In this document: positions 1 through 64,000 of the stretch, in pieces | How the letters are laid out: each line of letters starts with the position of its first letter | How positions within the stretch are numbered: the stretch's first letter is position 1 | NCBI GenBank assembly: GCA_903944345.1 | Contig: CAJARJ010000012.1 | Coordinates: 68,266 to 132,265 of the forward strand | Direction of reading: 5' to 3' | Source of the DNA: Candidatus Omnitrophota bacterium | GTDB taxonomy: Bacteria > Omnitrophota > Gorgyraeia > Zapsychrales > Fredricksoniimonadaceae | Length of the DNA: 64,000 nt | Position numbers and translations under genes: made by a program | Notes under the pieces: generated by a model | What the model was told of the DNA's origin: nothing | The model's database searches: none | The model's input: the letters and a program-made list of their open reading frames with translations, nothing else

Positions 1-118
1 TCTCGTACTCAAAGGGGCTCATGTAATCAAGTGTTGATTGAGCCCCTTTACGATTATAGAACATCTCCACATATTCAAAGATCTTGCTTCTTGTTTCTTC
101 TCTGGTCCTAAACTTGTG

Positions 119-148
119 TTTAATTAGTGACACGCAGAATTGTTTCTT
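119..148. repeat. 30-bp direct-repeat module, left copy (TTAATTAGTGACACGCAGAATTGTTTCTT). The same 30-mer with one mismatch is at 8069..8098.
   Basis: Read directly from the sequence. It contains the 18-mer GTGACACGCAGAATTGTT (128..145). Confidence 0.7.
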
Positions 149-184
149 TCTTGTATCGTATAGATACGTAAATAAATGTAATAA

Positions 185-202
185 AACAATTCTGTGTGTC
201 AC
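185..202. repeat. Inverted partner 18-mer (AACAATTCTGTGTGTCAC) of the 128..145 arm, 39 bp away.
   Basis: It is the reverse complement of GTGACACACAGAATTGTT. An identical 18-mer is at 8173..8190. Confidence 0.7.
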
Positions 203-512
203 CGATTATCTTTACCGATTATCTTTAGCCTATTTTCTTAAAACACGATTTTCTATCAAAAAACTGAAAACCGCACTACTAGAACGGAAATCCATAAAAA
301 TCTTAATCTTGCCCTCGTTAATCTATTTCCGAATCCCCCGATGCGGATTCGTGCTTCCTGATTAACTAGCTTTGGAGCTCCAATCCTTAATGAAACTTTT
401 TGCTGTATTATTGCTTCCTTTGACCAAGATAAATAATTAAAGCAGAACAAAAATGAACTGTGAGCATAGCTTCCTGAAACTTTGGAGATTTCCCTTCTTT
501 AATATGCCTACC

Positions 513-1208
513 TTATTCGCTTGCAAAAGCCCACATTTTTTCAACAGCCGTATCAACTGGTTTAGGCAAATTGCGGTCTTTAATAAAAGCGCCTAATGTC
601 CCTTTAGAACCAGAAACTTCTCTCGCAAGGCATTCAAGTGAAGCCATACTATGTTGAATAGCTCCGGTAACATCAGGTTCCGGTCTTTTTGATAAATCCT
701 CTCCTGCATGTTTTAATTCATTTAAAGCAGTGGGTCGCCCAGAATCATGTAAAAGAGATTTGGCTTCAGTTGTTATTTGCTCATAATCGCCTTCACCTCG
801 CACGGAAAGCACTCCACCTTCCATCTTCCAGCCGATGCCTTTTTTAAGAAAGAAATTATTTAACCCTTTCTCGAAGAACCTATCTGTTGCATCTTTTCGA
901 GCAAAAATTTCACAAATATCATAAACTTCAAACCATTCACAGTTATCAATCAAACCTTCACATTCATTAAGGACATTAGGATCACTCCAATTTTGAGCTT
1001 CATCCGGCAAGGAATCTAGCGCCTCACAAATAATGCTGCGCAAAGCCCTTGCATTAAATCCGCTCTTTAATGCTACGGACAATATTCCTCTTCGCAGAAA
1101 ACCTGGGGCCTCATAACGAACAGTAATGGACACTGTAGGTGCTTGATACCCATGTCTCTCTGAAAATAAAGGTTTTGTATTCATAAGGATTATGTCGCGA
1201 ATAAACAA
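513..1208 (-). CDS. Hypothetical protein (231 aa). Possible abortive-infection/defence-associated protein, but no motif recognised.
   Basis: Long ORF in the AT-rich island. It begins with a TTG start in the ORF track. It lies 6 bp downstream of a small membrane-protein gene on the same strand. Confidence 0.45.
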   Translation of the reverse strand: MFIRDIILMNTKPLFSERHGYQAPTVSITVRYEAPGFLRRGILSVALKSGFNARALRSIICEALDSLPDEAQNWSDPNVLNECEGLIDNCEWFEVYDICEIFARKDATDRFFEKGLNNFFLKKGIGWKMEGGVLSVRGEGDYEQITTEAKSLLHDSGRPTALNELKHAGEDLSKRPEPDVTGAIQHSMASLECLAREVSGSKGTLGAFIKDRNLPKPVDTAVEKMWAFASE

Positions 1209-1214
1209 TTACTT

Positions 1215-1547
1215 TTACCGCTCCTGTCCTTTCAATTTCCCAAGACCTGTATCAATCCAATCTATAATGCGATACGAATATCCGGCAATTCCGATAACTG
1301 TACCAATAGATAAAATTAAATCGACCTTATCCAATGAAGCAACCCGGAAATCTGGATTGCGAATCAAGAGAAGATATAAGCAAACCCACCCGGCTAACGA
1401 ACCTATAAACTCCGACAAAAAGATACCAGACGCCAATATTTTCTCTCCCTTCTTCCAGCTCTTTCCTTCTTCCACACAGCCATGAACACCCCAGAAAACA
1501 CTGGCAACAAGCGATATCCCCAAAAACAACCAAAAAGAAATTTGCAT
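1215..1547 (-). CDS. Small integral membrane protein (110 aa, about 3 predicted TM helices).
   Basis: Hydrophobic segments in the translation. Tightly linked upstream of the 231-aa ORF. Confidence 0.4.
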   Translation of the reverse strand: MQISFWLFLGISLVASVFWGVHGCVEEGKSWKKGEKILASGIFLSEFIGSLAGWVCLYLLLIRNPDFRVASLDKVDLILSIGTVIGIAGYSYRIIDWIDTGLGKLKGQER

Positions 1548-1710
1548 ATTATTCTCTCTTTCAGACTACCATCTTAATCCGTTTAATTGTACCCAATCCA
1601 TCGCTACGCGTTCATATTTCCAAAGATATAGGCCCTAACGCCAAATGAAGGAAAGAAATCATATTTTATCTTTCAAATTACAGTCCGAAACCTACTTTAA
1701 GTCAAATGTG

Positions 1711-2334
1711 TTAGACATTGCCAATATCTAATATCAAACGCGAACCATCCACCTCGGCTCCTATTCCGATTAAACGATCCCACCTCACGATATTGCCCTC
1801 TTTGCATTTATCTCTAAAACATTGAATCTGCTTAGCAAGATTAGAAATAGAATAAACTCGATATGTGATCCAAACCACTTCTCCTTTTGGTACAGATAAC
1901 GATCCAATAATCCGGTCATCCTCAGAACCTGGTTGTATAAAACCTGATTTTGTAATCCAAACATCCATTTCTGTTACCATATCGTCAGGCGCATTGGGTA
2001 TCCAACAAATGCCCTTCTTATGATCAACCTGATTAAGATTAACCTCAGATGATGGTGTAATAATGCGAAATGCTAATATTTCACCAGGTCTCATTTCCTT
2101 TGGGCGTTCCCAGATATCCAGATGCCTTATCTTTGACTTATCAAAAGTGTTTTCTGCGCTATCCCAATACTCTTCTGTAAATCCTATTTGCCAACTACCT
2201 GATTCATGCATACTTGCTTTCAAGGAACCTAAAGAACGACAAGTCAAATAGATATCTGGCGTTGTTTTGGACACAAAACAATTCCAAGTAGCCGCTTCAA
2301 AAGTTCCACTTTTAATGCCAAATCTTAAACACAT
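1711..2334 (-). CDS. Hypothetical protein (207 aa).
   Basis: ORF in the AT-rich island. No recognisable motif. Confidence 0.4.
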   Translation of the reverse strand: MCLRFGIKSGTFEAATWNCFVSKTTPDIYLTCRSLGSLKASMHESGSWQIGFTEEYWDSAENTFDKSKIRHLDIWERPKEMRPGEILAFRIITPSSEVNLNQVDHKKGICWIPNAPDDMVTEMDVWITKSGFIQPGSEDDRIIGSLSVPKGEVVWITYRVYSISNLAKQIQCFRDKCKEGNIVRWDRLIGIGAEVDGSRLILDIGNV

Positions 2335-2543
2335 CTTTTAGAACCCACTCTAAAGAACTTACCAATCGGACAATATTTAACAGATCAAACTTCTCTGCCC
2401 TAGAATTAAACTCAAATGAACCCATGCCAACTCCTCATCATCTAAAAACAAGATAATACTTCTTACCAATTCAATCTAATTTACCAATCTATATTAACCA
2501 AAATAAACACCTTACCAACCAATCCCACCCCTAATAAATAACT

Positions 2544-2656
2544 CCATTTTGCTTGGGGTTGTTCAAGACCCCTCCCCCTATCACAACCTATGGTTGAGGG
2601 GGTGGGGTCTTGAACGAACTGAAGAGCAAAGCGATTCAGAACCCCATGCAAAATGG
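2544..2656. repeat. Nested imperfect inverted repeat / long hairpin. Outer arms 2544..2558 and 2642..2656; inner 19-bp arms 2561..2579 and 2597..2615; side hairpin 2619..2639.
   Basis: Seen in the sequence. GTTCAAGACCCCTCCCCCT pairs with AGGGGGTGGGGTCTTGAAC. CCATTTTGCTTGGGG pairs with CCCCATGCAAAATGG. It lies in a 460-bp intergenic gap. Confidence 0.45.
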
Positions 2657-2793
2657 CAACTTAAGAAATCAAAAGATTACAGGAACATTTCCAATCTGTA
2701 ATTCAGCAGTAATAAATCTGTAATAAGAAACCCTGTAGAAAAAGCGCCAGAAGGCGCCTTCAAAGACATTAAACTAACTTCAACCTAATCTTT

Positions 2794-3522
2794 CTAAACA
2801 GGCTCATCTTTCTTTTGCGCCTTAGCCGCAGCCAACACAAACGCACAGAGGCCAACAAAAATTGCTGCCGCTAAAGCCACCAACAATAACGGACACAAAA
2901 TTCCAGCGATCACATAAAGCAAGAAAAAGAACCCGTCCTTGAGCCAATTAAAACTTTGCTGTTTGACCTTCTTGGCGACAACATCAAACCAGATATCGTT
3001 ATAAAAGTCTATCGGCATGACCTTGTAAGGCGGATTCTCAAAGCAATAAGCATCCGCCTTCTGCAATCCAGTTGCAATTAGCTCAGAACAAAAATAGGAA
3101 TCATTTACATTAAAACAATCACCCAAAAACTTCTTGTCCAACAGGAAATGCAATCCAGCTGGAAGAAAGTTGAACAACGCGAAATAGATCAACGCCCGAA
3201 AATCATACTTCTTTGATTCTTCACCTTTACAAAAAGCTACAACCTTAGCGATAGCCTGTGCATTCGCTTTTATCGGTCGCAGCGCAAGCAGATCTAATTT
3301 CTCCGTCAAATACGCTTCCTTAAAACTCCTTTTGACGATTCCTCCAGGAAATGCCTCAACAACTTGTCCATATCCGATATATAGCGCCGCATGAGTCCAA
3401 CCACGATCCCCATACCCCCTTTTGAAGAAATTGGCCGTTCTGATCGGAAGCGACCCAAGCTCAAATCCCCTGCCGCAGGTCAAAACGACATCGCCCGGTT
3501 GAAGTTTTTCTTCTAAAGACAT
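2794..3522 (-). CDS. YiiX/YaeF (DUF830) family permuted papain-like cysteine peptidase with a C-terminal TM anchor.
   Basis: Motifs GWTHAALYIG and CSELI, with a C-terminal hydrophobic helix. It lies 18 bp downstream of the His-rich ORF on the same strand. Confidence 0.5.
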   Translation of the reverse strand: MSLEEKLQPGDVVLTCGRGFELGSLPIRTANFFKRGYGDRGWTHAALYIGYGQVVEAFPGGIVKRSFKEAYLTEKLDLLALRPIKANAQAIAKVVAFCKGEESKKYDFRALIYFALFNFLPAGLHFLLDKKFLGDCFNVNDSYFCSELIATGLQKADAYCFENPPYKVMPIDFYNDIWFDVVAKKVKQQSFNWLKDGFFFLLYVIAGILCPLLLVALAAAIFVGLCAFVLAAAKAQKKDEPV

Positions 3523-3540
3523 AAATCCCCCCTCATGCCA

Positions 3541-3924
3541 TTAGGCTAAAAATACTGCCTGCTGACGATTTGCTGGCTGCTTAATTACCCAAAGACGATA
3601 CCCTTTTCCATCCGAGTCCGGCTCGCGATCTGGAAGATCTTCATGAGAAATGTATTCCCAATGCACTTCATCAAAGAAATAATGGTGCTCCCTGAAATAA
3701 TGATAAAGCAATACCGCTCGAGCAACATTATACGGTGACAAGAAATGATCAGGATGATGCTGCTTGATGTATTCAAGGTCTAAGCGAAAATGGTATTGAA
3801 AAGAATCTTCCACAATTTTCTGATGACAATTATTATCGCGATAGGAAACGAAACAAATAACATCATCCCAATCGACCCGATCCTGGCTTTGCCTTCCATA
3901 AACCTTCATACAAATCGGAACCAT
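3541..3924 (-). CDS. His-rich hypothetical protein (127 aa). Last gene of the nucleotidyltransferase operon.
   Basis: ORF starts 3 bp after the stop of the upstream nucleotidyltransferase gene. Confidence 0.4.
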   Translation of the reverse strand: MVPICMKVYGRQSQDRVDWDDVICFVSYRDNNCHQKIVEDSFQYHFRLDLEYIKQHHPDHFLSPYNVARAVLLYHYFREHHYFFDEVHWEYISHEDLPDREPDSDGKGYRLWVIKQPANRQQAVFLA

Positions 3925-3927
3925 TTG

Positions 3928-4755
3928 TTACTCCTCACTAAGCTCGCAAGGCAAAGGTAAGAATTCAGCAAACGCAGCCGCCGCTTCAGCCGCAAAGCCC
4001 TTATTCTCTAACGACTGAACACATTGAACAAAATCTTTCAATTTATGAATTAACTCGCGCTTCCTTTCGGCTTCCATGTATCCGATATCAAACCTATCAA
4101 CAAACCGATAGAAGTGAGCACATATTGATTTGGGTGATTCATCAAAAATTGATTCAGCACTCTCAACGATTTCAACCACCTTTTGTTCAATAAAGAACGA
4201 TTCAAAAAGATACCCATTCTTTGCATTCCAATATTTGATTATTCTGACCAGTGGCTTTATGAGCCCAGAAAATTTGGTGTTCACGCTGGAAAGCTTGTCA
4301 TTGAAACCTTTTGGATCTGTATCCATCCAGTCATCCCCACATAACGACTTTACTGGAATCTTCAGCCCGCCCGACCACCGAGATTTTCTTGCCGGAACCA
4401 ACTCAAAGTTAATATGATTCAACGACAATACGATTGCCGGCGCTGACTGCGCGATTTCAGATTTTGCATAGCTTGACTCGACAAAACGACGCAATCTATC
4501 TAAATACGTCTGTGGTCTATTATATGGATCAGCAAAGACTACCATTAAGTCCACATCCGAATTCTGATCGACACTACGAGGTAGAATAGTCCCTCGACTA
4601 TACGATCCAAAAATAAAGCTATCCACAATCTCTTGTCCCAAAGACGTATTTAGCCGCTCTTGTAACGTTGAAATTGATTTCTTAAGGCCGAGCTTCTCGC
4701 CATCGTCAACACCGACAAAATCGACCAATTCTAAAAGGTACCTATTTACCGACAT
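3928..4755 (-). CDS. SMODS/CD-NTase-like nucleotidyltransferase (Pol-beta superfamily), second copy in the operon.
   Basis: Motif GSYSRGTILPRSVDQNSDVDLMVVF (GS...DxD) and a downstream FELVP acidic residue. Start chosen at MSVNRYL with a GGAG ribosome-binding site; it overlaps the upstream gene's stop by 11 bp. Confidence 0.55.
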   Translation of the reverse strand: MSVNRYLLELVDFVGVDDGEKLGLKKSISTLQERLNTSLGQEIVDSFIFGSYSRGTILPRSVDQNSDVDLMVVFADPYNRPQTYLDRLRRFVESSYAKSEIAQSAPAIVLSLNHINFELVPARKSRWSGGLKIPVKSLCGDDWMDTDPKGFNDKLSSVNTKFSGLIKPLVRIIKYWNAKNGYLFESFFIEQKVVEIVESAESIFDESPKSICAHFYRFVDRFDIGYMEAERKRELIHKLKDFVQCVQSLENKGFAAEAAAAFAEFLPLPCELSEE

Positions 4756-5251
4756 GCCCCGCTCCATCCACTCCGTACTGCGATCTGCCGGAATCAATAT
4801 CAGTTTTTGCCAACTCATAATCTTTACGGCCCACCGCCAGTGCGGTCTGATTTAATTCATCTCGCATTCTGGACAATGACAATAACCGTTGCTTTGCGGC
4901 ATTAACATCTGCCTCCACCACTTCTATCTGCCTAAAAATACGTGCCGCATTTCGTAGGGCTAAATATTGTCCGCCATACGTTTTATGCTTTTCCGATCTT
5001 TCCGAAGGGCGTAAAAACGTCAACACTGTCGTTAATGCCGCCGATGCGACAGCACAGGCCACGGCCCAACTGGGAGCCTTCTGAACGACAGAAACACCAG
5101 CCAGTGCGGCAACAACAGAAGCAGGAATTCCAATTAACAAATGATACCCATTCCATCTATCTGCGGCGTTATATTGCCCCTTTGCAGAATGCTCCGAGTC
5201 TTCTTCGATTCTCTTTGCTTCCTTAATCATTTCCTGAATAATTTCAGCCAT
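4742..5251 (-). CDS. SLATT-like 2-TM protein, candidate membrane effector.
   Basis: Two central hydrophobic helices flanked by charged helices. A GGAGG ribosome-binding site sits 5 nt upstream of ATG (MAEIIQEM). Positioned between the two nucleotidyltransferase genes. Confidence 0.45.
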   Translation of the reverse strand: MAEIIQEMIKEAKRIEEDSEHSAKGQYNAADRWNGYHLLIGIPASVVAALAGVSVVQKAPSWAVACAVASAALTTVLTFLRPSERSEKHKTYGGQYLALRNAARIFRQIEVVEADVNAAKQRLLSLSRMRDELNQTALAVGRKDYELAKTDIDSGRSQYGVDGAGHVGK

Positions 5252-5268
5252 ACCGCCTCCAAAATCAA

Positions 5269-6330
5269 TCAAAACGTTTCACCGAAGATTTGCCGCCAAA
5301 GTTCAATCGCCTGATCTTGATTTCCAACCTGCTCAGCCTCAAATGCCAACCGGGCAACGCCAGCCATCTTGTTGACAATAAAACGATGGTGATCGGAAAC
5401 ATCCCCCGGAGAAACCAATGGAGCTTGATTCACAAATGACGACAAACTCCCCGAGCTTATCGCGACATTCACGGCATAGAAAGCAAAAGCAACTGCTTCC
5501 GATACTTTTGCAGCATAGTTTCCAGCGCTATTTGAATCCAGAAACCTCCTCGCTATGGCGAGCTCAACATAGTATGACTGCAACGCTCCGTTCAGCGCCT
5601 CCTTGTTCCAAAACTTGAGTATTTTAATCGCCTTCTTATATGACCGAGCATTATTCTGATGAAGCTTATTAGCAATTTCTTTATCAACTTTCGGATTGGT
5701 TCTAATCCATCCGTCCTGTCCGTCGGGTATTAAATAAAATTTCGCTTCACTTATTGCATCTGGCCGCATAAGAAAACAGGGAACGACATCAAACCCGAGA
5801 CCATCTTCGTCCTCGGTTTCGCCATGGGCCATCGCAATTCTTACGGCCTCCCCGTCAGGACGTACATCTGTTCTCGGATAATGCCTCTGAAGAACAGCAG
5901 ACAACCCACTGATCAGCTTTCTGGAAGATATGTAACTTCCGGACATCCATCGGGCAGTCAGTAAGGGATTGCTCGATAAGACACCATCTGAAACGACTGT
6001 ATAGGGAAGGCGTAATCCATCTTGAAGATAATTGAGACTGTACCCATCTAAAGGAAAATAAATATCAATATCATCAAGCGGCCATATTTTTGTGTGACGT
6101 GCAAACGATCCACCTAAAAAATCCCGATCCTGAACTGACAACACACTCGGAAAAGTTTGATCATTCTGATACTCGGATGATAAAAAATCTCTCAAATGAT
6201 TCTGGCTGTCACTAGCTTTCGACCTAATCCCATCCTCTATATTGATCTGCTTCCTCAACAACTCATCAAATGCACCGTTGACAGCGCTGCTCGCGGATTC
6301 TTTCAAAATAGCATTCAGTAATGCGCTCAT
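5269..6330 (-). CDS. SMODS/CD-NTase-like nucleotidyltransferase (Pol-beta superfamily), first copy, 353 aa.
   Basis: Motif GGSFARHTKIWPLDDIDIYF (GS...DxD) and a third acidic residue in GFDVVP. A GGAGG ribosome-binding site precedes the ATG. Confidence 0.55.
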   Translation of the reverse strand: MSALLNAILKESASSAVNGAFDELLRKQINIEDGIRSKASDSQNHLRDFLSSEYQNDQTFPSVLSVQDRDFLGGSFARHTKIWPLDDIDIYFPLDGYSLNYLQDGLRLPYTVVSDGVLSSNPLLTARWMSGSYISSRKLISGLSAVLQRHYPRTDVRPDGEAVRIAMAHGETEDEDGLGFDVVPCFLMRPDAISEAKFYLIPDGQDGWIRTNPKVDKEIANKLHQNNARSYKKAIKILKFWNKEALNGALQSYYVELAIARRFLDSNSAGNYAAKVSEAVAFAFYAVNVAISSGSLSSFVNQAPLVSPGDVSDHHRFIVNKMAGVARLAFEAEQVGNQDQAIELWRQIFGETF

Positions 6331-6334
6331 CCTT

Positions 6335-6547
6335 CTACCTCCCGTTAATCAAATCATTAAGGGAGGCCACACGCTTATGGTCCAGCAATGTATCCAAATG
6401 CATATCGGCTCGAACGCCAAGATCTACACCATACTTCTTTTCGATAGTGCCAATATGAGTATCGCCTCGCTTCGCGCGAAGCGGTCCTGCTTCAGTTCTC
6501 GATCTGCAACCTCTCATACCTGGAGCATCGTTCTTACATTTACTCAT
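6335..6547 (-). CDS. Small hypothetical protein (70 aa). First gene of the operon.
   Basis: An AGGAGG ribosome-binding site sits 6 nt upstream of ATG (MSKCKND). Its stop is 4 bp before the NTase-1 start. Confidence 0.4.
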   Translation of the reverse strand: MSKCKNDAPGMRGCRSRTEAGPLRAKRGDTHIGTIEKKYGVDLGVRADMHLDTLLDHKRVASLNDLINGR

Positions 6548-6838
6548 GGGAACCTCCTGTGTTTTTATTTGATTAAACTTGACGATTCCCATGTTGACTG
6601 GTCTAATACAGACAAAAAGGGAACAGAAGTCTCGTTTCAAGCGACCTTCCAAATTTCTCTTAAGCCCTCGGTTGCCGCCGAGGGCTTTTTCTTTCTATAA
6701 ATAATGTCTTCTGTATATCATTTCCCACCATTAGTAGTATACATCTCTTAAAGAATACCAATATATTGATTTCCTGTCAAGAATAAAAAACCACTCATAC
6801 GTGTGGCCACAAATCAATATCTTAAAAATTCCATGTTC

Positions 6839-6859
6839 TTTTACGCTTATAGCGTAAAA
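6839..6859. promoter_or_regulatory. Perfect 21-bp palindrome TTTTACGC-TTATA-GCGTAAAA, candidate operator.
   Basis: Seen in the sequence. It lies between the ImmA-like gene and the nucleotidyltransferase operon, inside its promoter region. Confidence 0.4.
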
Positions 6860-6875
6860 CGTAAATAAAAAAATA

Positions 6876-7586
6876 TTACCGCTCTCTAAGATCACGGTAA
6901 CTATCAATACCATTAAGCTGAAGTTCAAAATCATCTTCGGCAAGCGACAACAGCCCCAAGTTCTGTAAACGAATTGTAGCCGCCTGTTTTGAAACGTCGA
7001 ACAACCTCACTAAAGTGTTAACCAAAAACTCGTGATCGTTAGACTTTGATCGAATCTGCTTTACACATTGTTCAAAGATCGACCGTGGCATTAGTAAGGC
7101 TGCCGCTCCCCGATTCGCTTGCCACTCCGTATAATCACCAACCTTGGGCTGATCGTTTCCAACGTCTTCCTTAATTGTATGATTATGACAGAACAGCCTC
7201 CCCGCACCTTGAAAAAGAGGGCCATGAACTAACGCGTGAAACGACTCATGAGCACATGTAAAACGAAAACGCCCGCGCACCTGAACAGCGTTTCTTTCCT
7301 TGTATAAGCCTGCGCTTATCCTAATTAAACATGACTTGTCTTGATTAAAGACAGTCGCGCCTAAGACCCCAGACGGCAAATCAGAATCATCAGGACTGTA
7401 CTCAACGCGCTCCTTAAATAGCCGGTCGATAAAATTTCCGACATCGATGGCAGGACGATTGACATCAATCTTGCCTCCGCAAAAGCGGTAGTACCGCTCC
7501 TCCATGAAGTCATCGATATCAGCTCCCGAACAGATTAACCTCCGTCCGTAAGTAGCCTGATTGTCTGTTATCCAACGCATTGCCAT
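6876..7586 (-). CDS. ImmA/IrrE-family zinc metallopeptidase (CapP-like).
   Basis: HExxH motif (CAHESFHALVH). Immediately downstream of an XRE HTH gene. Confidence 0.6.
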   Translation of the reverse strand: MAMRWITDNQATYGRRLICSGADIDDFMEERYYRFCGGKIDVNRPAIDVGNFIDRLFKERVEYSPDDSDLPSGVLGATVFNQDKSCLIRISAGLYKERNAVQVRGRFRFTCAHESFHALVHGPLFQGAGRLFCHNHTIKEDVGNDQPKVGDYTEWQANRGAAALLMPRSIFEQCVKQIRSKSNDHEFLVNTLVRLFDVSKQAATIRLQNLGLLSLAEDDFELQLNGIDSYRDLRER

Positions 7587-7598
7587 ACTTTGCTCTCA

Positions 7599-7955
7599 TT
7601 ACTTGTCCAATTCCTTCTTTAAACGCTCAAGAACACCCGGGTCAGCTTGAGCCTTCTCTGCTATGCGACGAAACAACACCCCGACCTCTACTTCCTTGTT
7701 CACGGCATCTTCAATAATCGGGTCAACCTTGCCTGCCTTGCCCAACAGCTCTTGCACATCTAGATTCAAAACTTTCGCAAGCTGAACAACAACCTTCCCG
7801 GTTGGAGGATTGCGCCTCCCCTGCTCGATATCATTCAAATATGATACCGAAATGGCGTTTCCATCATCATTAAGTACGGCTTCGCAAACCTTGCGTAAAC
7901 TATATTCCAGCCTGAGCCGCTGTTGCTTTATATTTTGCCCAAATGTAATTACCAT
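7599..7955 (-). CDS. XRE-family helix-turn-helix transcriptional regulator (CapH-like).
   Basis: N-terminal HTH (QQRLRLEYSLRKVCEAV...SYLNDIEQGRR). Paired with the ImmA-like peptidase. Confidence 0.6.
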   Translation of the reverse strand: MVITFGQNIKQQRLRLEYSLRKVCEAVLNDDGNAISVSYLNDIEQGRRNPPTGKVVVQLAKVLNLDVQELLGKAGKVDPIIEDAVNKEVEVGVLFRRIAEKAQADPGVLERLKKELDK

Positions 7956-8068
7956 GTCCTCATAAGCATACAGCGTAACGCTGGAGTGTCAAGAAGAATA
8001 TTGGAGAACCACACTATGACTAATAAATATGGCGGGATTTTAAAACTTACGGATTATCAATATTCTAG

Positions 8069-8098
8069 TTAATTAGTGACACACAGAATTGTTTCTTG
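8069..8098. repeat. 30-bp direct-repeat module, right copy (TTAATTAGTGACACACAGAATTGTTTCTT).
   Basis: 29 of 30 positions identical to 119..148. A TTGACA hexamer sits at 8096..8101. Confidence 0.7.
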
Positions 8099-8172
8099 AC
8101 ATTCTTTACGACAATTAAACTTGTTGCACTCTGGATTTTTTCATTGCAGTAGAATGTAACAGAATGTGATAG

Positions 8173-8190
8173 AACAATTCTGTGTGTCAC
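8173..8190. repeat. Inverted partner 18-mer AACAATTCTGTGTGTCAC, 78 bp from 8077..8094.
   Basis: Identical to 185..202. Confidence 0.7.
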
Positions 8191-8201
8191 CAGTTCCTTA
8201 T

Positions 8202-8222
8202 TGGCTCCCCCGCGAGGGCTCG
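8202..8222 (-). repeat. Duplicated 3' fragment of tRNA-Asn (acceptor/T-stem 18-mer plus an encoded CCA); att-like remnant.
   Basis: CTCCCCCGCGAGGGCTCG at 8205..8222 is identical to 8411..8428, the 3' end of the tRNA-Asn gene. It is preceded by TGG (CCA on the minus strand). Confidence 0.6.
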
Positions 8223-8405
8223 TTGCCTTCCGCTCGCGCTGAAGATCTTGGAAGGGATCCTTTATCAGCGCTCGCTACAGGTCACACCCCCGGCCCGCAC
8301 TCAGACGCTCCTGTTCGTCGCGTCTAGCGGGCCTCCTTTCTCGCCCTCGCTTCCTCCGTTATATCTAATAAAAAAGCCGCCCTGAAAAGGACGGCTTTTT
8401 TATTA
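8223..8405 (+). ncRNA. Candidate small RNA / conserved tRNA-flanking element, copy A.
   Basis: Paralogous to 38530..38735. Conserved hairpin AGACGC-UCCUGUUCGUC-GCGUCU. Ends in an intrinsic terminator. Convergent with the tRNA-Asn gene. Confidence 0.3.
8371..8401. terminator. Bidirectional rho-independent terminator (A-tract, GC hairpin, T-tract).
   Basis: AAAAAAGCCGCCCTGAAAAGGACGGCTTTTTT. It lies between tRNA-Asn (minus strand) and the candidate sRNA (plus strand). Confidence 0.6.
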
Positions 8406-8448
8406 AATAACTCCCCCGCGAGGGCTCGAACCTCGGACACTGTGGTTA

Positions 8449-9002
8449 CGATCTGACTTCAATTACTTGAAGAGTCGGACTTTCTCTTCGCCATACAAAA
8501 CAAAGTATGTTTTGCTTCAGGCGGCGGGTGTAAAGTCTCTGCACTTGCCCGGCCTTTTGACTAAAGGCCTGCTAGCTCAGGATTGACCTGATCTTTATGA
8601 CCAGGCTTTTCCTGACTTAGCCCGCTTGTCACTTCCGCGTTTCCACGGAAGGCTGCTAACTTTGAGAATGAGTTTCCCGGTGACAATTCGCACACAATAT
8701 CATGCACTTATCCAACTCGACTTTAACTCTTTCCCAACTTCGGGTATACCCTTTGCTGGAGATATTAAATTCTTTAACTGTTGGATCAATGTGATGAAAC
8801 TCTAACGCATCGATACAGCGATCATATCCGCAACGCTCACATTTGCCGCCTTTATAGGCAACAGCCATTTCACGCACTTTTTTACGGCGCGCATAAACAG
8901 CTTTAATGAGATATTCACGGCGATCATTGTAAGAACGGTTATCTTTTCTCACGCTGTCTCCTGAAGACTCGACACTCGGTTTGGACCAGCCAAACCTCGT
9001 GA
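8449..9002 (-). mobile_element. Candidate group I self-splicing intron with an HNH homing-endonuclease ORF.
   Basis: Exon 1 ends in U and the intron ends in G. R-like element GCAGAGACUUUA and S-like element AAGAGAAAGUCCGA can form a GACU/AGUC P7 helix. Several hairpins lie in the 3' 250 nt. The ORF has CxxC...HH...CxxCH. Confidence 0.6.
8656..8952 (-). CDS. HNH endonuclease (about 100 aa), encoded inside the intron.
   Basis: CERCGY...EFHHIDP...CANCHRETH. A GTG start has AGGAGA 5 nt upstream. The ORF-track frame is open back into exon 1, up to 9012. Confidence 0.55.
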   Translation of the reverse strand: MRKDNRSYNDRREYLIKAVYARRKKVREMAVAYKGGKCERCGYDRCIDALEFHHIDPTVKEFNISSKGYTRSWERVKVELDKCMILCANCHRETHSQS

Positions 9003-9139
9003 ACAGCCACATGCTCTACCAACTGAGCTACAGGGGAATGAAATTTAAAAGAGCGAATGTTTGCTGCCAAAAAAATATGCGGCAAACGAAAGCGAGATGA
9101 ATTATACAGATATATTTTATCTTGTCAACCACCGAAACG

Positions 9140-9769
9140 CTAAACCTGCACCTGGTCGCGCGCGGGCTCTGTACTCACCGCCCGACGGGACTGCAGCGAC
9201 ATGGTCAGCGTCGACATATCGGCAAACTCCAGCGACCCTCCGGCGGGAATACCCACACCTATGCGCGACACCCTCACCCCGCACGGCTGAAGGAGCTTGA
9301 TAAGGTGCAAAGCCGTAAGCTCGCCTTCCATATCCGCGTCGGTCGCCAGAATAACTTCCTGCACATTCTGCGAGTGGACACGCTGAAGGAGCTTGGCCGT
9401 GTTAAGATCGTCCGGCCCCTGCCCGTCAGAAGGCGAAATAATCCCCAGTAAAACGTAGTACTGCCCCTTGAACGTTCCGGTCTTCTCGATAGCAATCACA
9501 TCCTTGGGGTTCTCGACCACACATATCACCCGCGCGTCCCGGCTGGAATCCATGCACACCGGGCAAATATCGCCTTCCGAAAAATTGTTGCACAGCTTGC
9601 AGAAACGCAGTTTTTCCTTGAGCTCGGCAATGCCGCGCGCCAGGCTCATGGCTTCCTCAGCCGGATTGTTCAGCAGCCACAACACCATGCGCTCGGCACT
9701 GCGGCGCCCCACTCCGGGCAGTTTGACCATGCCTTCAATGAGGTTTTCTATAACACGCGGATAGTTCAT
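9140..9769 (-). CDS. recR: Recombination protein RecR.
   Basis: MNYPRVIENLIEGMVKLPGVGRRSAERM; C4 zinc finger and Toprim domain. 4-bp overlap with dnaX. Confidence 0.85.
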   Translation of the reverse strand: MNYPRVIENLIEGMVKLPGVGRRSAERMVLWLLNNPAEEAMSLARGIAELKEKLRFCKLCNNFSEGDICPVCMDSSRDARVICVVENPKDVIAIEKTGTFKGQYYVLLGIISPSDGQGPDDLNTAKLLQRVHSQNVQEVILATDADMEGELTALHLIKLLQPCGVRVSRIGVGIPAGGSLEFADMSTLTMSLQSRRAVSTEPARDQVQV

Positions 9770-11412
9770 TCGTCATTGATCCATTCGTTGACTATTTCTC
9801 CGTCAAACATCTCCACCGCTTCGTCGGCTACCGGCGTATCCTGCCCCGGCACTTCACTGGCCACCTTGACCGCCAGTTGCACCCGGCCGCCCAGCACTCC
9901 CGAAAAAACATCGGCAATGTAAATAAGGTTTTCGGTGGTGTCCAGATACTCCTTGTTAAAAGCGTCTTCCTGGCTGAAAGCAACCATAATGCGGTTACCG
10001 CTCACCTCAACCGGACGGCCCGGCTGTAAATAGGTGCCCAATGAAATCTTTTTCTGGCTCAAGGCAAAGGTCAGCTCGTTCCATCTTTCCTGCAGATCCG
10101 CCAGAACAAGCGGCTGTCCGCCGGTAAAGGTTTCGTGCGCCGGCTCAGCCAGCGGAGCAATAACCAGAGTGCCTTTGTTATTGTTAAGCATATTGCCTGC
10201 CGGAGGCCTGGGCGCGGCAGAAACAGGAGCCGCAGGCCTTGCCGCCGCAGTTGGCGGGGTCACAGGCCGTTCGGCTGTCCGCACAGGAGCCCTGACAGGA
10301 GCCGGAGCCGTACGCGCCGGAGCTACTGACGCTGCAGACTCGCTCTGGACATCGGCCATAATTTTGGCCGCCGCCAGTTCCAGCGCCAGACGCTGATCTT
10401 CTGTAATACGGGCCACGTCCTGGGAGGCAATAATAATATCCATCGCGCGGATAATCCAGGCCATGGTCTGGCCGGCCGCGACGGCGGTAATTTCTTCTTT
10501 CTGAAGTTTGGGTAAATCCACCAGTCCTTCCAGATCCTTGCCGCCCACCTTGAGCAGCATGACGTGACGGAAATACTGGACAATATCCGAGGAAAAATGC
10601 CGCATGTCCTTGCCGCTTTCGGACACCAGATCCAGCACCTTGAGGCAGCCTGCCATATCCTTGTCCGCCAAAGCGCGCGCAAAAATGGCCAGCTGCTGGG
10701 ATTCAACCAGCCCGAAAAGATCGTTGATCTGCGCCAGGGTAATCTGCGTGCCGCTGGAACTCAGCTGATCCAGAATACTTAAAGCATCCCGCATTCCGCC
10801 TGAAGCAATACGGGCAATGACCGACAAAGCCTCGTCTTCGGCTGTAATGCTTTCTTTGCGGCAGATATCCTTGAGGCAACCGACAATCTTTTCGACCGGA
10901 ATACGCTTGAAATCAAAACGCTGACAGCGCGAAAGAACCGTTGGCGGCAGTTTGGATGGTTCGGTAGTGGCAAAAATGAAAATGACGTGTTCGGGCGGCT
11001 CTTCCAGCGTTTTAAGCAGGGCGTTGAACGCCGCGCCTGAAAGCATGTGCACTTCGTCAATAATATAGACCTTGTACCCGCCCGACATGGGCACCAGGCG
11101 CACATTTTCGCGCAGGACACGCACATCGTCGACACCGTTATTGGAAGCACCGTCAATTTCGATAATATCCAGCGAGGACTGCAAGCCAAGGTCAAGCGAT
11201 GAGGCATCCTTGCCGGCACGGGCATTAAGCTCGCGGGCCAGAATACGGGCACAGGTGGTTTTTCCGGTTCCCCGCGATCCGCAGAAAAGATAGGCATGGC
11301 GCGGGGTTCCCTCGCTCACGGCCTTTTCCAGGATTCGGGTGATATGCTCCTGTCCGATTACATCGGCAAAAGTCTGGGGACGGTACTTACGGGCAAAAAC
11401 AAGGTATGACAT
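9766..11412 (-). CDS. dnaX: DNA polymerase III subunit tau/gamma.
   Basis: Walker A GSRGTGKTT. Pro/Ala-rich linker. C-terminal tau domain. Confidence 0.85.
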   Translation of the reverse strand: MSYLVFARKYRPQTFADVIGQEHITRILEKAVSEGTPRHAYLFCGSRGTGKTTCARILARELNARAGKDASSLDLGLQSSLDIIEIDGASNNGVDDVRVLRENVRLVPMSGGYKVYIIDEVHMLSGAAFNALLKTLEEPPEHVIFIFATTEPSKLPPTVLSRCQRFDFKRIPVEKIVGCLKDICRKESITAEDEALSVIARIASGGMRDALSILDQLSSSGTQITLAQINDLFGLVESQQLAIFARALADKDMAGCLKVLDLVSESGKDMRHFSSDIVQYFRHVMLLKVGGKDLEGLVDLPKLQKEEITAVAAGQTMAWIIRAMDIIIASQDVARITEDQRLALELAAAKIMADVQSESAASVAPARTAPAPVRAPVRTAERPVTPPTAAARPAAPVSAAPRPPAGNMLNNNKGTLVIAPLAEPAHETFTGGQPLVLADLQERWNELTFALSQKKISLGTYLQPGRPVEVSGNRIMVAFSQEDAFNKEYLDTTENLIYIADVFSGVLGGRVQLAVKVASEVPGQDTPVADEAVEMFDGEIVNEWINDE

Positions 11413-11467
11413 ACGAACATTCTCTGCTTTCCGGGGGTATTTTCAAGATTTTTTTCGATATTAGCTA

Positions 11468-13609
11468 TCAGAACTTCATGGTCAAGGAAATACGTTTGCG
11501 CGGCAAATCAACCTCCTTGACCTTGACCGTCACCTTCTGATGCAGTTTGAGCACATCCGAAGGATGTTTGACAAAACGGTCGGCGATCTGGCTGACATGC
11601 ACCAGCCCGTCTTGATGAACCCCGATATCCACAAAAGCGCCAAAATCCGCCATGTTGGTAACAACACCGGGAAGCACCATGTCGGGACGAAGATCTTCTA
11701 CCGTATGCACGTCGTCCTTGAAGTCCACAAACTCGAATTTGGCACGCGGGTCGCGCCCGGGTTTGGCCAGCTCGCTCATAATGTCGCGCAAAGTGGGCAA
11801 CCCCACCTTGTCGTTGACATAGGCGTTAAGATTGATGCGCGAACGCAGTTTGTCGTTACGCATCAGCTCGCGCAAATCAGAGCCGGATTCCTGCACCATG
11901 CGGTTAACCAGATCATAGCTTTCCGGATGGACTGCGCTTGAGTCCAGCGGATTTTCGGCGCCCATAATGCGCAGGAAGCCCGCCGACTGCTCGAATGCCT
12001 TGGCGGTAAACCGTGAAATCGAAAGAAATTGCTGGCGATTGGCAAACGGGCCGTTGGCCTGGCGGTAATTGACCACCGCTTCGGCCAGGGCCGGGCCAAG
12101 CCCCGAAACATACATGAGCAGTTCACGGCTGGCGGTGTTGATATCCACCCCGACATTGTTGACCGAGCTGATAATGACATCGTCCAGCGACTGTTTTAAA
12201 AGGTTCTGATCCACATCGTGCTGGTACTGCCCGACTCCGATATTGCCCGGATCAAGCTTGACCAGTTCGGCCAGCGGGTCCTGCAGGCGGCGGCCAATAG
12301 AAATAGCCCCGCGCACCGTCAGATCGAGATCCGGAAACTCGCGCCGGGCCACTTCGGACGCCGAATAATACGAAGCGCCGCTTTCATTGACCATAACAAT
12401 GCGCAAATCCGCGATACCCAGTCCGCGAATAAAAGCCAGCGTTTCCCGGGAGGCTGTGCCGTTACCGATAGCCACAACCTCAACGGCGTACTGCCGGCAG
12501 AAACGGCGCACCATAGCGGCCGCCTCGGTCTCGCGGGCCGCTCCCTGCCCGATATAAATAGCCTGGTACTCGAGAAATTTCCCCTGTCCGTCAAGCACAG
12601 ACAGTTTGCAGCCGGTGCGCTGGCCCGGATCAACCGCCAGAACCACTTTTGGCCCAAGCACCGGCGCCATCAGAAGCTGGCGCAGGTTGGTCTGGAAGGT
12701 TTTGATGGCATCGGTATCCGCTTTTTCCTTGGTAAGCAGACGCACCTCGTTTTCAATCGAGGGGGCCATGAGCCTTTTATAACAGTCTTCCACCGCCAGG
12801 GTCACTTCACGACCACAGGGAGTTTGCGCGGCCTTGACCACTTGCCTGGCAATAAGGCCGACGGCTTCCTGGTCGTCCACTACAATCCTGAGCATGAGCA
12901 CCTGTTCCTTCTCGCCGCGGCGGGCCGCCAGCACCCGGTGCGAGGGAGCTTTGGACACCTGTTCTTTCCATTCAAAATAATCCCGGAACTTGACCCCTGT
13001 CTCTTCCTTGCCTTTGATGACGCGCGCCTGGAAAGACCCGGTGGCCATAAAAAAATCGCGGACAGCCGAACGGATAACAGCCGTCTCGTTAATCTGCTCG
13101 GCAATAATATCCCGCGCCCCGGCCAGCACAAGATCGACGGTGGCCAGCTCTTTGGCCGGATCCACATACGCCTGGGCGGCGGCACGCGGGTCAAAAGCGG
13201 GATTCTGGGCAAAAATTTCGGCAGCCAGCGGTTCCAGCCCCTTCTCACGGGCAACCGAACCGCGCGTGCGGCGTTTGGGCCGGTAAGGCAGATAAAGATC
13301 TTCCAGGACAGCCAGGGTTTCGGCCTTGTCAATCCGCGCCTTCAAAGCCGGATCAAGCTTGCCCTGTTTTTCGATGGTTTCCAGCACCACCGCGCGGCGT
13401 TTGTCGAGTTCCACCAGCTGTTGACGCCGGTCACGAATGGAGGTAACCACCACTTCGTCCAGCGCCCCCGTGGCTTCCTTGCGGTAACGGGCGATAAAAG
13501 GAATGGTTGCTCCGCCGTCGAGCAAGGACAAAACCGCGCTGACCTGCGCAGGACTGGCCGTAACTTCGCCGGCTATCCGGTGAATATAATCTGCAGTCAT
13601 GGGAGGCAT
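11468..13609 (-). CDS. tex: Transcription accessory protein Tex (S1 domain protein).
   Basis: 713 aa. YqgF/HhH region and a C-terminal S1 domain. Confidence 0.8.
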   Translation of the reverse strand: MPPMTADYIHRIAGEVTASPAQVSAVLSLLDGGATIPFIARYRKEATGALDEVVVTSIRDRRQQLVELDKRRAVVLETIEKQGKLDPALKARIDKAETLAVLEDLYLPYRPKRRTRGSVAREKGLEPLAAEIFAQNPAFDPRAAAQAYVDPAKELATVDLVLAGARDIIAEQINETAVIRSAVRDFFMATGSFQARVIKGKEETGVKFRDYFEWKEQVSKAPSHRVLAARRGEKEQVLMLRIVVDDQEAVGLIARQVVKAAQTPCGREVTLAVEDCYKRLMAPSIENEVRLLTKEKADTDAIKTFQTNLRQLLMAPVLGPKVVLAVDPGQRTGCKLSVLDGQGKFLEYQAIYIGQGAARETEAAAMVRRFCRQYAVEVVAIGNGTASRETLAFIRGLGIADLRIVMVNESGASYYSASEVARREFPDLDLTVRGAISIGRRLQDPLAELVKLDPGNIGVGQYQHDVDQNLLKQSLDDVIISSVNNVGVDINTASRELLMYVSGLGPALAEAVVNYRQANGPFANRQQFLSISRFTAKAFEQSAGFLRIMGAENPLDSSAVHPESYDLVNRMVQESGSDLRELMRNDKLRSRINLNAYVNDKVGLPTLRDIMSELAKPGRDPRAKFEFVDFKDDVHTVEDLRPDMVLPGVVTNMADFGAFVDIGVHQDGLVHVSQIADRFVKHPSDVLKLHQKVTVKVKEVDLPRKRISLTMKF

Positions 13610-13615
13610 TGGCAG

Positions 13616-13891
13616 TTACTTCTTTTCGCCAAGAATGGTCGTGTTGACAAGTTCGTTAAAATGACGCTCGTTGGCCTCGTTAACCGAATTGACCATCTCG
13701 TCATAACGAACCGCCTGGTCTTTAAGATCATCCTCGGCACCGGGAATGGCTACATTGGCATACTCGTTGTTATGCTCACCGACAACCCTTTCCATAGGAG
13801 CCAGAATCCGGTCATACTGCTGTTCGTAAATCTGGGCCAGCGCCGGGACCGAAAGGACCAAAAGCACGAGAATCAAAAGCATATTTTTCAT
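13616..13891 (-). CDS. Small secreted hypothetical protein (91 aa).
   Basis: N-terminal signal-peptide-like segment. Confidence 0.4.
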   Translation of the reverse strand: MKNMLLILVLLVLSVPALAQIYEQQYDRILAPMERVVGEHNNEYANVAIPGAEDDLKDQAVRYDEMVNSVNEANERHFNELVNTTILGEKK

Positions 13892-13928
13892 AAAAGCCGC
13901 CTTTTATTGATAAAGCATTCCTGAGTGT

Positions 13929-16568
13929 TTACACCAGACTGGAAAGTGTGGTTTCCAGCTGGATATTCCGCTCGCGCAATTCCTGCATGCGCTGGCGCTC
14001 TTTGGCAATAACCTCGGCCGGAGCCTTGGCGGTAAAACCCGGATTGGCCAGCCGCCCTTCGATGGACGCGGCGGTTTTTTCCTGCTGAACGATCTGTTCG
14101 CGTACGCGCTTCTTTTCTTTTTCGATATCGATCAGCTCTCCCAGCGGGATAAAGTATTTGATGTCACCGGCCACCCCCACCGCGCAGTTGCGGAAATTGC
14201 CCGCCTGCGGCTGATAGGAAACCTCCGAAAAACGCACCAGTTTGCCGATAACTTCGATATTTTCCCTTAAGAAATCCAGGCGTTCCGGTGAAGCACAGAC
14301 AAACGAGCAAGCCACCAGATCGGCCGGACGGATGTTCCACTGGGAACGGATATTGCGAATGCCGCCGGTAATATCGATCAGCGCGCCAACCGCCGCTTCG
14401 GCTGCCGTATCCTGCAGGAAAGAATCTTCCGCAGGCCATGACTCAAGAGTAAGCACCTTTTCTTCGCCGGTAAAATGCGCGTAAAGTTCTTCGGTGACAA
14501 ACGGAATAAAGGGATGCAGAAGCTTGAGCGTGTTTATAAGAACAAAGAACGCCGTTTTCTGCGTATTGATATCGGAAAAACGTGCCTTGATCATTTCCAG
14601 ATACCAGTCGCAGTAATTCGACCAGAAGAATTCATAAAGAATATTGACCGCTTCGGAATAACGGTACTGCTCGATAGCGCGGGCCGTGTCCTGCACAGCG
14701 CGGGAATACAGCGACAGGATCCAGCGTGAGGGCATGTCGAGCGCGGCGCGGTCGATCTCCTGTGCCGAAGAGGCGCGTCCTTCGGGCGTGACGTTCATAA
14801 GAACAAAGCGTCCGGCATTCCAGAGCTTGTTGCTGAAATTGCGCCCGATCTCGAACTTCTCTTTTGAAATATAAATATCCTGCCCGGAATTAAGGATCAT
14901 GCTAAAACGCAGTGCGTCTGCCCCGAATTCGGCAATGATCTCCAGCGGATCAATGGCATTGCCCAGCGATTTGGACATCTTGCGCCCCTGGGTATCGCGC
15001 ACCGTTCCGTGCAAAACCACATTGCTGAAAGGTGCCTGTCCTCTGAACTCCAGGCCGGCCATGGTCATACGGGCCACCCAGAAAAAGATGATCTCGGGCG
15101 CGGTAAACAGAGTATGCGTCGGATAAAAGTAAGACAAATCCTTGTTCTCGTGCGGCCAGCCCAGCGTGGCAAAAGGCCACAACCAGGAAGAAAACCAGGT
15201 GTCGAGCACGTCAGGGTCCTGCGTCAGCTTTTTAATGGTCCCAAACTGGCGCTGGCACTGCTCCTGGGCCTCCTGCTCGTTGCGGGCTACAAAAGCGTTG
15301 CCCTCCTCGTCGTACCAGACTGGAATGCGGTGCCCCCACCAGATCTGCCGGGAAATACACCAGTCGCGAATATCGACCAGCCAGTTTTCGTAAACCTTTT
15401 CCCAGCGTTTGGGCTGAATAACCGGCTCTCCTCTGCGAAACGCTTCCAGGGCCTTGTCGGCCAGAGGCTTCATTTTGACAAACCACTGACGGGACAAATA
15501 AGGCTCGACAATGGTATCGCAACGGTAACAGCGGCGCACCGCATGCGCGTGCTGTTCAATCTTGACCAGCAATCCGGCTTCGTCCATGGCCTTGACCACG
15601 CGCTTGCGCGCTTCAAAACGGTCCAGCCCGTCGAAAGCTCCGGCATTGGCGTTCATGACCCCGTTGGGGTGCATGATGTTGATAAATTCCAGGTTGTGCC
15701 GCCGGCCCATCGCAAAATCGTTGGGGTCGTGCGCCGGAGTGACCTTGACCGCGCCCGAACCAAAAGACCGATCCACATGGTCGTCGGCAATAACCTTGAT
15801 CTCCCGGTTGACAAGAGGCAGAACAAGGGTTTTGCCGATCAGATCCGTATAACGTTCGTCGGCAGGATTAACCGCAACCGCCGTGTCGCCCAGCATGGTT
15901 TCCGGACGGGTGGTGGCCACCACAATAAACTGCGAAGGGTCATGCTTGAACGGATATTTAAGATGCCATAACTGGCCGCCCGCATCCTTGTGCTCGGCTT
16001 CCTCGTCGGACAGCGCCGTCTGGCAGCGCGGGCACCAGTTGATGATATAGCGTCCCTGGTAAATCAGCCCGCGTTTGTGCAGTTCAATAAAGACTTCACG
16101 GACAGCCTCCGAATACGGCTCGTCCATTGTAAAACGAGTGCGATCCCAGTCACAGGAGCTGCCCAGCTTGTGCAGCTGATTGATAATGGTGTCGCCGTTA
16201 TGACGTTTCCATTCCCAAAGGCGTTCCAGAAATTTTTCGCGCCCCAGCGATTCGCGCGTCTGGCCTTCCTTGGCGATCTGTTTTTCGACCACGTTCTGGG
16301 TGGCAATGCCCGCATGATCTGTGCCGGGCATCCACAAAGTGTCAAACCCCTGCATGCGTTTGTATCGGGTCAGGATATCCTGCAAGGTGTTGTTAAGGGC
16401 ATGCCCCATATGCAGCACTCCGGTGACATTCGGCGGAGGGATGACAATGGTAAAAGCCCCCTTCGGCGAACGACCGGCCACGGCATGAAAAGGTTTCTTT
16501 TCATCCCAGAGTTTGAGTCGCTTTTCTTCAACACTTTTAGGATCGTAACGGCTAGGAATTTCGGACAT
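13929..16568 (-). CDS. valS: Valyl-tRNA synthetase.
   Basis: HMGH and KMSKS motifs. 879 aa. C-terminal coiled coil. Confidence 0.9.
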   Translation of the reverse strand: MSEIPSRYDPKSVEEKRLKLWDEKKPFHAVAGRSPKGAFTIVIPPPNVTGVLHMGHALNNTLQDILTRYKRMQGFDTLWMPGTDHAGIATQNVVEKQIAKEGQTRESLGREKFLERLWEWKRHNGDTIINQLHKLGSSCDWDRTRFTMDEPYSEAVREVFIELHKRGLIYQGRYIINWCPRCQTALSDEEAEHKDAGGQLWHLKYPFKHDPSQFIVVATTRPETMLGDTAVAVNPADERYTDLIGKTLVLPLVNREIKVIADDHVDRSFGSGAVKVTPAHDPNDFAMGRRHNLEFINIMHPNGVMNANAGAFDGLDRFEARKRVVKAMDEAGLLVKIEQHAHAVRRCYRCDTIVEPYLSRQWFVKMKPLADKALEAFRRGEPVIQPKRWEKVYENWLVDIRDWCISRQIWWGHRIPVWYDEEGNAFVARNEQEAQEQCQRQFGTIKKLTQDPDVLDTWFSSWLWPFATLGWPHENKDLSYFYPTHTLFTAPEIIFFWVARMTMAGLEFRGQAPFSNVVLHGTVRDTQGRKMSKSLGNAIDPLEIIAEFGADALRFSMILNSGQDIYISKEKFEIGRNFSNKLWNAGRFVLMNVTPEGRASSAQEIDRAALDMPSRWILSLYSRAVQDTARAIEQYRYSEAVNILYEFFWSNYCDWYLEMIKARFSDINTQKTAFFVLINTLKLLHPFIPFVTEELYAHFTGEEKVLTLESWPAEDSFLQDTAAEAAVGALIDITGGIRNIRSQWNIRPADLVACSFVCASPERLDFLRENIEVIGKLVRFSEVSYQPQAGNFRNCAVGVAGDIKYFIPLGELIDIEKEKKRVREQIVQQEKTAASIEGRLANPGFTAKAPAEVIAKERQRMQELRERNIQLETTLSSLV

Positions 16569-16574
16569 AGGGAT

Positions 16575-18143
16575 TTATTTCTTTTTACCTTTAAGAAGCT
16601 TGTATTCAATGCTGTCCACCAGAGCTTCCCAGGAGGCTTCAATAATGTTTTCGTGAACCCCGACCGTAGTCCAGGTGTCCTGATCGTCCTGCGATTCGAT
16701 GAGAACGCGCACCTTGGCCGCCGTGGCATCGCGGGTATCAAGAACCCTAACCTTGTAGTCGGTCAGGCGCATATCTTTGAGTGAAGGATAAAAACCGGTC
16801 AAAGCATCACGCAAGGCGCGGTCAAGAGCCTCGACTGGCCCCACACTGTCTGCCGCGCTGAAACGCCGGTTGCCCTGCACGTCAATACGTACCGAAGCTT
16901 CCGCCCAGGCACGCCCGTCGGCGGCGCGTTCTGTATGCACCCGGAAACCCTCCAGTTTGAAGAATGGCTGATACTTCTTGAGATGCTTTTTCATGAACAG
17001 CTCAAAAGAAGCATCGGCCCCTTCGTACTGATAGCCGGCCAGCTCTTTTTCCTGTAACGCCTTGAGCAACTGGCTGGCGGTATCGGATTTCTTGTCCATT
17101 TCGACCGAGAACTCGCGGGCTTTCTGCAAAATCGGCATTTTACCGGCCAGTTCCGAAGTAATAAAGCGGCGATGATTGCCAAAAGTTTCCGGATCAAGAT
17201 GCTCGTAGGCTTTTGAATTCTTGAGAATGGCGTCAATATGCACTCCGGCCTTGTGGGCAAACGCCGAATGCCCGACAAAAGGATGATAGTCGGGAATCGG
17301 AAGGTTGGCCACTTCGCTGATAGCATAAGCCACGCTTTTAAGATCTTTGAGCTTCTTCTCGGGCAGAGTCAGGTAGCCCATCTTGGAGGAGAGGATGCCC
17401 ACAATCGTGGAAAGATCGGCATTGCCGCAGCGCTCGCCAAAACCGTTAAACGTTCCCTGCACCTGGATACAGCCGGCATCGACCGCCGCCAGTGAATTGG
17501 CCACAGCCAGATCCATGTCGTTATGCGTATGAATGCCCAGCGGACAGTCCAGAACTTCGCGCACCTCGGCAATGATCCCCGCAATTTCTTCCGGAAGCGA
17601 ACCGCCGTTGGTGTCGCATAAAACGATAATATCAGCGCCCGCATCCCGCGCCGTTTTGATGGCAGACAAGGCATATTCGGCATTATGCTTGTAGCCGTCA
17701 AAAAAATGCTCGGCGTCGTAGATCACTTCACGTTTCTTTTTCTTGAGAAAAGAAACCGAATCGCGGATGATTTCAAGATTATCTTCCAGGGTGGTGCGTA
17801 ACACTTCGGTGACATGCAAATCCCATGACTTTCCGAAAATACAAACCACCGGTGTTTTGGCCGCAATCAGAGCAGCATAATTGGGATCATCACAAGCCTT
17901 GATGCCCTTGCGCCGGGTGGAAGAAAACGCGCTCAACCGGGCATGCTTGAGCGGTGCCTTGACCATAGCGGCAAAAAAATCCCGATCTTTGGGATTGGAC
18001 CCCGGCCAGCCGCCTTCGACATAATGAACTCCGGCTTCGTCCAGACGGCGAGCGATCTTGATCTTGTCGGCCACGGTAAAAGAAACGCCCTCGGCCTGCG
18101 AGCCATCGCGCAATGTGGTGTCGTAAATCTGGATGGTTTTCAT
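16575..18143 (-). CDS. cimA: (R)-citramalate synthase (LeuA-family, short form).
   Basis: IQIYDTTLRDGSQAEGVSF...GGWPGSNPKD, which is close to the Geobacter-type CimA. Start taken at MKTIQIYD. Confidence 0.7.
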   Translation of the reverse strand: MKTIQIYDTTLRDGSQAEGVSFTVADKIKIARRLDEAGVHYVEGGWPGSNPKDRDFFAAMVKAPLKHARLSAFSSTRRKGIKACDDPNYAALIAAKTPVVCIFGKSWDLHVTEVLRTTLEDNLEIIRDSVSFLKKKKREVIYDAEHFFDGYKHNAEYALSAIKTARDAGADIIVLCDTNGGSLPEEIAGIIAEVREVLDCPLGIHTHNDMDLAVANSLAAVDAGCIQVQGTFNGFGERCGNADLSTIVGILSSKMGYLTLPEKKLKDLKSVAYAISEVANLPIPDYHPFVGHSAFAHKAGVHIDAILKNSKAYEHLDPETFGNHRRFITSELAGKMPILQKAREFSVEMDKKSDTASQLLKALQEKELAGYQYEGADASFELFMKKHLKKYQPFFKLEGFRVHTERAADGRAWAEASVRIDVQGNRRFSAADSVGPVEALDRALRDALTGFYPSLKDMRLTDYKVRVLDTRDATAAKVRVLIESQDDQDTWTTVGVHENIIEASWEALVDSIEYKLLKGKKK

Positions 18144-18144
18144 G

Positions 18145-19365
18145 TTATTTTTCAAGTTGAAACGCCTTGTGCAGGATTTTAACCGCACTGTCCACCTTGT
18201 CCAGAGCAATAATACAGGAAATACTGATCTCGGACGTCGAGATCATTTCAATATTGATGGAAGCCTTGGCCAAAGCATCAAACATTCTGGCCGCAATTCC
18301 CTGGTGGGAACGCATGCCCGAACCAACAATGGAAACGCGGGCAATTTCCTTGGAGTGCAGAATCTGTCCGGCCTTGATCTTGGCGGAAGTTTCTTCGGCT
18401 ACCTGGATTGCCTTGGCCAGGTCGGTCTTGGGCACAGTAAAAGAAATGTCGGTCTTGCGGGTATGGCTGACGTTCTGGACAATCACATCAACATTGACGC
18501 CTGCCTCGGCAATAGCCTTGAAAATACGGGCAGAAACCCCCGGCTCGTCCGGAACAGCGCAAATGGTGATCTTGGCTTCGTTCTTGTTTGATGTCACGCC
18601 TGTTACCGCGACATCCTCGATCTTTTTGGTAGTCTTGACGATCATTGTTCCTTCCTCCCTGGAATAGCTTGAGCGCACATGCAGCGGAATATTAAAACGT
18701 TTGGCCACCTCGATGGAACGCGCCTGCATGACCTGCGCTCCCAGCGAAGCCATTTCAAGCATTTCATCAAAGGTGATCTCTTCAAGTTTGCGGGCTTCCG
18801 GCACCAGGCGCGGATCGGTTGTATAAATCCCGGTAACATCGGTATAGATTTCGCAGACATCCGCCTTGATCGCCTTGGCCAAAGCCACCGCGGAAAGGTC
18901 GGAGCCGCCGCGGCCAAGAGTGGTGATCTCCCCTTCTTCGGTGATCCCCTGATAGCCGGCCATGATCACAATCTCACCGGCCTTGAACGCCTTATTGATA
19001 CGCTTGTTGTCCACATGATGCACGCGGGCCTTGAGATGAGTGTTATCGGTCATAACACCAACCTGATAACCGGTCAGGGCCACAGAAGCAAAACCCAGCT
19101 CGCGCACCGCCATAGCCAGAAGCGCACAGCTGATCTGTTCGCCGGTTGACAATAAAAGATCCATTTCACGATCCGCCGGATTTTTGGAAATCTGAAAAGC
19201 CAGGGTCTCCAGATCGTCGGTGGTATCGGCCATGGCCGAAACGACCACGGCAATATCGGTATTTTTGTTTTTATAGGAAACAATCCGTTGAGCAACAGCC
19301 TTGATGCGCTCGGCATCCTTGACGGATGATCCGCCGTATTTCTGAACTACAATTCGTTTTTTCAT
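18145..19365 (-). CDS. lysC: Aspartate kinase.
   Basis: MKKRIVVQKYGGSSV; C-terminal ACT domains. Confidence 0.85.
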   Translation of the reverse strand: MKKRIVVQKYGGSSVKDAERIKAVAQRIVSYKNKNTDIAVVVSAMADTTDDLETLAFQISKNPADREMDLLLSTGEQISCALLAMAVRELGFASVALTGYQVGVMTDNTHLKARVHHVDNKRINKAFKAGEIVIMAGYQGITEEGEITTLGRGGSDLSAVALAKAIKADVCEIYTDVTGIYTTDPRLVPEARKLEEITFDEMLEMASLGAQVMQARSIEVAKRFNIPLHVRSSYSREEGTMIVKTTKKIEDVAVTGVTSNKNEAKITICAVPDEPGVSARIFKAIAEAGVNVDVIVQNVSHTRKTDISFTVPKTDLAKAIQVAEETSAKIKAGQILHSKEIARVSIVGSGMRSHQGIAARMFDALAKASINIEMISTSEISISCIIALDKVDSAVKILHKAFQLEK

Positions 19366-19397
19366 AAATAACCCTTGTTGAAAATAGCGCCTGCTTT

Positions 19398-20594
19398 TCA
19401 GGCCTTTAGCAAACGGCGAACCATGGTCACGCCGCTGTCAAAAATAACTCCCGCCCTGGCTGCAGAAACCTCATTGTAACTGTCCAGACCGTTGTGTTCA
19501 ATACCTTTCCCGTAGATAACGCAGGGAACCGGAACACTGGTATGTGTTCGTTTGGCGATCGGTGTGGGATGATCAGGCGTTACCAGAACACGTGCGTCCT
19601 TGCAAGAACGCACATAATCCAGCACCGGGCCGACTATATGACGGTCAAAGGATTCAACAGCCTCGACTTTGGCCTTCACATCACCATTATGTCCTGCCTC
19701 ATCGGTAGCTTCGACGTGGATATACACCAGATCTTTGGTGGCAAGCGAAGCCAGGCCATAGTCGGCTTTGCCGCGGTAATTGGTATCGTAATAACCGGTG
19801 GCTCCCGGAACATTGATAATATCCAGCCCCACGAGACGGCCGATCCCGTTAACCAGATCCACAGCGGAAATAATCGAGCCGGTCAGGCCATAGCGCTGAG
19901 CGAACGTTTCAAGCGCGGGCTTGCCCCCCTGCCCCCAGAACCAGACAGAATTGGCCGATTCATGCCCGGCCTGAACCCGTCTTTTATTCACAGGATGATC
20001 CTTGAGGATGCCTGCCGCCTTCCTAGCGTAACCGGCCAGAAAGTCTGCCCCCGGCCCCTGGGGAAGATACGGCGCGACCTTGCGCCCCATAATGTCGTGC
20101 GGCGGGGTGCAACGGGTATGGATAAAAGCAGCCGGATCATCTGTCTTGACCACTGCAATATGACGGTAACTTTTACCCGTATAGAATTTTACTTTATCGT
20201 CGGAAAGCTGAGCCGATATGGTCTGCATGATTTCGGCGGCGTCCTCGATAGAAATATGCCCCGCACTGTAATCAATCATGGCCTCATCGTAAATAGTCAC
20301 CAGATTGCAGCGGAACGCAAGCTCGTTGTTTTCAAGAATGATCCCCAGATTGGCCGCTTCGAGCGGCGCCCGGCCGGAAAAACCTTTGGTGGCATCGTAG
20401 CCCATAACGGACATGTTGCCGACATCCGATCCCGGAGCCATTCCGGGAGGAATAATACGCACCATGCCGCTCAAGCCGCCAGCGGCCAGCGCGTCCATAA
20501 AAGGCGTATGCGCCGCCTCAAGCGGAGTTTTGCCGCCGAGAACTTCGAGAGGTTCGTCAGCTACTCCATCAGGTACAAGGATGATATATTTCAT
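19398..20594 (-). CDS. Cofactor-independent phosphoglycerate mutase family protein (ApgM-like).
   Basis: [15 protein letters not shown]... metalloenzyme fold. Clustered with the thr genes. Confidence 0.65.
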   Translation of the reverse strand: MKYIILVPDGVADEPLEVLGGKTPLEAAHTPFMDALAAGGLSGMVRIIPPGMAPGSDVGNMSVMGYDATKGFSGRAPLEAANLGIILENNELAFRCNLVTIYDEAMIDYSAGHISIEDAAEIMQTISAQLSDDKVKFYTGKSYRHIAVVKTDDPAAFIHTRCTPPHDIMGRKVAPYLPQGPGADFLAGYARKAAGILKDHPVNKRRVQAGHESANSVWFWGQGGKPALETFAQRYGLTGSIISAVDLVNGIGRLVGLDIINVPGATGYYDTNYRGKADYGLASLATKDLVYIHVEATDEAGHNGDVKAKVEAVESFDRHIVGPVLDYVRSCKDARVLVTPDHPTPIAKRTHTSVPVPCVIYGKGIEHNGLDSYNEVSAARAGVIFDSGVTMVRRLLKA

Positions 20595-21238
20595 TTTCTT
20601 ATTCTGCCGATCTCGGTTAAAAGAACTTTGGCTATCGCGGCTCTGGAACTTTTTAACGGGGTTAACGTTTTGTCCGCCCGCATAATACAGGCCCGGTAAG
20701 ACGGTGTCAGCGTATTTATCAGAACCAGATCCGCCCGGGAAGAGGCCATAAGACGCGTGGCGGCCGCTGTTCCCTGCTCTATATTGTCGGCCAGCTTGAA
20801 AGCTGCCAGAATCGCTTGCGGCAGCCGGGTTTTGATCGTATCCACCAGTTTGGCCGTGGGCTTGAGCTGCAAGCTCAGGGTCCGGGCAGAAGAAATTTTC
20901 TTGTCAAACAGGCGAACCGGAGCAAAGTCCGAAACCGCAGCCGCATGAATAACACAATCATAGGGCTTGCCGCACTCGGCCTCCAGCGCCGACTGTAATT
21001 CATGATAATAGAAAAACTTTTTTATTGCCACCCCTTTGAGAGGTTCGCACGCGCCAACAGCCCCCTCGAGCAAGGTGACCCTGGCGCCGGCCTCTGACAA
21101 AAGGCGCGCAATAATCCGCCCCATCGCTCCGGTAGAGCGGTTGGTAATAATCCGGGTGCTGTCAATTGCTACAGCCGTGGGACCACTTGTGATCAGCACC
21201 CTGGAGTGATTATAAACCGATCTGCTTGAGGATGGCAT
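20591..21238 (-). CDS. Phosphopantothenate-cysteine ligase (CoaB/DFP C-terminal domain)-like protein. Start uncertain; it overlaps the 3' end of thrC.
   Basis: [27 protein letters not shown] motif. Confidence 0.5.
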
Positions 21239-22265
21239 GAATATCCGCCTTGAGGACAACCGGATCCTGGACACAATGCATGGCCGATTTGGGATCCTTG
21301 AGGCCGTGACCGGTCAATGTACAGACAACCGATTCGCCCGGAGAAAACTTGAAGTACCCGTGGGCGGCAAGCTTAATAACCCCGGCCACAGAGGCGGCAG
21401 AGCCAGGCTCACAAAAAACGCCGTCAGAAGATGCCAGGAGCTGATAAGCCGAAAGAATTTCTTCGTCGGTGACCATATCAATAAGGCCACCGGAATTGTC
21501 GCGGGCGGCAACCGCCGACTGCCAGCTGGCCGGATTGCCGATACGAATAGCCGTGGCAATGGTTTCGGGATCCTTGATGATCCGGTTATGCACAATCGGG
21601 GCCGAACCAGCCGCCTGGAAACCAAGCATGCGCGGCAGTCTCTTGGCAAAACCGGCAGCGTGAAATTCGTTATAACCTTTCCAGTAGGCCGTAATATTGC
21701 CGGCATTCCCCACCGGAATGGCATGGAAGAACGGAGCATCGCCGAGATCTTCAACAATCTCGAAAGCGGCGGTTTTCTGTCCTTCAATACGAAAAGGATT
21801 GAGAGAATTGACCAGCTCTACCGGATGAGCGGAGGTGACTTGTTTGACCAGTTCAAGCGCGTCATCAAAATTTCCGTCAATCGCAATAACCTGGGCACCA
21901 TGGATCATGGCCTGGGCCAGCTTGCCCAGAGCAATATTGCCATTGGGAATAAGAACACAACATTTCATACCGGCACGCGAAGCATAGGCCGCCGCTGCCG
22001 CCGAGGTATTGCCGGTTGAAGCGCACATGACCACGCGCGCGCCTTTTTCAGCAGCCTTGGATATAGCCATGGTCATGCCCCGGTCCTTGAAGGAACCGGT
22101 AGGATTAAGACCTTCGTACTTGAGATAGACTTTAAGTCCGGTTTTCGCGGAAAGTACCGGCGAATGTATGAGGGGCGTATTGCCTTCGGAAAGGCTGATA
22201 ACCGGAGTCTTTTCGGAAACCGGAAGATAACGGCGATAACGTTCAATAAGCCCCTGGTACATCAC
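21210..22265 (-). CDS. thrC: Threonine synthase.
   Basis: PLP-fold motif FKDRGM. 351 aa. Confidence 0.85.
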
Positions 22266-23560
22266 AGACGCTCCATGCGAATGACCACAGGAGTGGCTTT
22301 GGTTTCCTTGAGCTTGACAATCTGCTCGATAGCCTTGCGCAAGGAGCTTTCTTTGGCCATATGCGTAAGCATGACCAGCGGCACCGCCATGTTCTTGCTA
22401 ACAGCTTTCTGGGTAACCGAGGCGATGCTGATGCCCTCGTTGCCGAGAATGCCTGTTATTTTGGAAAGAACGCCGGGCCGGTCAATAACCATCAGGCGGA
22501 TATAATACTCGACTTCAACCTCCGACATCGGCCGCAATTCCAGAACTTCGAATTCTTCGGGATTATCGCCAATCCAGGTGCGGTCGACCAGGTCATTGGC
22601 CAACGCAAGGTTGATTAAATCGCTGAAAACACCCGATGCGGCCGCCATCTGTCCGGCTCCCTGGCCGACCAGAAGAACGTCGCCCAAAGCGTCAGCTTCG
22701 AGCAGAAGCGCATTGTAAACATTCTGAACGGAAGCCAGCGGATGAGTTTTGGCAATCAGGGTCGGATGAACCCGGGCTTCGACTTTACCGTCATTCTTCT
22801 TGGCAATGGCCAACAATTTGATGGCCAGACCAAGCTCATCGGCATATTTGAAATCTTCTGCCCCGATTTCCGTAATACCCTCGGTATAAATGTGCTCCTT
22901 GACCTTGAGAAACTTGCCCATGGCCAAAGCCACCAGCACCGCCAGTTTGTGGGCAGAGTCGGTACCGTTCACGTCAAGGGACGGATCAGATTCGGCATAA
23001 CCTTTTTCCTGGGCCATCTTGACAGCCTGGTCAAAGCTCAGACCGTTCTGGGACATCTGGGTAAGAATATAATTGCAAGTCCCGTTAACAATCCCGAAAA
23101 GCGCGTTATAACGGTTGCCGGCGATGCCCTCGGTAATCGTTTTGATGACCGGAACTCCGGCCAGAACAGCCGATTCAAAATAAACACTGCGTCCCTTGGC
23201 TCTGGCGTAGCGGAATAATTCCTGGCCGTAGCTGGAAATAACCGCCTTGTTGGCCGTTACAACATGTTTGGCATGCTCAAGCGCTCCGTGAATAATTTCG
23301 TAAGCCGGATGAACGCCGCCGATAACCTCGACCACCACATCAATCGCCGGGTCATTGAGGATTTCGTTGTAATTCTTGACGACATTGACCTTGCCCAGCG
23401 ATTTGACCAGTTTGGGGTCCACACGCAAATCGCAGATTGAAGTCAACTGAAGATCGACACCATACTTCGCCCTGACATAAGACGAGCGGCTCTTAATGAG
23501 TTTGGCGACACCCGCTCCGACTGTTCCCAGTCCAACCAGACCAATAGATATACTTTTCAT
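22262..23560 (-). CDS. hom: Homoserine dehydrogenase.
   Basis: N-terminal Rossmann fold GLVGLGTVG and a C-terminal ACT domain. Confidence 0.85.
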
Positions 23561-23561
23561 T

Positions 23562-23930
23562 CTAGAGTTTCCCGGAATTATGATACTGCTCTATTTTATC
23601 AAGCACAGCCAGAACGGCAGAAGGCGCGTCGATAAAACGGACGCGTATTTCGTAAACCATTCCCTTGATCTTCTCCCTGACATGCAGAACCTCGCCATCG
23701 ACCAGAACCGATTGCGACAAAAAGGGCGTGTGCACTTCTATCGCAAGTTTAACTCCTTCTTTGAAAGGAGCCCGGGCAGAAAAACAAAGCCCGCCCTTGG
23801 AAATATTCTCGATCTGGGAAACTTCGTAATTCTGCGAGGGAGAATTCTTGTCGATGAAACGGATAATATAGTTCTTTTTAATACGGGCGAACTGGCGGCG
23901 TTCAGCTCCTTGCGGCTGCTGAGTGGACAT
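23562..23930 (-). CDS. PilZ-domain protein (c-di-GMP receptor-like).
   Basis: RRQFAR and ENISKGG motifs. Confidence 0.55.
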   Translation of the reverse strand: MSTQQPQGAERRQFARIKKNYIIRFIDKNSPSQNYEVSQIENISKGGLCFSARAPFKEGVKLAIEVHTPFLSQSVLVDGEVLHVREKIKGMVYEIRVRFIDAPSAVLAVLDKIEQYHNSGKL

Positions 23931-23961
23931 GCTGCACCCCATTGTAAAAGAAAAAAATTAG

Positions 23962-24034
23962 TCGGAGCGGTGAGATTTGAACCCACGACCTCTTGAACCC
24001 CATTCAAGTGCGCTAGCCAGCTGCGCTACGCCCC
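23962..24034 (-). tRNA. tRNA-Pro(GGG).
   Basis: Cloverleaf folded by hand. Anticodon loop AUGGGGU. T-loop TTCAAAT. Confidence 0.7.
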
Positions 24035-24114
24035 GATTTAAAACAAAATATGTGCTCCTGGAAAACAACAGGGAGCTATTATACAGAAAACATGGCTTGA
24101 GGCAAAGAAAAAAG

Positions 24115-25119
24115 CTATTCCTTCTTTAAAGAACGTCGCATCAGGTCTGCCACCACTTTCTGCGGAGGGCGACGTGTGTACACCATATCATAAACAGCCT
24201 GCGTAATAGGCATATCAATTTTTAATTTACGGGACAACCGGCAGACGGCTTTGGCGGTAACCACACCCTCGGCCACAGATGCCATTCCTGCAAGAATATC
24301 GTCGACCGGACGCCCCTTGCCAATTTCTTCGCCAACATGACGGTTGCGGCTCTGGGGGCTAAAACAGGTTGTGGCCAGATCGCCCAGCCCGGTAAGACCA
24401 TTGAAAGTTTCGGGTTTCGCCTTGAACGCGACACCGAGTCGTTTCATCTCAACCAGTCCTCTGGTCAAAAGGGCGGCCTTGGTATTTGTCCCGAACCCCA
24501 GTCCGTCGCAAACACCGCAAGCGAGCGCTATGATATTCTTGACACTCCCGCAAATCTCGACTCCCAGAACATCGGGATTGGTGTAGACCCGGAAATAATC
24601 GGTACTGAACAAGGCTTGTACCTCGGACATCCAGCGGGCATTGCGCGAGGCTGAAACCGCAGTAGTGGGCACCTTGCGGGCCACTTCAAGGGCAATAGTC
24701 GGCCCTGACAACACCGCCAGCGGCACCTTGCCCAGACGGGCTTCAACGAGCTGGGACATCGTCTTGAAATTCCGGACATCGATCCCCTTGACCACGCTTA
24801 CAAAGGCTTTATTTTTTAACGGCAGTTTTGCAATGCGCTTAAGGACAGGATCAAGATATTGCGAGGGAATAGCAATAATCAGGCAATTATGTCCTGCGAC
24901 CAGGTTCTCGAGTTTATCTGTATAAGTGATCCCCGCCGGCAAAACAATACCAGGCAGAAACCGCGCATTCTCCCGGGTAGCCGCCATCTTGTTAAGGTTC
25001 TCCGGAAATGGTCCCCAGACAGAAACCGCACACCCCTTCTCTGCCAGAAGTTTCGCCAGGGTTGTACCCCAGGCTCCGTCGCCAATAACACCAATTGAGG
25101 AAACAGCCGCTTTTGTCAT
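24115..25119 (-). CDS. gpsA: NAD(P)H-dependent glycerol-3-phosphate dehydrogenase.
   Basis: IGDGAWGTTLA Rossmann fold. 334 aa. Confidence 0.85.
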   Translation of the reverse strand: MTKAAVSSIGVIGDGAWGTTLAKLLAEKGCAVSVWGPFPENLNKMAATRENARFLPGIVLPAGITYTDKLENLVAGHNCLIIAIPSQYLDPVLKRIAKLPLKNKAFVSVVKGIDVRNFKTMSQLVEARLGKVPLAVLSGPTIALEVARKVPTTAVSASRNARWMSEVQALFSTDYFRVYTNPDVLGVEICGSVKNIIALACGVCDGLGFGTNTKAALLTRGLVEMKRLGVAFKAKPETFNGLTGLGDLATTCFSPQSRNRHVGEEIGKGRPVDDILAGMASVAEGVVTAKAVCRLSRKLKIDMPITQAVYDMVYTRRPPQKVVADLMRRSLKKE

Positions 25120-25122
25120 ATC

Positions 25123-26991
25123 TTACCCGTTTTTGTTGACCCGATACAAGACGAAGACCTCATTTTCATGAATTTTTTGCAGGACAACACTGTCGGGTGG
25201 TGCCGCATACTTCATGAAAACAATATAATCCGCCTTGTATTTGATAATTCCGTTATAAAGCGCATCTGACAAAGGCTCGCGGACAAAAACCTTGAACGCA
25301 TCAATATCCAGCATACGGCGGCGCCATTCGACCGCGGCTTTGATATCAAAACCAATAATCCCGCAATCACGATAATCGGTCAGAAGCGTCCGGTCCGAGT
25401 GAATACGAAAACCGCCCATCTCCATATCGTTGGGCGCCATAATAAGAGCGTCTTTGGGGGTATGGCTCTTAACATACTTCTGCATATCCTCCCAGTTGCG
25501 CTGTAACTGCCAGAAGCCGCCCCCCTGCCGGGTCATGTGCAAATACACATAATGGTTATAACAAAAAGAGGAAAACATCACAACAAAAGGCACAAGAAAA
25601 AGGCCTGTCCGCAAGCGGGTGTCCCAGCGTTCGTTACCGCGCAGCAGCATAACACCGAAAGCAAGACAACTTAACCCGCACAGCACCGCCAGCCAACGAA
25701 TCATCTTGATCCCCAGTGTCAGATCCAAAGGCCAGATGAGAACAAGATAAAAACCGGCCACCGCAAAAAAGACCAGCGACATAATCCAGGCGGAACGCCT
25801 GGCAGTCCGCCAGGCATCAGCGAGCAGAACCAGTCCCCCGGTCAAAGCCGCCAGCAATATGTCGGAAAACTCCTTGCCGTTACTGACTGCCAATAAGAGA
25901 CAAAACAAAACAACCTTCCAGAGCGGATCAAACCGGGAACGCCAGACAAGAAGCACTGTGTACCCCGAAAGAAGAATACGGACATACTGCTCATTGCGAA
26001 CCAGGTTAAGATCCAGGACAAAATGGCTGGGGACAACATAGCTGAAAACGTAAGTGGCGCCGACCAGTAACAGCGCAACAAAGGAAATAACCGCAACTTT
26101 ACGGTCCTTGCGAAACAAGGGGTTGACGCACCAGTGCACCATAAAAAGAACCACCGCAAAAATATAACTCTGCAGGCCTTCCAGCAACAGACGTGTATTG
26201 GCAAGTACTTCCGCCAGGGGCTTGTCCCCGAAAATAAAGGTCTGCGGACAGGAAAGTATGTAGAGTTCAATCCAGTTGTCATAAAGAGCCGGATCAGCGT
26301 TCAGGCGGGTTCTAAGAACTCGCTGAAACATCCAGATAATCAACGGCAAGGCACAAAGGACAAACCCCAGACAGGACTGGACAAGGCGCAGCCATTTGCG
26401 GTCTTTGTTAACCAGCAAAAGATAAGCCCCGAGATACACCATCGGAAACAAGGCGTAAAGGGCATGAATATTGGCCGCCAGACCAAAGATACAGGCTGCC
26501 AGAAAAAAACGTTCGCGATAAAAATAATAGATCCCGGCGAAAATGATCGGCAAGGCAAATTCCTGATGGGAAAACGTCCGGTAGATAAGCTCCTCGGTGC
26601 GTCCAATCAGGAAAACCGTGAGCGTACAGAAAAAAGCGGCCGCACGGTCTTTACCTGAAATAAACAGCCATAAACGGAAAATCCAGAAGAAAAAGAAATA
26701 CCGGACAACTACATAAAGAAAAAGATAAACGGCCGGAATGCTGTCTACAGATATGACACGAGATAAAAGAGGATATAAATAGGAGATGAAGTTGGCTTGC
26801 AGGCCATCCACATAATAATCACCAGGGTACAAAGACGGATCAATCAAACGTTTGAGCAGAGGAATTTCCAGATGCTGGTCGTCCCAACCGTAAATGTAAC
26901 GGTTGGTAAGCAAAAAAATCCCCAGGAGCAGGCCGGAAAGAAACCAGTCGCCGGAAAGGAATTTTTTAAGCATTTTGCCAGAAAATATCAT
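25123..26991 (-). CDS. Large polytopic membrane protein (622 aa). Possibly a GT-C-type glycosyltransferase.
   Basis: More than 10 hydrophobic helices followed by a soluble C-terminal domain. Adjacent to a GT2 DPM-synthase-like gene. Confidence 0.45.
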   Translation of the reverse strand: MIFSGKMLKKFLSGDWFLSGLLLGIFLLTNRYIYGWDDQHLEIPLLKRLIDPSLYPGDYYVDGLQANFISYLYPLLSRVISVDSIPAVYLFLYVVVRYFFFFWIFRLWLFISGKDRAAAFFCTLTVFLIGRTEELIYRTFSHQEFALPIIFAGIYYFYRERFFLAACIFGLAANIHALYALFPMVYLGAYLLLVNKDRKWLRLVQSCLGFVLCALPLIIWMFQRVLRTRLNADPALYDNWIELYILSCPQTFIFGDKPLAEVLANTRLLLEGLQSYIFAVVLFMVHWCVNPLFRKDRKVAVISFVALLLVGATYVFSYVVPSHFVLDLNLVRNEQYVRILLSGYTVLLVWRSRFDPLWKVVLFCLLLAVSNGKEFSDILLAALTGGLVLLADAWRTARRSAWIMSLVFFAVAGFYLVLIWPLDLTLGIKMIRWLAVLCGLSCLAFGVMLLRGNERWDTRLRTGLFLVPFVVMFSSFCYNHYVYLHMTRQGGGFWQLQRNWEDMQKYVKSHTPKDALIMAPNDMEMGGFRIHSDRTLLTDYRDCGIIGFDIKAAVEWRRRMLDIDAFKVFVREPLSDALYNGIIKYKADYIVFMKYAAPPDSVVLQKIHENEVFVLYRVNKNG

Positions 26992-27006
26992 GAGAAAACT
27001 GCAGAT

Positions 27007-27711
27007 TTAGCGCCAACAGAAAATCTCGCGCAGGATTTCGAAATAGTAGGCCGCCCCCCATTTGAGAACCTGCAATTTCCGCTCGCCGCCTTCACGTTTG
27101 GGTTCGTCGCCAGGAATGTCCACCAGCTTCAGCCGTCGTTTGGCGGCTCGTATGGAAAGAAGCGGTTCCCAGCTGATATTTGTGTGAAAAAGTTTCTCTT
27201 CAAAAGAAAAACTGCTGTCCTTGTCCAGATCCAGCTCGGTAATCAGGTTTTTGCGGTAGATACGGTAAATGACCATGGCATCTGTATAGGCGGCACGATG
27301 GAAAAAATTGATCGAACCGGTAAAAAGCCAATTACCAAAACCGGTTACCGCATCGTCGTCGTAACTTTTGGCGCCCTGGGCATAACGGGAAACGATCACC
27401 ATATCGTAACCTTCGTTGAACTTGTCGATGCAGGGCTTAAGCAGTTCGGGAATCGAATTGCCGTCAGGACTGAATGTGAGGATGGCCTCACCCTTGATGT
27501 GCGGTAATGCATCCATGTAGGCACCGCGAATGCCGGGCGTCTTTTGCAGGACAACATCATAACCCATCTGGCGCGCAAGCTCAACCGTGCGGTCTTTGGA
27601 GTTGCCGTCGACAACCAAAATCTGGTCAAAAAGGCTTTTGTCGACTCTGGGCATGATAGTCTTCATCCCATCTTCTTCGTTCAAAGTCGGGATAAGGAGA
27701 GTAACTTTCAT
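27007..27711 (-). CDS. Family 2 glycosyltransferase (polyprenol-phosphate sugar synthase-like).
   Basis: LLIPTLNEE...VVDGNSKD...D motifs. 234 aa. Confidence 0.7.
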   Translation of the reverse strand: MKVTLLIPTLNEEDGMKTIMPRVDKSLFDQILVVDGNSKDRTVELARQMGYDVVLQKTPGIRGAYMDALPHIKGEAILTFSPDGNSIPELLKPCIDKFNEGYDMVIVSRYAQGAKSYDDDAVTGFGNWLFTGSINFFHRAAYTDAMVIYRIYRKNLITELDLDKDSSFSFEEKLFHTNISWEPLLSIRAAKRRLKLVDIPGDEPKREGGERKLQVLKWGAAYYFEILREIFCWR

Positions 27712-27738
27712 GCAGCCTCTGCTTGGATTAGAAAAAAA

Positions 27739-27812
27739 TGGAGCGAGGGACGGGAATCGAACCCGCGTGACCAGCTTGGAAGGCTAGCGTTCTACCATTG
27801 AACTACCCTCGC
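27739..27812 (-). tRNA. tRNA-Gly(UCC), CCA encoded.
   Basis: Cloverleaf folded by hand. Anticodon loop CUUCCAA. Confidence 0.75.
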
Positions 27813-27878
27813 AAAAAAAGCCTTGAAAGAGGAATATATATCAAGGAGAAAAGATAGTCAAGACCGATAGTTTAAATT

Positions 27879-29426
27879 TTAGCGGCCTGGTAACTCTATG
27901 TCCAACAAAATTCCTGCCAGGTTCCGGGCAATCAGGCGGTTGCCATGCGCAGTGCAATGACCGAAATCTCCGGCAAAATTATCCGAAAAGTACCTGGCAA
28001 AGCCTTCCTTGGCCAGAGCGGAGATAAAACTGGTGCGGTTTTCGACAAAAACAATCCCGCTGTCAGCCGAAAATATGGCGCGCAAGGGCTCCAGACGGCG
28101 CACGGGATATTGCATGACAACCATGCGTGCGCCTGAAGCGCGCACTGCATCAACTATCCGGTTATAATTGTGGACTGTCACCGGCAAATACTGGTCCATG
28201 CGTTTCTGCTGTACGACCGCCTCGTTACGATATACCTGGGCAGCCGCCGTTTTCCCCTGTTTTTCGCACACCTCGGCCAAAAGAATAATGGTGGTGTGAT
28301 CCCAGCCATTAAGCTGCCGGGCCTGAAGCAGAGCCTGTTCTGCCTCGGCATAAAAGCCATGTTCGTCAAGCATTGCCCCGATTTCCAGATAAATCCACTC
28401 CGAACTTATTTTGAGCGACACCAGACGCATAAAAACATTCCTGGCGTCAGTGACTTTGCCTAGCCCCAGAAGCACCTTGCCCATTTCAAGCAGAAAAAAA
28501 GGCTCATCCGGCGCAAACCCCAGCATGCGATCAAGCAGAACAAGAGCGTTTGTGTAACGACCCAGCATCCTGAGGGACCGTATATATTCCATAATAATGA
28601 GCGGATCATTCACGCGCAATGACAAAGCCTCGTCAAAAATATCCAGAGCCTTTTGGTAATGCCCGTTAAATGTCTGCAAAAAACCGATTTCTTTCAGAAG
28701 AACAAACATGCGCTCGTCCAGAAGCTCCTTGCGACGGGCAAGCTCCTTGCTCAGCTCCTGCGGAAGGTCTGTCCGGGACAGGTCAGACTCAACGTCCTGC
28801 CTGAGCTTCCTGAGAACCACCAGGTCATCACTCAGTCCGGAAAGTCCGCGCTGAGGAGTTACGGGCAGATGCTGCTCCACAACTGCTGATGACAAATCCG
28901 GTGAAACGCCCTCGCCTGTGCCCAAACGCCGGGAAAGATGCTGGCCCAGAAGTCCAAAAAACTTGACAACTCTCAACCGCCTGAAAAACTCCGCCGGACC
29001 TGGGCGCCCCCCAACCGGCAGGGTGGCAGCTGCGTCATTTACGCCAATCATGCCAACCACAATATGAGGACGATACTGCTTCAGATCGCGTAACAGCTGA
29101 TCGTAAATGTCATAGGAATTCTTGCTGACCATCCCCCGGTTGATAACCTTGTAGGATATTGAGGAGGATTTATCGTTAAGAAGACGTTCAAGAAATGCCG
29201 GATAGGAATTAACACCACCCAGAGCCGTAGTGGACTCTCCGATACACAGAATCCGAACCTCGTTAGAATCAAAGGAAACCCTGTTGGCCTGCTGCTGGCG
29301 AAAAAGGAAAATAGCCCCGCCAACCCGAAAAAGAAGCTCCAGCAAGACAAGCGCGAAAAGAACTCCAAAGAAAAAAAGAAACAACTTCGCGCGTAATGTT
29401 GTGCCCACAGCCTCGGTCGTAATCAT
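27879..29426 (-). CDS. TPR-repeat protein with split SGNH/GDSL-hydrolase-like N- and C-terminal segments and an N-terminal TM.
   Basis: GES(TT) block, central TPR repeats, and a C-terminal DxxH block (GDFGHCTAHG). Confidence 0.45.
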   Translation of the reverse strand: MITTEAVGTTLRAKLFLFFFGVLFALVLLELLFRVGGAIFLFRQQQANRVSFDSNEVRILCIGESTTALGGVNSYPAFLERLLNDKSSSISYKVINRGMVSKNSYDIYDQLLRDLKQYRPHIVVGMIGVNDAAATLPVGGRPGPAEFFRRLRVVKFFGLLGQHLSRRLGTGEGVSPDLSSAVVEQHLPVTPQRGLSGLSDDLVVLRKLRQDVESDLSRTDLPQELSKELARRKELLDERMFVLLKEIGFLQTFNGHYQKALDIFDEALSLRVNDPLIIMEYIRSLRMLGRYTNALVLLDRMLGFAPDEPFFLLEMGKVLLGLGKVTDARNVFMRLVSLKISSEWIYLEIGAMLDEHGFYAEAEQALLQARQLNGWDHTTIILLAEVCEKQGKTAAAQVYRNEAVVQQKRMDQYLPVTVHNYNRIVDAVRASGARMVVMQYPVRRLEPLRAIFSADSGIVFVENRTSFISALAKEGFARYFSDNFAGDFGHCTAHGNRLIARNLAGILLDIELPGR

Positions 29427-29935
29427 CAGTTTCCGGGAGTACCGATAAGATCGATGGTTTGCCCCTCGGGATTGGTCAACGGGACTTCCCCTTCGAGGAT
29501 ATTGACGCCATTGCGAGTTTCGCTGATTTCCGCCCCCACCATGATCTCGTCGCCAGCGCTCATTTCGAGCGAAGAGCCTGTTGTAAGCATAACCTGGGCA
29601 TCACCGGCCAGCACCTGAATTGTAGCAGAATTGGTAAAGTCGTAACTAATATCCACAATAACACCCGGGACCATCAGCACAGTCTGAAATCCTGCTGTAA
29701 CCTGAACCGTGGAAATATCCGTAGTCGAAATCTCGGCTTCCCCGCTGAGAACCTCGATCGCTGCCCCCTCCGGAACGGGAGGAAGGGTTTCTCCTGGTAA
29801 ATATGTACGCACATCTCCGGACGAAAGGATGACCTTGAACTCTCCTGTGCGCTTGCCGACATTGATAGCGGCCTGGGACACATTGTCAAACGCAAAAAGA
29901 ACAAACAGCGATGAAAGAAAAAGTCTGGAAAACAT
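29426..29935 (-). CDS. Secreted hypothetical protein.
   Basis: Signal peptide MFSRLFLSSLFVLFAF. Repetitive beta-rich sequence. Confidence 0.4.
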   Translation of the reverse strand: MFSRLFLSSLFVLFAFDNVSQAAINVGKRTGEFKVILSSGDVRTYLPGETLPPVPEGAAIEVLSGEAEISTTDISTVQVTAGFQTVLMVPGVIVDISYDFTNSATIQVLAGDAQVMLTTGSSLEMSAGDEIMVGAEISETRNGVNILEGEVPLTNPEGQTIDLIGTPGN

Positions 29936-30030
29936 AATTCCTCCTTTTAAGATCCGGATAAAAAAGAGCAAAGACCGCCTGCAATCAAACGGTACGCCCT
30001 TCCTAAAGCTAACATAGCGATACCATGAAA

Positions 30031-31707
30031 TCAACGCAGAAGTCCGGATTCTCCAGAGTCAACACTCATCAACTCCTCGGCCCGGGCCAGCGCATCCTTC
30101 ATGCTGAAAAGAACGTTCTTTTCTCCAATCATCTCGTAAAGATTGGTTTTGACCATTTCATTCAGCGGCTGCAGATGTATTCCTGTCACCAGCAGATGAA
30201 TCCCCTTGCGCCGGGAACGATCATAAAAACTTTTCAGAGCATGCATCCCTGATGAATCGATCAAAGGCACATCCTTGAAACGAAGAATTCGAACCTGTGG
30301 TTTACGGCTGACCTGACGGTCAACCTCGTCAAAGCTGTTGGCTGCACCAAAAAACAAGGGGCCATTGATTTCATAAACATCAACCCCGGGAGGAACATGA
30401 AACTCGGGTAACGGGGTTTCCTGACGGGTTTCCTGCTGACTGAACTCGTGCGCTATTACCCGAATAGCCGTTGCATCTGACATGCGTTTCATGAAAATAA
30501 AAGCCGACATCACCACCCCGGCCTCGATAGCAACATTAAGATCCACAAAAATAGTCAAACCAAAAGTAGCCAAAAGCACCAGTCGCCCGCCATTGGACCA
30601 TTTGAGCAATTCAACGAAAGAACGCCATTCACTCATATGGTAGGCAACAACCACCAGAATGCCGGCCAAACACGCCAAAGGAACAAATCTGATCCAGTAG
30701 CCGAAAAACAGCATAATTAAAAGAACTGTCACTGCGTGAACAATGCCAGCAACAGGCGTTCTCCCCCCATTTTTAACATTGGTAACTGTACGAGCGATCG
30801 CTCCGGTCGCAGGGATGCCTCCAAACAGGGCCGAAGCAATATTAGCCACACCCTGACCGATCAACTCGGTATTGGAGCGATGACGACCGCCGATCATCCC
30901 GTCAGCAACAATGGCTGATAAAAGGGATTCAATCGCCCCCAGCAGAGCTATGGCGACAGCCGGCTGAAAAAGTTCCCTGATTCTGGCAAGAGAAAACGCG
31001 GGCCAATGCGGCACCGGTAAAGTATGCGGCAACTCACCAAACCGGCTGCCAATAGTCTCGACCGGAAGGCCCAGAAAAGCCGCCAGTGCCGAAACCGATA
31101 CCAGAGCAATGAGCGCTCCGGGAATACGTTTGGAAAAACGGGGAAAGATAATAATAATCCCCACCGTCAAAAACGCCAAAGCCAGTGCATAAAGATTTAT
31201 AGTGGATATATGTTCAATAAAAACTTGCCACTTCTCCAGGAACTCGGCCGGAACCTGGGCTATCTCAAGACCCAGGAAGTCCTTGACCTGGGATGAAAAG
31301 ATAATAACCGCAATCCCGCTGGTAAAACCCACAATAACGGAATGCGGAATGAACTTGACCATAGTGCCCAGACCGGACAACCCCATGATCAATAATAGAA
31401 ACCCCGCCATTAACGTGGCAATCACCAGCCCGTCAAAGCCGTGCTTCTGGACGATACCGTACACAATTACAACAAAAGCCCCGGTAGGCCCCCCGATCTG
31501 AACCCGGCTGCCTCCCAGCACAGACACAAGAAAACCGGCTATAACCGCCGTGAATAACCCCTTGTCCGGAGAAACACCGGAAGCGATGGCAAAAGCAATG
31601 GCCAGCGGAATGGCCACGACACCAACCACAAATCCGGCGATACAATCAGCAACAAACTGATCCTTGTTGTAATCCTTAAGACAGGTGAACAACTTCGGGG
31701 CAAACAT
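30031..31707 (-). CDS. SulP-family anion transporter with a C-terminal STAS domain.
   Basis: 558 aa. Multiple TM helices plus STAS. Confidence 0.8.
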   Translation of the reverse strand: MFAPKLFTCLKDYNKDQFVADCIAGFVVGVVAIPLAIAFAIASGVSPDKGLFTAVIAGFLVSVLGGSRVQIGGPTGAFVVIVYGIVQKHGFDGLVIATLMAGFLLLIMGLSGLGTMVKFIPHSVIVGFTSGIAVIIFSSQVKDFLGLEIAQVPAEFLEKWQVFIEHISTINLYALALAFLTVGIIIIFPRFSKRIPGALIALVSVSALAAFLGLPVETIGSRFGELPHTLPVPHWPAFSLARIRELFQPAVAIALLGAIESLLSAIVADGMIGGRHRSNTELIGQGVANIASALFGGIPATGAIARTVTNVKNGGRTPVAGIVHAVTVLLIMLFFGYWIRFVPLACLAGILVVVAYHMSEWRSFVELLKWSNGGRLVLLATFGLTIFVDLNVAIEAGVVMSAFIFMKRMSDATAIRVIAHEFSQQETRQETPLPEFHVPPGVDVYEINGPLFFGAANSFDEVDRQVSRKPQVRILRFKDVPLIDSSGMHALKSFYDRSRRKGIHLLVTGIHLQPLNEMVKTNLYEMIGEKNVLFSMKDALARAEELMSVDSGESGLLR

Positions 31708-31780
31708 AAAACAACCTTTCTGTTACTGCGACTTGACAAGCAAAAGCCAGACTATACAGCTCGGCCAGCACCGAAAAATA

Positions 31781-32104
31781 TTACTTTTCCTGTCGCTTGA
31801 GAAGATTAATACATCTGACTACGATAAATATCGCAACAGCTATAATGAAAAAATCAATAACATTATTAATGAAGAGGCCATAATTCAATGTCACAGCTGG
31901 CACATCCGGTGCGGCTGCTTTAAGAACCAGTTTCAGATTCTTGAAGTCAACACCGCCAAGAAGCAAGCCGACCGGCGGCATGATAATATCGGTCACCAGC
32001 GAACTGACGATTTTCCCGAAACCGGCACCAATCACTATACCCACAGCCATATCCACTGCATTACCCTTGACTGCAAACTCCTGAAATTCCTTGACGATAG
32101 ACAT
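31781..32104 (-). CDS. mscL: Large-conductance mechanosensitive channel.
   Basis: [28 protein letters not shown]. Confidence 0.85.
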
Positions 32105-32178
32105 GTATTTGTCCTTTCAATAATAATGGTTTGCGTTAAGTTAAATTATTATAACCATGCTCTTTGGAAAACAGGGAA

Positions 32179-35100
32179 TCAGAATAAATCTTTTTTCTTT
32201 GCCCGCCATTCCAGCCGGCTAAGAAGAAGATAAACGCAGGGCACAACAAAGAGAGAGAAAAATGTAGAAACAACCGTGCCACCGATGATGGTCAGACCCA
32301 TTGGAGTACGCGTTTCCTGGCCGATACTGTTGCCAATAACCAGCGGCAGGGCCGCGGCCACAGTCGCCACCGAGGTCATCACAATCGGACGCAAGCGGAT
32401 CGGGCATGCGTGAACAAGCGCTTGCTGGACACTGAGGGCAGGACTGGATCGGCGAACCTGGTTGGTGAATTCTACAAGCAGGATGGCATTCTTTTTAGCG
32501 ATACCCATAAGAACAATGATGCCAATAAAACTGAAAAGATTGAGCGAAATACCGGTCATCCACAAAATAAGAAACACGCCCGTAAAGCTAAAGGGCAGCG
32601 ACATAAGCACCGTCACCGGATGCACAAAGGAATTAAACTGAATAGCCAGGATCATATAGGCGACCATGATCCCCATGACTAGCGCTCCCCCCAGACTTTT
32701 GAAAGTCTCGGTAAGACCGGCAGACGCACCTTCCAGAGCCAGATGATAGTCTTCCGGTAGAATTTCACGGGCAATGGCCTGAGCACGCGCCACAACCTGA
32801 CCCTGGGCATAGCCTCCGGCCGTATTACCAAAAATACCAATCGCGCGCTGACGGTTGATACGCGTAATAGACTGATAGGAAGACGACTCGCTGATATCCA
32901 CCAGCCGGGATAATGAAACCAGGTTGCCAAACTGGTTACGGACAAAAATCTTTTCTATATCTTTGGCAGAAGAGACGTATTCCTGAGGAAGCTTGATCCT
33001 GACATCATAGCGCTTGGCTTCGGCTGTATAACGACTTTGACGCGTTCCGGCCACAGCAACATTAAGAGTGCTGGCCACTGACTCAATGGAAACCCCATGC
33101 TCCGCCATCTTCTCGCGATTCGGGCGGATCAACAGTTCCGGAAGACCGCTGCGAAAGTCTGTGTCCATCTCCTGCGCAAAACCTTCGTCGGTCAGACGCT
33201 TGATGAGTTCGGCAGATTTCTTTTCCAGAATACCCAGGTCAGGTCCGGTCATAATAAAAGAAAGCGGATTAAGACGCCCGCTGGTCAGGTTGCGGGCCGA
33301 AATGTCGCGCATCGTCACGCGCACCCCTTTGACTTCCTTGAACCGTGCACGCAAATCCTCCATCACCTGCTGATGATTTTTTGCCCTGTACTTGCGGTCT
33401 TTAAGGGTGACCGGAAAAGACATCTGGTTGACTTCGGATGCGCCTCCCCCTCCGCCGATCGAAACCAGAAAACCCTCAACCTCGGGCTGAGCACTTATGA
33501 TAGTCTCCAGTGCTAGGGCTTTCTGCCGGGTTGTTTCCAGAGAGGTTCCAGGGGGAGTCTGTGCGCTAACAAAAATAAAATTCTGATCCTGCGCCGGAAC
33601 GAACTCCTGCTTGACGAGGGGCACCAGAAGCAGGGATCCGGCAAAGATGGCCAATGTTATGCCCACCACAAGCCAGGGCACACGAAGGATCCGCTGCAGG
33701 CCCCCCTGATAAACGCAAGCAAGCCTGCTTGAAACGACCTCAAGCCAGTGTTCAAAACGCGAAATTTTCGGCGCGGTGCCCAGCAGGGCCGCGGCCCGCA
33801 TCGGAGTGATCGTAACGGCTTCGAGCAAAGATAACATAACCGCGGCAGACATGGTTACGCCAAACTGGTAAAAGAATTTTCCGATAATCCCGTCCATAAA
33901 AACCACCGGAAGGAACACCGCCACAACCGCCAGACTTGCTGCCGTAGCCGCAGGCAAAATCTCGATAGCTCCGTCATAAGCCGCCTGGGCCGGAAGTTTA
34001 CCCATGCGGTAATGCCGCACAATATTTTCAAGGAGCATAATGGCATCGTCCACAACAATCGAAACCGCCAAAGTCAACGCCAGAAGGGTAAAAAGATTGA
34101 GAGTAAAGCCGGAGAAATATATGACCAGAAACGTTCCGATGATCGAAGTGGGAATGGAAAAAAGGATATTCAAGGCGGCCTGCCAGCTGCCCAAAAACAG
34201 CAGACAAACCAGAATCGTTACCACGCTTGCCGTGATCAATTTGCTGTAGGTTGTATGAACTACCGCCTCTGTCGGCTTGGTAAAATTAGCGTTTACACGA
34301 TAATGGTAGCCTTCCGGCAGGTGTGCTTCCAGTTCCTTGAGCTTTCGCTCGATAGCCCGGCCAACCTCTACTTCGTTGGAGCCTCTCTGCTTGCGGACAG
34401 ATGCGCTGACAGCTTCCTTGCCATTGACCCGCGCCAGACGGCGGATATCCGAAAGGCCGTCTTCTATCGCCGCCATATCGCCCAACCGATAAACCTTGTC
34501 CTGTATCACTTGCCCGCCACGCCTGAGGATCTGGATATTCTTCATTTCCTCAATACCGGCAACTTCTCCCATCCAACGCACACGCAACTCGCGGCTCTCC
34601 TGCGTGTACTGTCCCGCGGCAGTCTCCAGATGCTGGGACTGCAAGGCATCGGCCAGATCCAGAACAGTCAGGTCGGCTTCTTTTAATTTAAGCGGGTCAG
34701 GCCAGATGCGCACATTGCGTTCACTAAACCCGCCAATAGAAACCTCGCCAACCCCGTGCACAAAACGCAGCTGGTCGAGAAAATAATTATCCATAAACAG
34801 AATCACATCGCGGACAGGTCTGTCGGCATAAAGCGAAACAAACATAATCGGCGATTCTTCAGGATTCTTTTTACGAATAACCGGCGGATCTACCTCTGAT
34901 GGCAACCGCAGCTGGCTCAATGCCGCCTGGACTTCCTGGAGTGCGATATCCACATCACGATTGATATCAAAATCCAGACGAATCGATCCCTGGCCCTGAC
35001 GAACCGTGGATTTCATCTCGACAAGCCCCTCGATCGAAAGCAGGCGCTGTTCCATCTGGTCGATAATATCCGACTCGATTACCTCGGGAGCAGCACCTTC

Positions 35101-35253
35101 ATAAGACACAGAAATATCAAGAATAGGAAAATCGATATCGGGCATTTGGCTGATGCCCAGACGATTGAGGGCAATAGCACCAAAAATAATCAGCGCGGAC
35201 ATAAGAATCCACGCAAAAACGGTACGCTCAATAGCTAAGCGGATAAGGTTCAT
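32179..35253 (-). CDS. RND efflux transporter (AcrB/HAE family).
   Basis: 1024 aa, 12-TM RND architecture. Confidence 0.85.
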   Translation of the reverse strand: MNLIRLAIERTVFAWILMSALIIFGAIALNRLGISQMPDIDFPILDISVSYEGAAPEVIESDIIDQMEQRLLSIEGLVEMKSTVRQGQGSIRLDFDINRDVDIALQEVQAALSQLRLPSEVDPPVIRKKNPEESPIMFVSLYADRPVRDVILFMDNYFLDQLRFVHGVGEVSIGGFSERNVRIWPDPLKLKEADLTVLDLADALQSQHLETAAGQYTQESRELRVRWMGEVAGIEEMKNIQILRRGGQVIQDKVYRLGDMAAIEDGLSDIRRLARVNGKEAVSASVRKQRGSNEVEVGRAIERKLKELEAHLPEGYHYRVNANFTKPTEAVVHTTYSKLITASVVTILVCLLFLGSWQAALNILFSIPTSIIGTFLVIYFSGFTLNLFTLLALTLAVSIVVDDAIMLLENIVRHYRMGKLPAQAAYDGAIEILPAATAASLAVVAVFLPVVFMDGIIGKFFYQFGVTMSAAVMLSLLEAVTITPMRAAALLGTAPKISRFEHWLEVVSSRLACVYQGGLQRILRVPWLVVGITLAIFAGSLLLVPLVKQEFVPAQDQNFIFVSAQTPPGTSLETTRQKALALETIISAQPEVEGFLVSIGGGGGASEVNQMSFPVTLKDRKYRAKNHQQVMEDLRARFKEVKGVRVTMRDISARNLTSGRLNPLSFIMTGPDLGILEKKSAELIKRLTDEGFAQEMDTDFRSGLPELLIRPNREKMAEHGVSIESVASTLNVAVAGTRQSRYTAEAKRYDVRIKLPQEYVSSAKDIEKIFVRNQFGNLVSLSRLVDISESSSYQSITRINRQRAIGIFGNTAGGYAQGQVVARAQAIAREILPEDYHLALEGASAGLTETFKSLGGALVMGIMVAYMILAIQFNSFVHPVTVLMSLPFSFTGVFLILWMTGISLNLFSFIGIIVLMGIAKKNAILLVEFTNQVRRSSPALSVQQALVHACPIRLRPIVMTSVATVAAALPLVIGNSIGQETRTPMGLTIIGGTVVSTFFSLFVVPCVYLLLSRLEWRAKKKDLF

Positions 35254-36677
35254 GGCGCAACACTCCCCCGCATAACAAAAAGACGGGCCCGGGCTTCTGT
35301 CTGACGGAGTTGGCGCAGCTGCTCAAGCACCAGCAGTTGACTCTCGGCTGCGTCTTGTTCAAAAGTGATGGCCTGAAACGCTGTGGAACGCCCTTTCTCG
35401 AAACGTAAACGCTCCTCGCGGCTCTTGTCATGCTGAAGTCTGGACAACTCCCTGGCAATTCCAAGGCGCTGCTTTTGCTCGCTGAGCGTCCTTTCCAGTT
35501 CAGACCACTGGATAGAGGACTGTCTTTCCAGCTTTTGCGCCCGAATTTCACCCGAACTGGCGGCAATATCGGCACTCTCCCGTGCCTTACGAATCAGACT
35601 GCGGCCCAAAGGAACAGAAAACACAATACCGATCTGATGATAGTCATTGTGTCGGGAGAAAGCCTGATCCCTGGCTCCCGATAATGACGGATGGAACCCC
35701 TGCTGACCATATGAATACCCGAGTTCCAGCCGGGGCTTTAACTGATCCGAGGCCAGACGGGCCTTGGCTTTAAGCAATCCGGCTTCGGACCGGGACTGCA
35801 GACTCCGGATGAGCACAGGGTATTCCGGAGCAAAATCCGCCCGGGCCGCCAACGAGACGAGAGGACGTTCATTCTCCAGATCCATATCCTCGGGAACAAG
35901 GTCACCTGGAAAAGAAATCTGCTCTTTAAGACGAGCCTGACTGGCCTTGAGGGTGTCTGCGGCCAGCTGAAGCTGTAATTCACGACCGGAAACCAATGCC
36001 TGGGCCTGAAGAATATCCACACGCTCGGCGGCTGAACGATTAAAACGCTCCTCTATCCAGGAAAGAATCCGCCGGCTTCGTTCGAGGTTTTCCTCGCGAA
36101 TGACAAGTTCCTGTCGGGTAGCGGCGATATCCCAATACAATTCTTCGAATACCGCAAGAGCTTCCTGCCGCTGAAGCAGAAGAGCCAGCAAACGGCTTTG
36201 CTGTTCGTTCCAGTCGCGTTCACGCCGGAGAGCTGTCTGGCGGCCAAAAGCATCCTGCCATAATGACTGGGAAACACCCAGCTGCCAGTTTAGAAGGCTT
36301 TGCGCATCATCCGTCGAAAGATAATCTGCTGTTTCCAGATAAGACGATGCGTCCAGGCGTGTGCCCGTTGCAGTGGGTTTACTCAAAAGAATTTCGGTGC
36401 TTTGGCCGGATAATTTTCGATTTGAAGAAGAGCTGGGGCGATTATCCCAGAATTTCTGCAGTCCGACACTCATGGTTGGAGCAAGTTCCAGATCGCGGGC
36501 GGAAATCTCCAGATCAAGTACCTGGATATCCTGCCGGATAGCTCGCAGGTCTTCCGAGCCGGAAAGAACCTGCTCCAAAAATGAATCCAGGGTCATGGCC
36601 ATGACCCCAGGTAACGGCATAGCAATAATAACAAGAAAAGCCGCCAGAACACCACGAAGGAATATGATAAGGATCAT
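35250..36677 (-). CDS. Outer membrane efflux protein (TolC/OMF family).
   Basis: 475 aa, signal peptide, tandem OEP repeats. 4-bp overlap with the RND gene. Confidence 0.7.
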   Translation of the reverse strand: MILIIFLRGVLAAFLVIIAMPLPGVMAMTLDSFLEQVLSGSEDLRAIRQDIQVLDLEISARDLELAPTMSVGLQKFWDNRPSSSSNRKLSGQSTEILLSKPTATGTRLDASSYLETADYLSTDDAQSLLNWQLGVSQSLWQDAFGRQTALRRERDWNEQQSRLLALLLQRQEALAVFEELYWDIAATRQELVIREENLERSRRILSWIEERFNRSAAERVDILQAQALVSGRELQLQLAADTLKASQARLKEQISFPGDLVPEDMDLENERPLVSLAARADFAPEYPVLIRSLQSRSEAGLLKAKARLASDQLKPRLELGYSYGQQGFHPSLSGARDQAFSRHNDYHQIGIVFSVPLGRSLIRKARESADIAASSGEIRAQKLERQSSIQWSELERTLSEQKQRLGIARELSRLQHDKSREERLRFEKGRSTAFQAITFEQDAAESQLLVLEQLRQLRQTEARARLFVMRGSVAP

Positions 36678-36922
36678 TACAGAACATTATTATAGATAGC
36701 CCTGCAAGTCAATCCTATTTTAAGCCCGATGGATCTTTATATTGCCCTAAAGACCCCCAGCTCACTGGCTGGCCGGATCAATTCGATCTGAGGCTCAAAC
36801 CCGTTAATTTGCACCTGCGAGAAATCCTGCTGGCTGGCCGGAAGAGGGACACCGTTGCCATCACGCAGAATCTGCATATCCAAAGACCTCTCGGCGAAAC
36901 CTCATCGATCAGAATAAGCCGA

Positions 36923-37345
36923 CTATTGAAGATCCCGATGCAAATACGGCAATCTTGTTCCAACTGATTCTGAAACAACCTCGACCGACCAGAAGGCATT
37001 GACCCACAGCCCAACGATTTTCTGCCTGGGGTAATAGCTCTTGAGGCGCTCAACAGAATCTCTGATCTGTTGACGATGAACCCTTTCATCCACCGGATTA
37101 CCCCGGCAATCATGATGACCAACAATAAACAAACGTGTTGATTGGTTAACATTCACCGAGATCGCAATGCTACGCAAAATTTCACCAATATCTTTCTGAG
37201 CAGACAGAACAGCATCCATCCCGGCCTCTGTAATGACATCAACAAAATCGACAGGATAATTAGCCTTGATCCACTGCAAAACCGGTAATTGCACCCGTCC
37301 ATCCATGCAATTCAAGCAAGTGGCCCTCACATCCATAAGATCCAT
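36923..37345 (-). CDS. Small Cys/His-motif protein, possibly beta-carbonic-anhydrase-like.
   Basis: CMDGRV and VGHHDCRG resemble the beta-CA zinc-ligand blocks (CxDxR, HxxC). Only 140 aa, with an in-frame stop 9 codons upstream of the ATG. Confidence 0.3.
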
Positions 37346-37609
37346 TCCTTCCTCGTCGACAAGGTATTGTTATGATGTCCTGTCGTTCCCCTTCTGTAAA
37401 TCGCTTGTACTCCCCCGCGTCTGGCGAGATACTCGCGGGCGATCCACTGCGGCATGAATCCTGTCTGCCATGCGCCAGTGTGCTAATTAGGAATAAGAAC
37501 ATGCCTTGTTTGCAGCGTTTCCATTATTTTTATTTCGGATGACTATACTCTTGACTTATACATCCGTAAAACTTATAGTTTCTATGAATAACATCTATAA
37601 TATCTAATT

Positions 37610-38506
37610 ATGATCCCATTTAACTACCACCACCTTTTTTACTTCTATACGATCGCGCGAACTGGCTCGATTGCAAAAGCCTGCCAGAAACTAAATCTTG
37701 CCCAGCCTACCATCAGCACACAGCTGAAACAGTTTGAACGGGATATTAAGGCCAAATTATTTATCAGGGAAAAGAAGAGACTGACCCTCACTGAAGAAGG
37801 CCGGCATGTTCTGTTCTACGCGACAGAGATTTTTGATGTGGGACGTGAAATGATGGACAGCATGAATGACTATTCCTTGCACGGCGGACTGAAGATTCAG
37901 ATCGGAATATCAAATCTGGTCCCTAAAGCCATCGTGGATGCTCTTCTGCAGTTCCTGTACAAGACAGCCCCAGAAGTTTACATATCCGTCTATGAAGACA
38001 AAACCGAGACACTCCTTGAGGGACTAAGAACACACCTTCTGGATATAGCCGTTTCTGATACAATAAAGCTTTCCCACGACGAAGCTGATATCGAGCACCA
38101 CCTAGCAGCCAAATTACCGATCCTATTCTGCGCAAACCAAAGCCTGGCACTGAAATACAAACGATTTCCTAAAGATCTGAACGAAGCGCCGATAATATTC
38201 CCAACAAACCAAAGTCGCACACACGAAGCCTTGCATGAATTCTTTATTCGTCACAAGATTGAACCCAGGATAGTAGGCGAAATCCAGGATGTTGAACTTG
38301 TCAGGCGACTGGTTCTTGCTGGCATCGGGATCGCCCCGCTTAACAAATTCACCGTGACCCAGGCACCAAGCAAAGAGCCTCTCGTCATCCTGAACCCCAA
38401 AGCACAGCCATCCATCTTTGAGCATATTTATCTTCTGACCAAGAAGCGCAAAAAGAAGCACCCTCTGGTACCTCGCATCATTGAGCATTTCCCAACAATT
38501 TACTAG
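37610..38506 (+). CDS. LysR-family transcriptional regulator.
   Basis: N-terminal HTH YHHLFYFYTIARTGSIAKA. 298 aa. Divergent from the 140-aa gene. Confidence 0.8.
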   Translation: MIPFNYHHLFYFYTIARTGSIAKACQKLNLAQPTISTQLKQFERDIKAKLFIREKKRLTLTEEGRHVLFYATEIFDVGREMMDSMNDYSLHGGLKIQIGISNLVPKAIVDALLQFLYKTAPEVYISVYEDKTETLLEGLRTHLLDIAVSDTIKLSHDEADIEHHLAAKLPILFCANQSLALKYKRFPKDLNEAPIIFPTNQSRTHEALHEFFIRHKIEPRIVGEIQDVELVRRLVLAGIGIAPLNKFTVTQAPSKEPLVILNPKAQPSIFEHIYLLTKKRKKKHPLVPRIIEHFPTIY

Positions 38507-38529
38507 CCTAACTCTGCCTGAGCGTTGCC

Positions 38530-38735
38530 CTCTCAGCGGTACGGACATCTGCCAGTCGCTCGGACAATTTTCGCTCGCCTCGTTCTTCAACTCGCTTGGT
38601 GGCAGATATCCTGCCCGCTTGCGGGCAACCACAAGGCCTTTAGGATGCTCCTGTTCGTCGCATCCAGCGGGGCTCCTCTTCGAATCCTTTCTTATAAATT
38701 AAGAAAGCCTTCCGGATTCCCGGAAGGCTTTTCAA
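38530..38735 (+). ncRNA. Candidate small RNA / conserved tRNA-flanking element, copy B.
   Basis: Shares GCTCCTGTTCGTCGC-R-TC-Y-AGCGGG with 8223..8405. The hairpin GGAUGC-loop-GCAUCC is a compensatory variant of copy A. Ends in terminator 38706..38733. Confidence 0.3.
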
Positions 38736-38739
38736 ATAA

Positions 38740-38822
38740 TGGGCAGGAAAGGATTCGAACCTTTGAAGCGCGAGCGCAACAGATTTACAGTCTGTCCCCT
38801 TTGGCCACTTGGGTACCTACCC
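38740..38822 (-). tRNA. tRNA-Tyr(GUA), long variable arm.
   Basis: Cloverleaf folded by hand. Anticodon loop CUGUAAA. T-loop GGTTCGAATCC. Confidence 0.75.
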
Positions 38823-38837
38823 TTACAACTAAATACA

Positions 38838-38910
38838 AGCCGACGAGAGGAGTCGAACCCCCGACCAGCGGTTTACAAAACCGCTGCTCTACCAACTGAG
38901 CTACGTCGGC
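38838..38910 (-). tRNA. tRNA-Thr(UGU).
   Basis: Cloverleaf folded by hand. Anticodon loop UUUGUAA. Similar to E. coli tRNA-Thr(UGU). Confidence 0.75.
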
Positions 38911-39058
38911 GCGAACTCCAAAAATCATATTGCCAGAACTACGAAACGGGCTGTAATATAGCAAAATGATAAATTGATGTAAAGAAAGTTCTTTACCGGT
39001 TTTATTACCGCGACAGATCGACAATTGCACAAACCGGAATTGTTGCTATGATAACGCA

Positions 39059-40726
39059 ATGTTAAACACTCTGACAATAAAAAATTTCGGCATCATCGAA
39101 AGCGCCGAACTCTCATTTCTGAAAGGACTCAATATCCTTACCGGAGAGACTGGCGCCGGAAAATCTATCCTTATCGACGCCCTGCGCTGTGCCCTGGGTG
39201 AACGCTTCCAGTCTTCATTCCTGCGCGATCAGACCGACCAATGCCTGGTTGAAGCCGTTTTCTCCCTGTCTTTCGAAACCGCTACCAGCATTCCTCTGCT
39301 GGCAGACTTCCCCTGCGATGACAACAACCTTATTATCCAGAGAACCTGTTCCCGTGACGGAAAAAATAAAATAAAGATCAACGGCCTGACTGCAACATCG
39401 ACACAGCTTAAAGAAATAGGTGATCATCTGGTTGATATCCACGGCCCCTATGATCATCAACAGCTGTTGGCCGAACCCATGCATCTTAAAATCCTTGATG
39501 CGCTAACCAACTTCGGGAAAGCAAAACCCGAGTACACCCAGACTTACAACGAATACGACACACTCCTGAACAGACTCAAGGAACTTCGTCAGCTGGCCCA
39601 AACCCGCGATCGCGATATTGATCTGCTTACCCATCAGGTCAAGGAACTGGAACAGGTCCCGTTGACCGAAGAACATCTGGAAACAATCCGCCAGGAACAA
39701 GTGCGCATTGATAACTCCGAAAAACTTTACTCGCTCATGTCGCAGGTGCTTGGCGCACTGGATAACGATGAAAACGGACTGGAAACCATGCTGGCCCGCT
39801 CAAGCCGTCCGCTGGATCATTTGACCGTTATCGATCCGGCCAGCGCTCCTTTTCTGGAACAACTTACCAACCTCCAGGAAAATAGCCGGGAACTTCTGCA
39901 AAATCTGCGCCATTACGCCGATGCCCTCAGCTTCGACCAGGATCGCGCCGAAGAAATCAGCCGGACGGCAGACGCCTATCACGACATCCTGCGCAAATTT
40001 GGGCCAACCCTGGCTGACGCCCGCGCCTTCTTTGAACAGGCCCGAAGCAAACTTCTGCTCTTGTCAGGTTTTGAGCAAAATGAAGAAGAACTTAAAGAAG
40101 CTCTTTCGGCTACCGAGAAAAAGCTTTCCCTCCTGGCCTCCCAACTGACCAAGGCCAGGACCAAAACTGCAGTTATGCTCAAGAAAACTATCGAAACTGA
40201 ACTCCAGGAACTCGGATTCAAATCGGTTATTTTCGAAGCCCGTCAGGAAAAAACTGCATTTAATCCGGATGGTCACGACAAATTCGTTTTTTACATTTCT
40301 CCTAACACCGGCGAAACACTCAAACCTCTGGCCCAGATTGTATCTTCCGGGGAGTCTGCCCGGATCATGCTCGCCATAAAAAAAGCCCTTATGAAAGTCG
40401 ACCCAGTCCCAGTTCTTATCTTTGACGAGATTGATGCCCAGATCGGCGGAAGACTTGGAACAATTACAGGAAAAAAATTAAAGGAGATCGCTGCCCACCG
40501 TCAGGTCATCCTGATTACTCACCTGCCGCAGATCGCCGCTTTCGCGGATCAGCATTTCAAGATCGCCAAACAGGTTCGTTCCGGCAGGACTCTTACCGAG
40601 GTGACCTCACTTGCCCCGGATAGCCGTCTGGTTGAACTGGCGCATATGATGAGCGGTGACAAAACCTCAACCATTGCCCTCGAACATGCCAAAGACATGC
40701 TATTGCAGGCCGAAAGAAAACTTTAA
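39059..40726 (+). CDS. recN: DNA repair protein RecN.
   Basis: MLNTLTIKNFGII...GETGAGKS, SMC-like, 555 aa. Confidence 0.85.
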   Translation: MLNTLTIKNFGIIESAELSFLKGLNILTGETGAGKSILIDALRCALGERFQSSFLRDQTDQCLVEAVFSLSFETATSIPLLADFPCDDNNLIIQRTCSRDGKNKIKINGLTATSTQLKEIGDHLVDIHGPYDHQQLLAEPMHLKILDALTNFGKAKPEYTQTYNEYDTLLNRLKELRQLAQTRDRDIDLLTHQVKELEQVPLTEEHLETIRQEQVRIDNSEKLYSLMSQVLGALDNDENGLETMLARSSRPLDHLTVIDPASAPFLEQLTNLQENSRELLQNLRHYADALSFDQDRAEEISRTADAYHDILRKFGPTLADARAFFEQARSKLLLLSGFEQNEEELKEALSATEKKLSLLASQLTKARTKTAVMLKKTIETELQELGFKSVIFEARQEKTAFNPDGHDKFVFYISPNTGETLKPLAQIVSSGESARIMLAIKKALMKVDPVPVLIFDEIDAQIGGRLGTITGKKLKEIAAHRQVILITHLPQIAAFADQHFKIAKQVRSGRTLTEVTSLAPDSRLVELAHMMSGDKTSTIALEHAKDMLLQAERKL

Positions 40727-40867
40727 AATCCCGCACAAATAGCCTTTGCGTTCCTTTTTGTCATATGCTAACTTATTTGCCTGTTATTTGACCCGGTTTT
40801 TTCACTTAGCAAACAAAAAGTCCGGGTTTCACTTTTACTCTCACAATCCATCAGAAGGAGTTTTTGT

Positions 40868-42073
40868 ATGAAAAAAATAGGTATCCTTACTTCCGGCGGC
40901 GACTGCGGCGGGCTTAACGGCGTGGTCAAAGGCGCAGCCCAGATGGCTAACAGCCTTGGCATCACCCCTTATGTCATCACCAACGGCTACGCTGGTCTTT
41001 ACAATCTCATTGATCTTGAGAAAATCACTGCCCTTACCCCCGAGCGTACCGACAAAATCGGAGCCAATCTGGCCGGATCCGAAGCCGGACATTCCAGGGT
41101 TAAAGTCAAAAAAATCGAAGATCCAAAGAAATACGAGCGTATCAAGGCTGGTATGAAAAAGTTCGGCATCGACGGCCTGGTTATTTCCGGCGGCGACGAT
41201 TCCGGTTCGGTTATGGTTGACCTTTTCGAAAACGGGATTTCCTGTGTCCATGTGCCCAAAACAATGGATCTCGACTTGCAGACCTACTCAGTCGGGGCCG
41301 ACTCCACCATCAACAAAATCGCCACTTACGTTGAAGAACTAAAAACCACCGCCTCAACCCACAACCGTATTATGGTTCTGGAAGTATTTGGCCGCTATGC
41401 CGGACACACGGCTTTCCGCGGAGGCATAGCCGGCGATGCCGATGCGATTCTGATCCCGGAAGTCCCCTCCGACTTTGACGTGCTCTACAAACATATGAAA
41501 GCCCGTTATTTTGACCGCATCCTCAAGAGCGATGTTCTGGCTGGCCAATACATGATTGTCGTAGCGGAAGGTCTCAAAACTGCCGACGGTTCCGAAATTT
41601 ATGATGAATCTGCCGGTGTAGACTCTTTCGGGCATAAAAAACTGGCTGGCGCCGCCAAGTATGTCTGCCAGGAATTATCCAAACGTCTTAAAGCAGACCC
41701 GGAAATCAAAGCGCTCATGCAGAAGGCCGGCATGTATGTGGAAAAAATGAACGAAATCCCTGAAGTGCGTTCGGTTGTCCCCGGACACCTGGTGCGCTGC
41801 GGTCACTCTTCCGCTTATGACGTCTGTTTCGGCAAGGAAGCTGGCGCTGCTGGCGTTCTTTTGCTTAACAAGGGAATCACCGGTATCACCGTTGTTGGCG
41901 TTGACGGCAAGAACGTAAAATATATGGAATCCAAGAAAGCCATCGAACAACGGCACGTTGATCTTGATCAGGTGTCTGTCTATGAACAGATGGGCATCTG
42001 CTTTGGTCGCCCCGCGGCAGGATATACGCCCGAATTCTCTAAAGTTGAAGGTCGTATCAGCCGTCATATGTAA
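40868..42073 (+). CDS. pfk: 6-phosphofructokinase (PFK family, 401 aa).
   Basis: GILTSGGDCGGLN and GGDDSG motifs. Confidence 0.75.
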   Translation: MKKIGILTSGGDCGGLNGVVKGAAQMANSLGITPYVITNGYAGLYNLIDLEKITALTPERTDKIGANLAGSEAGHSRVKVKKIEDPKKYERIKAGMKKFGIDGLVISGGDDSGSVMVDLFENGISCVHVPKTMDLDLQTYSVGADSTINKIATYVEELKTTASTHNRIMVLEVFGRYAGHTAFRGGIAGDADAILIPEVPSDFDVLYKHMKARYFDRILKSDVLAGQYMIVVAEGLKTADGSEIYDESAGVDSFGHKKLAGAAKYVCQELSKRLKADPEIKALMQKAGMYVEKMNEIPEVRSVVPGHLVRCGHSSAYDVCFGKEAGAAGVLLLNKGITGITVVGVDGKNVKYMESKKAIEQRHVDLDQVSVYEQMGICFGRPAAGYTPEFSKVEGRISRHM

Positions 42074-42104
42074 TGCTCAACAAAACATAACACGCTACAA
42101 AAAA

Positions 42105-42136
42105 AGACCTTGAGCCAAGCTCAGGGTCTTTTTTAT
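42105..42136. terminator. Rho-independent terminator between convergent pfk and the kinase gene.
   Basis: AAAAAAGACCTTGAGCCAAGCTCAGGGTCTTTTTT. Confidence 0.6.
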
Positions 42137-42154
42137 TATCAGACAAAACTGATT

Positions 42155-44827
42155 CTAGAACACACCCTTCTGGAGCGCCCTGATACCCAACAGGATCGGG
42201 ACAAAGCCTGAAGACCCGCGATACGCGAGATCGTCAAATGAAGCAAAACCTTCAACAACCCTCCCTGATTCAGTATCTTCATCGAAAACCTGGTCAATTC
42301 CGGCCAGATCAAGACCACCTTTAAGACCCGTGTCTGCTGCAGAACTGGCGTTGAGCTCCTGGGCACTGTCAGGGGGTATTCCCATCTCTTGTAAAATCAT
42401 GTCAATCTGTCCAATCATCACCTTGACACTCCCCTGACGCTTTTGAGGGTCGACATTCATGGCCTGCCGCACCAGAGTATCTATCATTCCCTCTATTTTA
42501 TCTTTCATATCCGGAGCAAGTGAAACATCCGACCACATCATTTCGGGAAGAGTATGTATGTAAGCAGATTTAAAGTGCAAACCTCCCTCAAACATTTCTG
42601 TCCTTAAATGTGGCGGCTTTAAGGGTTCCTGAATCATCAAAAACATCAGCTTGCCAAGCGCATAAATATCACGGGCCGGCGCCCATATACTTTCCCGAGC
42701 AATATTTTCTTCCAGCTCTTCCGGAGCAATAAATGCCCGGGTGCCCATGAGTTTTTCTCCTGAATCCCTGGGACTACAAAGGGGGATAGCCAGCTCAAAG
42801 TCGATCAAACGGACATTTTCCAAGTCGTCAATCATGAAATTCTCGGGTTTAATATCCCGATGCAAGTATCCAATCTCGTGCAGCCAGTCAACCGCCACAA
42901 GCATCTTGCGCATTAAACGCAAACGCCCAACAATCGCTGTTTCAAAGGCATCACTCAAATATGAAGTAACATTTGAACCTTCTATATATTCCATGACCAA
43001 TACAGCCCTTCCTCCTTCACGGAAGAACGCTACGAAAGCCGGAATATAACTCCTTGTAAAACGCGATGCCACGCCAGACAAACTTCGTAAAATATTATTT
43101 TCATTATGGAGATAACCAGGGGAATGCGTTGATGACGGCTCGATTTCCTGTTTGATGACAAACATCTTCCCCTCTTTCTCACCAAGCCAGGTAATATTGT
43201 GCCGGCTGGTCTCAAGAGTTCGCCTGATTTCATAGTCACCAATAAAATGAACATCTTTAAGAAAAACAGCCTCTTTTCTCATTCCCTCACCCCAGAAACT
43301 CCATTGCCTGATAACCTGCACCAGTAAGCCGTCGAGCCAGTAACGCTGCTCGGGAGGCAGATTTTTCTTGAACGTTGCCAGTTGCGCACGAAAACCCGGG
43401 CCCTGATCAAGCAGTTGCATAATATTCTTGCCGAAAAAGTCTTCCTGTGCGAGAAACAAAACCCACCCTCCAAAAATTTCTTGCAACATTACTCCCTTTT
43501 CCTTCTCGATCTCTTCACCGATAACCTGCCAGAACGCCTGCTTAAATTCCGGCTGAACACTTCCTGACTTATAATAGGCATAAAATTCACGAGGCCATTC
43601 TTCAAAACTCATCCTGAATGACAACTGTCGAAATCTGTCGCGAATCTGATCCTTGAGCTCAACCTGCGCAAGGTCTGCCCGACTACCGAGACCAACCTCC
43701 TCTAAAGAACGCAAACCCACATCGACAATCCGTGCCGTTGATGAAAAACCTCTCAATTCGTCACTTGTCGGATGCAGGTCATGTTGCAGGAATAACTGTC
43801 CCAGGTCGAAATTCATACCACCTGAAGTGTAGCGGCGTACAAGCAAATCCTCTCCAGTATCAAGTTCATCGTCAATGATAACGTCAAAAACACCCTCGCT
43901 AAAATTCTCGGCATACTGCTGCCATACCCTTTCAGCCATTCCGGGATCATTCAGACTAATCCCTTCAACTTTTCCGTGATTTACATAATCTTCACTGAGA
44001 AGCCCGGTCCTAATCCTGCGCTTGTACCATGCGGCAAGGATCAACGCCCCGTAAATCTGACGCAAAACCCGAAACGACTCTCCTTCGTCCACCTGTTTCT
44101 GAATTGCCGGTACGACCAGCTCACGCATCACCCGGACGCCAATTGCATCGACGGTATTTCCACCCATTTGAAAACCACTCTTCCGCGCCAGATAATCTTC
44201 CTCCAGCATGACCTTCAGGCGTGCGCGGCGCAACATGACCATTGACAAGTTGCCATTTTCAAGAATCCCTGCCAACTCAGGAACAATCCACACGCGATGC
44301 TGCATCTTGAAATCAACATCGGTCGTTCCGTACAGCTCTTGTGCTTTCCGGTAAATCATGCGCCAGAAAGCTTTACCTGACGGGTTTCCGGGATGAAGGG
44401 TTTCAGACATAATCTGCTTGAGAGTATAATCCTGCTCAAGAAGGTCTCGCCCGAGTTCTGTGCGCGAAAGTCCTACAGGGAGAATACGATCACGTTCCAC
44501 TGGACTAAGGTTAACCCAAAGATCCCGATCGGGAATTGTCAGGGCTGCAAAAAAATATTTGATCAACCGCATCGACTCGAGATCGCTGCCGGAAGCTTGA
44601 TCAACCATAAAGCTAAAACGTAAAGGATCATCCTTGAAAATTCTCATGCCTACAAGCCGCGGCTCAACTGCAGTTAATGATGACGACACTGCCGACGAAG
44701 GAAGAGAAAACTGGGCTGGTGCACAGTAACCAAAGAATGGAAGCTGAACACAGAAACAAAGCAATGTCACACATCTGGTGCAAAATAATAAGAACCTGTG
44801 CATCATAAATCCTGTCAAAGTTAACAC
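42155..44827 (-). CDS. Large protein (890 aa) with an N-terminal hydrophobic signal/anchor, a roughly 550-aa domain of unknown function, and a C-terminal Hanks-type Ser/Thr kinase-like domain.
   Basis: HRDIKPEN catalytic loop, DFE in place of DFG, APE motif, FVIK lysine. Degenerate Gly loop. Confidence 0.55.
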   Translation of the reverse strand: MLTLTGFMMHRFLLFCTRCVTLLCFCVQLPFFGYCAPAQFSLPSSAVSSSLTAVEPRLVGMRIFKDDPLRFSFMVDQASGSDLESMRLIKYFFAALTIPDRDLWVNLSPVERDRILPVGLSRTELGRDLLEQDYTLKQIMSETLHPGNPSGKAFWRMIYRKAQELYGTTDVDFKMQHRVWIVPELAGILENGNLSMVMLRRARLKVMLEEDYLARKSGFQMGGNTVDAIGVRVMRELVVPAIQKQVDEGESFRVLRQIYGALILAAWYKRRIRTGLLSEDYVNHGKVEGISLNDPGMAERVWQQYAENFSEGVFDVIIDDELDTGEDLLVRRYTSGGMNFDLGQLFLQHDLHPTSDELRGFSSTARIVDVGLRSLEEVGLGSRADLAQVELKDQIRDRFRQLSFRMSFEEWPREFYAYYKSGSVQPEFKQAFWQVIGEEIEKEKGVMLQEIFGGWVLFLAQEDFFGKNIMQLLDQGPGFRAQLATFKKNLPPEQRYWLDGLLVQVIRQWSFWGEGMRKEAVFLKDVHFIGDYEIRRTLETSRHNITWLGEKEGKMFVIKQEIEPSSTHSPGYLHNENNILRSLSGVASRFTRSYIPAFVAFFREGGRAVLVMEYIEGSNVTSYLSDAFETAIVGRLRLMRKMLVAVDWLHEIGYLHRDIKPENFMIDDLENVRLIDFELAIPLCSPRDSGEKLMGTRAFIAPEELEENIARESIWAPARDIYALGKLMFLMIQEPLKPPHLRTEMFEGGLHFKSAYIHTLPEMMWSDVSLAPDMKDKIEGMIDTLVRQAMNVDPQKRQGSVKVMIGQIDMILQEMGIPPDSAQELNASSAADTGLKGGLDLAGIDQVFDEDTESGRVVEGFASFDDLAYRGSSGFVPILLGIRALQKGVF

Positions 44828-45045
44828 CCGGGATTGAATATTTGTTCAAGCAAGGAAAATATAGAACATAATGTATGTAAAATCAATATACGCAATACCA
44901 TGACAACAGATGTCATTGATTTGATGACATAAAATAAAAACAGGGTGTCCGGTCATTCCAAAAAACGCCCCCAGTCCTTCCCCCGCCCGGGAGAAGTGCA
45001 ATTTTTGGCCGGACACCCCTTGAAACTAATACCCGACGCTACTCT

Positions 45046-45306
45046 TCAGGCAGCCTGATAATGCCCAATAACAGCATCGGTGAGACCTTCAAATATTTCA
45101 GTACTCTTGCAAACAACCTGATCGTACCAGCGATTGTCCTTGCCCTGTTCCTGTGGCATAGAAACAAACACACCTTTCTTCCCTTCAATAACCCGAACCC
45201 CTTTGATAACCAAAGCATCATTGACCGAAACATCGGCAAACGCTTTGAGATTACCTGCATCCGGCAGACGATACATCTTTTCGACTTTAAACTTGATTTC
45301 TTGCAT
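45046..45306 (-). CDS. spoVG: SpoVG family protein.
   Basis: MQEIKFKVEKMYRLPDAGNLKAFADVSVNDALVIKGVRVIEGKKGVFVSMP. A GGGGGGG ribosome-binding site precedes the ATG. Confidence 0.75.
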   Translation of the reverse strand: MQEIKFKVEKMYRLPDAGNLKAFADVSVNDALVIKGVRVIEGKKGVFVSMPQEQGKDNRWYDQVVCKSTEIFEGLTDAVIGHYQAA

Positions 45307-45344
45307 TATCCCCCCCAATTGTTGATTATTTGTCAAATCACAAG

Positions 45345-45375
45345 AGTATAATATTGCAATTTGCTCAAATGTCAA
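45345..45375 (-). promoter_or_regulatory. Putative sigma70-type promoter for spoVG (TTGACA, 16-17 nt spacer, TATTAT).
   Basis: Hexamers read on the minus strand about 40 nt upstream of the start codon. Confidence 0.35.
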
Positions 45376-45660
45376 GAGCTACTTTTGATCTTAAATCAAA
45401 ATTGGTAATAGAACTCTTAGCCGAAGAACTCCTTGCACAAAGAATAGGCGAAAACCTAAAGAGGGGATTTAACAAACTGACGTCGTATTCCTGTTTTCTT
45501 AGCTGCAGATTTATACCCTCTGAAAAATAATGAATAAAAAAAAACGAAGCGGCATTGATAATAGTTCAATAAATGCTAAAATGAAAAAAATCGGACGACA
45601 GTTCCTCACGTAAAATCCGAACCAATACAATGATAACACTGCTTCTCTGGAGAAATAAAG

Positions 45661-46203
45661 ATGCGTATCGGCGAACAAATAAAAAAATACCGCTCCATGC
45701 GTTCCATGTCTCTTACCAAACTTTCCGAGGCCAGCGGAGTCCAGATTGCCACGCTCTCCCGGATCGAGAACGGAAAAATGACCGGAACTCTGGCCTCACA
45801 CATGAGCATTGCCGAAGCTTTGGGCGTTGAATTTACCGAACTTTATCGTAACGTTGAAACTGCGGCTCAGCCCCCCCAGGAAGACCCGCTCGAAATCGTT
45901 ACCTCTCTGGACGGGAAAATATCCCGGGAAATCCTGGCCAGAAATCTTTCTAACCACAAGATGCTCCCGTCTTTGATAAAGATTGCTCCCGAAACCTCTG
46001 CTCCTTCAGAATCTTTCTCTTTGGGCAGCGAGCGTTTTATTTATGTACTGGAAGGAAACATAAATCTTACGGTGAACGGAAGAACAGCCGCACTGGAACC
46101 TGGCATGTCCCTGCTCTTTAATGCCAGCGCCACTCATTCAATAAGCAACAATACAGCTTCGCCCGCCAGAATACTGTCGGTAACAACTCCGGTTAATCTA
46201 TGA
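45661..46203 (+). CDS. XRE-family HTH regulator with a C-terminal cupin domain.
   Basis: LTKLSEASGVQIATLSRIENGK HTH. Cupin G(X)5HXH-like C-terminal region. Confidence 0.7.
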   Translation: MRIGEQIKKYRSMRSMSLTKLSEASGVQIATLSRIENGKMTGTLASHMSIAEALGVEFTELYRNVETAAQPPQEDPLEIVTSLDGKISREILARNLSNHKMLPSLIKIAPETSAPSESFSLGSERFIYVLEGNINLTVNGRTAALEPGMSLLFNASATHSISNNTASPARILSVTTPVNL

Positions 46204-46559
46204 GCAGTATCCTGGTTTTTCATACCAACGAAAGCACACGTGATGCCTTGCGCGACATACTGGCGAATCGTTATAATGTGATTGCGGTACATGATGCGCG
46301 CCAATGTCTGGATGTTTTCGAACAAAAAGCTCCCGTGGCTCTGGCCTTTCTGGAAGCCTCCTCTGAGGTTGAGACCGAAACCCTGATTGCCAAGGCACTG
46401 GAGAAAAAGAACCCTGTTATTGTGGTCGCGGTGGCTTCTGCGGAGAATGAAAACTTCGGCGTCAACGCCGTACGCTGCGGAGCGGAAGGATATATCCTGA
46501 CTCCTCTGAGAAAAGATGAGATTCTTGCGATTGCCCGGAAGGCAGATCCGGACAGTTAA
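46200..46559 (+). CDS. Receiver-like (CheY-fold) domain protein lacking the canonical acidic pocket (pseudo-receiver).
   Basis: 119 aa. (beta-alpha)5-like pattern, but ILVFHTNE replaces DD and ALAFLEAS sits at the phospho-Asp position. 4-bp overlap with the upstream gene. Confidence 0.4.
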   Translation: MSSILVFHTNESTRDALRDILANRYNVIAVHDARQCLDVFEQKAPVALAFLEASSEVETETLIAKALEKKNPVIVVAVASAENENFGVNAVRCGAEGYILTPLRKDEILAIARKADPDS

Positions 46560-46593
46560 TGCAAATAGACACAATCCGGCGCCGTCTTACAAA

Positions 46594-47766
46594 TCAAAGA
46601 TTCATTTCGCCGGTTGTTTTTAATTCGGAAGAAGGATAATAAAAAGTCAGAATACTGCGGTAATCGTGCCCCTGTTTGGCCATTCCATAGGCACCCCATT
46701 GGCAAAGACCTACGCCATGACCCCAGCCTTTGCCTGAGATATCCACAAACCAGCCTTTCATCGTGACTGTGAAAAGACTGCTTCGGATCAAATTCGGACC
46801 TATGGCTTCCCGAAAAGTCTTGCCGTCTATGGTGATCGATTTCCCCGTCCGATCCTGAATGCTCAGTTTTCGCACACGTCCAGTCGAATTACGTTCGACA
46901 ACCTTGATCTCCTTGATCAGCCCGGTCTGGTAACCTTTGGCCGCCAGTTTTTCCTGGATATCCTTCAGACGAAAATTCCGGTCCCATTTGTAACTGGGCA
47001 GATCAAGCGAATAGACCGACTTGACGCCCCCTCTTAACGGGGCGATATTAATATCCCATAATTCAGCGGCATTTTCGGTAATCCCCCCCGAGTTGGCATG
47101 AAAAAAGGCGGGTAAAACCTTGTTCTGGTAGACAAGGATTTCACCCCGCGTCTTTCTCACCGCCAGACTGGTGCGATATCTTTCCGCATCACGGCCACCG
47201 TAAACCTGGGAGTAACTGTCCCCCGTAAGATCATAGTCACGGGTGCCAGACTTCTGCATGGAATAAATAGCATAGGAACGAACCGCAACTGCCTGGGCCT
47301 TGATGGCCTCCAGCGGCCATTGGTCTGAAATCTCATGATACAAAACACCGGAAACATACTGCTCAAGATCAATAGTATTGACTACCGAAAAATTATTGCC
47401 CTCCCGGATGATCGTCACCGATCCCCGATAATACTTACCGTTAACGGCCAGCGTACCATTACGCCGGGGCTCGACCAGAATACGGTTGGCCCGCAAGAGT
47501 TGTTTCTTGCCCAACCGGAAAGAGTCCTTTTCACGCAATAATTCTGACAACCATAGACGATCACCTTCAAGAAGTACATTCGAGCTCGAAGGATCTGTAA
47601 TTTTGAATGCCCCGTTAACCGCTATCGTACAGCGAGCAATGGCACGATGGATAGCCACACGGACATTGATCTCACCGGCATGCGAAGAATAATGCGGTGT
47701 AAAAAGAAGAAAAAGAGAGACAGCTAACATTAAAAAAATCCTGGAAATCCTGCTTAACAAAATCAT
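46594..47766 (-). CDS. SpoIID/LytB-domain protein (amidase enhancer-like).
   Basis: Signal peptide plus SpoIID domain. 390 aa. Confidence 0.65.
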   Translation of the reverse strand: MILLSRISRIFLMLAVSLFLLFTPHYSSHAGEINVRVAIHRAIARCTIAVNGAFKITDPSSSNVLLEGDRLWLSELLREKDSFRLGKKQLLRANRILVEPRRNGTLAVNGKYYRGSVTIIREGNNFSVVNTIDLEQYVSGVLYHEISDQWPLEAIKAQAVAVRSYAIYSMQKSGTRDYDLTGDSYSQVYGGRDAERYRTSLAVRKTRGEILVYQNKVLPAFFHANSGGITENAAELWDINIAPLRGGVKSVYSLDLPSYKWDRNFRLKDIQEKLAAKGYQTGLIKEIKVVERNSTGRVRKLSIQDRTGKSITIDGKTFREAIGPNLIRSSLFTVTMKGWFVDISGKGWGHGVGLCQWGAYGMAKQGHDYRSILTFYYPSSELKTTGEMNL

Positions 47767-48788
47767 CAGAACAGATCCCTCCTCCCGCCCTGGGGCAAGC
47801 CGAAATGAAGGCGGGCCTTATCGGTGGCTTCGCGGCCGCGCGATGTCCTGCGCAAAAAACCTGCCTTAAGCAAATACGGTTCTACCACATCGGCAATCGA
47901 GTCGGTTTCCTCGTTCAACGTGGCCGCGAGCGCCTCAATTCCTACCGGACCGCCGCTGTAAGTTTCGATAATCACTCTCAGGGTTTTGCGAGCAAGCTCA
48001 TCAAGCCCTTCCTGATCTACTTTCAGCGCAGCCATAGCCTGTTCCACGGCAGAAACAGTAACTTTCTTGCCCTTGGTGCGAACCAAAGCAAAATCCCGGA
48101 CTCTTTTAAGGAGTCTGATGGCAATTCGAGGCGTACCCCGCGAACGGCGGGCGATCTCAAGGGCCGCCGCGAAATCCAGCTCCACGGTCAACCTTGAAGC
48201 CGCATTAATCACAATAGTGGACAGGTCTTCCGGTTCATAAAAATCCAGATGATGCAGAATACCAAAACGATCCCTCAAAGGAGCGGCCAACAAACCGCTG
48301 CGGGTGGTCGCTCCGATCAGGGTAAAAGGTTTTAAATTAAAGTTGATAGTTTTGGCATACGGCCCCTTATCAACAATAAAATCGATCTTGAAATTCTCCA
48401 TAGCCGGATAAAGAAATTCCTCAACGGGCTTGGCAAGACGGTGGATCTCGTCAATGAAAAGGACATCACCAGCCTGGAGATTGGTAAGAATTCCTATAAA
48501 ATCGCCGGCTCGCTGTATTGCCGGACCCGAAGTATAAGTGAGCCGACTGTTCATTTCATGCGTAATAATATGAGCAAGCGAGGTCTTGCCAAGCCCGGGC
48601 GGACCGGAGAAAAGCATATGCTCCAAGGGCTCTCCCCGGCTCAAAGCAGCCTCAATAGCTATCTTGATATTATCAACCACAGACTTCTGACCGATAAAGT
48701 CACAAAGACGTTCCGGACGAACCGAAATGCTGGTGACCAGATCCTCTTCCGTCTCCTGGTTCAGGACTATACGTTTGATTTCTTCCAT
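47766..48788 (-). CDS. ruvB: Holliday junction branch migration ATPase RuvB.
   Basis: GPPGLGKTSLA; 340 aa. Confidence 0.9.
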   Translation of the reverse strand: MEEIKRIVLNQETEEDLVTSISVRPERLCDFIGQKSVVDNIKIAIEAALSRGEPLEHMLFSGPPGLGKTSLAHIITHEMNSRLTYTSGPAIQRAGDFIGILTNLQAGDVLFIDEIHRLAKPVEEFLYPAMENFKIDFIVDKGPYAKTINFNLKPFTLIGATTRSGLLAAPLRDRFGILHHLDFYEPEDLSTIVINAASRLTVELDFAAALEIARRSRGTPRIAIRLLKRVRDFALVRTKGKKVTVSAVEQAMAALKVDQEGLDELARKTLRVIIETYSGGPVGIEALAATLNEETDSIADVVEPYLLKAGFLRRTSRGREATDKARLHFGLPQGGRRDLF

Positions 48789-48800
48789 AAATCCGGCCCT

Positions 48801-49601
48801 CTAGACAGCGGGTGGAATAACGTCGGGATTTGCAACCGCCTCGCCCGTAGCAGACTGGGCAGGATGCGGAACAACCTTTATCTGGTCTGTATTGCGCAGC
48901 AATTCGATATCCGAAAAAACTCTCTTCTGAACTATAACCAGTTCTTTCATGCGGCAAAGTTCCAGTACGGCCATGAACGTCACAATCACTTCCATCTTGC
49001 TGGAAGCCCGCTCAAAAAGCTCATCCAGACGCACCGATGTCTGGGCCAGAAGGACATGCAGAATCTGGTGAACTTTCTCCTCGACTGTAAACTCTTCACG
49101 CACAATTTCGTAAGTGGTCTTCTCGGGTTTTCTCTGAAGAGCTTTGCTCAGGGATGTGACCAGGTCAAAAAGATTGGCTTCAAAATAAACCTCTTTGGAT
49201 TCTTCCCGGATCTGCTGGGCAGCCTCGGTGTCAATCCTGCGGGGGAAAAGGTCAGAACGTTGCTCTCCGCGAAGGCGCAACTCTTCGGCGGCCTCACGAA
49301 TACGCTGATATTCTTCGATCTTGCGCACCAGTTCAGCGCGAGGATCTTCCTGTTCTTCCTCGGCAGAGGGATCCGGAGGAAGCAGCATTCTGGACTTGAT
49401 CCGCAACAGTTCGGCCGCCATCACCAGAAACTCGCCAATCCCGTCAAGATCCATCATCTTCATGACTTCTATATACTGGATATATTGCTCGGTGACGGCT
49501 ACGATAGGGATATCATAGATATTGATCTCGTCTTTTTTGATGAGATACAATAACAGATCAAGAGGCCCCTCAAAAAAGTCGAGATGAAGTTTGCAGCTCA
49601 T
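48801..49601 (-). CDS. scpA: Segregation and condensation protein A.
   Basis: FEGPLDLLLYLIKKDEINIYDIPI. Confidence 0.8.
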   Translation of the reverse strand: MSCKLHLDFFEGPLDLLLYLIKKDEINIYDIPIVAVTEQYIQYIEVMKMMDLDGIGEFLVMAAELLRIKSRMLLPPDPSAEEEQEDPRAELVRKIEEYQRIREAAEELRLRGEQRSDLFPRRIDTEAAQQIREESKEVYFEANLFDLVTSLSKALQRKPEKTTYEIVREEFTVEEKVHQILHVLLAQTSVRLDELFERASSKMEVIVTFMAVLELCRMKELVIVQKRVFSDIELLRNTDQIKVVPHPAQSATGEAVANPDVIPPAV

Positions 49602-50578
49602 CCGAAAACCGCCTCCCGAACCTCGCGCATGGTAGCCTGAGCCAGAAGACGGGCCTGCTCGGCTCCCCGATCCAGAATATTCTGAACATAAGAAAGATCC
49701 TGGGTGAGCCTGGTACGACGCTCGCGAATCGGACGCAAATACTCGATAATGGCCTCAGCTAAAATCTTTTTACAGTCCGTACAACCTTTGGTTGCACCGG
49801 AACACCAGGAAATGACGTCCTCGGCCCGCTCGGGGCAAAAAGCCTTGTAATACGAAAAAACATTACACTCCTGGGGATGCCCGGGATCGGTCAGACGTAT
49901 ACGCCTGGGATCCGTGATCATGCTGCGAACTTTTTTGACTATCTCTTCCGGAGAATCGGAAAGATTAATGGCATTCTGATAACTCTTGGACATCTTGCGC
50001 CCATCCATGCCCAATAAACGCGATGTAGGCGTCAAGATAGCCTTGCAATCCGTAAAAAACTCGCGTTTATATATAAAATTGAATCTGCGCGCAATTTCCC
50101 TGGTCAACTCCAGATGCGGCAGCTGGTCTTCTCCAATTGGAACAGCCTGGGCTTTGTAAAGAAGAATGTCGGCCGCCTGCAAAACCGGATAACCAAGAAA
50201 GGCGTACGTCTGCAAATCGCGGGAAGTAATTTCGCGTAATTGCTCTTTGTAAGTAGGATTACGTTCAAGCCATCCGAGCGGTGTCAGGCAGGAAAGAACC
50301 ATCTGTAATTCCAGATGTTCAGGAACACGGGACTGGACAAAAACAATCGAACGCTCGGGATCAACACCGCAAGCCAACCAGTCAATGGCCATATCAAGAA
50401 TGTCGGCCTTGATACGGGAGGTGTTTTCATATTCACCCATCAGAGCATGCCAGTCCACTATAGAATAGACACAACGATGCGTTTCCTGAAGGGTGACCCA
50501 GCTCTGAAGCGCTCCGACAAGATGGCCAAGATGAAGCTTGCCGGTTGGCCGCATTCCACTGAAAACCGTCTGTATCAT
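49598..50578 (-). CDS. trpS: Tryptophanyl-tRNA synthetase.
   Basis: FSGMRPTGKLHLGH and KMSKS. Confidence 0.9.
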   Translation of the reverse strand: MIQTVFSGMRPTGKLHLGHLVGALQSWVTLQETHRCVYSIVDWHALMGEYENTSRIKADILDMAIDWLACGVDPERSIVFVQSRVPEHLELQMVLSCLTPLGWLERNPTYKEQLREITSRDLQTYAFLGYPVLQAADILLYKAQAVPIGEDQLPHLELTREIARRFNFIYKREFFTDCKAILTPTSRLLGMDGRKMSKSYQNAINLSDSPEEIVKKVRSMITDPRRIRLTDPGHPQECNVFSYYKAFCPERAEDVISWCSGATKGCTDCKKILAEAIIEYLRPIRERRTRLTQDLSYVQNILDRGAEQARLLAQATMREVREAVFG

Positions 50579-53091
50579 AGTTTGCGTGCGATCTGCTCGA
50601 TCTGGAATGCCTCAATAAGATCGCCTACCTGGTACTTGTCAAAACCGCTGACAGAAATTCCGCATTCAAACCCTTCATTGACTTCCCGCACATCGTCCTT
50701 GAAGCGCTTGAGAGCGGAAATCTTTCCGGTATGGATAACTTCCGTATTACGTATCACATCCACGTCCAGTTTCTGCTTCATTTTGCCTTTGAGCATAAAG
50801 CAACCCGCAACAGTGCCCGACTTGGAAAGCTTGAACACCTGACGAATTTCGGCCCGTGCAATAAAATGACGCTTGAGTTCGGGACGCAGAAGACCTTCAA
50901 GAGCAGACTTCACATCATTGACCGCGTCATAAATAATATTGTATTTTCTGATCTCGACCGAAGTCTTGAGCAATTCGTCCTCGGCATCCGAACTGGTGGG
51001 CACATTAAAAGCAATAATGATCGCTTTCGAAACCGCCGCCAGGATGATGTCCGAAGAATTGATACTGCCTACAGCTGTATGAATAAAACGGATGGCGACT
51101 TCCTTGTTCTCGGCCGGTATTTTCAACAGAGAATCACGAATAGCCTCGAGTGAACCCTGCACATCCGCCTTAAGAATAATATTCAGATCCCTGACCTCTC
51201 CGGTAAGACGTTTGGCCAACACATCCTCGAGGGTAACCTTGGAGGTAGAGCGCAGACGTTCCGCCTTGAGCTTTTCTTCACGCTCAGCCGCAATATCACG
51301 GGCTGTCCGCTCATCCTGGACGACAAAAAACTTCTCTCCCGCCTCAGGAACCGCTGATAGCCCAAGAACCTCGACCGGACGTGAAGGCCCCGCTTCGCGC
51401 ACATTCCGCTTGCGGTCGTCAAACATAGCCTTAACTCTTCCGTAATACGGACCAACCACCAGAATATCACCTTCTTTTAATGTTCCACTTTGAACAATCA
51501 ACGTGGCCATTGCCCCCTTGCCGGCACTCATATGTGCTTCGACAACAATACCAGCGGCCTTTTTAGAAGGATTCGCTCTAAGTTCCAACATCTCTGACTC
51601 AAGCAAAATCATTTCGAGCAACTGGTCAATCCCCTGTCCGGTATGTGCGGAAACAGGAATCATCACCGTCTTCCCGCCCCAGTCTTCAGGCATAAGCTCA
51701 TGCTGCATCAGCTGCTTTTTGGCAGCATCTATATCGACATCAGGACGATCAACCTTGTTGAGCGCGACCACAATCGGAACTCCCGCTGCACGAGCGTGAT
51801 CAATAGCTTCAATCGTCTGGGGCATAACCCCTTCGTTAGCCGCCACAACCAGAACTACAATATCGGTAATATGTGCTCCGCGGGAACGCATGGCCGTAAA
51901 GGCCGCGTGGCCAGGAGTATCAAGAAAAGTAATCGTGCCACGCGGAATATGCACAGAATAAGCCTGAATATGCTGGGTGATTCCTCCATGCTCACTATTT
52001 GCGACTTTCGTTTTGCGGATCGCATCGAGCAATGAAGTCTTTCCGTGATCAACGTGTCCCATAAATGTCACCACAGGCGCTCGCGGCAACAAAAGGGAAG
52101 GATCATCTTTTTCCTGCTCATGCGTGGCCATCTGCTGCTGCTCGGATGTTTTAGCCTGCACCAGATTATAACCAAACTCGCGACAAAGTTTTCCTGCCAA
52201 TTCTTCCCCGAGATTCTGGTTGATATTGGCAAAAACACCCGTGCCCATAAGAATCTTGAGCAAGGCATTGGCTTTCTGTTGAAGCTTGAACGCCAGATCA
52301 CCAACCGAAACAGGCAACTTAATCTCCAGATCCTGCAACGGACCATCACGTTTAAGCTCGGGTGGCGGAGGTGCATCCGGAAGTTTGACATCGGTTTTGG
52401 ATGGCTGATACGGCCTGGCCCCATCAGGTGAGGAGGGATCAATACGTTTCTTGCCATGCGTCAAAGGCTTGACCGCCACAAATTCCGGCTGAGGCGCTGC
52501 ATTCTTGACAATCTTTCGGGTAACTTTGGTAACAACTTTTTTACCATTTTCGTAAGTGACTCTTTCCTCAGTCACCGTTTCAAACTGGCGAGAATCCTGG
52601 GCAACCACAGGTGCTGCCGGCACAGACTCGACAACAGGAACATTTTCCAGATCGGACAAACGAGCAACCTTGGGCAGATTCTGCCGGAGCACCTGGACAG
52701 GCTTCTTGTCCTGTGCCTGAATATCTGCTGCCGACGGCTGCGGTTCATTTTCAGTCTCAGTTCCGATCCGGGAAATTTCCTGCGAAGAAATAACCGGAGC
52801 TGGAAGCTCAACTTCGTTAGGAAGCTTAACGGGATCAGACTCGTTCTTAAGCTTTGCCTCTTTGGCAGCGGCAGCTACAGGAGCTTTCTTGACTGCAGGC
52901 TTGCGAACCGGCTTTTTGGGCGCTTCCTTGACCAAAAGTCCTTTTTCTTCCAACTCCCCTTTCAACAGAGCGATAACCGCCGGACTCAACTCCTGGTCTT
53001 CGCCCTTGACCCTTAACTTCATGTTTTTCAGGGTGGAAATAAGGACATCTTCGGTAATATTAATCTTTTTGGCCAGGTCACGCAAAAGCAT
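50575..53091 (-). CDS. infB: Translation initiation factor IF-2.
   Basis: [13 protein letters not shown]-domain; 838 aa. Confidence 0.9.
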
Positions 53092-53132
53092 AATTAATGT
53101 CTTTCTCCGCGTATAAAAGCAGTGGTAAAATT

Positions 53133-54206
53133 CTATTTATCTTCGCTTGCCTCGTCATTATCCTGCGCATCGGAAAGTTCTCCCGCAGGCTGTTCGGATG
53201 TTTTTTCTTCGACAACCTCTTCAATGACTTCTTCTGTCTGTTCAGTCCCCGCCTTGAGATGCTCTTCCCATTGTTTGGCAGAAAAAATGTCCAGCTCCCA
53301 GCCTACAAGCTTGCTGGCCAGGCGAACATTCTGTCCGTAACGCCCGATCGAAATGGAAAGCTGATCGTCAGCGACGATAATATTAACCTTTTTCTCTGCG
53401 GGAAGAAGCTGAATCTGGGAAATCTCAGCGGGAGAAAGAGCCGCCTGGATGTATTCCTTGATATCAGACGAATACCGTACAATATCAATCTTTTCCCCGT
53501 GCAGTTCATTGACAATATTCTTGACCCGTGAACCGCGCATCCCCACACATGCTCCAACGCAATCAACCTTATCATCCTTGGAATAAACCGAAATCTTCGT
53601 CCGCTCGCCCGGATCGCGGGCAATGGCCTTGACCTCGATAATACCTTCAAAAATCTCGGGGACTTCCAGTTCAAACAGGCGCTTGACAAAATTTGGATGC
53701 GCACGGGAAAGAATAATCTGCGGGCCACGTGACTCACGCTGAACCTCAAGGACAAGAGCACGGGCACGATCTCCCTGACGGAACTCTTCCTTGCCGCACA
53801 TCTCGCTGCGCGGGATAATGGCTTCAGCCTTGCCCAGATCCACAATCACATTGCCGCGATCAAAACGGTAAACGCTACCCGAAATAATAGCCCCGAGACG
53901 GGCACTGTATTCGGCATAAATAACATCTTTTTCCGCTTCGCGGATCTTCTGGAAAACAACCTGTTTGGCTGTTTGCGCCGCGATACGACCAAATTCGCTG
54001 GAGCGAATTTCCTGTCCGTTAGCATAGGCTGTAATCTTGCCGCTCTTCAGGTCAAGTTTTGCTGTAACATCTTCTTCCTTGTCTACAGTCCAGACCTTGC
54101 GTGCGGCCGAAGCGACCGCGGCCTCTACCGCCTGAATAAGGACATCCTTGCTGATGCCTTTATCGCGTTCGATCTGTTCCAGGATGGCCATCAGTTCGCT
54201 TTCCAT
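53133..54206 (-). CDS. nusA: Transcription termination/antitermination factor NusA (with an acidic C-terminal tail).
   Basis: S1 and KH domains; 357 aa. Confidence 0.85.
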   Translation of the reverse strand: MESELMAILEQIERDKGISKDVLIQAVEAAVASAARKVWTVDKEEDVTAKLDLKSGKITAYANGQEIRSSEFGRIAAQTAKQVVFQKIREAEKDVIYAEYSARLGAIISGSVYRFDRGNVIVDLGKAEAIIPRSEMCGKEEFRQGDRARALVLEVQRESRGPQIILSRAHPNFVKRLFELEVPEIFEGIIEVKAIARDPGERTKISVYSKDDKVDCVGACVGMRGSRVKNIVNELHGEKIDIVRYSSDIKEYIQAALSPAEISQIQLLPAEKKVNIIVADDQLSISIGRYGQNVRLASKLVGWELDIFSAKQWEEHLKAGTEQTEEVIEEVVEEKTSEQPAGELSDAQDNDEASEDK

Positions 54207-54218
54207 GAGTCAGTACTC

Positions 54219-54680
54219 CTAAATAATTACCTGTTTACCTTTTTTCAGAACGCAGAACGGGATCAGGCAGTCCTCTTTCTTCGTCCTTATCACAAAATGT
54301 TCTTCAGTGACATCCACCAGCTCTCCCTGCCACTGTGTCTTGCCGTTACACGCCTCAGCCAGAAAAACCAGCACATCCCGGCCAACAACCCGGCGGAAAT
54401 CACGATATCCCAACAAATCGCGATCAAGCCCCGGGGAAGATACTTCGAGAGTATATTTGCCGTCAGGAAGAACTTCCTCATAGATCTGCTCGTCAACCTG
54501 ACGATTAAGGGACGAACAGTCATCTATCGTAACACCGCCTGTCGGGCGGTCGGCATACAAACGGATCGAAACACCATTGCGGGATACACTAAGAGCTGTT
54601 TCGACAAGATCAAGACCCAATCCGGCTGCTTTTGCTTCGGCTATCTTTGCAACAGTCTGTTTCAGGTCTTCTGTATCCAA
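54219..54680 (-). CDS. rimP: Ribosome maturation factor RimP.
   Basis: 153 aa, upstream of nusA. Confidence 0.75.
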   Translation of the reverse strand: MDTEDLKQTVAKIAEAKAAGLGLDLVETALSVSRNGVSIRLYADRPTGGVTIDDCSSLNRQVDEQIYEEVLPDGKYTLEVSSPGLDRDLLGYRDFRRVVGRDVLVFLAEACNGKTQWQGELVDVTEEHFVIRTKKEDCLIPFCVLKKGKQVII

Positions 54681-54690
54681 AATTATTGCC

Positions 54691-55875
54691 TCATTGTGAC
54701 ATCAACGATTTGATCCTGGCCAACACATTCTCACAAGCAACCGTCTCGGAAGCCGCACAGGAACGCGACCTGATTTCGACCGCTCCCTGGGCAAGGCTGC
54801 GCTTGCCGATAACAATGCGCAAAGGTATCCCGACAAGATCGGCGTCATTGAACTTGAAGCCTGCGCTTTCATCGCGGTCGTCCATTAAAACATCAATCCC
54901 CGATTTTGTCAACTCATCATAATAAGACTGCGCCAATGACATGACCTGTGGATCGGTCGTCTGCAAAGGCAGGATTTCGACCGAGAAAGGTGCAACCGCC
55001 AAAGGCCAGACAATCCCCTTTTCATCATGATGGACTTCAATTATAGTTGCCAAAAGACGGCTTACCCCGATCCCGTAACATCCCATGATTAAAGGATGCT
55101 GTTTGCCCTGTTCGTCAACATAAAGAGCGCCAAGGGCTTCGGAGTATTTCGTTCCCAGCTGAAAAATATGCCCAACTTCAATACACTGCTGTTCAGTGCC
55201 ATCTGCCGCCTTGACCTTATCCTCGCCAATCGGGGCAGGGACAAGAAACTCATGAGAAACACGCCCCCCCATGGCCCCCGAATCCGCCTCGGCAATAACC
55301 GGATCCAGACCGCAGCGGGCAAAAATATTTTTGTATGCCTGAAACATGGCATCGTAATTCTTCTGTAATCCGGCCATGCTGGTGTCAAAACTATAAGCGT
55401 CTTTCATGATAAACTCGCAAGCCCGGACTACACCAAAACGCGGACGTGTTTCATCTCGAAACTTGGTCTGAATCTGATACAGTGTGACGGGAAGCTGGCG
55501 ATAGGAATGAACAAAAGCTTTGACCAGATCGGTAATAATTTCCTCATGAGTAGGCCCCAGACACATGGCCGTTCCGCGCTTGGTATTAAACTGGATCATA
55601 ACCTCGGCCAGAGTTTTATCCCGGCCGGTTTTCTGCCAGACATCCAGCGGCTGAAGCGCTGGCATAAGGAGTTCATGTGCTCCCGCCGCGTTCATTTCCT
55701 TGCGGATAATCTCGGAAATCTTGCCCAATACACGCAAACCCAAAGGCAGATAGGAATAAACTCCGGAAGTCAGCATGTGCACAAGACCTGCCCGCAGAAG
55801 CAGGCGATGGCTGGCGGCCTCTGTTCCGGCAGGGACCTCTTTAATCGTTGGAATAAAATACTGCGACCATTTCAT
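54691..55875 (-). CDS. proS: Prolyl-tRNA synthetase (short form without editing insertion).
   Basis: Class II motifs. Start at MKWSQYF. Confidence 0.75.
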   Translation of the reverse strand: MKWSQYFIPTIKEVPAGTEAASHRLLLRAGLVHMLTSGVYSYLPLGLRVLGKISEIIRKEMNAAGAHELLMPALQPLDVWQKTGRDKTLAEVMIQFNTKRGTAMCLGPTHEEIITDLVKAFVHSYRQLPVTLYQIQTKFRDETRPRFGVVRACEFIMKDAYSFDTSMAGLQKNYDAMFQAYKNIFARCGLDPVIAEADSGAMGGRVSHEFLVPAPIGEDKVKAADGTEQQCIEVGHIFQLGTKYSEALGALYVDEQGKQHPLIMGCYGIGVSRLLATIIEVHHDEKGIVWPLAVAPFSVEILPLQTTDPQVMSLAQSYYDELTKSGIDVLMDDRDESAGFKFNDADLVGIPLRIVIGKRSLAQGAVEIRSRSCAASETVACENVLARIKSLMSQ

Positions 55876-55885
55876 AATTACCTCT

Positions 55886-57190
55886 CTAGGCTGAAAAGAA
55901 ATCTTCCGGAAGCCGGACATTACGTTTAACAAATTTATCATGAAACGATGGCAGTTTGCGATTCATTTTCCAGTGACCATGCACCTTGCCATCATCTTCA
56001 ATACGATCCCGGACAAAAACAAAAACATCTTCCAGTGTGGCCAAATCCCTTTCCCGGTCAAACCTTAAATCAGTCACATTGACCACCCGGCGAACACCAT
56101 CCATGAATAACTCGACGTAAACGATAAGATCAATGGAAGTCGCGATCTGCCGCCGGATCTGATCCCCGCTCAGGCGAATCCCCGACATGAGCATCATGGT
56201 GATCATACGGTTAAAGCATTCTTCGGGAGAATCCGCGTGAATGATGGCCATGGTACCGGAATGCCCTGAAGAAATCGACTGGATCATATCCAGAATTTCT
56301 TCTCCGCGAACCTCACCAATAATGATACGGTCCGGACGCATACGCAGACAATTGACAAAAAGATCCCTGATCGAAACCAGGCCCTTGCCTTCGATATTGA
56401 CCGCCTTGGACTGCAGCGCCACCACATGTTCCTGCAAAAGCCGCAGCTCAGCCGTATCCTCGATAGTGATAATGCGCTCTTCCTCCGGAATATGGCGAGA
56501 AAGAACATTGAGCATGGTCGTCTTGCCAGACCCCGTCGCTCCGCAAAAAATAATATTCAACTTGGCTTTAACCGCCGCCAGCAGAAAGGTGGAAATCTGC
56601 GGACTCATGGTTCCCAGTTCAATCAGGTTTTCAACTGTTCCTATGTCCCGCGAAAATTTACGAATTGTGATAATCGGACCAATAATGGAACAAGGAGGAA
56701 TGATCACATTGATACGTGACCCGTCGGGCATCGCAAAATCAACATAAGGCTGGGATTCATCCACACGCCGGCTTGAGCCTGAGGACGCCAGCATCTTTTG
56801 TATGGTATGCATAAGATGGGCATTGTCGTCAAACCTGACGTCTGTCTTTAAAATATGTCCGGCCTTCTGGATATAAACCTGCTTGTAACCGTTGATCATG
56901 ATCTCGGTGACATCATTGTCTTCCATGAAAGGACGTATCGGACCCAGACTCATGACCGCACTGGCCAGCTCACGAATGAGCCGGGCGCGATTCTCGAAGG
57001 AGACTTCCATTTCAATCTCTTTGCAAAGACTGGTTACGGACCGGTCAACAAACAAGCGTAGCTGGTCTTCGTTCAGAGAATCTTTGACTTTAAGAAAGTC
57101 GGTCTTCGAGATCAGATAACGATGTATACGGGACTTAACTTCTTCGTAGTCATTAATACTCCCGTTATTATTGTTGTTATTCATCGTCAA
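55886..57190 (-). CDS. CpaF/TadA-family secretion ATPase (T2SSE fold) with an N-terminal poly-Asn tract.
   Basis: Walker A GATGSGKTT, Walker B RIIIGEVRG, His box GHSGTMAIIHA. Confidence 0.7.
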   Translation of the reverse strand: MTMNNNNNNGSINDYEEVKSRIHRYLISKTDFLKVKDSLNEDQLRLFVDRSVTSLCKEIEMEVSFENRARLIRELASAVMSLGPIRPFMEDNDVTEIMINGYKQVYIQKAGHILKTDVRFDDNAHLMHTIQKMLASSGSSRRVDESQPYVDFAMPDGSRINVIIPPCSIIGPIITIRKFSRDIGTVENLIELGTMSPQISTFLLAAVKAKLNIIFCGATGSGKTTMLNVLSRHIPEEERIITIEDTAELRLLQEHVVALQSKAVNIEGKGLVSIRDLFVNCLRMRPDRIIIGEVRGEEILDMIQSISSGHSGTMAIIHADSPEECFNRMITMMLMSGIRLSGDQIRRQIATSIDLIVYVELFMDGVRRVVNVTDLRFDRERDLATLEDVFVFVRDRIEDDGKVHGHWKMNRKLPSFHDKFVKRNVRLPEDFFSA

Positions 57191-58308
57191 CCTTTCGTTG
57201 GCAGGAAGGATAATATTTTATCAATTAGGCCAATGCGTTCAAAGTCCAGATAAAAAACAAAAACAGCCAGTACAATAATAAGGGCGAAACCGGCTTTATT
57301 CAAAAGATCATCCGCTTTATCAGATAACGGACGCCCGCGCAACTTCTCCAGTCCGTTAAGAAAAATATGCCCCCCGTCCAGCGGGATAAGCGGCAGAAGG
57401 TTAAAAATCGCCAGACTGGCGCTGATAACCCCTACGATGTGCAGAAGAAAAGCGAAGCCGACTCCGGCAGCGAACTTGATGATAAAGAAAATCCCGATCA
57501 ATCCGGTCATTCCCTCACGGGCAGCACGCTGTCCGGTTATCATCTGCCAGAATGCCTGGTAAGTTTTTGCTGTCACCATCCAGAGTTCTTTAGCCCCTTC
57601 AACCAACGCACGCCCGAAACCGTATCGGCGGACAAAACGGCTGTCCGGCTTGATATCTTCGTCAGGTTTGATACCAATTCTGGAAACCGGACGTTCCCTC
57701 CCGAACAGATCTTTACCCTTTTCTACCACTGGAACAACTTGCAGGGCCGTCGCCTCTCCTGCGCGGTCAAGGGATAACTGCAAGGGGGCACCCTTGGCAT
57801 CAGCTATAATATCCTGCATCTCCCCCCAACCAGACACCGTCGTTCCATTAACCGCCAGGATGGTATCGCCTGAGCGCAAGCCCGCCAAAGCCGCCGGAGA
57901 GCCGCTGATCACAGTGCCTATGCGTGCCGGCATGGCTGTCACGGCTGCATCCATATCCAGATAGCCAAGCATAAACACAAGAGTGAAACAGACATAAGCA
58001 AAAACATAGTTAACCACCGGCCCCATAACCGCGATCAACGCCCTGTGCCCTGGAGACTTGGTAAAAAACTCATCCGAGGCCCCCTGACATTTACCACGCT
58101 CATCGCCAGACATTTTTACATAACCACCCAAAGGAATCAGGCATAACCGGAAACTGGTGCCGTCAAATGTCCAGGACGTCAGTTTGGGACCAAAACCCAA
58201 AGCGAACTCCTCAACCCTGACTCCAAGCTTTTTAGCAGCGAAATAATGCCCTGCTTCGTGCACGATAATCAAAAGTCCGAGAATGACTGCAAAAACAAGA
58301 ATCATCAT
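57187..58308 (-). CDS. rseP: RIP site-2 metalloprotease (RseP/RasP family).
   Basis: HEAGHY motif, PDZ domain, LDG motif. Confidence 0.8.
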   Translation of the reverse strand: MMILVFAVILGLLIIVHEAGHYFAAKKLGVRVEEFALGFGPKLTSWTFDGTSFRLCLIPLGGYVKMSGDERGKCQGASDEFFTKSPGHRALIAVMGPVVNYVFAYVCFTLVFMLGYLDMDAAVTAMPARIGTVISGSPAALAGLRSGDTILAVNGTTVSGWGEMQDIIADAKGAPLQLSLDRAGEATALQVVPVVEKGKDLFGRERPVSRIGIKPDEDIKPDSRFVRRYGFGRALVEGAKELWMVTAKTYQAFWQMITGQRAAREGMTGLIGIFFIIKFAAGVGFAFLLHIVGVISASLAIFNLLPLIPLDGGHIFLNGLEKLRGRPLSDKADDLLNKAGFALIIVLAVFVFYLDFERIGLIDKILSFLPTKG

Positions 58309-59468
58309 TTTATTCCCTTCAGAAAATCTTCAGTTTTCAAACGCGCCCAGGCATCCGCACAGCGGATATCCTCAAGTGAAGGTGCCGCAACACTACGATG
58401 CGCCATAACCGTCTTTTCAACCAGTCGGAAAATCCCGCTTAACCGAATGCGATTTTTTAAGAAAGCTTCTACAGCAACTTCATCGGCGGCATTGAGAACG
58501 GCCGGGAATGTCCCGCCTTTGCGGGCAGCATAATAAGCCAGCTCAAGAGCAGGAAATGATTTGGTGTCCGGAAGCTCAAAATGCAATTTACCTATGGAGG
58601 CCAGATCAAGTGGCTTGAGCGCACTTTTCATCCGCCGGGGATACGTCAAGGCATACTGCAAAGGAAGTCGCATATCGGTAATACCCAACTGTGCCAGCCA
58701 GGCTCCATCCACAAACTCGACCAGCGAATGAATAATCGCTTCAGGATGCACAAGAACTTTAACTTTATCCACACTCATATTAAACAAACGCATGGCTTCA
58801 ATCACCTCAAAGCCTTTGTTCATTAGTGTGGCTGAATCAACAGTAATTTTGGTTCCCATCTTCCAGCGCGGATGCGCCAGGATCCGGTCAACAGAAACCT
58901 TGTCATGCTCGCGCCGCGGAAGACCGCGCAAAGCTCCCCCGGATGCGGTCAGATGCAGCGCCCGGACAGACAACGGATCACAATCGTGCAAACACTGGAA
59001 TATGGCGCTTTGCTCGCTGTCCACAGGGATTACCCTGGCGCCGCTCTGTGCGGCCGCTTGCATAATAATATGACCGGCGATCACCAGCGCTTCCTTGTTG
59101 GCCGGTGCAATTGTTTTTCCCGCCCGGGCCGCCGCCAGAAAAGGATCCAGCGCAACTGCACCAGTCAGGGCAATCACCACAATATCCGCCTCCTTGAGAG
59201 CCGCCATCCGGGACAAGGAATCAGGCGAAGTATCCGATATCTTTCTTCGGGTTACGCCGCTGGCTTTTGCTACAAAATCAATATGCTCGGGAGCTATAGC
59301 AGCATAGCGGGGTTTAAACTGCCTGAGCTGCCGTGCAAAAAGTAATTTATTGTTAAAAGCACTTAAAGCAAGAACCTCGAAACGCTCCGGCATCCGTGCG
59401 ATAACATCAAGAGTATTGATGCCCACAGATCCTGTCGAACCGAGAATTACAACGCGTTTCCTGGGCAT
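58305..59468 (-). CDS. dxr: 1-deoxy-D-xylulose 5-phosphate reductoisomerase.
   Basis: VVILGSTGSVGINTLDV. Confidence 0.9.
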   Translation of the reverse strand: MPRKRVVILGSTGSVGINTLDVIARMPERFEVLALSAFNNKLLFARQLRQFKPRYAAIAPEHIDFVAKASGVTRRKISDTSPDSLSRMAALKEADIVVIALTGAVALDPFLAAARAGKTIAPANKEALVIAGHIIMQAAAQSGARVIPVDSEQSAIFQCLHDCDPLSVRALHLTASGGALRGLPRREHDKVSVDRILAHPRWKMGTKITVDSATLMNKGFEVIEAMRLFNMSVDKVKVLVHPEAIIHSLVEFVDGAWLAQLGITDMRLPLQYALTYPRRMKSALKPLDLASIGKLHFELPDTKSFPALELAYYAARKGGTFPAVLNAADEVAVEAFLKNRIRLSGIFRLVEKTVMAHRSVAAPSLEDIRCADAWARLKTEDFLKGIK

Positions 59469-59473
59469 GAATA

Positions 59474-60295
59474 TTAGAGCTGAGTTAATGTTGAACTCAT
59501 ATACAAATAAAAGGCAGGTGCGGAAAATAAAAGACTGTCAATAATATCCAGCACCCCTCCCATCCCTGGCAGTAATCGCCCCGAATCCTTGACATTACAA
59601 TCTCGCTTAAGCAAAGACTCGGAAAGATCCCCCAACTGACCAAGTCCTCCGAAAAAACACCCCATCAACGCAACAAGTGAAACTGTAAAATATGGAACCG
59701 GCGGAAGCCAGGAACGACACAAAACCGCTACCAGAGCGCTCAGAAAAAGTCCGCCCAACGTCCCCTCCACCGATTTGTTCGGACTGACTCTGGGCAAGAG
59801 CGGATGCTTACCAAAAGCACTGCCAATCAGATAGCCGCCGACATCTCCGGCTTTGGTCACAAGGATAATGAATGCCAGCAGCTTGGCGCCTTCCATACCA
59901 GGCAAAAGAAGACGAATCTTGACCAGAAAACTGAAAAACCACGACACATAAATAACCCCGAACATAGTCGTGGAAAGACCAAGAATCGCGTTACGATTAT
60001 CGTTACGCGCAAACTGCATAAGAAGTATAAGCAGGAAACCGCAAACAATAAACAGCAATTCCCAATTTCTTGTCAGCTCAAATCGGAAAAAGATAGATAA
60101 AGGAATCAGAAGTCCGATAAAGATTCCGGTGTAACTGTAGATAGGAATGTCTTTCTTCTTGATCAGATAAAAAAATTCGTAAAGACCACCGGCAGTCAAA
60201 AAAAGAGCGAGAAGAATAAAAACAAATGGATTAAAAATAGCCAGGGTGGTAACTCCTACCCCGATTACACTGCTAATCAGTCGCGAATAACTCAT
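59474..60295 (-). CDS. cdsA: Phosphatidate cytidylyltransferase.
   Basis: 273 aa polytopic protein with a C-terminal CTP-transferase signature. Confidence 0.8.
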   Translation of the reverse strand: MSYSRLISSVIGVGVTTLAIFNPFVFILLALFLTAGGLYEFFYLIKKKDIPIYSYTGIFIGLLIPLSIFFRFELTRNWELLFIVCGFLLILLMQFARNDNRNAILGLSTTMFGVIYVSWFFSFLVKIRLLLPGMEGAKLLAFIILVTKAGDVGGYLIGSAFGKHPLLPRVSPNKSVEGTLGGLFLSALVAVLCRSWLPPVPYFTVSLVALMGCFFGGLGQLGDLSESLLKRDCNVKDSGRLLPGMGGVLDIIDSLLFSAPAFYLYMSSTLTQL

Positions 60296-61035
60296 CTGGA
60301 ATCCTCCACCCCGGTTCCGGAAACCGCCCCGAAACGACGGGAACGCCGCTGAAACTCGGCAACCGCCTTGTTAAGTTCCGCCGCATCGAAATCAGGCCAG
60401 AATTTGTCCACAAAATAAAATTCGGCATACGATAGCTGCCATAACAAAAAGTTGCTGATCCTGATTTCACCGGAAGTCCGTATAAGCAAATCCGGATCGG
60501 GCAGCCCTCCCGTGTAAAGGCGCGAGGAAATCAAATCCTCTGTAATCTCACCCGGAGTTAATTTCCCGGAAACACAATCCAAAGAAACAGACCGCACGGC
60601 ATCCAGAATCTCCTGACGACTGCCATAATTAAAGGCCACATTGAGCACCAGCCCGGTATTGCCGGCGGTTTTCTGCATGGCCCGGTCAAAAACAGCAAGA
60701 ACCGCAGGCGGCACACCCTGCCGACGACCGCAATGCCTGAAAACAACCCCGTTGTCGTGCAACTTCTTCAGCTTTGATTCAAGAGCCATAATCAGGGTGC
60801 GCATCAACATATTAACCTCGGCCTCCGGCCTTGACCAGTTCTCGGTAGAGAACGTATACAGGGTCAAAACCTTGACGCCCAGCCTGCTAGCTTCCAAAAC
60901 AATCTCGTCGACTCTTTTGACACCTTCCAGATGCCCCTGCGGACGCGACAAACCACGCGATTTAGCCCATCTTCCGTTACCATCCATGATAACAGCGATA
61001 TGAACAGGAACAAGCTTTCCGGCATTATTCTTCAT
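60292..61035 (-). CDS. uppS: Undecaprenyl diphosphate synthase.
   Basis: HIAVIMDGNGRWA. Start at MKNNAG. Confidence 0.85.
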   Translation of the reverse strand: MKNNAGKLVPVHIAVIMDGNGRWAKSRGLSRPQGHLEGVKRVDEIVLEASRLGVKVLTLYTFSTENWSRPEAEVNMLMRTLIMALESKLKKLHDNGVVFRHCGRRQGVPPAVLAVFDRAMQKTAGNTGLVLNVAFNYGSRQEILDAVRSVSLDCVSGKLTPGEITEDLISSRLYTGGLPDPDLLIRTSGEIRISNFLLWQLSYAEFYFVDKFWPDFDAAELNKAVAEFQRRSRRFGAVSGTGVEDSR

Positions 61036-61124
61036 GGTTCCACCAAAAAAATGGGGGATAGAATCCCCCATACCAGTTTTTGCCTGCGACGTATGTGCCC
61101 AAGGCAATTTAAAGTCTGCAAAAA

Positions 61125-61550
61125 CTACGGTGAAGAAACAGGGTTCGTTTGCGAGCCCTCATTCATGCCCGCATCTTCCACCAAAGCGGATTGGGCAGCC
61201 CGGGAATCCAGCAAAGCTTTTTCTTTCCTGGCAAGCTCAAGATCCTTCTCTAAAGAAGACTTCGCGCGATCCAGCTCCTGCATCTGACTTTTTAACCTGG
61301 CGGCCTGGCTCTTTTCCTTATCCAGCACTTCCTGGCTTTTGGAAAGCTTCACCTGAGTTGTCTGCAAATCCGCTTCAAGCTTTTTTATGCGATATTCACT
61401 CTTTTGCAGCTCTTCTTCGGCAATCATTCGGCTGTAACGTTCCTGCTCAAGAATTTTGGTGACATCCGCATTCTCGCGATTAAAACGAAAAAGCAGGATA
61501 AAACTGATAATTGCCGAAACCAGAATCAATCCGATAACAAAGTTTTTCAC
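61125..61550 (-). CDS. Membrane-anchored coiled-coil protein (141 aa).
   Basis: N-terminal TM followed by heptad-rich sequence. Confidence 0.45.
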   Translation of the reverse strand: MKNFVIGLILVSAIISFILLFRFNRENADVTKILEQERYSRMIAEEELQKSEYRIKKLEADLQTTQVKLSKSQEVLDKEKSQAARLKSQMQELDRAKSSLEKDLELARKEKALLDSRAAQSALVEDAGMNEGSQTNPVSSP

Positions 61551-61570
61551 CAGGAAAACCTTATTCAGGG

Positions 61571-62188
61571 TTAATGCTGCACAGAACCATCTTTTGTCAA
61601 CCGGGGCAGAATGACAATTTCGACCCGGCGGTTTCGCTGACGGCCTTCTTTTGTGTCATTAGAGATCACCGGACGGTACTCGCCATAACCGATCACCGCA
61701 AGGCGCTGCGGAGCAACGCCCTTTCCGGTTAAATGATGCAAAACACTCAAGGCCCGGGCAACCGAAAGTTCCCAGTTGGACTTCCAGCCCGAGCGACTGA
61801 TCGATTCGTTATCCGTATGCCCCTCTATTCCGACATCCAGATCAGGAACTGTCGAGCCCAGAACAGCGGCAACTTTCTCAAGCCTGGCAAAAGAATTGGG
61901 CTTGAGCTCCGAGCGCCCCGAGTCAAACAGAACCTCAGCAACAAATGAAATTACAAGGCCTTTCTCCAGCATTTCGATACGAACTTCCTTGTCTGCAATC
62001 TCGTTGGCCAGGCGATCCTCAAGATCCTTCTGGGCACGTTCCATCTCGCTTAACTCGTTCTTGAGATAAGTGATCTTTTCAGATTCAGCCAGACGCCCTT
62101 TTCCGGAGAAAGCGGCACAACCGGAACAAACGAAAACCAGCAACAAAAAAGAGAAGCAATAGTGCAGAGAAGACATCCGGACATTCAT
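61571..62188 (-). CDS. OmpA/MotB C-terminal-domain (peptidoglycan-binding) lipoprotein with an N-terminal coiled coil.
   Basis: OmpA_C motifs (NxxLSxxRA...R...). Signal peptide with a Cys. Confidence 0.6.
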   Translation of the reverse strand: MNVRMSSLHYCFSFLLLVFVCSGCAAFSGKGRLAESEKITYLKNELSEMERAQKDLEDRLANEIADKEVRIEMLEKGLVISFVAEVLFDSGRSELKPNSFARLEKVAAVLGSTVPDLDVGIEGHTDNESISRSGWKSNWELSVARALSVLHHLTGKGVAPQRLAVIGYGEYRPVISNDTKEGRQRNRRVEIVILPRLTKDGSVQH

Positions 62189-62272
62189 AGAAATCCTCTT
62201 GATTTTTTTCAAACTAACATAGCCAATTGGCAAAGTCAAGCTGCACAAAGGCAATCTTTACACCGAAATAGC

Positions 62273-63544
62273 CTAACGGACAATAATTTCATCACGTTCC
62301 GATCCGATAGAAATATATTTGATCGGAACACCGACCAAAGCTTCCAGACGCTTGATATAAGAACGCGCCTGTACGGGAAGCCTGGAAAACTCACGAATAG
62401 CGCCCAAAGGCTTCTGCCAGCCCGGCATTTCCTCGTAAACAGGCTTGGCCCCGCAAAGAACTTCGTAATCATGCGGGAAATCGCTAAAAAGCTTGCCTTT
62501 ATATTTGTAACCCGTACACAACCGGATGGTCTTGAGTTCATCAAGAACATCCAGCTTCATAATGGCCAGTTCATCAAACCCTCCGGTAATGGCAGCGTAA
62601 CGTACAAGTACGCTGTCAAACCAGCCACAGCGGCGAGCTCTTCCGGTTGTAGCCCCGAATTCCTTGCCGCGCGAGCGAATCTCGTCATCCATCTCCTTGC
62701 CGAACTCGGTAGGGAAAGGCCCCTCACCAACTCGCGTTGTATAGGCCTTGACCGCAGCAATCACCTTGTCAATCCTGGTAGGCGCAACTCCACTCCCGCT
62801 GGCAGCTCCACCAACAGTTGTGTTGGAAGAAGTAACAAAAGGATAGGTCCCGAAATCAATGTCAAGAAAAGCCCCCTGGGCGCCTTCGAAAAGAACGGAC
62901 GATTTACGATTGATGGCATCATTAATAAACAAAGCGGTATCACAGACATACGGCTTAAGCCGGCGCGCGTAGGCCTGGTATTCGTCATGAATGGAATCAA
63001 ACGAAAACCCTTCCTGGGAGAAAACCTTTTTGAAGTATTCGTTCTTTTCTTTCAGATTATCTTTCAGCTTGGCCGAAAAGACACGCGGATTCATCAAATC
63101 CACCATACGTATCCCGCAACGAGTGACTTTATCCGCATAACAAGGGCCAATCCCGCGTCCTGTGGTACCTATCTTGTGTTCCCGGATGTTTTCGCGTAAC
63201 CCGTCAAGAATACGATGATACGGCATGACCACGTGACTGTTGACCGCAATCTTGAGCTTGTCGGGTGTAACCCTGATGCCGCGCTTTTTCAAGCCGTCGA
63301 TTTCTTCGAGCAGGGCCTTGGGATCAACCACAACACCGTTGCCGATCACACACACTTTTCCGTCGCGCAAGATCGCGGAAGGAAGTAGATGAAAAACATA
63401 GCGTTCCTGACCAACAATCACCGTATGCCCGGCATTACTTCCGCCCTGATAGCGGACGGTAACGTCCACATCTTTCGAAAGAATGTCGATCAGCTTGCCT
63501 TTACCTTCATCCCCCCACTGGGCCCCGACCACCACTATGTTCAT
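62273..63544 (-). CDS. purA: Adenylosuccinate synthetase.
   Basis: VVVGAQWGDEGKGK. Confidence 0.9.
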   Translation of the reverse strand: MNIVVVGAQWGDEGKGKLIDILSKDVDVTVRYQGGSNAGHTVIVGQERYVFHLLPSAILRDGKVCVIGNGVVVDPKALLEEIDGLKKRGIRVTPDKLKIAVNSHVVMPYHRILDGLRENIREHKIGTTGRGIGPCYADKVTRCGIRMVDLMNPRVFSAKLKDNLKEKNEYFKKVFSQEGFSFDSIHDEYQAYARRLKPYVCDTALFINDAINRKSSVLFEGAQGAFLDIDFGTYPFVTSSNTTVGGAASGSGVAPTRIDKVIAAVKAYTTRVGEGPFPTEFGKEMDDEIRSRGKEFGATTGRARRCGWFDSVLVRYAAITGGFDELAIMKLDVLDELKTIRLCTGYKYKGKLFSDFPHDYEVLCGAKPVYEEMPGWQKPLGAIREFSRLPVQARSYIKRLEALVGVPIKYISIGSERDEIIVR

Positions 63545-63572
63545 TATTTACCTGTCTTCCTGATATGCTGTT

Positions 63573-63977
63573 TCACAAAAGAAAAAATAGTCCGATCCCG
63601 ACCGCTCCCAAAAAAGCGGCTGACACAGCCAACAACAAAGAACGATACCGGCCAAGCCCCTGCGGCCGCTGCGCCATTTCGAGTAAAGCCTCACCCATCA
63701 ATGGCAGGGCAATCAAAAGAAAGCACTTGAACAACTGATACACGAAAAGAGCAAATAAAATACCGACAGCTCTCCCCGGAAAAACAACATTTAAGGCCAA
63801 CGCACTCACGTGATAACTGGGCGGCCAGACAGCAGCAGTCCAGGCCCATAACAAAGCCAATACCACAGCCGCCAGTGCCGCAAAAGCCGGAGGCCAGCTG
63901 ATTCGCGGCAAGGCCAGGAGTTCAAATTCACGCCGGGGACCTATTCCATACAAACCACACCATTTGGACACAAACAA
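63573..63977 (-). CDS. Hydrophobic membrane protein. Possibly N-terminally incomplete at the window edge.
   Basis: ORF with several TM helices. Confidence 0.3.
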   Translation of the reverse strand: MFVSKWCGLYGIGPRREFELLALPRISWPPAFAALAAVVLALLWAWTAAVWPPSYHVSALALNVVFPGRAVGILFALFVYQLFKCFLLIALPLMGEALLEMAQRPQGLGRYRSLLLAVSAAFLGAVGIGLFFLL

Positions 63978-64000
63978 TGCCGAATAAAAAATCAGTCCGC

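Follow-up and report, generated by a model that had tools for sequence, protein, structure and literature searches.

An uncultured Omnitrophota bacterium carries a horizontally acquired anti-phage island at an integration hot spot, next to a tRNA-Asn gene split by a group I intron

The left 8 kb of the window (the whole stretch of 64,000 nucleotides analyzed here) is a real, horizontally acquired anti-phage island located at a tRNA-Asn integration hot spot. Its composition is foreign, close relatives carry other DNA at this site, and recombinase-bearing elements lie at the same tRNA elsewhere in the phylum. We consider it probable that these 8 kb are the tRNA-proximal cassette of a decayed, recombinase-less mosaic island of ~12.5 kb at the recR-linked tRNA-Asn(GUU) hot spot, reaching from window position 8204 leftward to about 4.3 kb past the window edge.

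Composition and defence cargo of the island

The first-pass annotation had described the left 8.2 kb as AT-richer than the core and as encoding defence-like or unknown proteins, and both descriptions held. Windowed analysis gave a GC content of 41.7% for positions 1-8201 versus 50.5% for 9141-64000, the lowest value among 234 sliding 8.2-kb windows elsewhere being 47.1%, and GC3 was likewise shifted (0.27-0.49 in ten island ORFs versus 0.56-0.71 in twelve core genes). Every sizeable ORF of the island lies on the minus strand. Searches against Pfam and PADLOC identified the following cargo, listed from the tRNA-proximal end:

7599-7955, minus: CapH-like XRE HTH regulator (profile matches), with a promoter-like site from 7992 to 7965
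6876-7586, minus: CapP-like M78 (ImmA/IrrE) metallopeptidase (Pfam PF06114, 6.3e-11; PADLOC capP, 7.7e-16)
5269-6330, minus: CD-NTase / SMODS cyclase 1, 353 aa (PADLOC Cyclase PDLC00802, 5.3e-49)
4742-5251, minus: 2TM (SLATT-like) CBASS effector (PADLOC Effector 2TM PDLC00712, 1.2e-61)
3928-4755, minus: CD-NTase / SMODS cyclase 2 (Pfam SMODS, 8.3e-32; PADLOC Cyclase PDLC00769, 1.5e-85)
3541-3924, minus: ORF of 127 aa, no family above threshold
2794-3522, minus: ORF of 242 aa with a weak C92 amidase-like N-terminus (Peptidase_C92 match below threshold)
1711-2334, minus: ORF of 207 aa, no family above threshold
1215-1547, minus: ORF of 110 aa, no family above threshold
513-1184, minus: AbiJ_NTD4 / PDC-S32 candidate defence protein, 223 aa (Pfam PF18863, 2.8e-17; PADLOC PDC-S32, 9.8e-18)

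The cargo is thus a predicted CapH/CapP-regulated CBASS with two cyclases and a 2TM effector, accompanied by an AbiJ-like protein and by ORFs of unknown family. For five island ORFs no Pfam or PADLOC family passed the threshold, one of them having the sub-threshold Peptidase_C92 match. The nearest homologue of cyclase 1 outside its own species shares 58% identity. As in the known CapH/CapP-regulated CBASS (bioRxiv 10.1101/2022.04.27.489752), an HTH repressor and an M78 peptidase stand directly upstream of the cyclase-effector operon; unlike in that system, the predicted operon has one 2TM effector between two cyclases, followed by two unknown ORFs. Left of the window edge the cargo consists of ankyrin, Fic and GNAT/TacA genes, and the island as a whole carries cargo of anti-phage and toxin type.

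A tRNA-Asn(GUU) gene split by a group I intron

The tRNA-Asn gene occupies 8411-9037 on the minus strand but escapes ARAGORN, which reported none for the window: its anticodon is interrupted by a group I intron of 554 nt that carries an HNH ORF. The elements of this locus, in the direction of transcription, are:

9101-9128, minus: sigma-70-type promoter, consensus TTGACA-16-TATAAT (12/12 consensus matches), 64 nt before the 5' end of the tRNA
9003-9037, minus: tRNA-Asn(GUU) 5' exon, 35 nt, ending in ...GGCUGU (U35 of the anticodon)
8449-9002, minus: group I intron of 554 nt that separates U35 from U36 of the anticodon, last base G
8656-8952, minus: HNH endonuclease ORF in the intron P1 loop, 98 aa, GTG start, AGGAG ribosome-binding site (Pfam HNH PF01844, 22.1 bits versus a cut-off of 21.4)
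8411-8448, minus: tRNA-Asn 3' exon, with repeat copy 1 as its final 18 nt (8411-8428); CCA is not encoded
8362-8409, minus: terminator-like hairpin with a trailing T run, immediately behind the tRNA (inverted repeat I7, its 22-nt arms 91% complementary)
8223-8410, minus: segment X, 188 bp between the two tRNA-end copies, holding the terminator hairpin and a GC-rich spacer
8202-8222, minus: copy 2 of the tRNA-Asn 3' fragment (18 nt followed by CCA), forming an att-like junction

When joined, the two exons fold as tRNA-Asn(gtt) in ARAGORN and match the uninterrupted tRNA-Asn of two relatives (L015 and L016) at 100% identity. The intron core (8456-8711) scored 60.9 bits with Rfam RF00028 (gathering score 50), and 20 of its 34 predicted pairs show compensatory changes among eleven Omnitrophota homologues. 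Reading the sequence, a P1 helix with a U.G pair appears possible between the 5' exon end GGCUGU and GCAGCC right after the ORF. The HNH ORF shares 66-86% amino acid identity with counterparts in seven other Omnitrophota loci, and the intron of the sister species is ORF-less. The hairpin at 8362-8409 was absent from the listing of a simple terminator scan.

Like known group I introns of tRNA anticodon loops, the intron is a small ribozyme in the anticodon loop whose endonuclease ORF need not be present; I-Ssp6803I in tRNA-fMet is a parallel case. Unlike in those introns, the host gene is tRNA-Asn(GUU), the lineage is Omnitrophota, and the endonuclease is of the HNH type and placed in the P1 loop. 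No earlier report of a group I intron in tRNA-Asn was found in the literature searched.

tRNA-end repeats and occupancy of the site in relatives

The first-pass annotation had noted a duplicated, CCA-bearing tRNA-Asn 3' fragment at 8202-8222. The duplication is real: the 18-nt CTCCCCCGCGAGGGCTCG occurs exactly twice in the window, at 8205-8222 and 8411-8428 (chance expectation 0.03), both copies being the 3' end of tRNA-Asn(GUU), but the resident gene is the intron-split one. Since that gene encodes no CCA, copy 2 does not simply duplicate it. The CCA after copy 2 on the minus strand (TGG at 8202-8204 on the plus strand) agrees with the tRNA-Asn alleles of the relatives L098 and L014-L016, which do encode CCA. 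The two copies enclose segment X only, with the 8-kb cargo outside. A third tRNA-end copy is present neither in the window nor in the adjoining 19.6 kb on the left, and the 8 kb are therefore not flanked by att repeats. The absence of an integrase from the window was borne out by a search of all 64 kb, which yielded no serine recombinase either; nor was an integrase, a serine recombinase or a further repeat copy found within 19.6 kb of the left edge, the direction in which the annotation had proposed looking for a tyrosine integrase and another repeat copy.

recR followed by tRNA-Asn is kept in synteny across Omnitrophota. The upstream flank PGM-AK-CimA-ValS-Tex-DnaX-RecR-tRNA is conserved. 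Six relatives (L009, L010, L016, L019, L023 and L025) have a large serine recombinase gene that adjoins or runs into the 3' end of the tRNA, and a seventh (L021) carries a tyrosine integrase together with a 20-nt tRNA-end repeat; core genes occupy the site in L006, L011, L020, L032 and L034. The sister species (RecR 93%) does not carry the same 8 kb. Its homology to the window, at 89-94%, extends up to the last base (G) of repeat copy 2, beyond which its cargo bears no relation to that of the window, although the ~130-nt palindromic modules are present there too. The tRNA end is found in four copies in the sister species; behind the fourth come CCA and a trailer of ~210 nt resembling the DNA right after the uninterrupted L016 tRNA (83% over 212 nt including the tRNA end). 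Segment X is common to both species (94.5% identity), and its first 91 nt reappear at another point of the sister array, behind a degenerate tRNA-like end. In L098 (RecR 97%), divergence begins exactly at the end of copy 1, where the sequence goes on as CCATTT. An empty-site allele had been sought among relatives; none with a long flank was recovered, L098 ending 4 nt past CCA.

Palindromic modules delimit the cassettes

The repeat modules reported by the first-pass annotation are imperfect palindromes:

8065-8202, unstranded: module A, ~130-nt imperfect palindrome with arms GTGACACACAGAATTGTT at 8076-8093 and 8173-8190
119-213, unstranded: module B, a short variant (~94 nt) with arms at 127-144 and 185-202
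1-118, minus: C-terminal remnant (~42 aa) of an IS3-family transposase adjoining module B (Pfam rve_2 PF13333, 2.7e-8)

Module A is 96.8% identical to two more copies left of the window, and as DNA it forms a hairpin of -26 kcal/mol (z = -5.7). The AT-rich block spans exactly from module A to module B, its left limit; its bounds are the modules, not att copies. Of the tRNA-targeted footprint proposed earlier, the foreign composition and the hot-spot tRNA stand, joined by the variability between close relatives and the breaks at the repeat end, but an intact element is not supported, since the copies bracket only 188 bp. A decayed array, one of the two options offered then, fits; the variable region does run ~4.3 kb beyond the left edge, without a recombinase.

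All full module copies share one orientation and sit within this island only, which would not be expected of freely transposing MITEs.

Proposed origin and alternative explanations

In the origin that we favour, site-specific recombination between the T-loop and the 3' end of the tRNA would have brought in one or more integrative elements, pushing the original CCA-bearing tRNA end to 8202-8222, and the recombinase and distal att copy would have been lost afterwards. The ~130-nt modules between cassettes may be MITE-like repeats that now serve mainly as substrates of homologous recombination, deleting or swapping cassettes as among strains of the sister species. As the island joins after CCA, 3 nt past the repeat, and the block limits are the modules, we infer, rather than observe, arrival by tRNA-directed integration.

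The modules could instead have moved the cassettes themselves, either as a MITE-like pair mobilizing the intervening DNA, in the manner of MITE-flanked composite transposons or integron mobilization units, or as sites for a trans-acting recombinase, the tRNA-end fragment belonging only to the 188-bp insertion and being irrelevant to the arrival of the 8 kb. This is rather unlikely in our judgement, even though it would suit the exact module limits of the AT-rich block and the single module orientation. Moreover, the ankyrin and Fic/TacAT cassettes are also module-bounded, the last module lies 23-55 nt from the start of a TetR-RND block conserved in relatives, the modules adjoin tRNA-end copies in both species, and module identity between two species reaches 97%, compared with 89% for their core DNA. 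Sister-species strains also differ by deletions ending inside module copies, but ordinary homologous recombination between direct repeats, leaving hybrid modules, fully accounts for these. No target-site duplication around single modules or module pairs and no integron-type core sites (RYYYAAC / GTTRRRY) in the arms were visible by eye. The analysis turned up no transposase or recombinase whose ends match, the adjacent IS3 fragment being a truncated remnant, and no module copies were detected in the other Omnitrophota loci fetched (nhmmer) or in viral, metagenome, plasmid or phage collections.

We judge it quite improbable that no site-specific step took place, the locus being a flexible defence hot spot whose content is swapped by homologous recombination of the flanks after uptake of foreign DNA, with the tRNA-end copies as local duplications. 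Such a process would explain a conserved upstream flank around varying content, the lack of a recombinase, and the recurrence of the TetR-RND block beside other neighbours in relatives. It is at odds with three comparisons that break at the exact last base of the 18-nt repeat, a signature of site-specific crossover, with the displacement of the CCA-bearing tRNA end and L016-like trailer 7.5 kb downstream in the sister species, and with the recombinases of seven relatives at this tRNA. That assembly or binning joined unrelated DNA at the tRNA is hardly credible: some short contigs do stop within the tRNA, L086 at its 3' repeat and L089 inside its 5' exon, but of 14 contigs read, all those with retrievable DNA were 100% identical across the locus. 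These were assembled from different samples by several assemblers (ENA, JGI and Logan), and several of them, one of 159.8 kb, cross the tRNA-to-island junction without a break.

Relation to known islands and repeat systems

Tyrosine-integrase elements reportedly cross over between the tRNA T-loop and 3' end, as Williams is said to have described in 2002. As in tRNA-anchored islands, the DNA adjoins a tRNA 3' end with a direct repeat from the T-loop to the discriminator base, its composition is foreign, its cargo is accessory or defensive, and occupancy varies among relatives; unlike in them, integrase and distal repeat are absent, and the copies bracket 188 bp with the cargo outside. CIMEs and accretion arrays are known from the ICESt1/3 system of Streptococcus thermophilus, where a CIME retains both att sites. 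The island shares with them cargo-only DNA at an att site, mobilizable only by a recombinase in trans, and tandem arrays, whereas its distal att site is missing and no partner element was identified.

MITE-flanked composite units include integron mobilization units. The modules resemble MITEs in size (94-137 nt), in their 18-25-nt terminal inverted repeats, in lacking an ORF and in flanking cargo as several near-identical copies, but differ in having neither target-site duplication nor cognate transposase found and in being clustered in one island in one orientation. They also recall integron attC arrays, which are imperfect palindromes of ~60-140 nt between cassettes, in one orientation and highly similar within a lineage. 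Unlike chromosomal integrons, the island has no IntI and no R''/R' core motifs, and its cassettes are multi-gene (up to 7.8 kb), with their own promoters and mixed orientation.

In Prochlorococcus tycheposons, repeated integrations at one tRNA, by tyrosine or, less often, large serine recombinases, displace older elements deeper into islands with scattered partial tRNAs and degenerated elements (bioRxiv 10.1101/2020.12.28.424599). Successive integration at one tRNA is likewise proposed here, with partial tRNAs and decayed elements, and relatives carry the same recombinase types at the site. The present island differs in belonging to another phylum, in having no surviving integration or replication module, and in its palindromic inter-cassette modules, which are not described for tycheposons.

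The island type itself is ordinary, a genomic island of known sort. The tRNA is the unusual part, being split by a predicted self-splicing intron that standard tRNA finders miss, and its 3' end, judging from the loci compared, is demonstrably an integration hot spot in Omnitrophota.

Composition and gene content of the AT-rich block

The left 8.2 kb of the window had been described in the first-pass annotation as AT-rich and as encoding only defence-like or unknown proteins. Windowed GC analysis confirmed its compositional distinctness, with 41.7% GC at 1-8201 versus 50.5% at 9141-64000 and a lowest value elsewhere of 47.1% among 234 sliding 8.2-kb windows. GC3 is 0.27-0.49 in ten island ORFs versus 0.56-0.71 in twelve neighbouring core genes. 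These data indicate that the base composition of the island differs from that of the core genome. Every sizeable island ORF is on the minus strand, with the following Pfam and PADLOC assignments.

7599-7955, minus strand: CapH-like XRE helix-turn-helix (HTH) protein; capH match weak (0.004, PADLOC), HTH_31 and HTH_3 matches clear
6876-7586, minus strand: CapP-like M78 peptidase (PADLOC capP, 7.7e-16)
5269-6330, minus strand: CD-NTase cyclase, cyclase 1 (PADLOC, 5.3e-49)
4742-5251, minus strand: 2TM effector (PADLOC, 1.2e-61)
3928-4755, minus strand: second cyclase (PADLOC, 1.5e-85; SMODS in Pfam)
Between the second cyclase and the AbiJ_NTD4 protein, minus strand: four ORFs without family matches in Pfam or PADLOC
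513-1184, minus strand: AbiJ_NTD4 / PDC-S32 protein (Pfam/PADLOC)

This gene list consists of CBASS genes, an AbiJ-like gene and ORFs of no family, and the description of the encoded proteins was therefore correct. Two cyclases and a 2TM effector share one operon, the combination of cyclase and effector by which CBASS is recognized, and upstream of them lies the HTH (CapH) and M78 peptidase (CapP) gene pair, whose order and spacing fit. The core of the block is a predicted CapH/CapP-regulated CBASS operon; operons of the same kind have been described (bioRxiv 10.1101/2022.04.27.489752).

When all island and flank proteins were searched by tblastn against 39 related loci, the only matches were the HNH ORF of the adjacent tRNA gene and a distant ankyrin match. 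Beyond this species, the nearest homologue of cyclase 1 shares just 58% amino acid identity, so that the island could not be traced to a donor element. That homologue, in another Omnitrophota genome (L112 4386-14881), lies inside a type I restriction-modification operon, with phage-like genes and a large serine recombinase as neighbours. Window 1-9100 had no megablast match in any complete E. coli genome; the organism is thus no enterobacterium. In addition, a 28-nt inverted repeat (2552-2624; 82% complementary, 17-nt loop, G/C-run core) without an Rfam match occupies the 460-nt gap between a 207-aa and a 242-aa ORF.

An intron-split tRNA-Asn gene beside the island

The island starts 206 bp downstream of the 3' end of a tRNA-Asn gene, which ARAGORN did not report in the window or in the closest relatives because of the predicted group I intron that interrupts it. 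The features of this gene are as follows.

8411-9037, minus strand: tRNA-Asn(GUU) gene, exons read from the sequence
9003-9037, minus strand: 5' exon, ending in U35
8449-9002, minus strand: predicted group I intron, 554 nt, inserted between U35 and U36 of the anticodon
8656-8952, minus strand: HNH ORF of the intron, 98 aa (PF01844, 22.1 bits)
8411-8448, minus strand: 3' exon
9128 to 9101, minus strand: TTGACA-16-TATAAT promoter upstream of the gene, perfect match
8362-8409, minus strand: hairpin then T run, directly after the gene

With 60.9 bits, 8456-8711 (minus strand) exceeds the gathering score (50) of the Rfam group I intron model RF00028, for which homologous introns reach 52.8-70 bits. 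An alignment of eleven homologous introns showed compensatory double changes in 20 of the 34 predicted pairs. The 5' exon ends in U35 and every intron has a terminal G. By eye, the exon end GGCUGU can form P1 with GCAGCC, the U at the exon end pairing with G, and the HNH ORF is located between the 5' splice site and GCAGCC. Joined, the exons are 100% identical to the uninterrupted tRNA-Asn of two other Omnitrophota loci (L015 and L016) and fold as tRNA-Asn(gtt). Covariance model, covarying helices, splice-site features and joinable exons thus all assign the predicted intron at 8449-9002 to group I. Joinable exons, a covarying intron, a promoter upstream and a hairpin with a T run downstream show the tRNA-Asn gene to be real.

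The intron is present in about half of the recR-tRNA-Asn loci fetched from Omnitrophota and is 218-618 nt long, with the HNH ORF present or absent; it was the sole Rfam match in the sister-species and extended loci. In two loci (L010 5818-6111 and L014 10680-10973) the intron has no ORF, and an HNH ORF 81-86% identical in amino acids to that of the window occupies the interval from recR to the tRNA, ahead of the 5' exon; the HNH ORF is therefore free-standing there, beside an intron-containing gene. No report of a tRNA-Asn group I intron was found in the literature searched, which is not proof of absence. A 34-nt GC-rich element with a GACGC...GCGTC hairpin was also observed downstream of tRNA-Asn (8304-8337) and again downstream of tRNA-Tyr (38644-38677), the two copies being 88% identical, and related GCGAGCG-rich motifs follow tRNA-Asn in the distant relatives L005, L021 and L037. 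Either a dispersed repeat or a trailer-associated RNA motif could account for this element.

The tRNA-end repeat and the search for a recombinase

The 18-mer CTCCCCCGCGAGGGCTCG occurs exactly twice in the window, at 8205-8222 and 8411-8428, against a chance expectation of 0.03. The right-hand copy is the last 18 nt of tRNA-Asn, spanning T-loop to discriminator base. CCA is not encoded in the resident gene (GGGGGAG is followed by TTATTT) and follows the left copy. Only 188 bp (8223-8410) are enclosed by the two copies, consisting of the terminator hairpin and a GC-rich spacer, a segment that the sister species (L091-L097; RecR 93%) also has. The 8-kb block is outside the pair, and both copies are on its tRNA side.

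The block is not flanked by direct tRNA-end repeats on both sides: no further copy exists in the rest of the 8.2 kb or in the 19.6 kb beyond the window's left edge. Neither a tyrosine nor a serine recombinase was detected in the window and the 19.6 kb left of it (Pfam and PADLOC for island ORFs, precomputed Pfam for the flanks), and tblastn with four serine/tyrosine recombinases from relatives gave no match in the same range. The 19.6 kb left of the window edge (L001 and L100, loci of this genome) encode ankyrin, Fic, a GNAT/TacA toxin-antitoxin pair, TetR-OEP-RND, MacAB and other ordinary genes. The first-pass reading of the block as a tRNA-targeted island is thus upheld in part: adjacency to the tRNA 3' end, composition and breakpoints at the att core (see below) speak for it, and the lack of flanking repeats and of a recombinase speaks against it. 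Of the two versions of that reading, an intact element extending past the left edge is refuted because no att copy or integrase lies in the 19.6 kb leftwards, and the decayed array alone survives.

Breakpoints between close relatives

Fourteen public contigs with an identical RecR were read, and all those with retrievable DNA (ENA, JGI and Logan) are mutually 100% identical, several of them crossing the tRNA-island junction; the window is also the reverse complement of L001, base for base. The locus is therefore not an assembly artefact, and we regard the idea that the island junction is one as barely credible. An empty site was sought among the contigs with identical RecR, and all carry the same island.

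The sister species has the same upstream synteny with an ORF-less intron. Its DNA is 89-94% identical to the window up to the last base of the left tRNA-end copy (L001 2980, window 8205), where homology ends, and past this breakpoint it encodes a Zeta toxin, a 952-aa methyltransferase, AAA_14/DUF4143, SLFN_AlbA_2, a Fic-like protein and a C92 peptidase. The sister species has four tRNA-end copies, the fourth of which lies 7.5 kb from the tRNA, includes part of the T-loop (TTCGAGC...) and has CCA after it. Together with a trailer of ~210 nt, this copy is 83% identical over 212 nt to the uninterrupted tRNA 3' end and downstream sequence of L016. Such an arrangement would be expected if integrations into the tRNA pushed the original 3' end and its trailer away. 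In a closer relative (L098; RecR 97%), a 2-kb contig agrees with the window species through the final base of the right-hand copy and continues with CCATTT, like the L016-like trailer of the sister. Both the sister and L098 diverge at the end of GGGGGAG, so that the breakpoints fall at the att core, with content polymorphic between relatives, and therefore at the same base in three independent comparisons. To judge from these alignments, the shared breakpoint looks like a site-specific crossover core.

The site in other Omnitrophota

RecR, DnaX, ValS and further core genes place the window in a Candidatus Omnitrophota bacterium; GTDB species representatives reach at best 74% identity in RecR. 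The order recR, tRNA-Asn(GUU) is conserved in most of the Omnitrophota loci fetched, and the sequence just downstream of the tRNA varies between loci. In six of them (L009, L010, L016, L019, L023 and L025), the tRNA 3' end is abutted or overlapped by an opposite-strand gene that encodes a large serine recombinase; five of these genes are placed as follows.

L009, 1639-3027, strand opposite tRNA: large serine recombinase
L010, 6548-8029, strand opposite tRNA: large serine recombinase
L019, 11344-13065, strand opposite tRNA: large serine recombinase
L023, 8820-10490, strand opposite tRNA: large serine recombinase
L025, 10666-12168, strand opposite tRNA: large serine recombinase

The 3' coding ends of these five genes overlap the last ~40 nt of tRNA-Asn. 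The overlap suggests that in these elements the recombinase gene itself provides the 3' end of the tRNA. In L021, a tyrosine integrase preceded by a 20-nt tRNA-end copy lies 124 nt after the tRNA. Downstream of the tRNA, L006, L011, L020, L032 and L034 have plain core genes (cytochrome bd, NrfA, ResB, PEP-CTERM proteins). The serine recombinases and the tyrosine integrase at tRNA-Asn in relatives indicate that this tRNA is a landing site for site-specific recombinase elements in the phylum.

Palindromic modules bounding the cassettes

The AT-rich block is bounded by imperfect palindromes with arms GTGACACACAGAATTGTT, namely module A (8065-8202) and the shorter module B (119-213). Two further modules lie left of the window, one after the ankyrin gene and one after the Fic/TacAT pair, and are 97-98% identical to each other and to A. 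In total, this species has four module copies and one solo arm and the sister species two or three copies; they are 94-137 nt long with 18-25-nt arms, and all full copies share one orientation. Module A is predicted to fold as a DNA hairpin (-26 kcal/mol, z = -5.7). The modules show MITE features, including terminal inverted repeats, small size, no ORF and several similar copies. Between the window and the sister species they are 97% identical, above the 89% of core genes.

Two losses set sister strains apart, one of a methyltransferase cassette of 4.9 kb and one of a second segment. Both deletions end in directly repeated module copies and leave a hybrid module, which indicates ordinary homologous recombination between repeats. 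GC3 is 0.27-0.49 in the CBASS block versus 0.56-0.65 in the ankyrin, Fic and TacAT genes, and this difference suggests separate origins of the cassettes. The last module is 23-55 nt from the start of a TetR-OEP-RND block (L100 7795-13117), which recurs in two other relatives with 80-86% DNA identity and differing neighbours (L099 319-5644; L103 1452-6735). Since it adjoins a block kept in relatives, the last module is the probable far end of the island, which would total ~12.5 kb. The closest named relatives of this efflux block are from Elusimicrobia and Bdellovibrionota (53-64% amino acid identity), and the block may itself be mobile.

Target-site duplications were looked for in an alignment of the four module copies, and no matching flanks were found. 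No module copy is present in the window's remaining 55 kb or in ~100 other loci, ~84 kb of this genome having been covered; within the same ~84 kb there is no cognate transposase with module-like ends. With an nhmmer module profile, copies were confined to the window species and the sister species. An exact module 24-mer had no match in metagenome_contigs, and an exact 18-mer had six single-arm matches there, chance occurrences in unrelated DNA. Module patterns were absent from viral_contigs, and blastn found none in plasmids or phages.

Several other sequence details were seen around the modules. A solo arm TAATTAGTGACACACAGAATT followed by a terminator-like hairpin lies 13.5 kb left of the last full module (L100 21098-21125), between a 631-aa ORF and a Mem_trans gene. 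The left arms of modules B and C only carry a tandem 11-13-nt duplication (L001 10960-10986 and 13215-13238; TAAAGATAATCGG twice and GGAATAATCGG twice). At 1-118 (minus strand), ~42 aa of the C-terminus are left of an IS3-family transposase (rve_2, 2.7e-8); this remnant is cut off on its 5' side exactly at module B and runs into the start of the ankyrin gene. Three identities were considered for the modules and rejected. Integron attC sites do not fit, as RYYYAAC/GTTRRRY is absent from the module ends in either orientation and no IntI is encoded in the window or in the 19.6 kb left of it. Nor does the end of the adjacent IS3 fit, the module adjoining the truncated 5' side of the C-terminal remnant. 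A capH promoter was dismissed because capH has a promoter-like site of its own between it and the module. The description that suits the modules best is that of MITE-like repeats which now act as recombination breakpoints.

Discussion

We consider it fairly probable that one or more integrations took place at tRNA-Asn, that the recombinase and the distal junction were lost, and that the cassettes were reshuffled via the modules. In this history, an ancestral CCA-encoding tRNA-Asn would have taken at least one integrative element, with crossover between the T-loop and the 3' end. The displaced junction would be the CCA-bearing end now at 8202-8222, and the 188-bp segment the remainder of a later, or tiny, insertion between the tRNA and this junction. 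Recombinase genes and distal junction would then have been lost, the modules helping in gain, loss and swapping of cassettes. The same pattern is known from the tRNA-anchored tycheposon islands of Prochlorococcus, with successive integrations, partial tRNAs and degenerated elements (bioRxiv 10.1101/2020.12.28.424599).

Other explanations differ mainly in the part given to the modules. That the modules themselves move the cassettes is unlikely: their MITE features would suit such a role, and the sister-strain deletions are those of ordinary homologous recombination, with neither matching flanks nor a cognate transposase in the DNA covered. Quite unlikely, too, is that the modules are recombination sites or att-arm sequences of an undescribed tRNA-Asn-anchored cassette-exchange system, in which a recombinase acting in trans would insert, remove and shuffle cargo-only cassettes. 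The defence and toxin cassettes would in that case each end in a module, often together with a tRNA-end copy, and the system would be a functional analogue of the integron, differing in its multi-gene cassettes. Exchange of the content purely by recombination in the flanks would also yield content that varies between relatives, and we regard it as very unlikely, the breakpoints falling at a single base of the att core. Integration at tRNA-Asn followed by decay thus remains the history we prefer. As a speculation, double-strand breaks made by the HNH protein in intron-less tRNA-Asn alleles might promote co-conversion and so help to carry the neighbouring island from strain to strain.

Omnitrophota are uncultured, and to our knowledge the literature on their mobile elements is small. 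Defence islands of foreign composition at a tRNA are of a known, ordinary kind, and this one is a new member in a poorly studied phylum; its interest is somewhat raised by the intron-split tRNA-Asn with its HNH endonuclease and by the lineage-restricted modules bounding the cassettes. Since the predicted group I intron hides the tRNA from standard finders, island prediction based on tRNA flanks would miss this hot spot, and genome annotations would seem to be without tRNA-Asn. Throughout the phylum, the recR-linked tRNA-Asn serves as a landing pad for elements that have serine or tyrosine recombinases and carry anti-phage systems, and for this site the locus supplies a concrete 18-nt core and candidate recombinases (L016, L019, L021 and L023).

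Follow-up and report, generated by a model that had tools for sequence, protein, structure and literature searches.

A type I CBASS operon built of known parts and carrying a second CD-NTase gene

Gene content and organization of the locus

The operon lies within the 64-kb stretch of DNA that was analysed (the window) and consists of six co-directional genes on the minus strand, which run from position 6547 down to 2794 in the order s70, NT1, SLATT 2TM, NT2, h127 and YiiX/YaeF-like hydrolase. A pair of regulator genes, capH and capP, is located upstream on the same strand. All genes listed in the initial annotation were found on the minus strand with the sizes reported there, and independent gene calls agree. 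An identical locus is present on public contigs from several samples, where independent calls reproduce the gene lengths of 70, 353, 169, 275, 127 and 242 aa. The tight coupling of the genes described earlier stands, and the spacing described with it (4-bp gaps or overlaps) was only approximate, as the gaps measure 3-18 nt and there is one overlap of 14 nt. The gap is 4 nt between s70 and NT1, 17 nt between NT1 and the 2TM gene (without leftover 4TM sequence), 3 nt between NT2 and h127, and 18 nt between h127 and the YiiX-like gene; the overlap is that of the 2TM and NT2 reading frames. A sigma-70-like promoter (6752..6780, minus strand; TTGACA-17-TATTCT with an extended TG), called on its consensus match alone (10/12 matches in a consensus scan), falls within the 328 nt that separate capP from s70. 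A terminator-like hairpin (2737..2761, minus strand; GAAGGCGCC-TTCT-GGCGCTTTT, then T-rich) lies 33 nt past the stop codon of the YiiX-like gene; it was read by eye and was not picked up by the automatic scan. Across these six genes, the sole promoter-like site precedes s70, and the sole terminator-like hairpin follows the last gene. These positions, together with the short gaps (3-18 nt) and the overlap, suggest that the six genes form one transcription unit.

The capH-like gene (7599..7955, minus strand) encodes an HTH repressor of the XRE type with 118 aa (Pfam HTH_31 3.4e-8, HTH_3 6.4e-8); the PADLOC models matched are HTH_VI at 1.1e-5 and, weakly, capH at 0.004. It is preceded by a promoter-like site, TTGACA-16-TATGCT (7992-7965, minus strand), recovered in the consensus scan. 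The capP-like gene (6876..7586, minus strand) encodes a Zn-metallopeptidase of the IrrE/M78 type with 236 aa (Peptidase_M78 6.3e-11, PADLOC capP 7.7e-16), the translation of which carries the HExxH motif as HESFH. Neither capH (7599-7955) nor capP (6876-7586) was part of the initial description.

Cyclases, effector and accessory genes

NT2 (3928..4755, minus strand) encodes a CD-NTase of 275 aa with the active-site residues G50-S51, D67xD69 and E118, which are invariant in an alignment of 28 homologues. It matches the PADLOC Cyclase model PDLC00769 at 1.5e-85 and Pfam SMODS at 8.3e-32, the match to the generic NTP_transf_2 model being far weaker (6e-7). In a comparison of its AF2 model (pLDDT 84.7) with the PDB, CD-NTases accounted for the large majority of the 50 best fold matches, with TM-scores up to 0.76. 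NT1 (5269..6330, minus strand) encodes a CD-NTase of 353 aa, matches PADLOC Cyclase PDLC00802 at 5.3e-49 and Pfam SMODS at 6.1e-10, and has CdnD-type CD-NTases as its closest solved structures. The full-length protein retains all residues that are invariant in its family, among them the catalytic G74-S75, D87xD89 and D181, which do not vary in an alignment of 30 homologues. The active-site motifs first noticed in the two proteins, with the later acidic residue of NT1, are real and family-invariant. The SMODS/CD-NTase call for both proteins was upheld by Pfam SMODS scores above the cut-off, PADLOC Cyclase matches and intact active sites; NCBIfam equivalog cut-offs were reached by neither. Identity as an MNT/HEPN or aminoglycoside NTase was ruled out by profile and fold searches, and a Pfam scan found no HEPN gene. 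Neither membership in a non-signalling NTase family, nor absence of the acidic residues, nor a lack of TM helices, each named at the outset as speaking against the proposal, was observed. The suggestion that one of the NTases is a degenerate sensor is unsupported, since the active site is intact in both proteins and does not vary within either family. Judged by profile and motif (GS...[DE]x[DE]...[DE]), both NT1 and NT2 are genuine CBASS cyclases of the SMODS fold.

The SLATT-family 2TM protein (4742..5251, minus strand; 169 aa) is the predicted cell-killing effector encoded in the same operon. It matches the PADLOC CBASS Effector model '2TM' (PDLC00712) at 1.2e-61 and NCBIfam SLATT_4 at 2.4e-34, above the cut-off, and has two hydrophobic segments by hydropathy (residues 35-57 and 61-81), in agreement with the SLATT-like protein with two central TM helices proposed earlier. 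Its homologues (E about 1e-55 to 1e-60) adjoin NT2 homologues on the upstream side, and the 2TM→NT2 order is kept in six loci, two for each of three NT2 homologues, and in most of 80 metagenome NT2 loci. By gene order and profile matches, 2TM→NT2 is a complete, canonical and widespread type I CBASS cassette. It often sits between hsdS and hsdR in type I R-M operons, and NT1-type cassettes use the same slot. A search of viral contigs gave no more than 2 NT2-like loci and no locus closely resembling NT1.

The NT1 lineage has a different partner. A 4TM effector comes next in 19/19 complete genome loci sampled, and the lineage is paired with a SLATT effector in none of the sampled relatives. Two of the three nearest metagenome relatives of NT1 are followed by a gene for 274-278 aa (the contig of the third stops within the next gene), and representatives of the ~275-aa proteins encoded after NT1 relatives match the PADLOC '4TM' CBASS effector models. 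No 4TM effector or further cyclase was found anywhere in the 64-kb window. Scans of ten ORFs from 513 to 7955 (Pfam, PADLOC, NCBIfam) found no Cap2/Cap3, HORMA/TRIP13 or QueC/TGT/OGG gene, and the earlier statement that Cap2/Cap3, HORMA, SAVED and nuclease genes are lacking was borne out by scans with the same three collections. The ancillary genes are thus absent, as in type I of the Millman classification. The minimal two-gene, one-cyclase architecture of that type is exceeded by a second cyclase and by s70, h127 and the YiiX-like gene. The operon is a type I CBASS built of known parts, the oddity of which is the second cyclase, NT1; the description as an undescribed CBASS-like system was overstated, given the canonical 2TM→NT2 cassette, the described CapH/CapP pair and the strong PADLOC matches of cyclase and 2TM protein. 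As a chimera, it combines two known type I CBASS cassettes, namely the NT1 lineage minus its 4TM gene and 2TM→NT2. The identification of the parts is well supported, as is the origin of the operon as a chimera, and both can be regarded as highly probable.

The remaining three genes of the operon are not conserved CBASS partners. The first gene, s70 (6335..6547, minus strand; independent gene call), encodes a basic protein of 70 aa. Its uncharacterised family comprises about 186 clusters at 50% identity and has no match in Pfam or PDB; a single weak homologue is located upstream of an NT1 homologue (locus L017). h127 (3541..3924, minus strand; gene call) encodes a protein of 127 aa with 10 His residues, which confirms its description as His-rich. 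It has no match in Pfam, PADLOC, NCBIfam or PHROGs, and its AF2 model is unusable (pLDDT 44.7). Only 3 homologues were found among 5.8 billion proteins, none of them (0/3) next to a cyclase, and h127 was rejected as a conserved CBASS accessory on these grounds. The last gene (2794..3522, minus strand) encodes a YiiX/YaeF-like permuted papain-fold hydrolase of 242 aa (NCBIfam YaeF 1.9e-10; PHROG 1128 4.1e-15; Pfam Peptidase_C92 0.001, under the cut-off; no PDB sequence match). A membrane-anchored YiiX peptidase 18 bp downstream had been announced, and the YaeF-family match, the 18-nt gap and a C-terminal hydrophobic anchor of 43 residues (residues 194-236, hydropathy) agree with this. A YiiX-like gene sharing the WTHAA and FCSELIA motifs also occurs at 15604-16167 in the defence island of the closest NT1 homologue (locus L001). 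It could be imagined that two systems are stacked in the operon, with NT2 signalling to the SLATT protein and NT1 to a non-canonical effector, either h127 or the YiiX-like protein or both, the latter acting as a membrane-anchored lipid hydrolase or acyltransferase. Both genes belong to the transcription unit of NT1, and in the YiiX-like protein the His and Cys motifs are preserved and the C-terminus is hydrophobic. Nevertheless, this arrangement is improbable: neither protein has a recognisable nucleotide-sensing domain, the two genes adjoin none (0) of about 100 NT1/NT2 relatives, the YiiX-like gene of L001 is 6.5 kb away from the NT1 homologue, the three h127 homologues occur in cyclase-free contexts, and the whole 2TM→NT2 cassette separates NT1 from h127 and the YiiX-like gene.

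Recurrence of additional cyclases and comparison with known systems

More than one cyclase combined with a single effector type was found in 6/80 NT2 loci and 2/19 NT1 loci (L037, L078, L082, L074/75, L012 and L015); among NT2 loci with at least 1.9 kb of sequence on both sides, the proportion is 1/28. Those extra cyclases that are complete keep GS...DxD...D. In the NT2 tree the multi-cyclase operons are scattered among ordinary two-gene cassettes, which means that they originated independently at least five times. The arrangement with a second cyclase is not confined to this locus and recurs, though at low frequency. A search of the full-text literature found nothing relevant on two-cyclase CBASS operons, and an earlier mention may exist. 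NT2-type cyclases are repeatedly paired with a cyclase from a different lineage, and this, together with co-translation from one tightly packed operon, would suit a hetero-oligomeric or sequential synthase in which NT1 and NT2 yield one joint product that neither makes alone (an AND gate). Such cooperation is very improbable, because in the large majority of loci either lineage functions by itself with a single effector, and the lineage of the partner cyclase varies from operon to operon (models 802, 823 and others).

EcCdnF04-SLATT6 operons are tested representatives of type I CBASS with a SLATT/2TM effector (Richmond-Buccola et al., 10.1101/2023.05.21.541620), and defence by SLATT-effector type I CBASS was shown experimentally in E. 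coli. The present operon resembles them in the combination of a CD-NTase with a SLATT 2TM protein and in the lack of Cap2/Cap3 or HORMA genes, and its 2TM→NT2 part has dozens of matching two-gene counterparts in genomes and metagenomes. It differs from them by a second intact CD-NTase of another lineage, encoded 17 nt before the effector gene, and by three more small or accessory genes. The NT1 lineage, with a protein of about 275 aa encoded next, corresponds to type I CBASS with a 4TM effector (EcCdnD12-4TM, 10.1101/2023.05.21.541620), except that here the 4TM effector is absent from the operon and from the whole 64-kb window. A small TM effector gene adjoining the gene of a nucleotide-polymerising enzyme is also typical of Hailong (the TM channel HalA with the NTase HalB, a protein-primed poly-dA synthase) and Panoptes (an mCpol cyclase of the minimal Cas10/GGDEF type with an S-2TM-beta effector). 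Membership in Hailong was rejected, since profiles of the NT2 and 2TM families gave only CD-NTases or nothing against PDB sequences, on the assumption that the searched PDB copy holds HalA/HalB entries. Panoptes was rejected because both enzymes are Pol-beta-type SMODS proteins, the effector matches SLATT and not the beta-barrel 2TM models, and there is no mCpol gene. NT1 and NT2 differ from the enzymes of both systems in being CD-NTase/SMODS proteins by sequence and, for NT2, also by fold.

A guard or decoy logic would have one cyclase make a constitutive nucleotide that keeps the SLATT protein shut, so that its removal by a phage sponge or nuclease kills the cell, the other cyclase being a classical activator. 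The TM→NTase gene order is that of Hailong HalA→HalB, Panoptes and Hailong are established cases of inhibitory signalling to TM effectors, and two cyclases with one effector would permit opposing inputs. This logic nonetheless has a very small likelihood: the large majority of the 50 best PDB fold matches obtained with the NT2 model are CD-NTases and none is labelled Hailong, sequence profiles reveal no HalA-like or HalB-like chain, no mCpol/GGDEF-type cyclase or S-2TM-beta effector is present, and 2TM→NT2, which CBASS models match, usually forms a two-gene system by itself. Nothing in the operon points to inhibitory signalling.

Possible effector sharing and control of the operon

The preferred reading, held at a probability of about 0.5, is that of a type I CBASS abortive-infection operon in which two sensor cyclases of different lineages feed one SLATT pore under the control of CapH/CapP. 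By homology, CapH would repress the promoter in the capP-s70 gap until it is cleaved by CapP. Upon infection NT1, NT2 or both would respond to different phage cues by making a cyclic oligonucleotide, which would open or oligomerise the SLATT protein in the inner membrane and lead to cell death or arrest before phage release, as expected from the respective families. NT1 would act as a second sensor input into the SLATT effector, as suggested by the fact that no other effector was recognised and that operons of this kind recur. Effector sharing by NT1 and NT2 is the weak link, with odds at or a little short of even; the pairing of the NT1 lineage with a SLATT effector in no sampled relative means that the NT1 product may not activate this protein.

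Toxic effector genes are easily lost, and the repeated operons with two cyclases and one effector could therefore be decay products and not selected designs. Applied to this locus, NT1→4TM and 2TM→NT2 would have merged and the toxic 4TM gene been lost, leaving 2TM→NT2 as the sole working system and NT1 as a silent or decaying passenger. The shared hsdS-hsdR slot of type I R-M operons offers an easy recombination route to such a juxtaposition, in most relatives 2TM→NT2 alone makes up the complete cassette, the NT1 lineage elsewhere always has its 4TM partner, and multi-cyclase operons are a small minority. An orphaned NT1 is unlikely, however, in view of its full length and complete set of family-invariant residues, the tight packing of the operon (17-nt gap, no 4TM remnant), the identity of the locus on contigs from several samples, and the same outcome on at least five independent occasions with intact extra cyclases wherever these are complete. 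If NT1 is an orphan nevertheless, the locus documents a common route of CBASS decay that starts with loss of the effector.

In the usual description of CBASS, a single cyclase sends its signal privately to a single effector. A broader proposal, that CBASS cyclases and effectors are interchangeable, so that two lineages drive one effector, is tentative and somewhat doubtful; this locus and its at least five independent relatives would then represent 'two sensors, one killer' or, in a more exotic form, opposing inputs to the SLATT pore. The former would imply wider phage recognition, and with shared or opposed inputs there would be cross-talk between CBASS signals, each of which is usually regarded as private to its operon. 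If two unrelated cyclases do converge on one SLATT/4TM effector, either the effectors would be less specific for cyclic nucleotides or the cyclase products would converge more than has been assumed; a single operon could then detect two kinds of phage cue, and the case would show how defence modules are rebuilt by cassette swapping at the hsdS-hsdR hotspot. With two cyclases and one effector, the locus is a compact testable case for effector sharing.

CapH/CapP is a described CBASS regulator found with type I systems and 2TM effectors, in which CapH binds the CBASS promoter and ssDNA-activated CapP cleaves CapH; the genes are usually divergent from the CBASS genes and share a promoter region with them (Lau et al., 10.1101/2022.04.27.489752). 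The operon studied here resembles these systems (10.1101/2022.04.27.489752) in having an HTH protein and an IrrE-like Zn-metallopeptidase (IrrE/M78) encoded side by side immediately upstream, and it is probably controlled by them. In contrast to the usual arrangement, the pair is co-directional with the operon across the 328-nt gap and has its own promoter-like site, and the match to the capH model is weak; both points speak against such control. The palindrome TTACGC-TTATA-GCGTAA (6841..6857) may be a CapH operator, as its position upstream of the -35 element resembles the described CapH site; it is a lead only. It is part of a 32-nt direct repeat (D1, 75% identity), the second copy of which is found at the capH promoter (7947-7978); a two-copy repeat of this kind could have arisen by chance. 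A capP-like gene is also located upstream of an NT1 homologue at another locus (L018).

Organization of the operon and identity of its core genes

Eight co-directional genes on the minus strand span positions 7955 to 2794 of the window. The locus is found identical on public metagenome contigs, where the gene calls give the same products. The first two genes encode a capH-like HTH protein and a capP-like M78 metallopeptidase (118 and 236 aa in the public gene calls), and a gap of 328 nt separates capP from the six genes that follow. These are s70, for a 70-aa protein (6335-6547); the cyclase gene NT1 (5269-6330, 353 aa); the gene of the 2TM effector (169 aa, start at 5251); the second cyclase gene, NT2 (3928-4755, 275 aa); h127, for a His-rich protein of 127 aa (3541-3924); and a YiiX-like gene (242 aa in the public gene call). 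The starts of s70 (6547), 2TM (5251) and NT2 (4755) were set by profile matches together with the public gene calls. The six-gene block is organised as a single unit: the spacings from s70 to the YiiX-like gene are 4, 17, -14 (overlap), 3 and 18 nt, a sigma-70-like consensus match (TTGACA-17-TATTCT with TG, 6780-6752, minus strand) lies in the capP-s70 gap, and a hairpin with T-rich sequence, recognized by eye, stands directly past the last gene (approximately 2761-2737). The leader that separates the promoter-like site from s70 also carries a perfect 10-bp stem-loop (6662-6687). On the minus strand it would be a structured 5' leader; on the plus strand, where no gene lies, it resembles an intrinsic terminator.

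Both cyclases are SMODS/CD-NTase enzymes, as initially annotated. NT1 matches the PADLOC CBASS cyclase model PDLC00802 at 5.3e-49 and Pfam SMODS at 6.1e-10, above cut-off; NT2 matches PDLC00769 at 1.5e-85 and Pfam SMODS at 8.3e-32. Neither reaches an NCBIfam equivalog cut-off. The active sites are intact, with G74-S75, D87xD89 and D181 of NT1 invariant in an alignment of 30 homologues and G50-S51, D67xD69 and E118 of NT2 invariant among 28. By sequence, the closest solved structures are CdnD and CdnC-type CD-NTases, and the AF2 model of NT2 (pLDDT 84.7) matches the folds of CdnD, CdnC, CdnB, CdnE and CdnG structures with TM-scores of at most 0.76. The 169-aa protein, with two hydrophobic helices, matches the PADLOC CBASS '2TM' effector (1.2e-61) and, above cut-off, NCBIfam SLATT_4 (2.4e-34), in agreement with its description as SLATT-like. 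Placement in a non-signalling nucleotidyltransferase family, loss of the acidic residues or absence of the membrane helices, any of which would have spoken against the initial annotation, was not found.

The same annotation put the system forward as a candidate undescribed one, which is an overstatement. All core parts come from known families, namely SLATT-effector type I CBASS, a cyclase lineage associated with the 4TM membrane effector, and CapH/CapP, and the window proteins give strong matches to the PADLOC models of CBASS cyclases and of the 2TM effector. Three features set the operon apart from type I as defined: its two cyclases, three extra genes that are co-transcribed judging by gene layout, and its co-directional regulators. 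A literature search found no description of two-cyclase CBASS operons, but it missed key classification papers, so an earlier mention is possible.

A chimera of two type I CBASS cassettes

NT2 homologues in Methylococcus, Burkholderia and metagenomes are part of a two-gene cassette, in which a 166-167-aa protein precedes a cyclase of about 272 aa with an overlap of 1-4 nt; in type I R-M operons the cassette is found inserted between the hsdS and hsdR genes. The window 2TM protein is strongly homologous to the 166-167-aa proteins (E about 1e-55). Among 80 metagenome loci of the lineage, the closer NT2 relatives are almost all arranged 2TM→NT2, and a distant branch has a 4TM effector with the cyclase instead. 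All 19 complete genome loci of the NT1 lineage encode a protein of about 275 aa immediately after the cyclase, and representatives of this protein match PADLOC '4TM' models. Two of the three nearest metagenome relatives of NT1 likewise have a 274-278-aa gene next; for the third, the contig breaks off within the following gene. In two of these three relatives hsdS of a type I R-M operon comes just before the cyclase, and one has hsdR behind the 278-aa gene. No 4TM effector or further cyclase occurs across the whole 64 kb window. Since the 4TM gene is missing and the 2TM→NT2 cassette begins only 17 nt after the NT1 stop codon, the operon joins two known type I CBASS cassettes in a chimera that retains both cyclases but a single recognized effector. 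In unrelated genomes, NT1→4TM (loci L001, L115 and L116) and 2TM→NT2 (L025-L030) occupy the same slot directly after hsdS, and where the contig reaches far enough both are followed by hsdR and a YgjP-like gene. From these gene orders, the post-hsdS site appears to be a common hotspot for insertion or exchange.

The combination of more than one cyclase with one effector type recurs and is not unique to the window. An extra same-strand SMODS cyclase is present in 6/80 NT2 loci, a low frequency that becomes 1/28 where at least 1.9 kb is available on both sides. The orders are cyclase-4TM-NT2 (L037, L078), NT2-4TM-cyclase (L082), NT2-cyclase-4TM (L074/75) and, with three cyclases, cyclase-2TM-2TM-NT2-NT2 (L063, 2174-5964). 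Two of the 19 NT1 loci also have one or more extra cyclases, as NT1-cyclase-4TM (L012) and as the three-cyclase cyclase-cyclase-NT1-4TM (L015, 5779-9871). In the complete extra cyclases the GS...DxD...D motif is preserved. Identity among the three-gene operons is just 27-50%, and their gene orders differ. On a neighbour-joining tree of NT2 proteins the multi-cyclase operons are dispersed among ordinary two-gene cassettes, L037 being sister to a 2TM→NT2 locus; the arrangement therefore arose independently at least five times.

From family knowledge, both cyclases would make cyclic oligonucleotides on infection and the SLATT protein would disrupt the membrane; type I CdnF-SLATT operons are reported to defend E. 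coli (bioRxiv 10.1101/2023.05.21.541620). The genomic context suggests that NT1 would signal through the same SLATT protein as NT2, giving two sensors and one effector, to which we assign a probability of about 0.4-0.5. The main rival, which we consider rather unlikely, makes NT1 an orphan whose toxic 4TM partner has been lost. Effectors are easily lost and a SLATT pairing is never met elsewhere in the NT1 lineage, but no invariant residue is missing from NT1 and this outcome has come about repeatedly with the cyclases intact. A guard logic as in Panoptes or Hailong is very improbable, as the enzymes are CD-NTases and show no similarity to HalA or HalB; we give equally little weight to an obligate hetero-oligomeric synthase of NT1 and NT2.

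Accessory genes of the block

The s70 family consists of uncharacterised small basic proteins (186 clusters at 50% identity) with the motif DAPGMRG.RSRN..G.LR.KR.DTH.GTIE..Y..D.GVRSDMHL and without a Pfam or PDB match; some members contain two or three tandem domain copies. A single weak homologue precedes a frameshifted NT1 homologue, in L017. Among 5.8 billion proteins, h127 has just three homologues, none adjoining a cyclase: one (L111) is downstream of two unannotated genes, with an opposite-strand Prok-E2-like gene at the contig end, another (L112) precedes a 337-aa protein without a Pfam hit, and L114 has fragments only. The h127 structure model is unusable. Residues H34, H45, H56-H57-P58-D59-H60 and H75 are invariant, and these histidines may form a metal site. 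The last gene encodes a YaeF/YiiX-like permuted papain-fold enzyme (NCBIfam, 1.9e-10) with the His (WTHAA) and Cys (FCSELIA) motifs and a C-terminal hydrophobic stretch of 43 residues. The defence island that surrounds the closest NT1 relative (L001) encodes a soluble YiiX-like homologue, approximately 6.5 kb away from the cyclase; at 13649-16167 this island also holds a protein with a TIR-like motif and an ORF resembling a secreted nuclease, both recognized by eye. At the loci examined, s70, h127 and the YiiX-like gene are not conserved neighbours of the NT1 or NT2 lineage. A second effector composed of h127 and the YiiX-like protein is improbable, since both lack a sensor domain and neither is conserved together with the cyclases.

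Regulatory genes and the island edge

The upstream pair encodes an XRE-type HTH protein and an IrrE/M78 peptidase with the HESFH motif (PADLOC capH 0.004; capP 7.7e-16). CapH is reported to hold the CBASS promoter repressed until ssDNA-activated CapP cleaves it, and the pair accompanies type I systems as well as 2TM effectors, being mostly encoded on the opposite strand (bioRxiv 10.1101/2022.04.27.489752); in the window it is co-directional with the CBASS genes. By analogy with the family, CapH/CapP would gate transcription. In L018, too, an NT1 homologue has a capP-like gene upstream. The window pair has its own promoter-like consensus match (7992-7965, minus strand). The first copy of a 32-nt repeat of 75% identity (6826-6857 and 7947-7978) contains the perfect palindrome TTACGC-N5-GCGTAA (6841-6857), which stands upstream of the CBASS -35, and the second overlaps the capH promoter; the repeat is a candidate operator, although two copies could be chance.

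The operon lies inside a low-GC island (35-48%, from the window start to approximately 9000), beyond which GC is mostly 51-60%. A tRNA gene at 8411-9037 (minus strand) is interrupted by a group I intron of about 554 nt (Rfam RF00028, 60.9 bits, 8456-8711) encoding an HNH endonuclease (ORF 8656-9012, PHROG HNH 2e-30). ARAGORN detects no tRNA in the unspliced DNA and accepts the joined exons (approximately 9037-9003 and 8448-8411) as a 75-nt tRNA-Asn(GUU). The tRNA 3' end (8411-8430, minus strand) is repeated directly at 8205-8224 (18/20 nt), about 190 nt downstream of the tRNA, and no shuffled sequence gave two matches; the repeat looks like an att scar at the edge of the low-GC defence island bearing the CBASS operon. 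Candidate defence genes are also present downstream of the operon at 513-2334 (minus strand): an AbiJ_NTD4/PADLOC PDC-S32 protein (513-1208) and two unannotated ORFs of 207 and 110 aa, the shorter with two hydrophobic segments.

Follow-up and report, generated by a model that had tools for sequence, protein, structure and literature searches.

A putative repressor-protease switch with two operator-like sites upstream of a CBASS operon in Candidatus Omnitrophota

CBASS and other abortive-infection systems are toxic. What keeps them silent, and what later turns them on, is a question under active study, to which the CapH/CapP pair, a CBASS-associated HTH repressor and an ssDNA-activated M78 peptidase (bioRxiv 10.1101/2022.04.27.489752; Calloji et al. 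2026), constitutes one of three known answers. The same question is raised by a locus in the stretch of DNA analyzed here, a 64-kb window from a Candidatus Omnitrophota contig, in which an XRE-family HTH gene (7599..7955, 118 aa), a HExxH peptidase gene (6876..7586, 236 aa) and a CD-NTase operon all lie on the minus strand, the pair being upstream of the operon and co-directional with it. The surrounding island is composed of immune genes alone, and neither Pfam and PADLOC searches nor gene calls reveal any integrase, excisionase or phage genes in it. A first-pass annotation had likened the pair to CapH/CapP and had pointed to two palindromes next to the operon as possible operators. Does the pair control the operon, and through which sites?

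The reading of the two products as an XRE HTH protein and an ImmA/IrrE-type HExxH peptidase is borne out by profile searches. The HTH protein matches Pfam HTH_31 (3e-8) and HTH_3 (6e-8) as well as PADLOC capH (0.004), and the putative Zn-metallopeptidase matches Pfam Peptidase_M78 (PF06114, 6e-11) and PADLOC capP (7.7e-16), its HESFH motif spanning residues H113-H117. We regard it as rather probable that the two genes encode a switch, made of a repressor and a protease, that belongs to the XRE/COG2856 (M78) superfamily, whose members include DdrO/IrrE, ImmR/ImmA and CapH/CapP, and we propose this switch as a front end for immune operons.

In an alignment of 27 sequences the peptidase residues H113, E114, H117 and E154 are invariant, E154 (EWQANRGAAALLMP) being the third Zn ligand. 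The strand at 129-134, between H117 and E154, carries a cysteine (C133) that is at least 90% conserved and is followed by an invariant E140-D141; its place is analogous to that of the cysteine-switch loop which lies over the active site in 33% of CapP proteins, although its spacing is unlike that of CapP C114/D117/D118. In the AF2 model (pLDDT 85, pTM 0.83) an HTH-like helical linker ends at residue 209 and residues 216-236 are disordered; judging from this model and from chain length relative to CapP and IrrE, the 236-aa peptidase has no C-terminal GAF domain. Hence, the ssDNA groove of IrrE and CapP cannot exist in it, and the sensing of DNA damage or ssDNA is not simply transferable from CapP. 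The best structural matches found by Foldseek are IrrE/PprI (E~6e-4, TM 0.42), and a peptidase profile run against the PDB places CapP (7t5t, 4.4e-3) no closer than IrrE (1.2e-3). A direct sequence link to solved CapP was discarded, given this marginal profile E-value and a single-sequence phmmer search that returned only an IrrE orthologue (E 0.78). With the GAF domain missing and the genes co-directional with the cargo, the pair is not orthologous to CapP, so that the proposed likeness to CapH/CapP stands for the type of pair and its association with immune operons, and falls for domain content and orientation. A prophage-immunity reading was also set aside: relatives in IMG/VR viral contigs are distant, with at most 39% identity over their best segment and 35% for the best of them (L179; 32% for the top-ranked L177), and the island lacks phage or ICE genes.

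The model of the HTH protein (AF2 pLDDT 93) comprises an N-terminal HTH at residues 5-74 and three C-terminal helices at 79-117. Its Foldseek matches include SinR and DdrO at 30% identity, with the CapH N-terminal domain ranking 43rd, and DdrOC is its best PDB match by sequence (E 0.007). Among 27 aligned homologues L94 and R96 are invariant and F95 is nearly so; L94-F95-R96 is a candidate cleavage site, in parallel with the positions at which CapH (between F82 and R83) and DdrO (between L106 and R107) are cut. Homology to characterized proteins amounts to only 20-30% identity, and it is across this distance that we infer repressor binding, cleavage and an inducing signal; the roadblock proposed below is likewise inferred.

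The larger of the two palindromes, TTTTACGCTTATAGCGTAAAA at 6839..6859, had been described as a perfect 21-bp repeat; it is present at that position, but it is not a perfect 21-mer palindrome, since its 9-bp arms flank a 3-nt centre (9+3+9) with T at both positions 10 and 12. Its 17-bp core (6841-6857), TTACGC-N5-GCGTAA and here TTACGC-TATAA-GCGTAA, occurs in exact form only once in the window. Inverted repeats with arms of at least 9 and loops of at most 5 number seven in the 64 kb and one in its first 9 kb, and under a first-order Markov model the probability of finding one or more in the 328-nt intergenic stretch is 0.017. The decisive evidence that this site, here termed O2, is a real element comes from sequence conservation: all 19 unique loci encoding a peptidase 48-65% identical to that of the window keep, at the same position just 3' of the peptidase stop codon, an element made of T7-9, 9 nt, TTACGC-N5-GCGTAA and AAGAACA. 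O2 is operator-like and belongs to the sequence type of the DdrO operator (RDRM), a 17-bp TTAYGY-N5-RCRTAA motif of which several natural instances read TTACGC-N5-GCGTAA, an example being that of uvrB, CTTACGCTGTGGGCGTAAA (TTACGC-TGTGG-GCGTAA; PMC8533742). The notion that the large palindrome is a plausible repressor operator is thereby strengthened, and 6839..6859 is very likely the strong binding site of the HTH repressor; pair and palindrome would then make up an on/off switch that is portable and of a known type, in a layout so far undescribed.

The smaller palindrome fared differently. GTGGCCAC (6804..6811), contained in the 10-bp palindrome TGTGGCCACA (6803..6812), had likewise been advanced as an operator, but neither sequence is carried by any homologous locus and short palindromes of this class (arm 5) arise in 34% of simulations of the intergenic stretch, and the candidate was dropped. 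TGTGGCCACA is probably just part of a weak hairpin followed by a T-run (6808..6789, minus strand), a terminator-like scan match with six pairs, two of which read as G-U.

A second copy of the operator is found upstream of the HTH gene, inside the region 7956..8200 that had been singled out as a candidate for repressor binding. This degenerate site, TTACGCTGTATGCTTAT (O1; 7962..7978, minus strand), is the next best core match in the island, with two mismatches, and overlaps the -10 element of the putative repressor promoter P_HTH (7965..7992, minus strand), which consists of a -35 TTGACA (7992..7987), a 16-nt spacer and a -10 TATGCT (7970..7965) and scores 10/12 in our scan. The HTH ATG at 7955 lies only 9 nt past the -10, which suggests an mRNA that is leaderless or nearly so. 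The arrangement TTGACA-N9-TTACGCTGTAYGCTWAY-N4-ACATG is kept in 18/18 non-truncated homologous loci. In O1 the left half-site is intact and the right half is altered, forming the -10 TAnGCT, which ends in T; in the same register O2 reads TAAGCG, which leaves it perfect as an operator and poor as a -10. These sequences point to a clear division of labour between a weak O1, on the repressor's own -10, and a perfect O2 at the cargo gate. In the first 11 close-family loci, window included, one TTACGC-N5-GC[GT]TA-type site is located at the HTH promoter, one after the peptidase stop and none elsewhere, L009 departing slightly from this strict pattern. No further exact copies occur outside the module in the 64-kb window, where matches with two mismatches are at chance level.

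The two sites also help to evaluate whether the palindrome might instead act as a nucleic-acid hairpin (an mRNA 5' stabilizer, a processing site or part of a terminator). Its 9-bp stem does fold (DNA -7.7 kcal/mol, z -4.1) and its outer positions covary symmetrically between loci, as in TCTCTTACGC...GCGTAAGAGA of L002, yet the half-sites are kept in sequence, beyond pairing, across the 19 loci, and the copy at the HTH promoter is not palindromic, having only its left half intact. Given, in addition, the match of O2 to a known protein operator, we deem a hairpin role very improbable. An intrinsic terminator formed by O2 was dismissed because on the coding strand the T-run comes ahead of the stem, neither strand thus offering the required order.

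This T-run (T7 on the minus strand, an A-run on the plus strand; 6867..6873) begins 2 nt past the stop codon of the peptidase gene (6876-6878) and is separated from the O2 core by exactly 9 nt, and T7-9 followed by N9 is seen in 19/19 close loci. Runs of at least six T past the peptidase stop are present in 62/137 distant homologues, versus 68/953 control ORF stops, and most of the 36 distant homologues that have a GTTCNN-N6-NNGAAC palindrome show the same N9 between T-run and palindrome. The order of T-run, N9 and palindrome therefore persists in homologues of 26-39% identity in spite of a different palindrome, and this geometry, with differing palindromes, extends over Omnitrophota, Planctomycetota and Clostridia. 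In the Phycisphaerae the -35 of the HTH promoter is 14 nt from the operator and the T-run is off the -35 register, which makes it more likely that the T-run is tied to the operator than that it serves as a -35. Directly past O2 lies the conserved AAGAACA (6832..6840, minus strand), which in the window runs into an ATG and a 6-codon mini-ORF. The closest relative (L205) diverges from the window right past GAACA, and the fact that homology with relatives stops at AAGAACA marks 6832..6840 as the cargo-swap junction. An attempt to read the post-peptidase element as a sigma-70 promoter was abandoned for want of an acceptable -10/-35 in both the close family and the Phycisphaerae.

It seems reasonable to postulate the following mechanism. 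A dimer of the HTH protein would bind the two RDRM-like sites; at O1, where the right half would have been sacrificed for a working -10, binding would be weaker and would autoregulate the strong P_HTH, and at O2 the bound repressor would gate transcription into any cargo placed 3'. Upon a stress signal, the peptidase would cut the repressor within its C-terminal dimerization helices, most likely between F95 and R96, dimerization and DNA binding would be lost, P_HTH would fire and transcription would enter the cargo. Given such a switch, our preferred sub-mechanism, to which we give somewhat less than an even chance, is roadblock-assisted termination: O2-bound repressor would stall the polymerase coming from P_HTH at a point where the enzyme's active site is on the U-tract, and the transcript would be released.

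Several observations count against the roadblock. Some GC-rich homologues show a hairpin and T-run that resemble a plain intrinsic terminator, strong terminator-like hairpins abutting the T-run in about 28% of all GC-rich homologues, and a hairpin of -10.3 kcal/mol spans the peptidase stop codon in the window and its closest relative; across families, pre-T-run hairpin energies are not significantly better than those of gene-internal controls (p 0.13, 0.11 and 0.66), and an ordinary hairpin terminator that uses the T-run as its U-tract may be a partial contributor. In the close family, moreover, the T-run falls on the -35 register of P_HTH and the conserved ACA on its +1 register, a coincidence that an internal promoter fits as well as a roadblock does, and the conserved AAGAACA past O2 is not accounted for by the roadblock model. 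O2 might then serve as operator to a weak internal promoter of the cargo, set in the P_HTH register, with the T-run as -35 or UP element, a -10 in or next to the palindrome and a start at the A of GAACA, which the repressor would occlude; read-through from P_HTH would be irrelevant or ended by a T-run terminator. We consider this possible but doubtful. In the close family the post-peptidase element does line up with P_HTH, the T-run and TTGACA both standing 9 nt from TTACGC and ACA lying equally far downstream in both, but the -35 register is occupied by TTTTTT and the -10 register by TAAGCG, TACGCG or TTAGCG, which lack the critical final T, and in the Phycisphaerae the register given by their P_HTH contains no recognizable -35 or -10. 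The palindrome centre of AT-rich distant homologues can resemble a -10, as in GTTCGG-TATAAT-CCGAAC of L127, and cargo behind the strong hairpins of GC-rich homologues would need a promoter of its own, an argument against which the lack of a significant overall difference between hairpins and gene-internal controls must be set.

Roadblock-assisted termination at O2 invites a broader proposal, namely that the array of stop codon, T7-9, 9 nt and operator is a repressor-dependent, hairpin-free terminator, and a widespread, self-contained and co-directional plug-in that works with a GAF-less peptidase, whose way of sensing its signal must differ from that of CapP/IrrE. In this general form we hold it to be rather unlikely; were it true, cleavage of the repressor would open the gate, and immune cargo recombined past AAGAACA would turn inducible.

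In the window, the cargo is a six-gene CBASS-type operon (2794..6547, minus strand) with tight or overlapping junctions (gene calls in L091). It is headed by a 70-aa ORF (6335-6547) with no match in Pfam, PADLOC, NCBIfam or the PDB, followed by CD-NTase 1 (5269-6330), a SLATT 2TM effector (4742-5251/5272; PADLOC 2TM 1e-61, NCBIfam SLATT_4 2e-34), CD-NTase 2 (3928-4755/4818), a 127-aa protein without assigned function (3541-3924) and a 242-aa YaeF/C92-like protein with a hydrophobic C-terminal tail (2794-3522; NCBIfam YaeF family). The two cyclases match PADLOC Cyclase (5e-49 and 1.5e-85) and NCBIfam CBASS_cyclase_b, and the combination of a CD-NTase (SMODS) and an effector in one operon makes this cargo CBASS by definition. 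The pair had been placed directly 5' of the NTase operon; it is upstream and on the same strand, but control is less direct than this implies, since about 290 nt separate O2 from the first gene of the operon and a promoter-like site, P2, lies in between. P2 (6752..6780, minus strand; TTGACA-17-TATTCT with a TG extension, scan 10/12) is 58 nt downstream of O2 and has no counterpart in relatives, being confined to the window cassette. Past it lies a putative leader of ~200 nt (6548..6745, minus strand; RNA fold -52.3 kcal/mol, z -2.2), with a strong predicted hairpin at 6662-6687 and a predicted stem sequestering the SD and AUG of the first ORF; a search of 6300-9100 against Rfam (E<=1) yielded no relevant RNA element or riboswitch.

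With a good sigma-70-like promoter in this gap, switch control of the window operon is probably partial, and the position of P2 past O2, with the weak hairpin and T-run between them, means that the operon may be largely switch-independent. Taken further, the pair could be a leftover or self-contained module (immunity- or TA-like, or one whose cargo has been replaced), and CBASS would run from P2, tuned by its leader. We rate this as improbable, even though the makeup of the gap and the end of homology right past GAACA are in its favour, homologous cyclases exist without the pair, the sequestered SD and AUG suggest a separate post-transcriptional control and published work has annotated XRE/COG2856 pairs as TA systems. 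Against it, both ORFs, the T-run and the two operator-like sites are intact and conform to the family consensus, and an island of immune genes only provides nothing of the integrase, excisionase or phage kind for such a module to regulate; besides, all genes share a strand and no strong terminator intervenes, and derepressed P_HTH transcription should hence reach the operon. We favour a role in which the switch, the CBASS cassette having come with its own leader and P2, probably adds an inducible boost to basal expression without being the only control. Such a combination fits the report that capP is dispensable for protection (Lau et al. 2022, bioRxiv 10.1101/2022.04.27.489752). The case nonetheless warns that adjacency need not equal control when a cassette has its own promoter-like site.

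In most relatives the cargo RBS begins 5-35 nt past O2, and cargo that O2 abuts in this way would necessarily be O2-controlled, which again speaks against a leftover module. In each of the 19 close-family loci, as in the window, the HTH, peptidase and cargo genes share one strand, and the cargo types across loci comprise CBASS, Prok-E2_E+ThiF, Multi_ubiq/DUF2188+DUF6791-ThiF, DUF3892, ThsB_TIR and LTD. The same types adjoin CapH/CapP (Lau et al. 2022, bioRxiv 10.1101/2022.04.27.489752). Homologous pairs sit directly 5' of immune operons, several of which are NTase/CBASS operons, and the association that the first-pass annotation had seen at a single locus recurs at others. The idea that the cyclase family moves together with the regulator was considered and rejected, since cyclase homologues are found elsewhere without the HTH-peptidase pair. 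Terminase or serine-recombinase genes neighbour some members of the family, whose surroundings resemble phage or ICE DNA. The cis-element T7-9, N9, TTACGC-N5-GCGTAA could guide searches for regulated immune cargo in uncultured phyla, and the locus supplies a simple and testable model of inducible read-through control.

Among known systems, ImmR/ImmA of ICEBs1 and phage phi105 shares with the window module the order of repressor, peptidase and downstream gene(s) on one strand, and an autoregulated repressor promoter, here proposed. ImmA is also a short peptidase without GAF, as is the peptidase of the window. Unlike in ImmR/ImmA, anti-phage systems are found downstream instead of integrase, excision or transfer genes, and the island has no integrase. 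With DdrO/IrrE of Deinococcus the module has in common a 17-bp operator of the same form (TTAYGY-N5-RCRTAA), an HTH recognition region (ISVSYLNDIEQGRRNP) that resembles that of DdrO (ISVPYLSDLERGRTNP), three C-terminal helices in the repressor and cleavage between a hydrophobic residue and Arg, known for DdrO and predicted here, as well as a peptidase whose best structural matches are IrrE/PprI. DdrO/IrrE, however, controls a dispersed regulon of about 20 RDRM promoters and DNA-repair genes, whereas the motif in the window is restricted to the two sites of the module in 64 kb and the cargo is made of immune genes; the HTH and peptidase genes are adjacent, overlapping or nearly so, unlike ddrO and irrE, and the GAF domain of IrrE is absent.

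The resemblance to CapH/CapP encompasses an XRE HTH protein with a C-terminal helical region (used for oligomerization in CapH) encoded beside a HExxH M78 peptidase and 5' of immune operons, a cargo spectrum of CBASS, DUF2188, DUF3892, E1/E2 and multi-ubiquitin systems, a possible counterpart of the cysteine-switch loop on a Cys-bearing strand between HExxH and the third Zn ligand, and an aromatic-Arg motif in a C-terminal helix of the repressor. The window peptidase differs in having 236 aa, against 288-291 aa for CapP, and in lacking both GAF and the ssDNA groove formed between peptidase and GAF domains; CapP, IrrE and PprI chains of 291-301 aa and the 288-aa CapP of E. coli each have a GAF. 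In published descriptions ('vast majority', 'all' or 'all but one', depending on the source), CapH/CapP genes point away from their cargo and have a single promoter region in common with it, whereas the pair reported here is co-directional with the cargo and has a second operator 3' of the peptidase gene. As to operator architecture, for which CapH/CapP had been suggested as the yardstick, the E. coli CapH site is 22 bp long and located upstream of the -35, whereas the window operator is RDRM-like, with its second site past the peptidase. With its GAF-less peptidase, co-directional genes, two operators, spaced T-run and sharp cargo junction, the locus can be seen as a distinct and phylogenetically broad branch of the CapH/CapP idea.

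All genes in the window's first ~9 kb lie on the minus strand. Downstream of a promoter-like site found by promoter scan (P_HTH, TTGACA-16 nt-TATGCT, 7992..7965), a 118-aa HTH protein of the XRE family (7955..7599; Pfam HTH_31, 3e-8, and HTH_3, 6e-8) is followed, after a gap of 12 nt, by a 236-aa M78 peptidase carrying HESFH at residues 113-117 (7586..6876; Peptidase_M78, 6e-11). The tightly packed CBASS-type operon that comes next (2794-6547) encodes, in order, a 70-aa ORF for which no homologue could be detected, a first CD-NTase (PADLOC cyclase, 5e-49), a SLATT 2TM effector (1e-61), a second CD-NTase that differs from the first (1.5e-85), a 127-aa unknown protein and a YaeF/C92-like protein (permuted papain) with a hydrophobic C-terminal tail. 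The Pfam and PADLOC assignments agree with the first-pass annotation, which had placed an HTH-HExxH peptidase pair 5' of an NTase operon on the same strand.

That annotation had also proposed two palindromes in the intergenic region between the peptidase gene and the CBASS operon as repressor operators, and only the larger one held up. This element (here O2) lies at 6839-6859 as claimed, but falls short of a perfect 21-bp palindrome: two 9-bp arms flank a 3-nt centre. In simulations of the 328-nt intergenic stretch, an inverted repeat of its size had a chance probability of ~0.017, and palindromes of the class of the smaller one, GTGGCCAC (part of TGTGGCCACA, 6803-6812), were seen in 34% of cases. 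The exact 17-bp core, TTACGC-N5-GCGTAA, occurs once in the 64 kb, and its best imperfect copy within the island falls on the HTH promoter (O1, 7962-7978). Conservation is a stronger argument for O2 than the chance estimate. The database holds 34 peptidase relatives at 48-65% identity, the loci of which were gathered via exact look-up and scans of genome and metagenome collections. Directly 3' of the peptidase stop, all 19 unique loci present the string aaa-T7-9, 9 nt, TTACGC-N5-GCGTAA, AAGAACA, and all 18 non-truncated loci carry TTGACA, 9 nt, TTACGCTGTAYGCTWAY, 4 nt, ACATG upstream of the HTH gene. In the first eleven loci examined, these two motif copies are the only ones (with a slight deviation from the strict pattern at L009), and GTGGCCAC has no occurrence in the homologous loci examined. 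Of the two palindromes, the large one is genuine and looks functional; the small one is non-conserved and at chance level.

In form, the motif corresponds to the RDRM (radiation/desiccation response motif), the 17-bp palindrome that DdrO of Deinococcus binds; naturally occurring instances include those of uvrB (CTTACGCTGTGGGCGTAAA) and recG (GTTACGCTGTGAGCGAAAT) (PMC8533742). Among proteins of solved structure, DdrO is also the closest to the window HTH protein in sequence (E 0.007), and it is one of its best structural matches (30% identity), with a nearly equal recognition region (ISVSYLNDIEQGRRNP in the window protein, ISVPYLSDLERGRTNP in DdrO). The HTH protein is hence the obvious candidate to bind the palindrome. 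The two copies seem to divide their tasks. At O1 the right half-site is swapped for a proper -10 (TAnGCT, 17 nt after TTGACA), which suggests a promoter with a half-strength operator, whereas O2 keeps its palindrome intact and reads TAAGCG in the -10 register, lacking the final T, as expected of a full-strength operator and poor promoter.

In 19 of 19 close loci the T7-9 run ends exactly 9 nt before O2. Of 137 unique distant homologues at 26-39% identity from Planctomycetota, Clostridia and others, 62 have at least six T no more than 40 nt from the peptidase stop, against 68 of 953 control ORF stops (7%). Among these 62, 36 follow the order T7-8, N9 (range 8-11), GTTCNN-N6-NNGAAC and RBS, so the spacing is kept while the palindrome changes, and the signature of stop, T7-8, about 9 nt, GTTCNN-N6-NNGAAC and RBS is widespread across Planctomycetota and Clostridia (distant M78 homologues L018, L025-L082 and L121-L168). 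The evidence on the role of the T-run is mixed. A serious alternative is that the post-peptidase element acts as a weak internal promoter: in the close family, the T-run sits on the -35 register of P_HTH. In the Phycisphaerae, where the -10 (TACTAT) of the HTH promoter (TTGACY-N14-operator) falls within the left half-site, a degenerate operator copy overlaps that -10 as in the window family; there, the T-run is off the -35 register and no -10 is recognisable in the post-peptidase copy. About 28% of GC-rich loci have a strong hairpin directly beside the T-run, and the window has a moderate one (-10.3 kcal/mol); overall, such hairpins are not significantly better than those of controls. In the EcoRI and LacI literature, polymerase stalls about 12-15 bp upstream of an obstacle. 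We prefer a roadblock at O2, in which the bound repressor would stall RNA polymerase while the active site of the enzyme is in the U-tract, and the stall would promote release of the transcript. That repressors bound to DNA can act as roadblocks is established (PMC4132739, PMC10310618). Under both the roadblock and the internal-promoter reading, the large palindrome would be the operator of the repressor.

Every close-family locus presents the order HTH, peptidase and cargo (the operon downstream of the pair) on one strand, with varying cargo: CBASS with SMODS/DncV-like cyclases, one with patatin (window, L002/4/5, L109); Prok-E2_E and ThiF (L001, L006, L010, L101, L107); Multi_ubiq and DUF6791-ThiF (L013, L112); DUF2188 (L008, L011, the latter with DUF6791-ThiF, and L100 from ORF pattern only); DUF3892 (L012, and L103 from ORF pattern only); ThsB_TIR (L009); and LTD proteins (L007, L106). 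The idea of an NTase-associated regulator, which the first-pass annotation would have given up if homologues never lay beside NTase operons, survives, since homologues do adjoin NTase/CBASS cargo at L002/4/5 and L109. In most loci the cargo Shine-Dalgarno begins 5-35 nt past AAGAACA, and homology between the window and its closest relative (L205, HTH 81% identical) stops right after this string. Relatives of the window cyclase are found elsewhere with neither the pair nor the 70-aa ORF. Taken together, these observations mark the regulator as a portable module with a sharp junction for cargo exchange, located at the downstream edge of O2.

In the window, about 290 nt separate O2 from the first CBASS gene. 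This stretch, which matches no Rfam family, contains a 6-codon mini-ORF, a weak hairpin with T-run (6808..6789, minus), a good promoter match from the promoter scan (TTGACA-17-TATTCT with TG extension, 6780..6752, minus) and, by RNA folding, a minus-strand leader of roughly 200 nt with a strong hairpin (6662-6687), in which the SD and AUG of the 70-aa ORF are predicted to be sequestered in a 10-bp stem. Given this promoter-like site and leader, the CBASS cassette appears to have brought its own expression signals, and the switch is unlikely to be its sole control. Derepressed transcription from P_HTH probably still reads into the cassette, which would yield basal plus inducible expression and fits the E. 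coli CapH/CapP system, where capP is dispensable for protection.

The low-GC defence island (about 8 kb) contains no integrase and is flanked by two direct copies (121-208 and 8071-8195) of a long hairpin element, with arms TAGTGACACRCAGAATTGTT, loops of 38 and 55 nt and ssDNA fold z-scores of -5.5 and -5.8; among 205 loci the element is restricted to this organism, and its candidate roles are a recombination site, the end of a mobile element and a regulatory site. Beyond it, a tRNA-Asn(GUU) gene (8411-9037, minus), missed by the raw scan, carries in its anticodon loop a 554-nt group I intron (9002..8449; 60.9 bits to Rfam RF00028); joining 9037..9003 to 8448..8411 gives a 73-nt tRNA-Asn (ARAGORN). 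The intron ORF (8656..9012 frame) has no database match and is read as HNH-type from Cys/His motifs. The 3' end of the tRNA (T-arm plus acceptor) recurs as an 18-bp direct repeat, CTCCCCCGCGAGGGCTCG (8205-8222 and 8411-8428), that looks like an att-type duplication; its copies are 188 bp apart, with a bidirectional terminator-like hairpin between them (8362-8409). The far island end (513-1208, minus, and 1215-2334) harbors an AbiJ_NTD4/PDC-S32 protein together with two unannotated ORFs (110 aa, membrane-spanning by eye, and 207 aa), and an Ank-repeat gene lies just outside the window start. The 2335-2793 intergenic region contains a 28-nt imperfect inverted repeat (CTTGGGGTTGTTCAAGACCCCTCCCCCT / AGGGGGTGGGGTCTTGAACGAACTGAAG, 2552-2624).

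In a 27-sequence peptidase alignment, H113, E114, H117 and E154 (EWQANRGAAALLMP) are invariant, as is the pair E140-D141 between the Zn ligands, and C133 is nearly so. The AF2 model (pLDDT 85, pTM 0.83) places C133 on a beta-strand (129-134) that may resemble the cysteine-switch loop of CapP, and continues with HTH-like linker helices to residue 209 and a disordered tail, with no GAF domain. In E. coli CapP, the GAF domain spans residues 182-288 and ssDNA is bound in the groove between it and the peptidase domain; this known ssDNA site is missing from the window protein, so ssDNA sensing does not simply carry over to it. Foldseek ranks IrrE/PprI first (E about 6e-4, TM 0.42), and the family profile matches IrrE, PprI and CapP (7t5t) with similarly weak E-values (1.2e-3 to 4.4e-3). 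The HTH model (pLDDT 93) comprises an HTH domain and three C-terminal helices, and its L94-F95-R96 (L94 and R96 invariant, F95 nearly invariant) corresponds, as a candidate cleavage site, to the hydrophobic|Arg positions cut in CapH (F82|R83) and DdrO (L106|R107).

HTH-M78 control of CBASS is already established; what stands out here is the conserved gate of T-run and operator, together with a sensor that has no GAF domain. The CapH/CapP-like label proposed initially fits the XRE/M78 proteins and the immune cargo, and the cargo list of Lau et al. for CapH/CapP is the one found beside the window-type pair. The pair lacks, however, two testable defining features of CapP, the GAF domain and divergent orientation, and is therefore not filed as a CapH/CapP member but as a separate branch within the XRE/COG2856 superfamily, working like CapH/CapP. 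ImmR/ImmA is nearest by gene order and peptidase size, DdrO by operator and HTH sequence, and CapH/CapP functionally, as the regulator of an immune operon.
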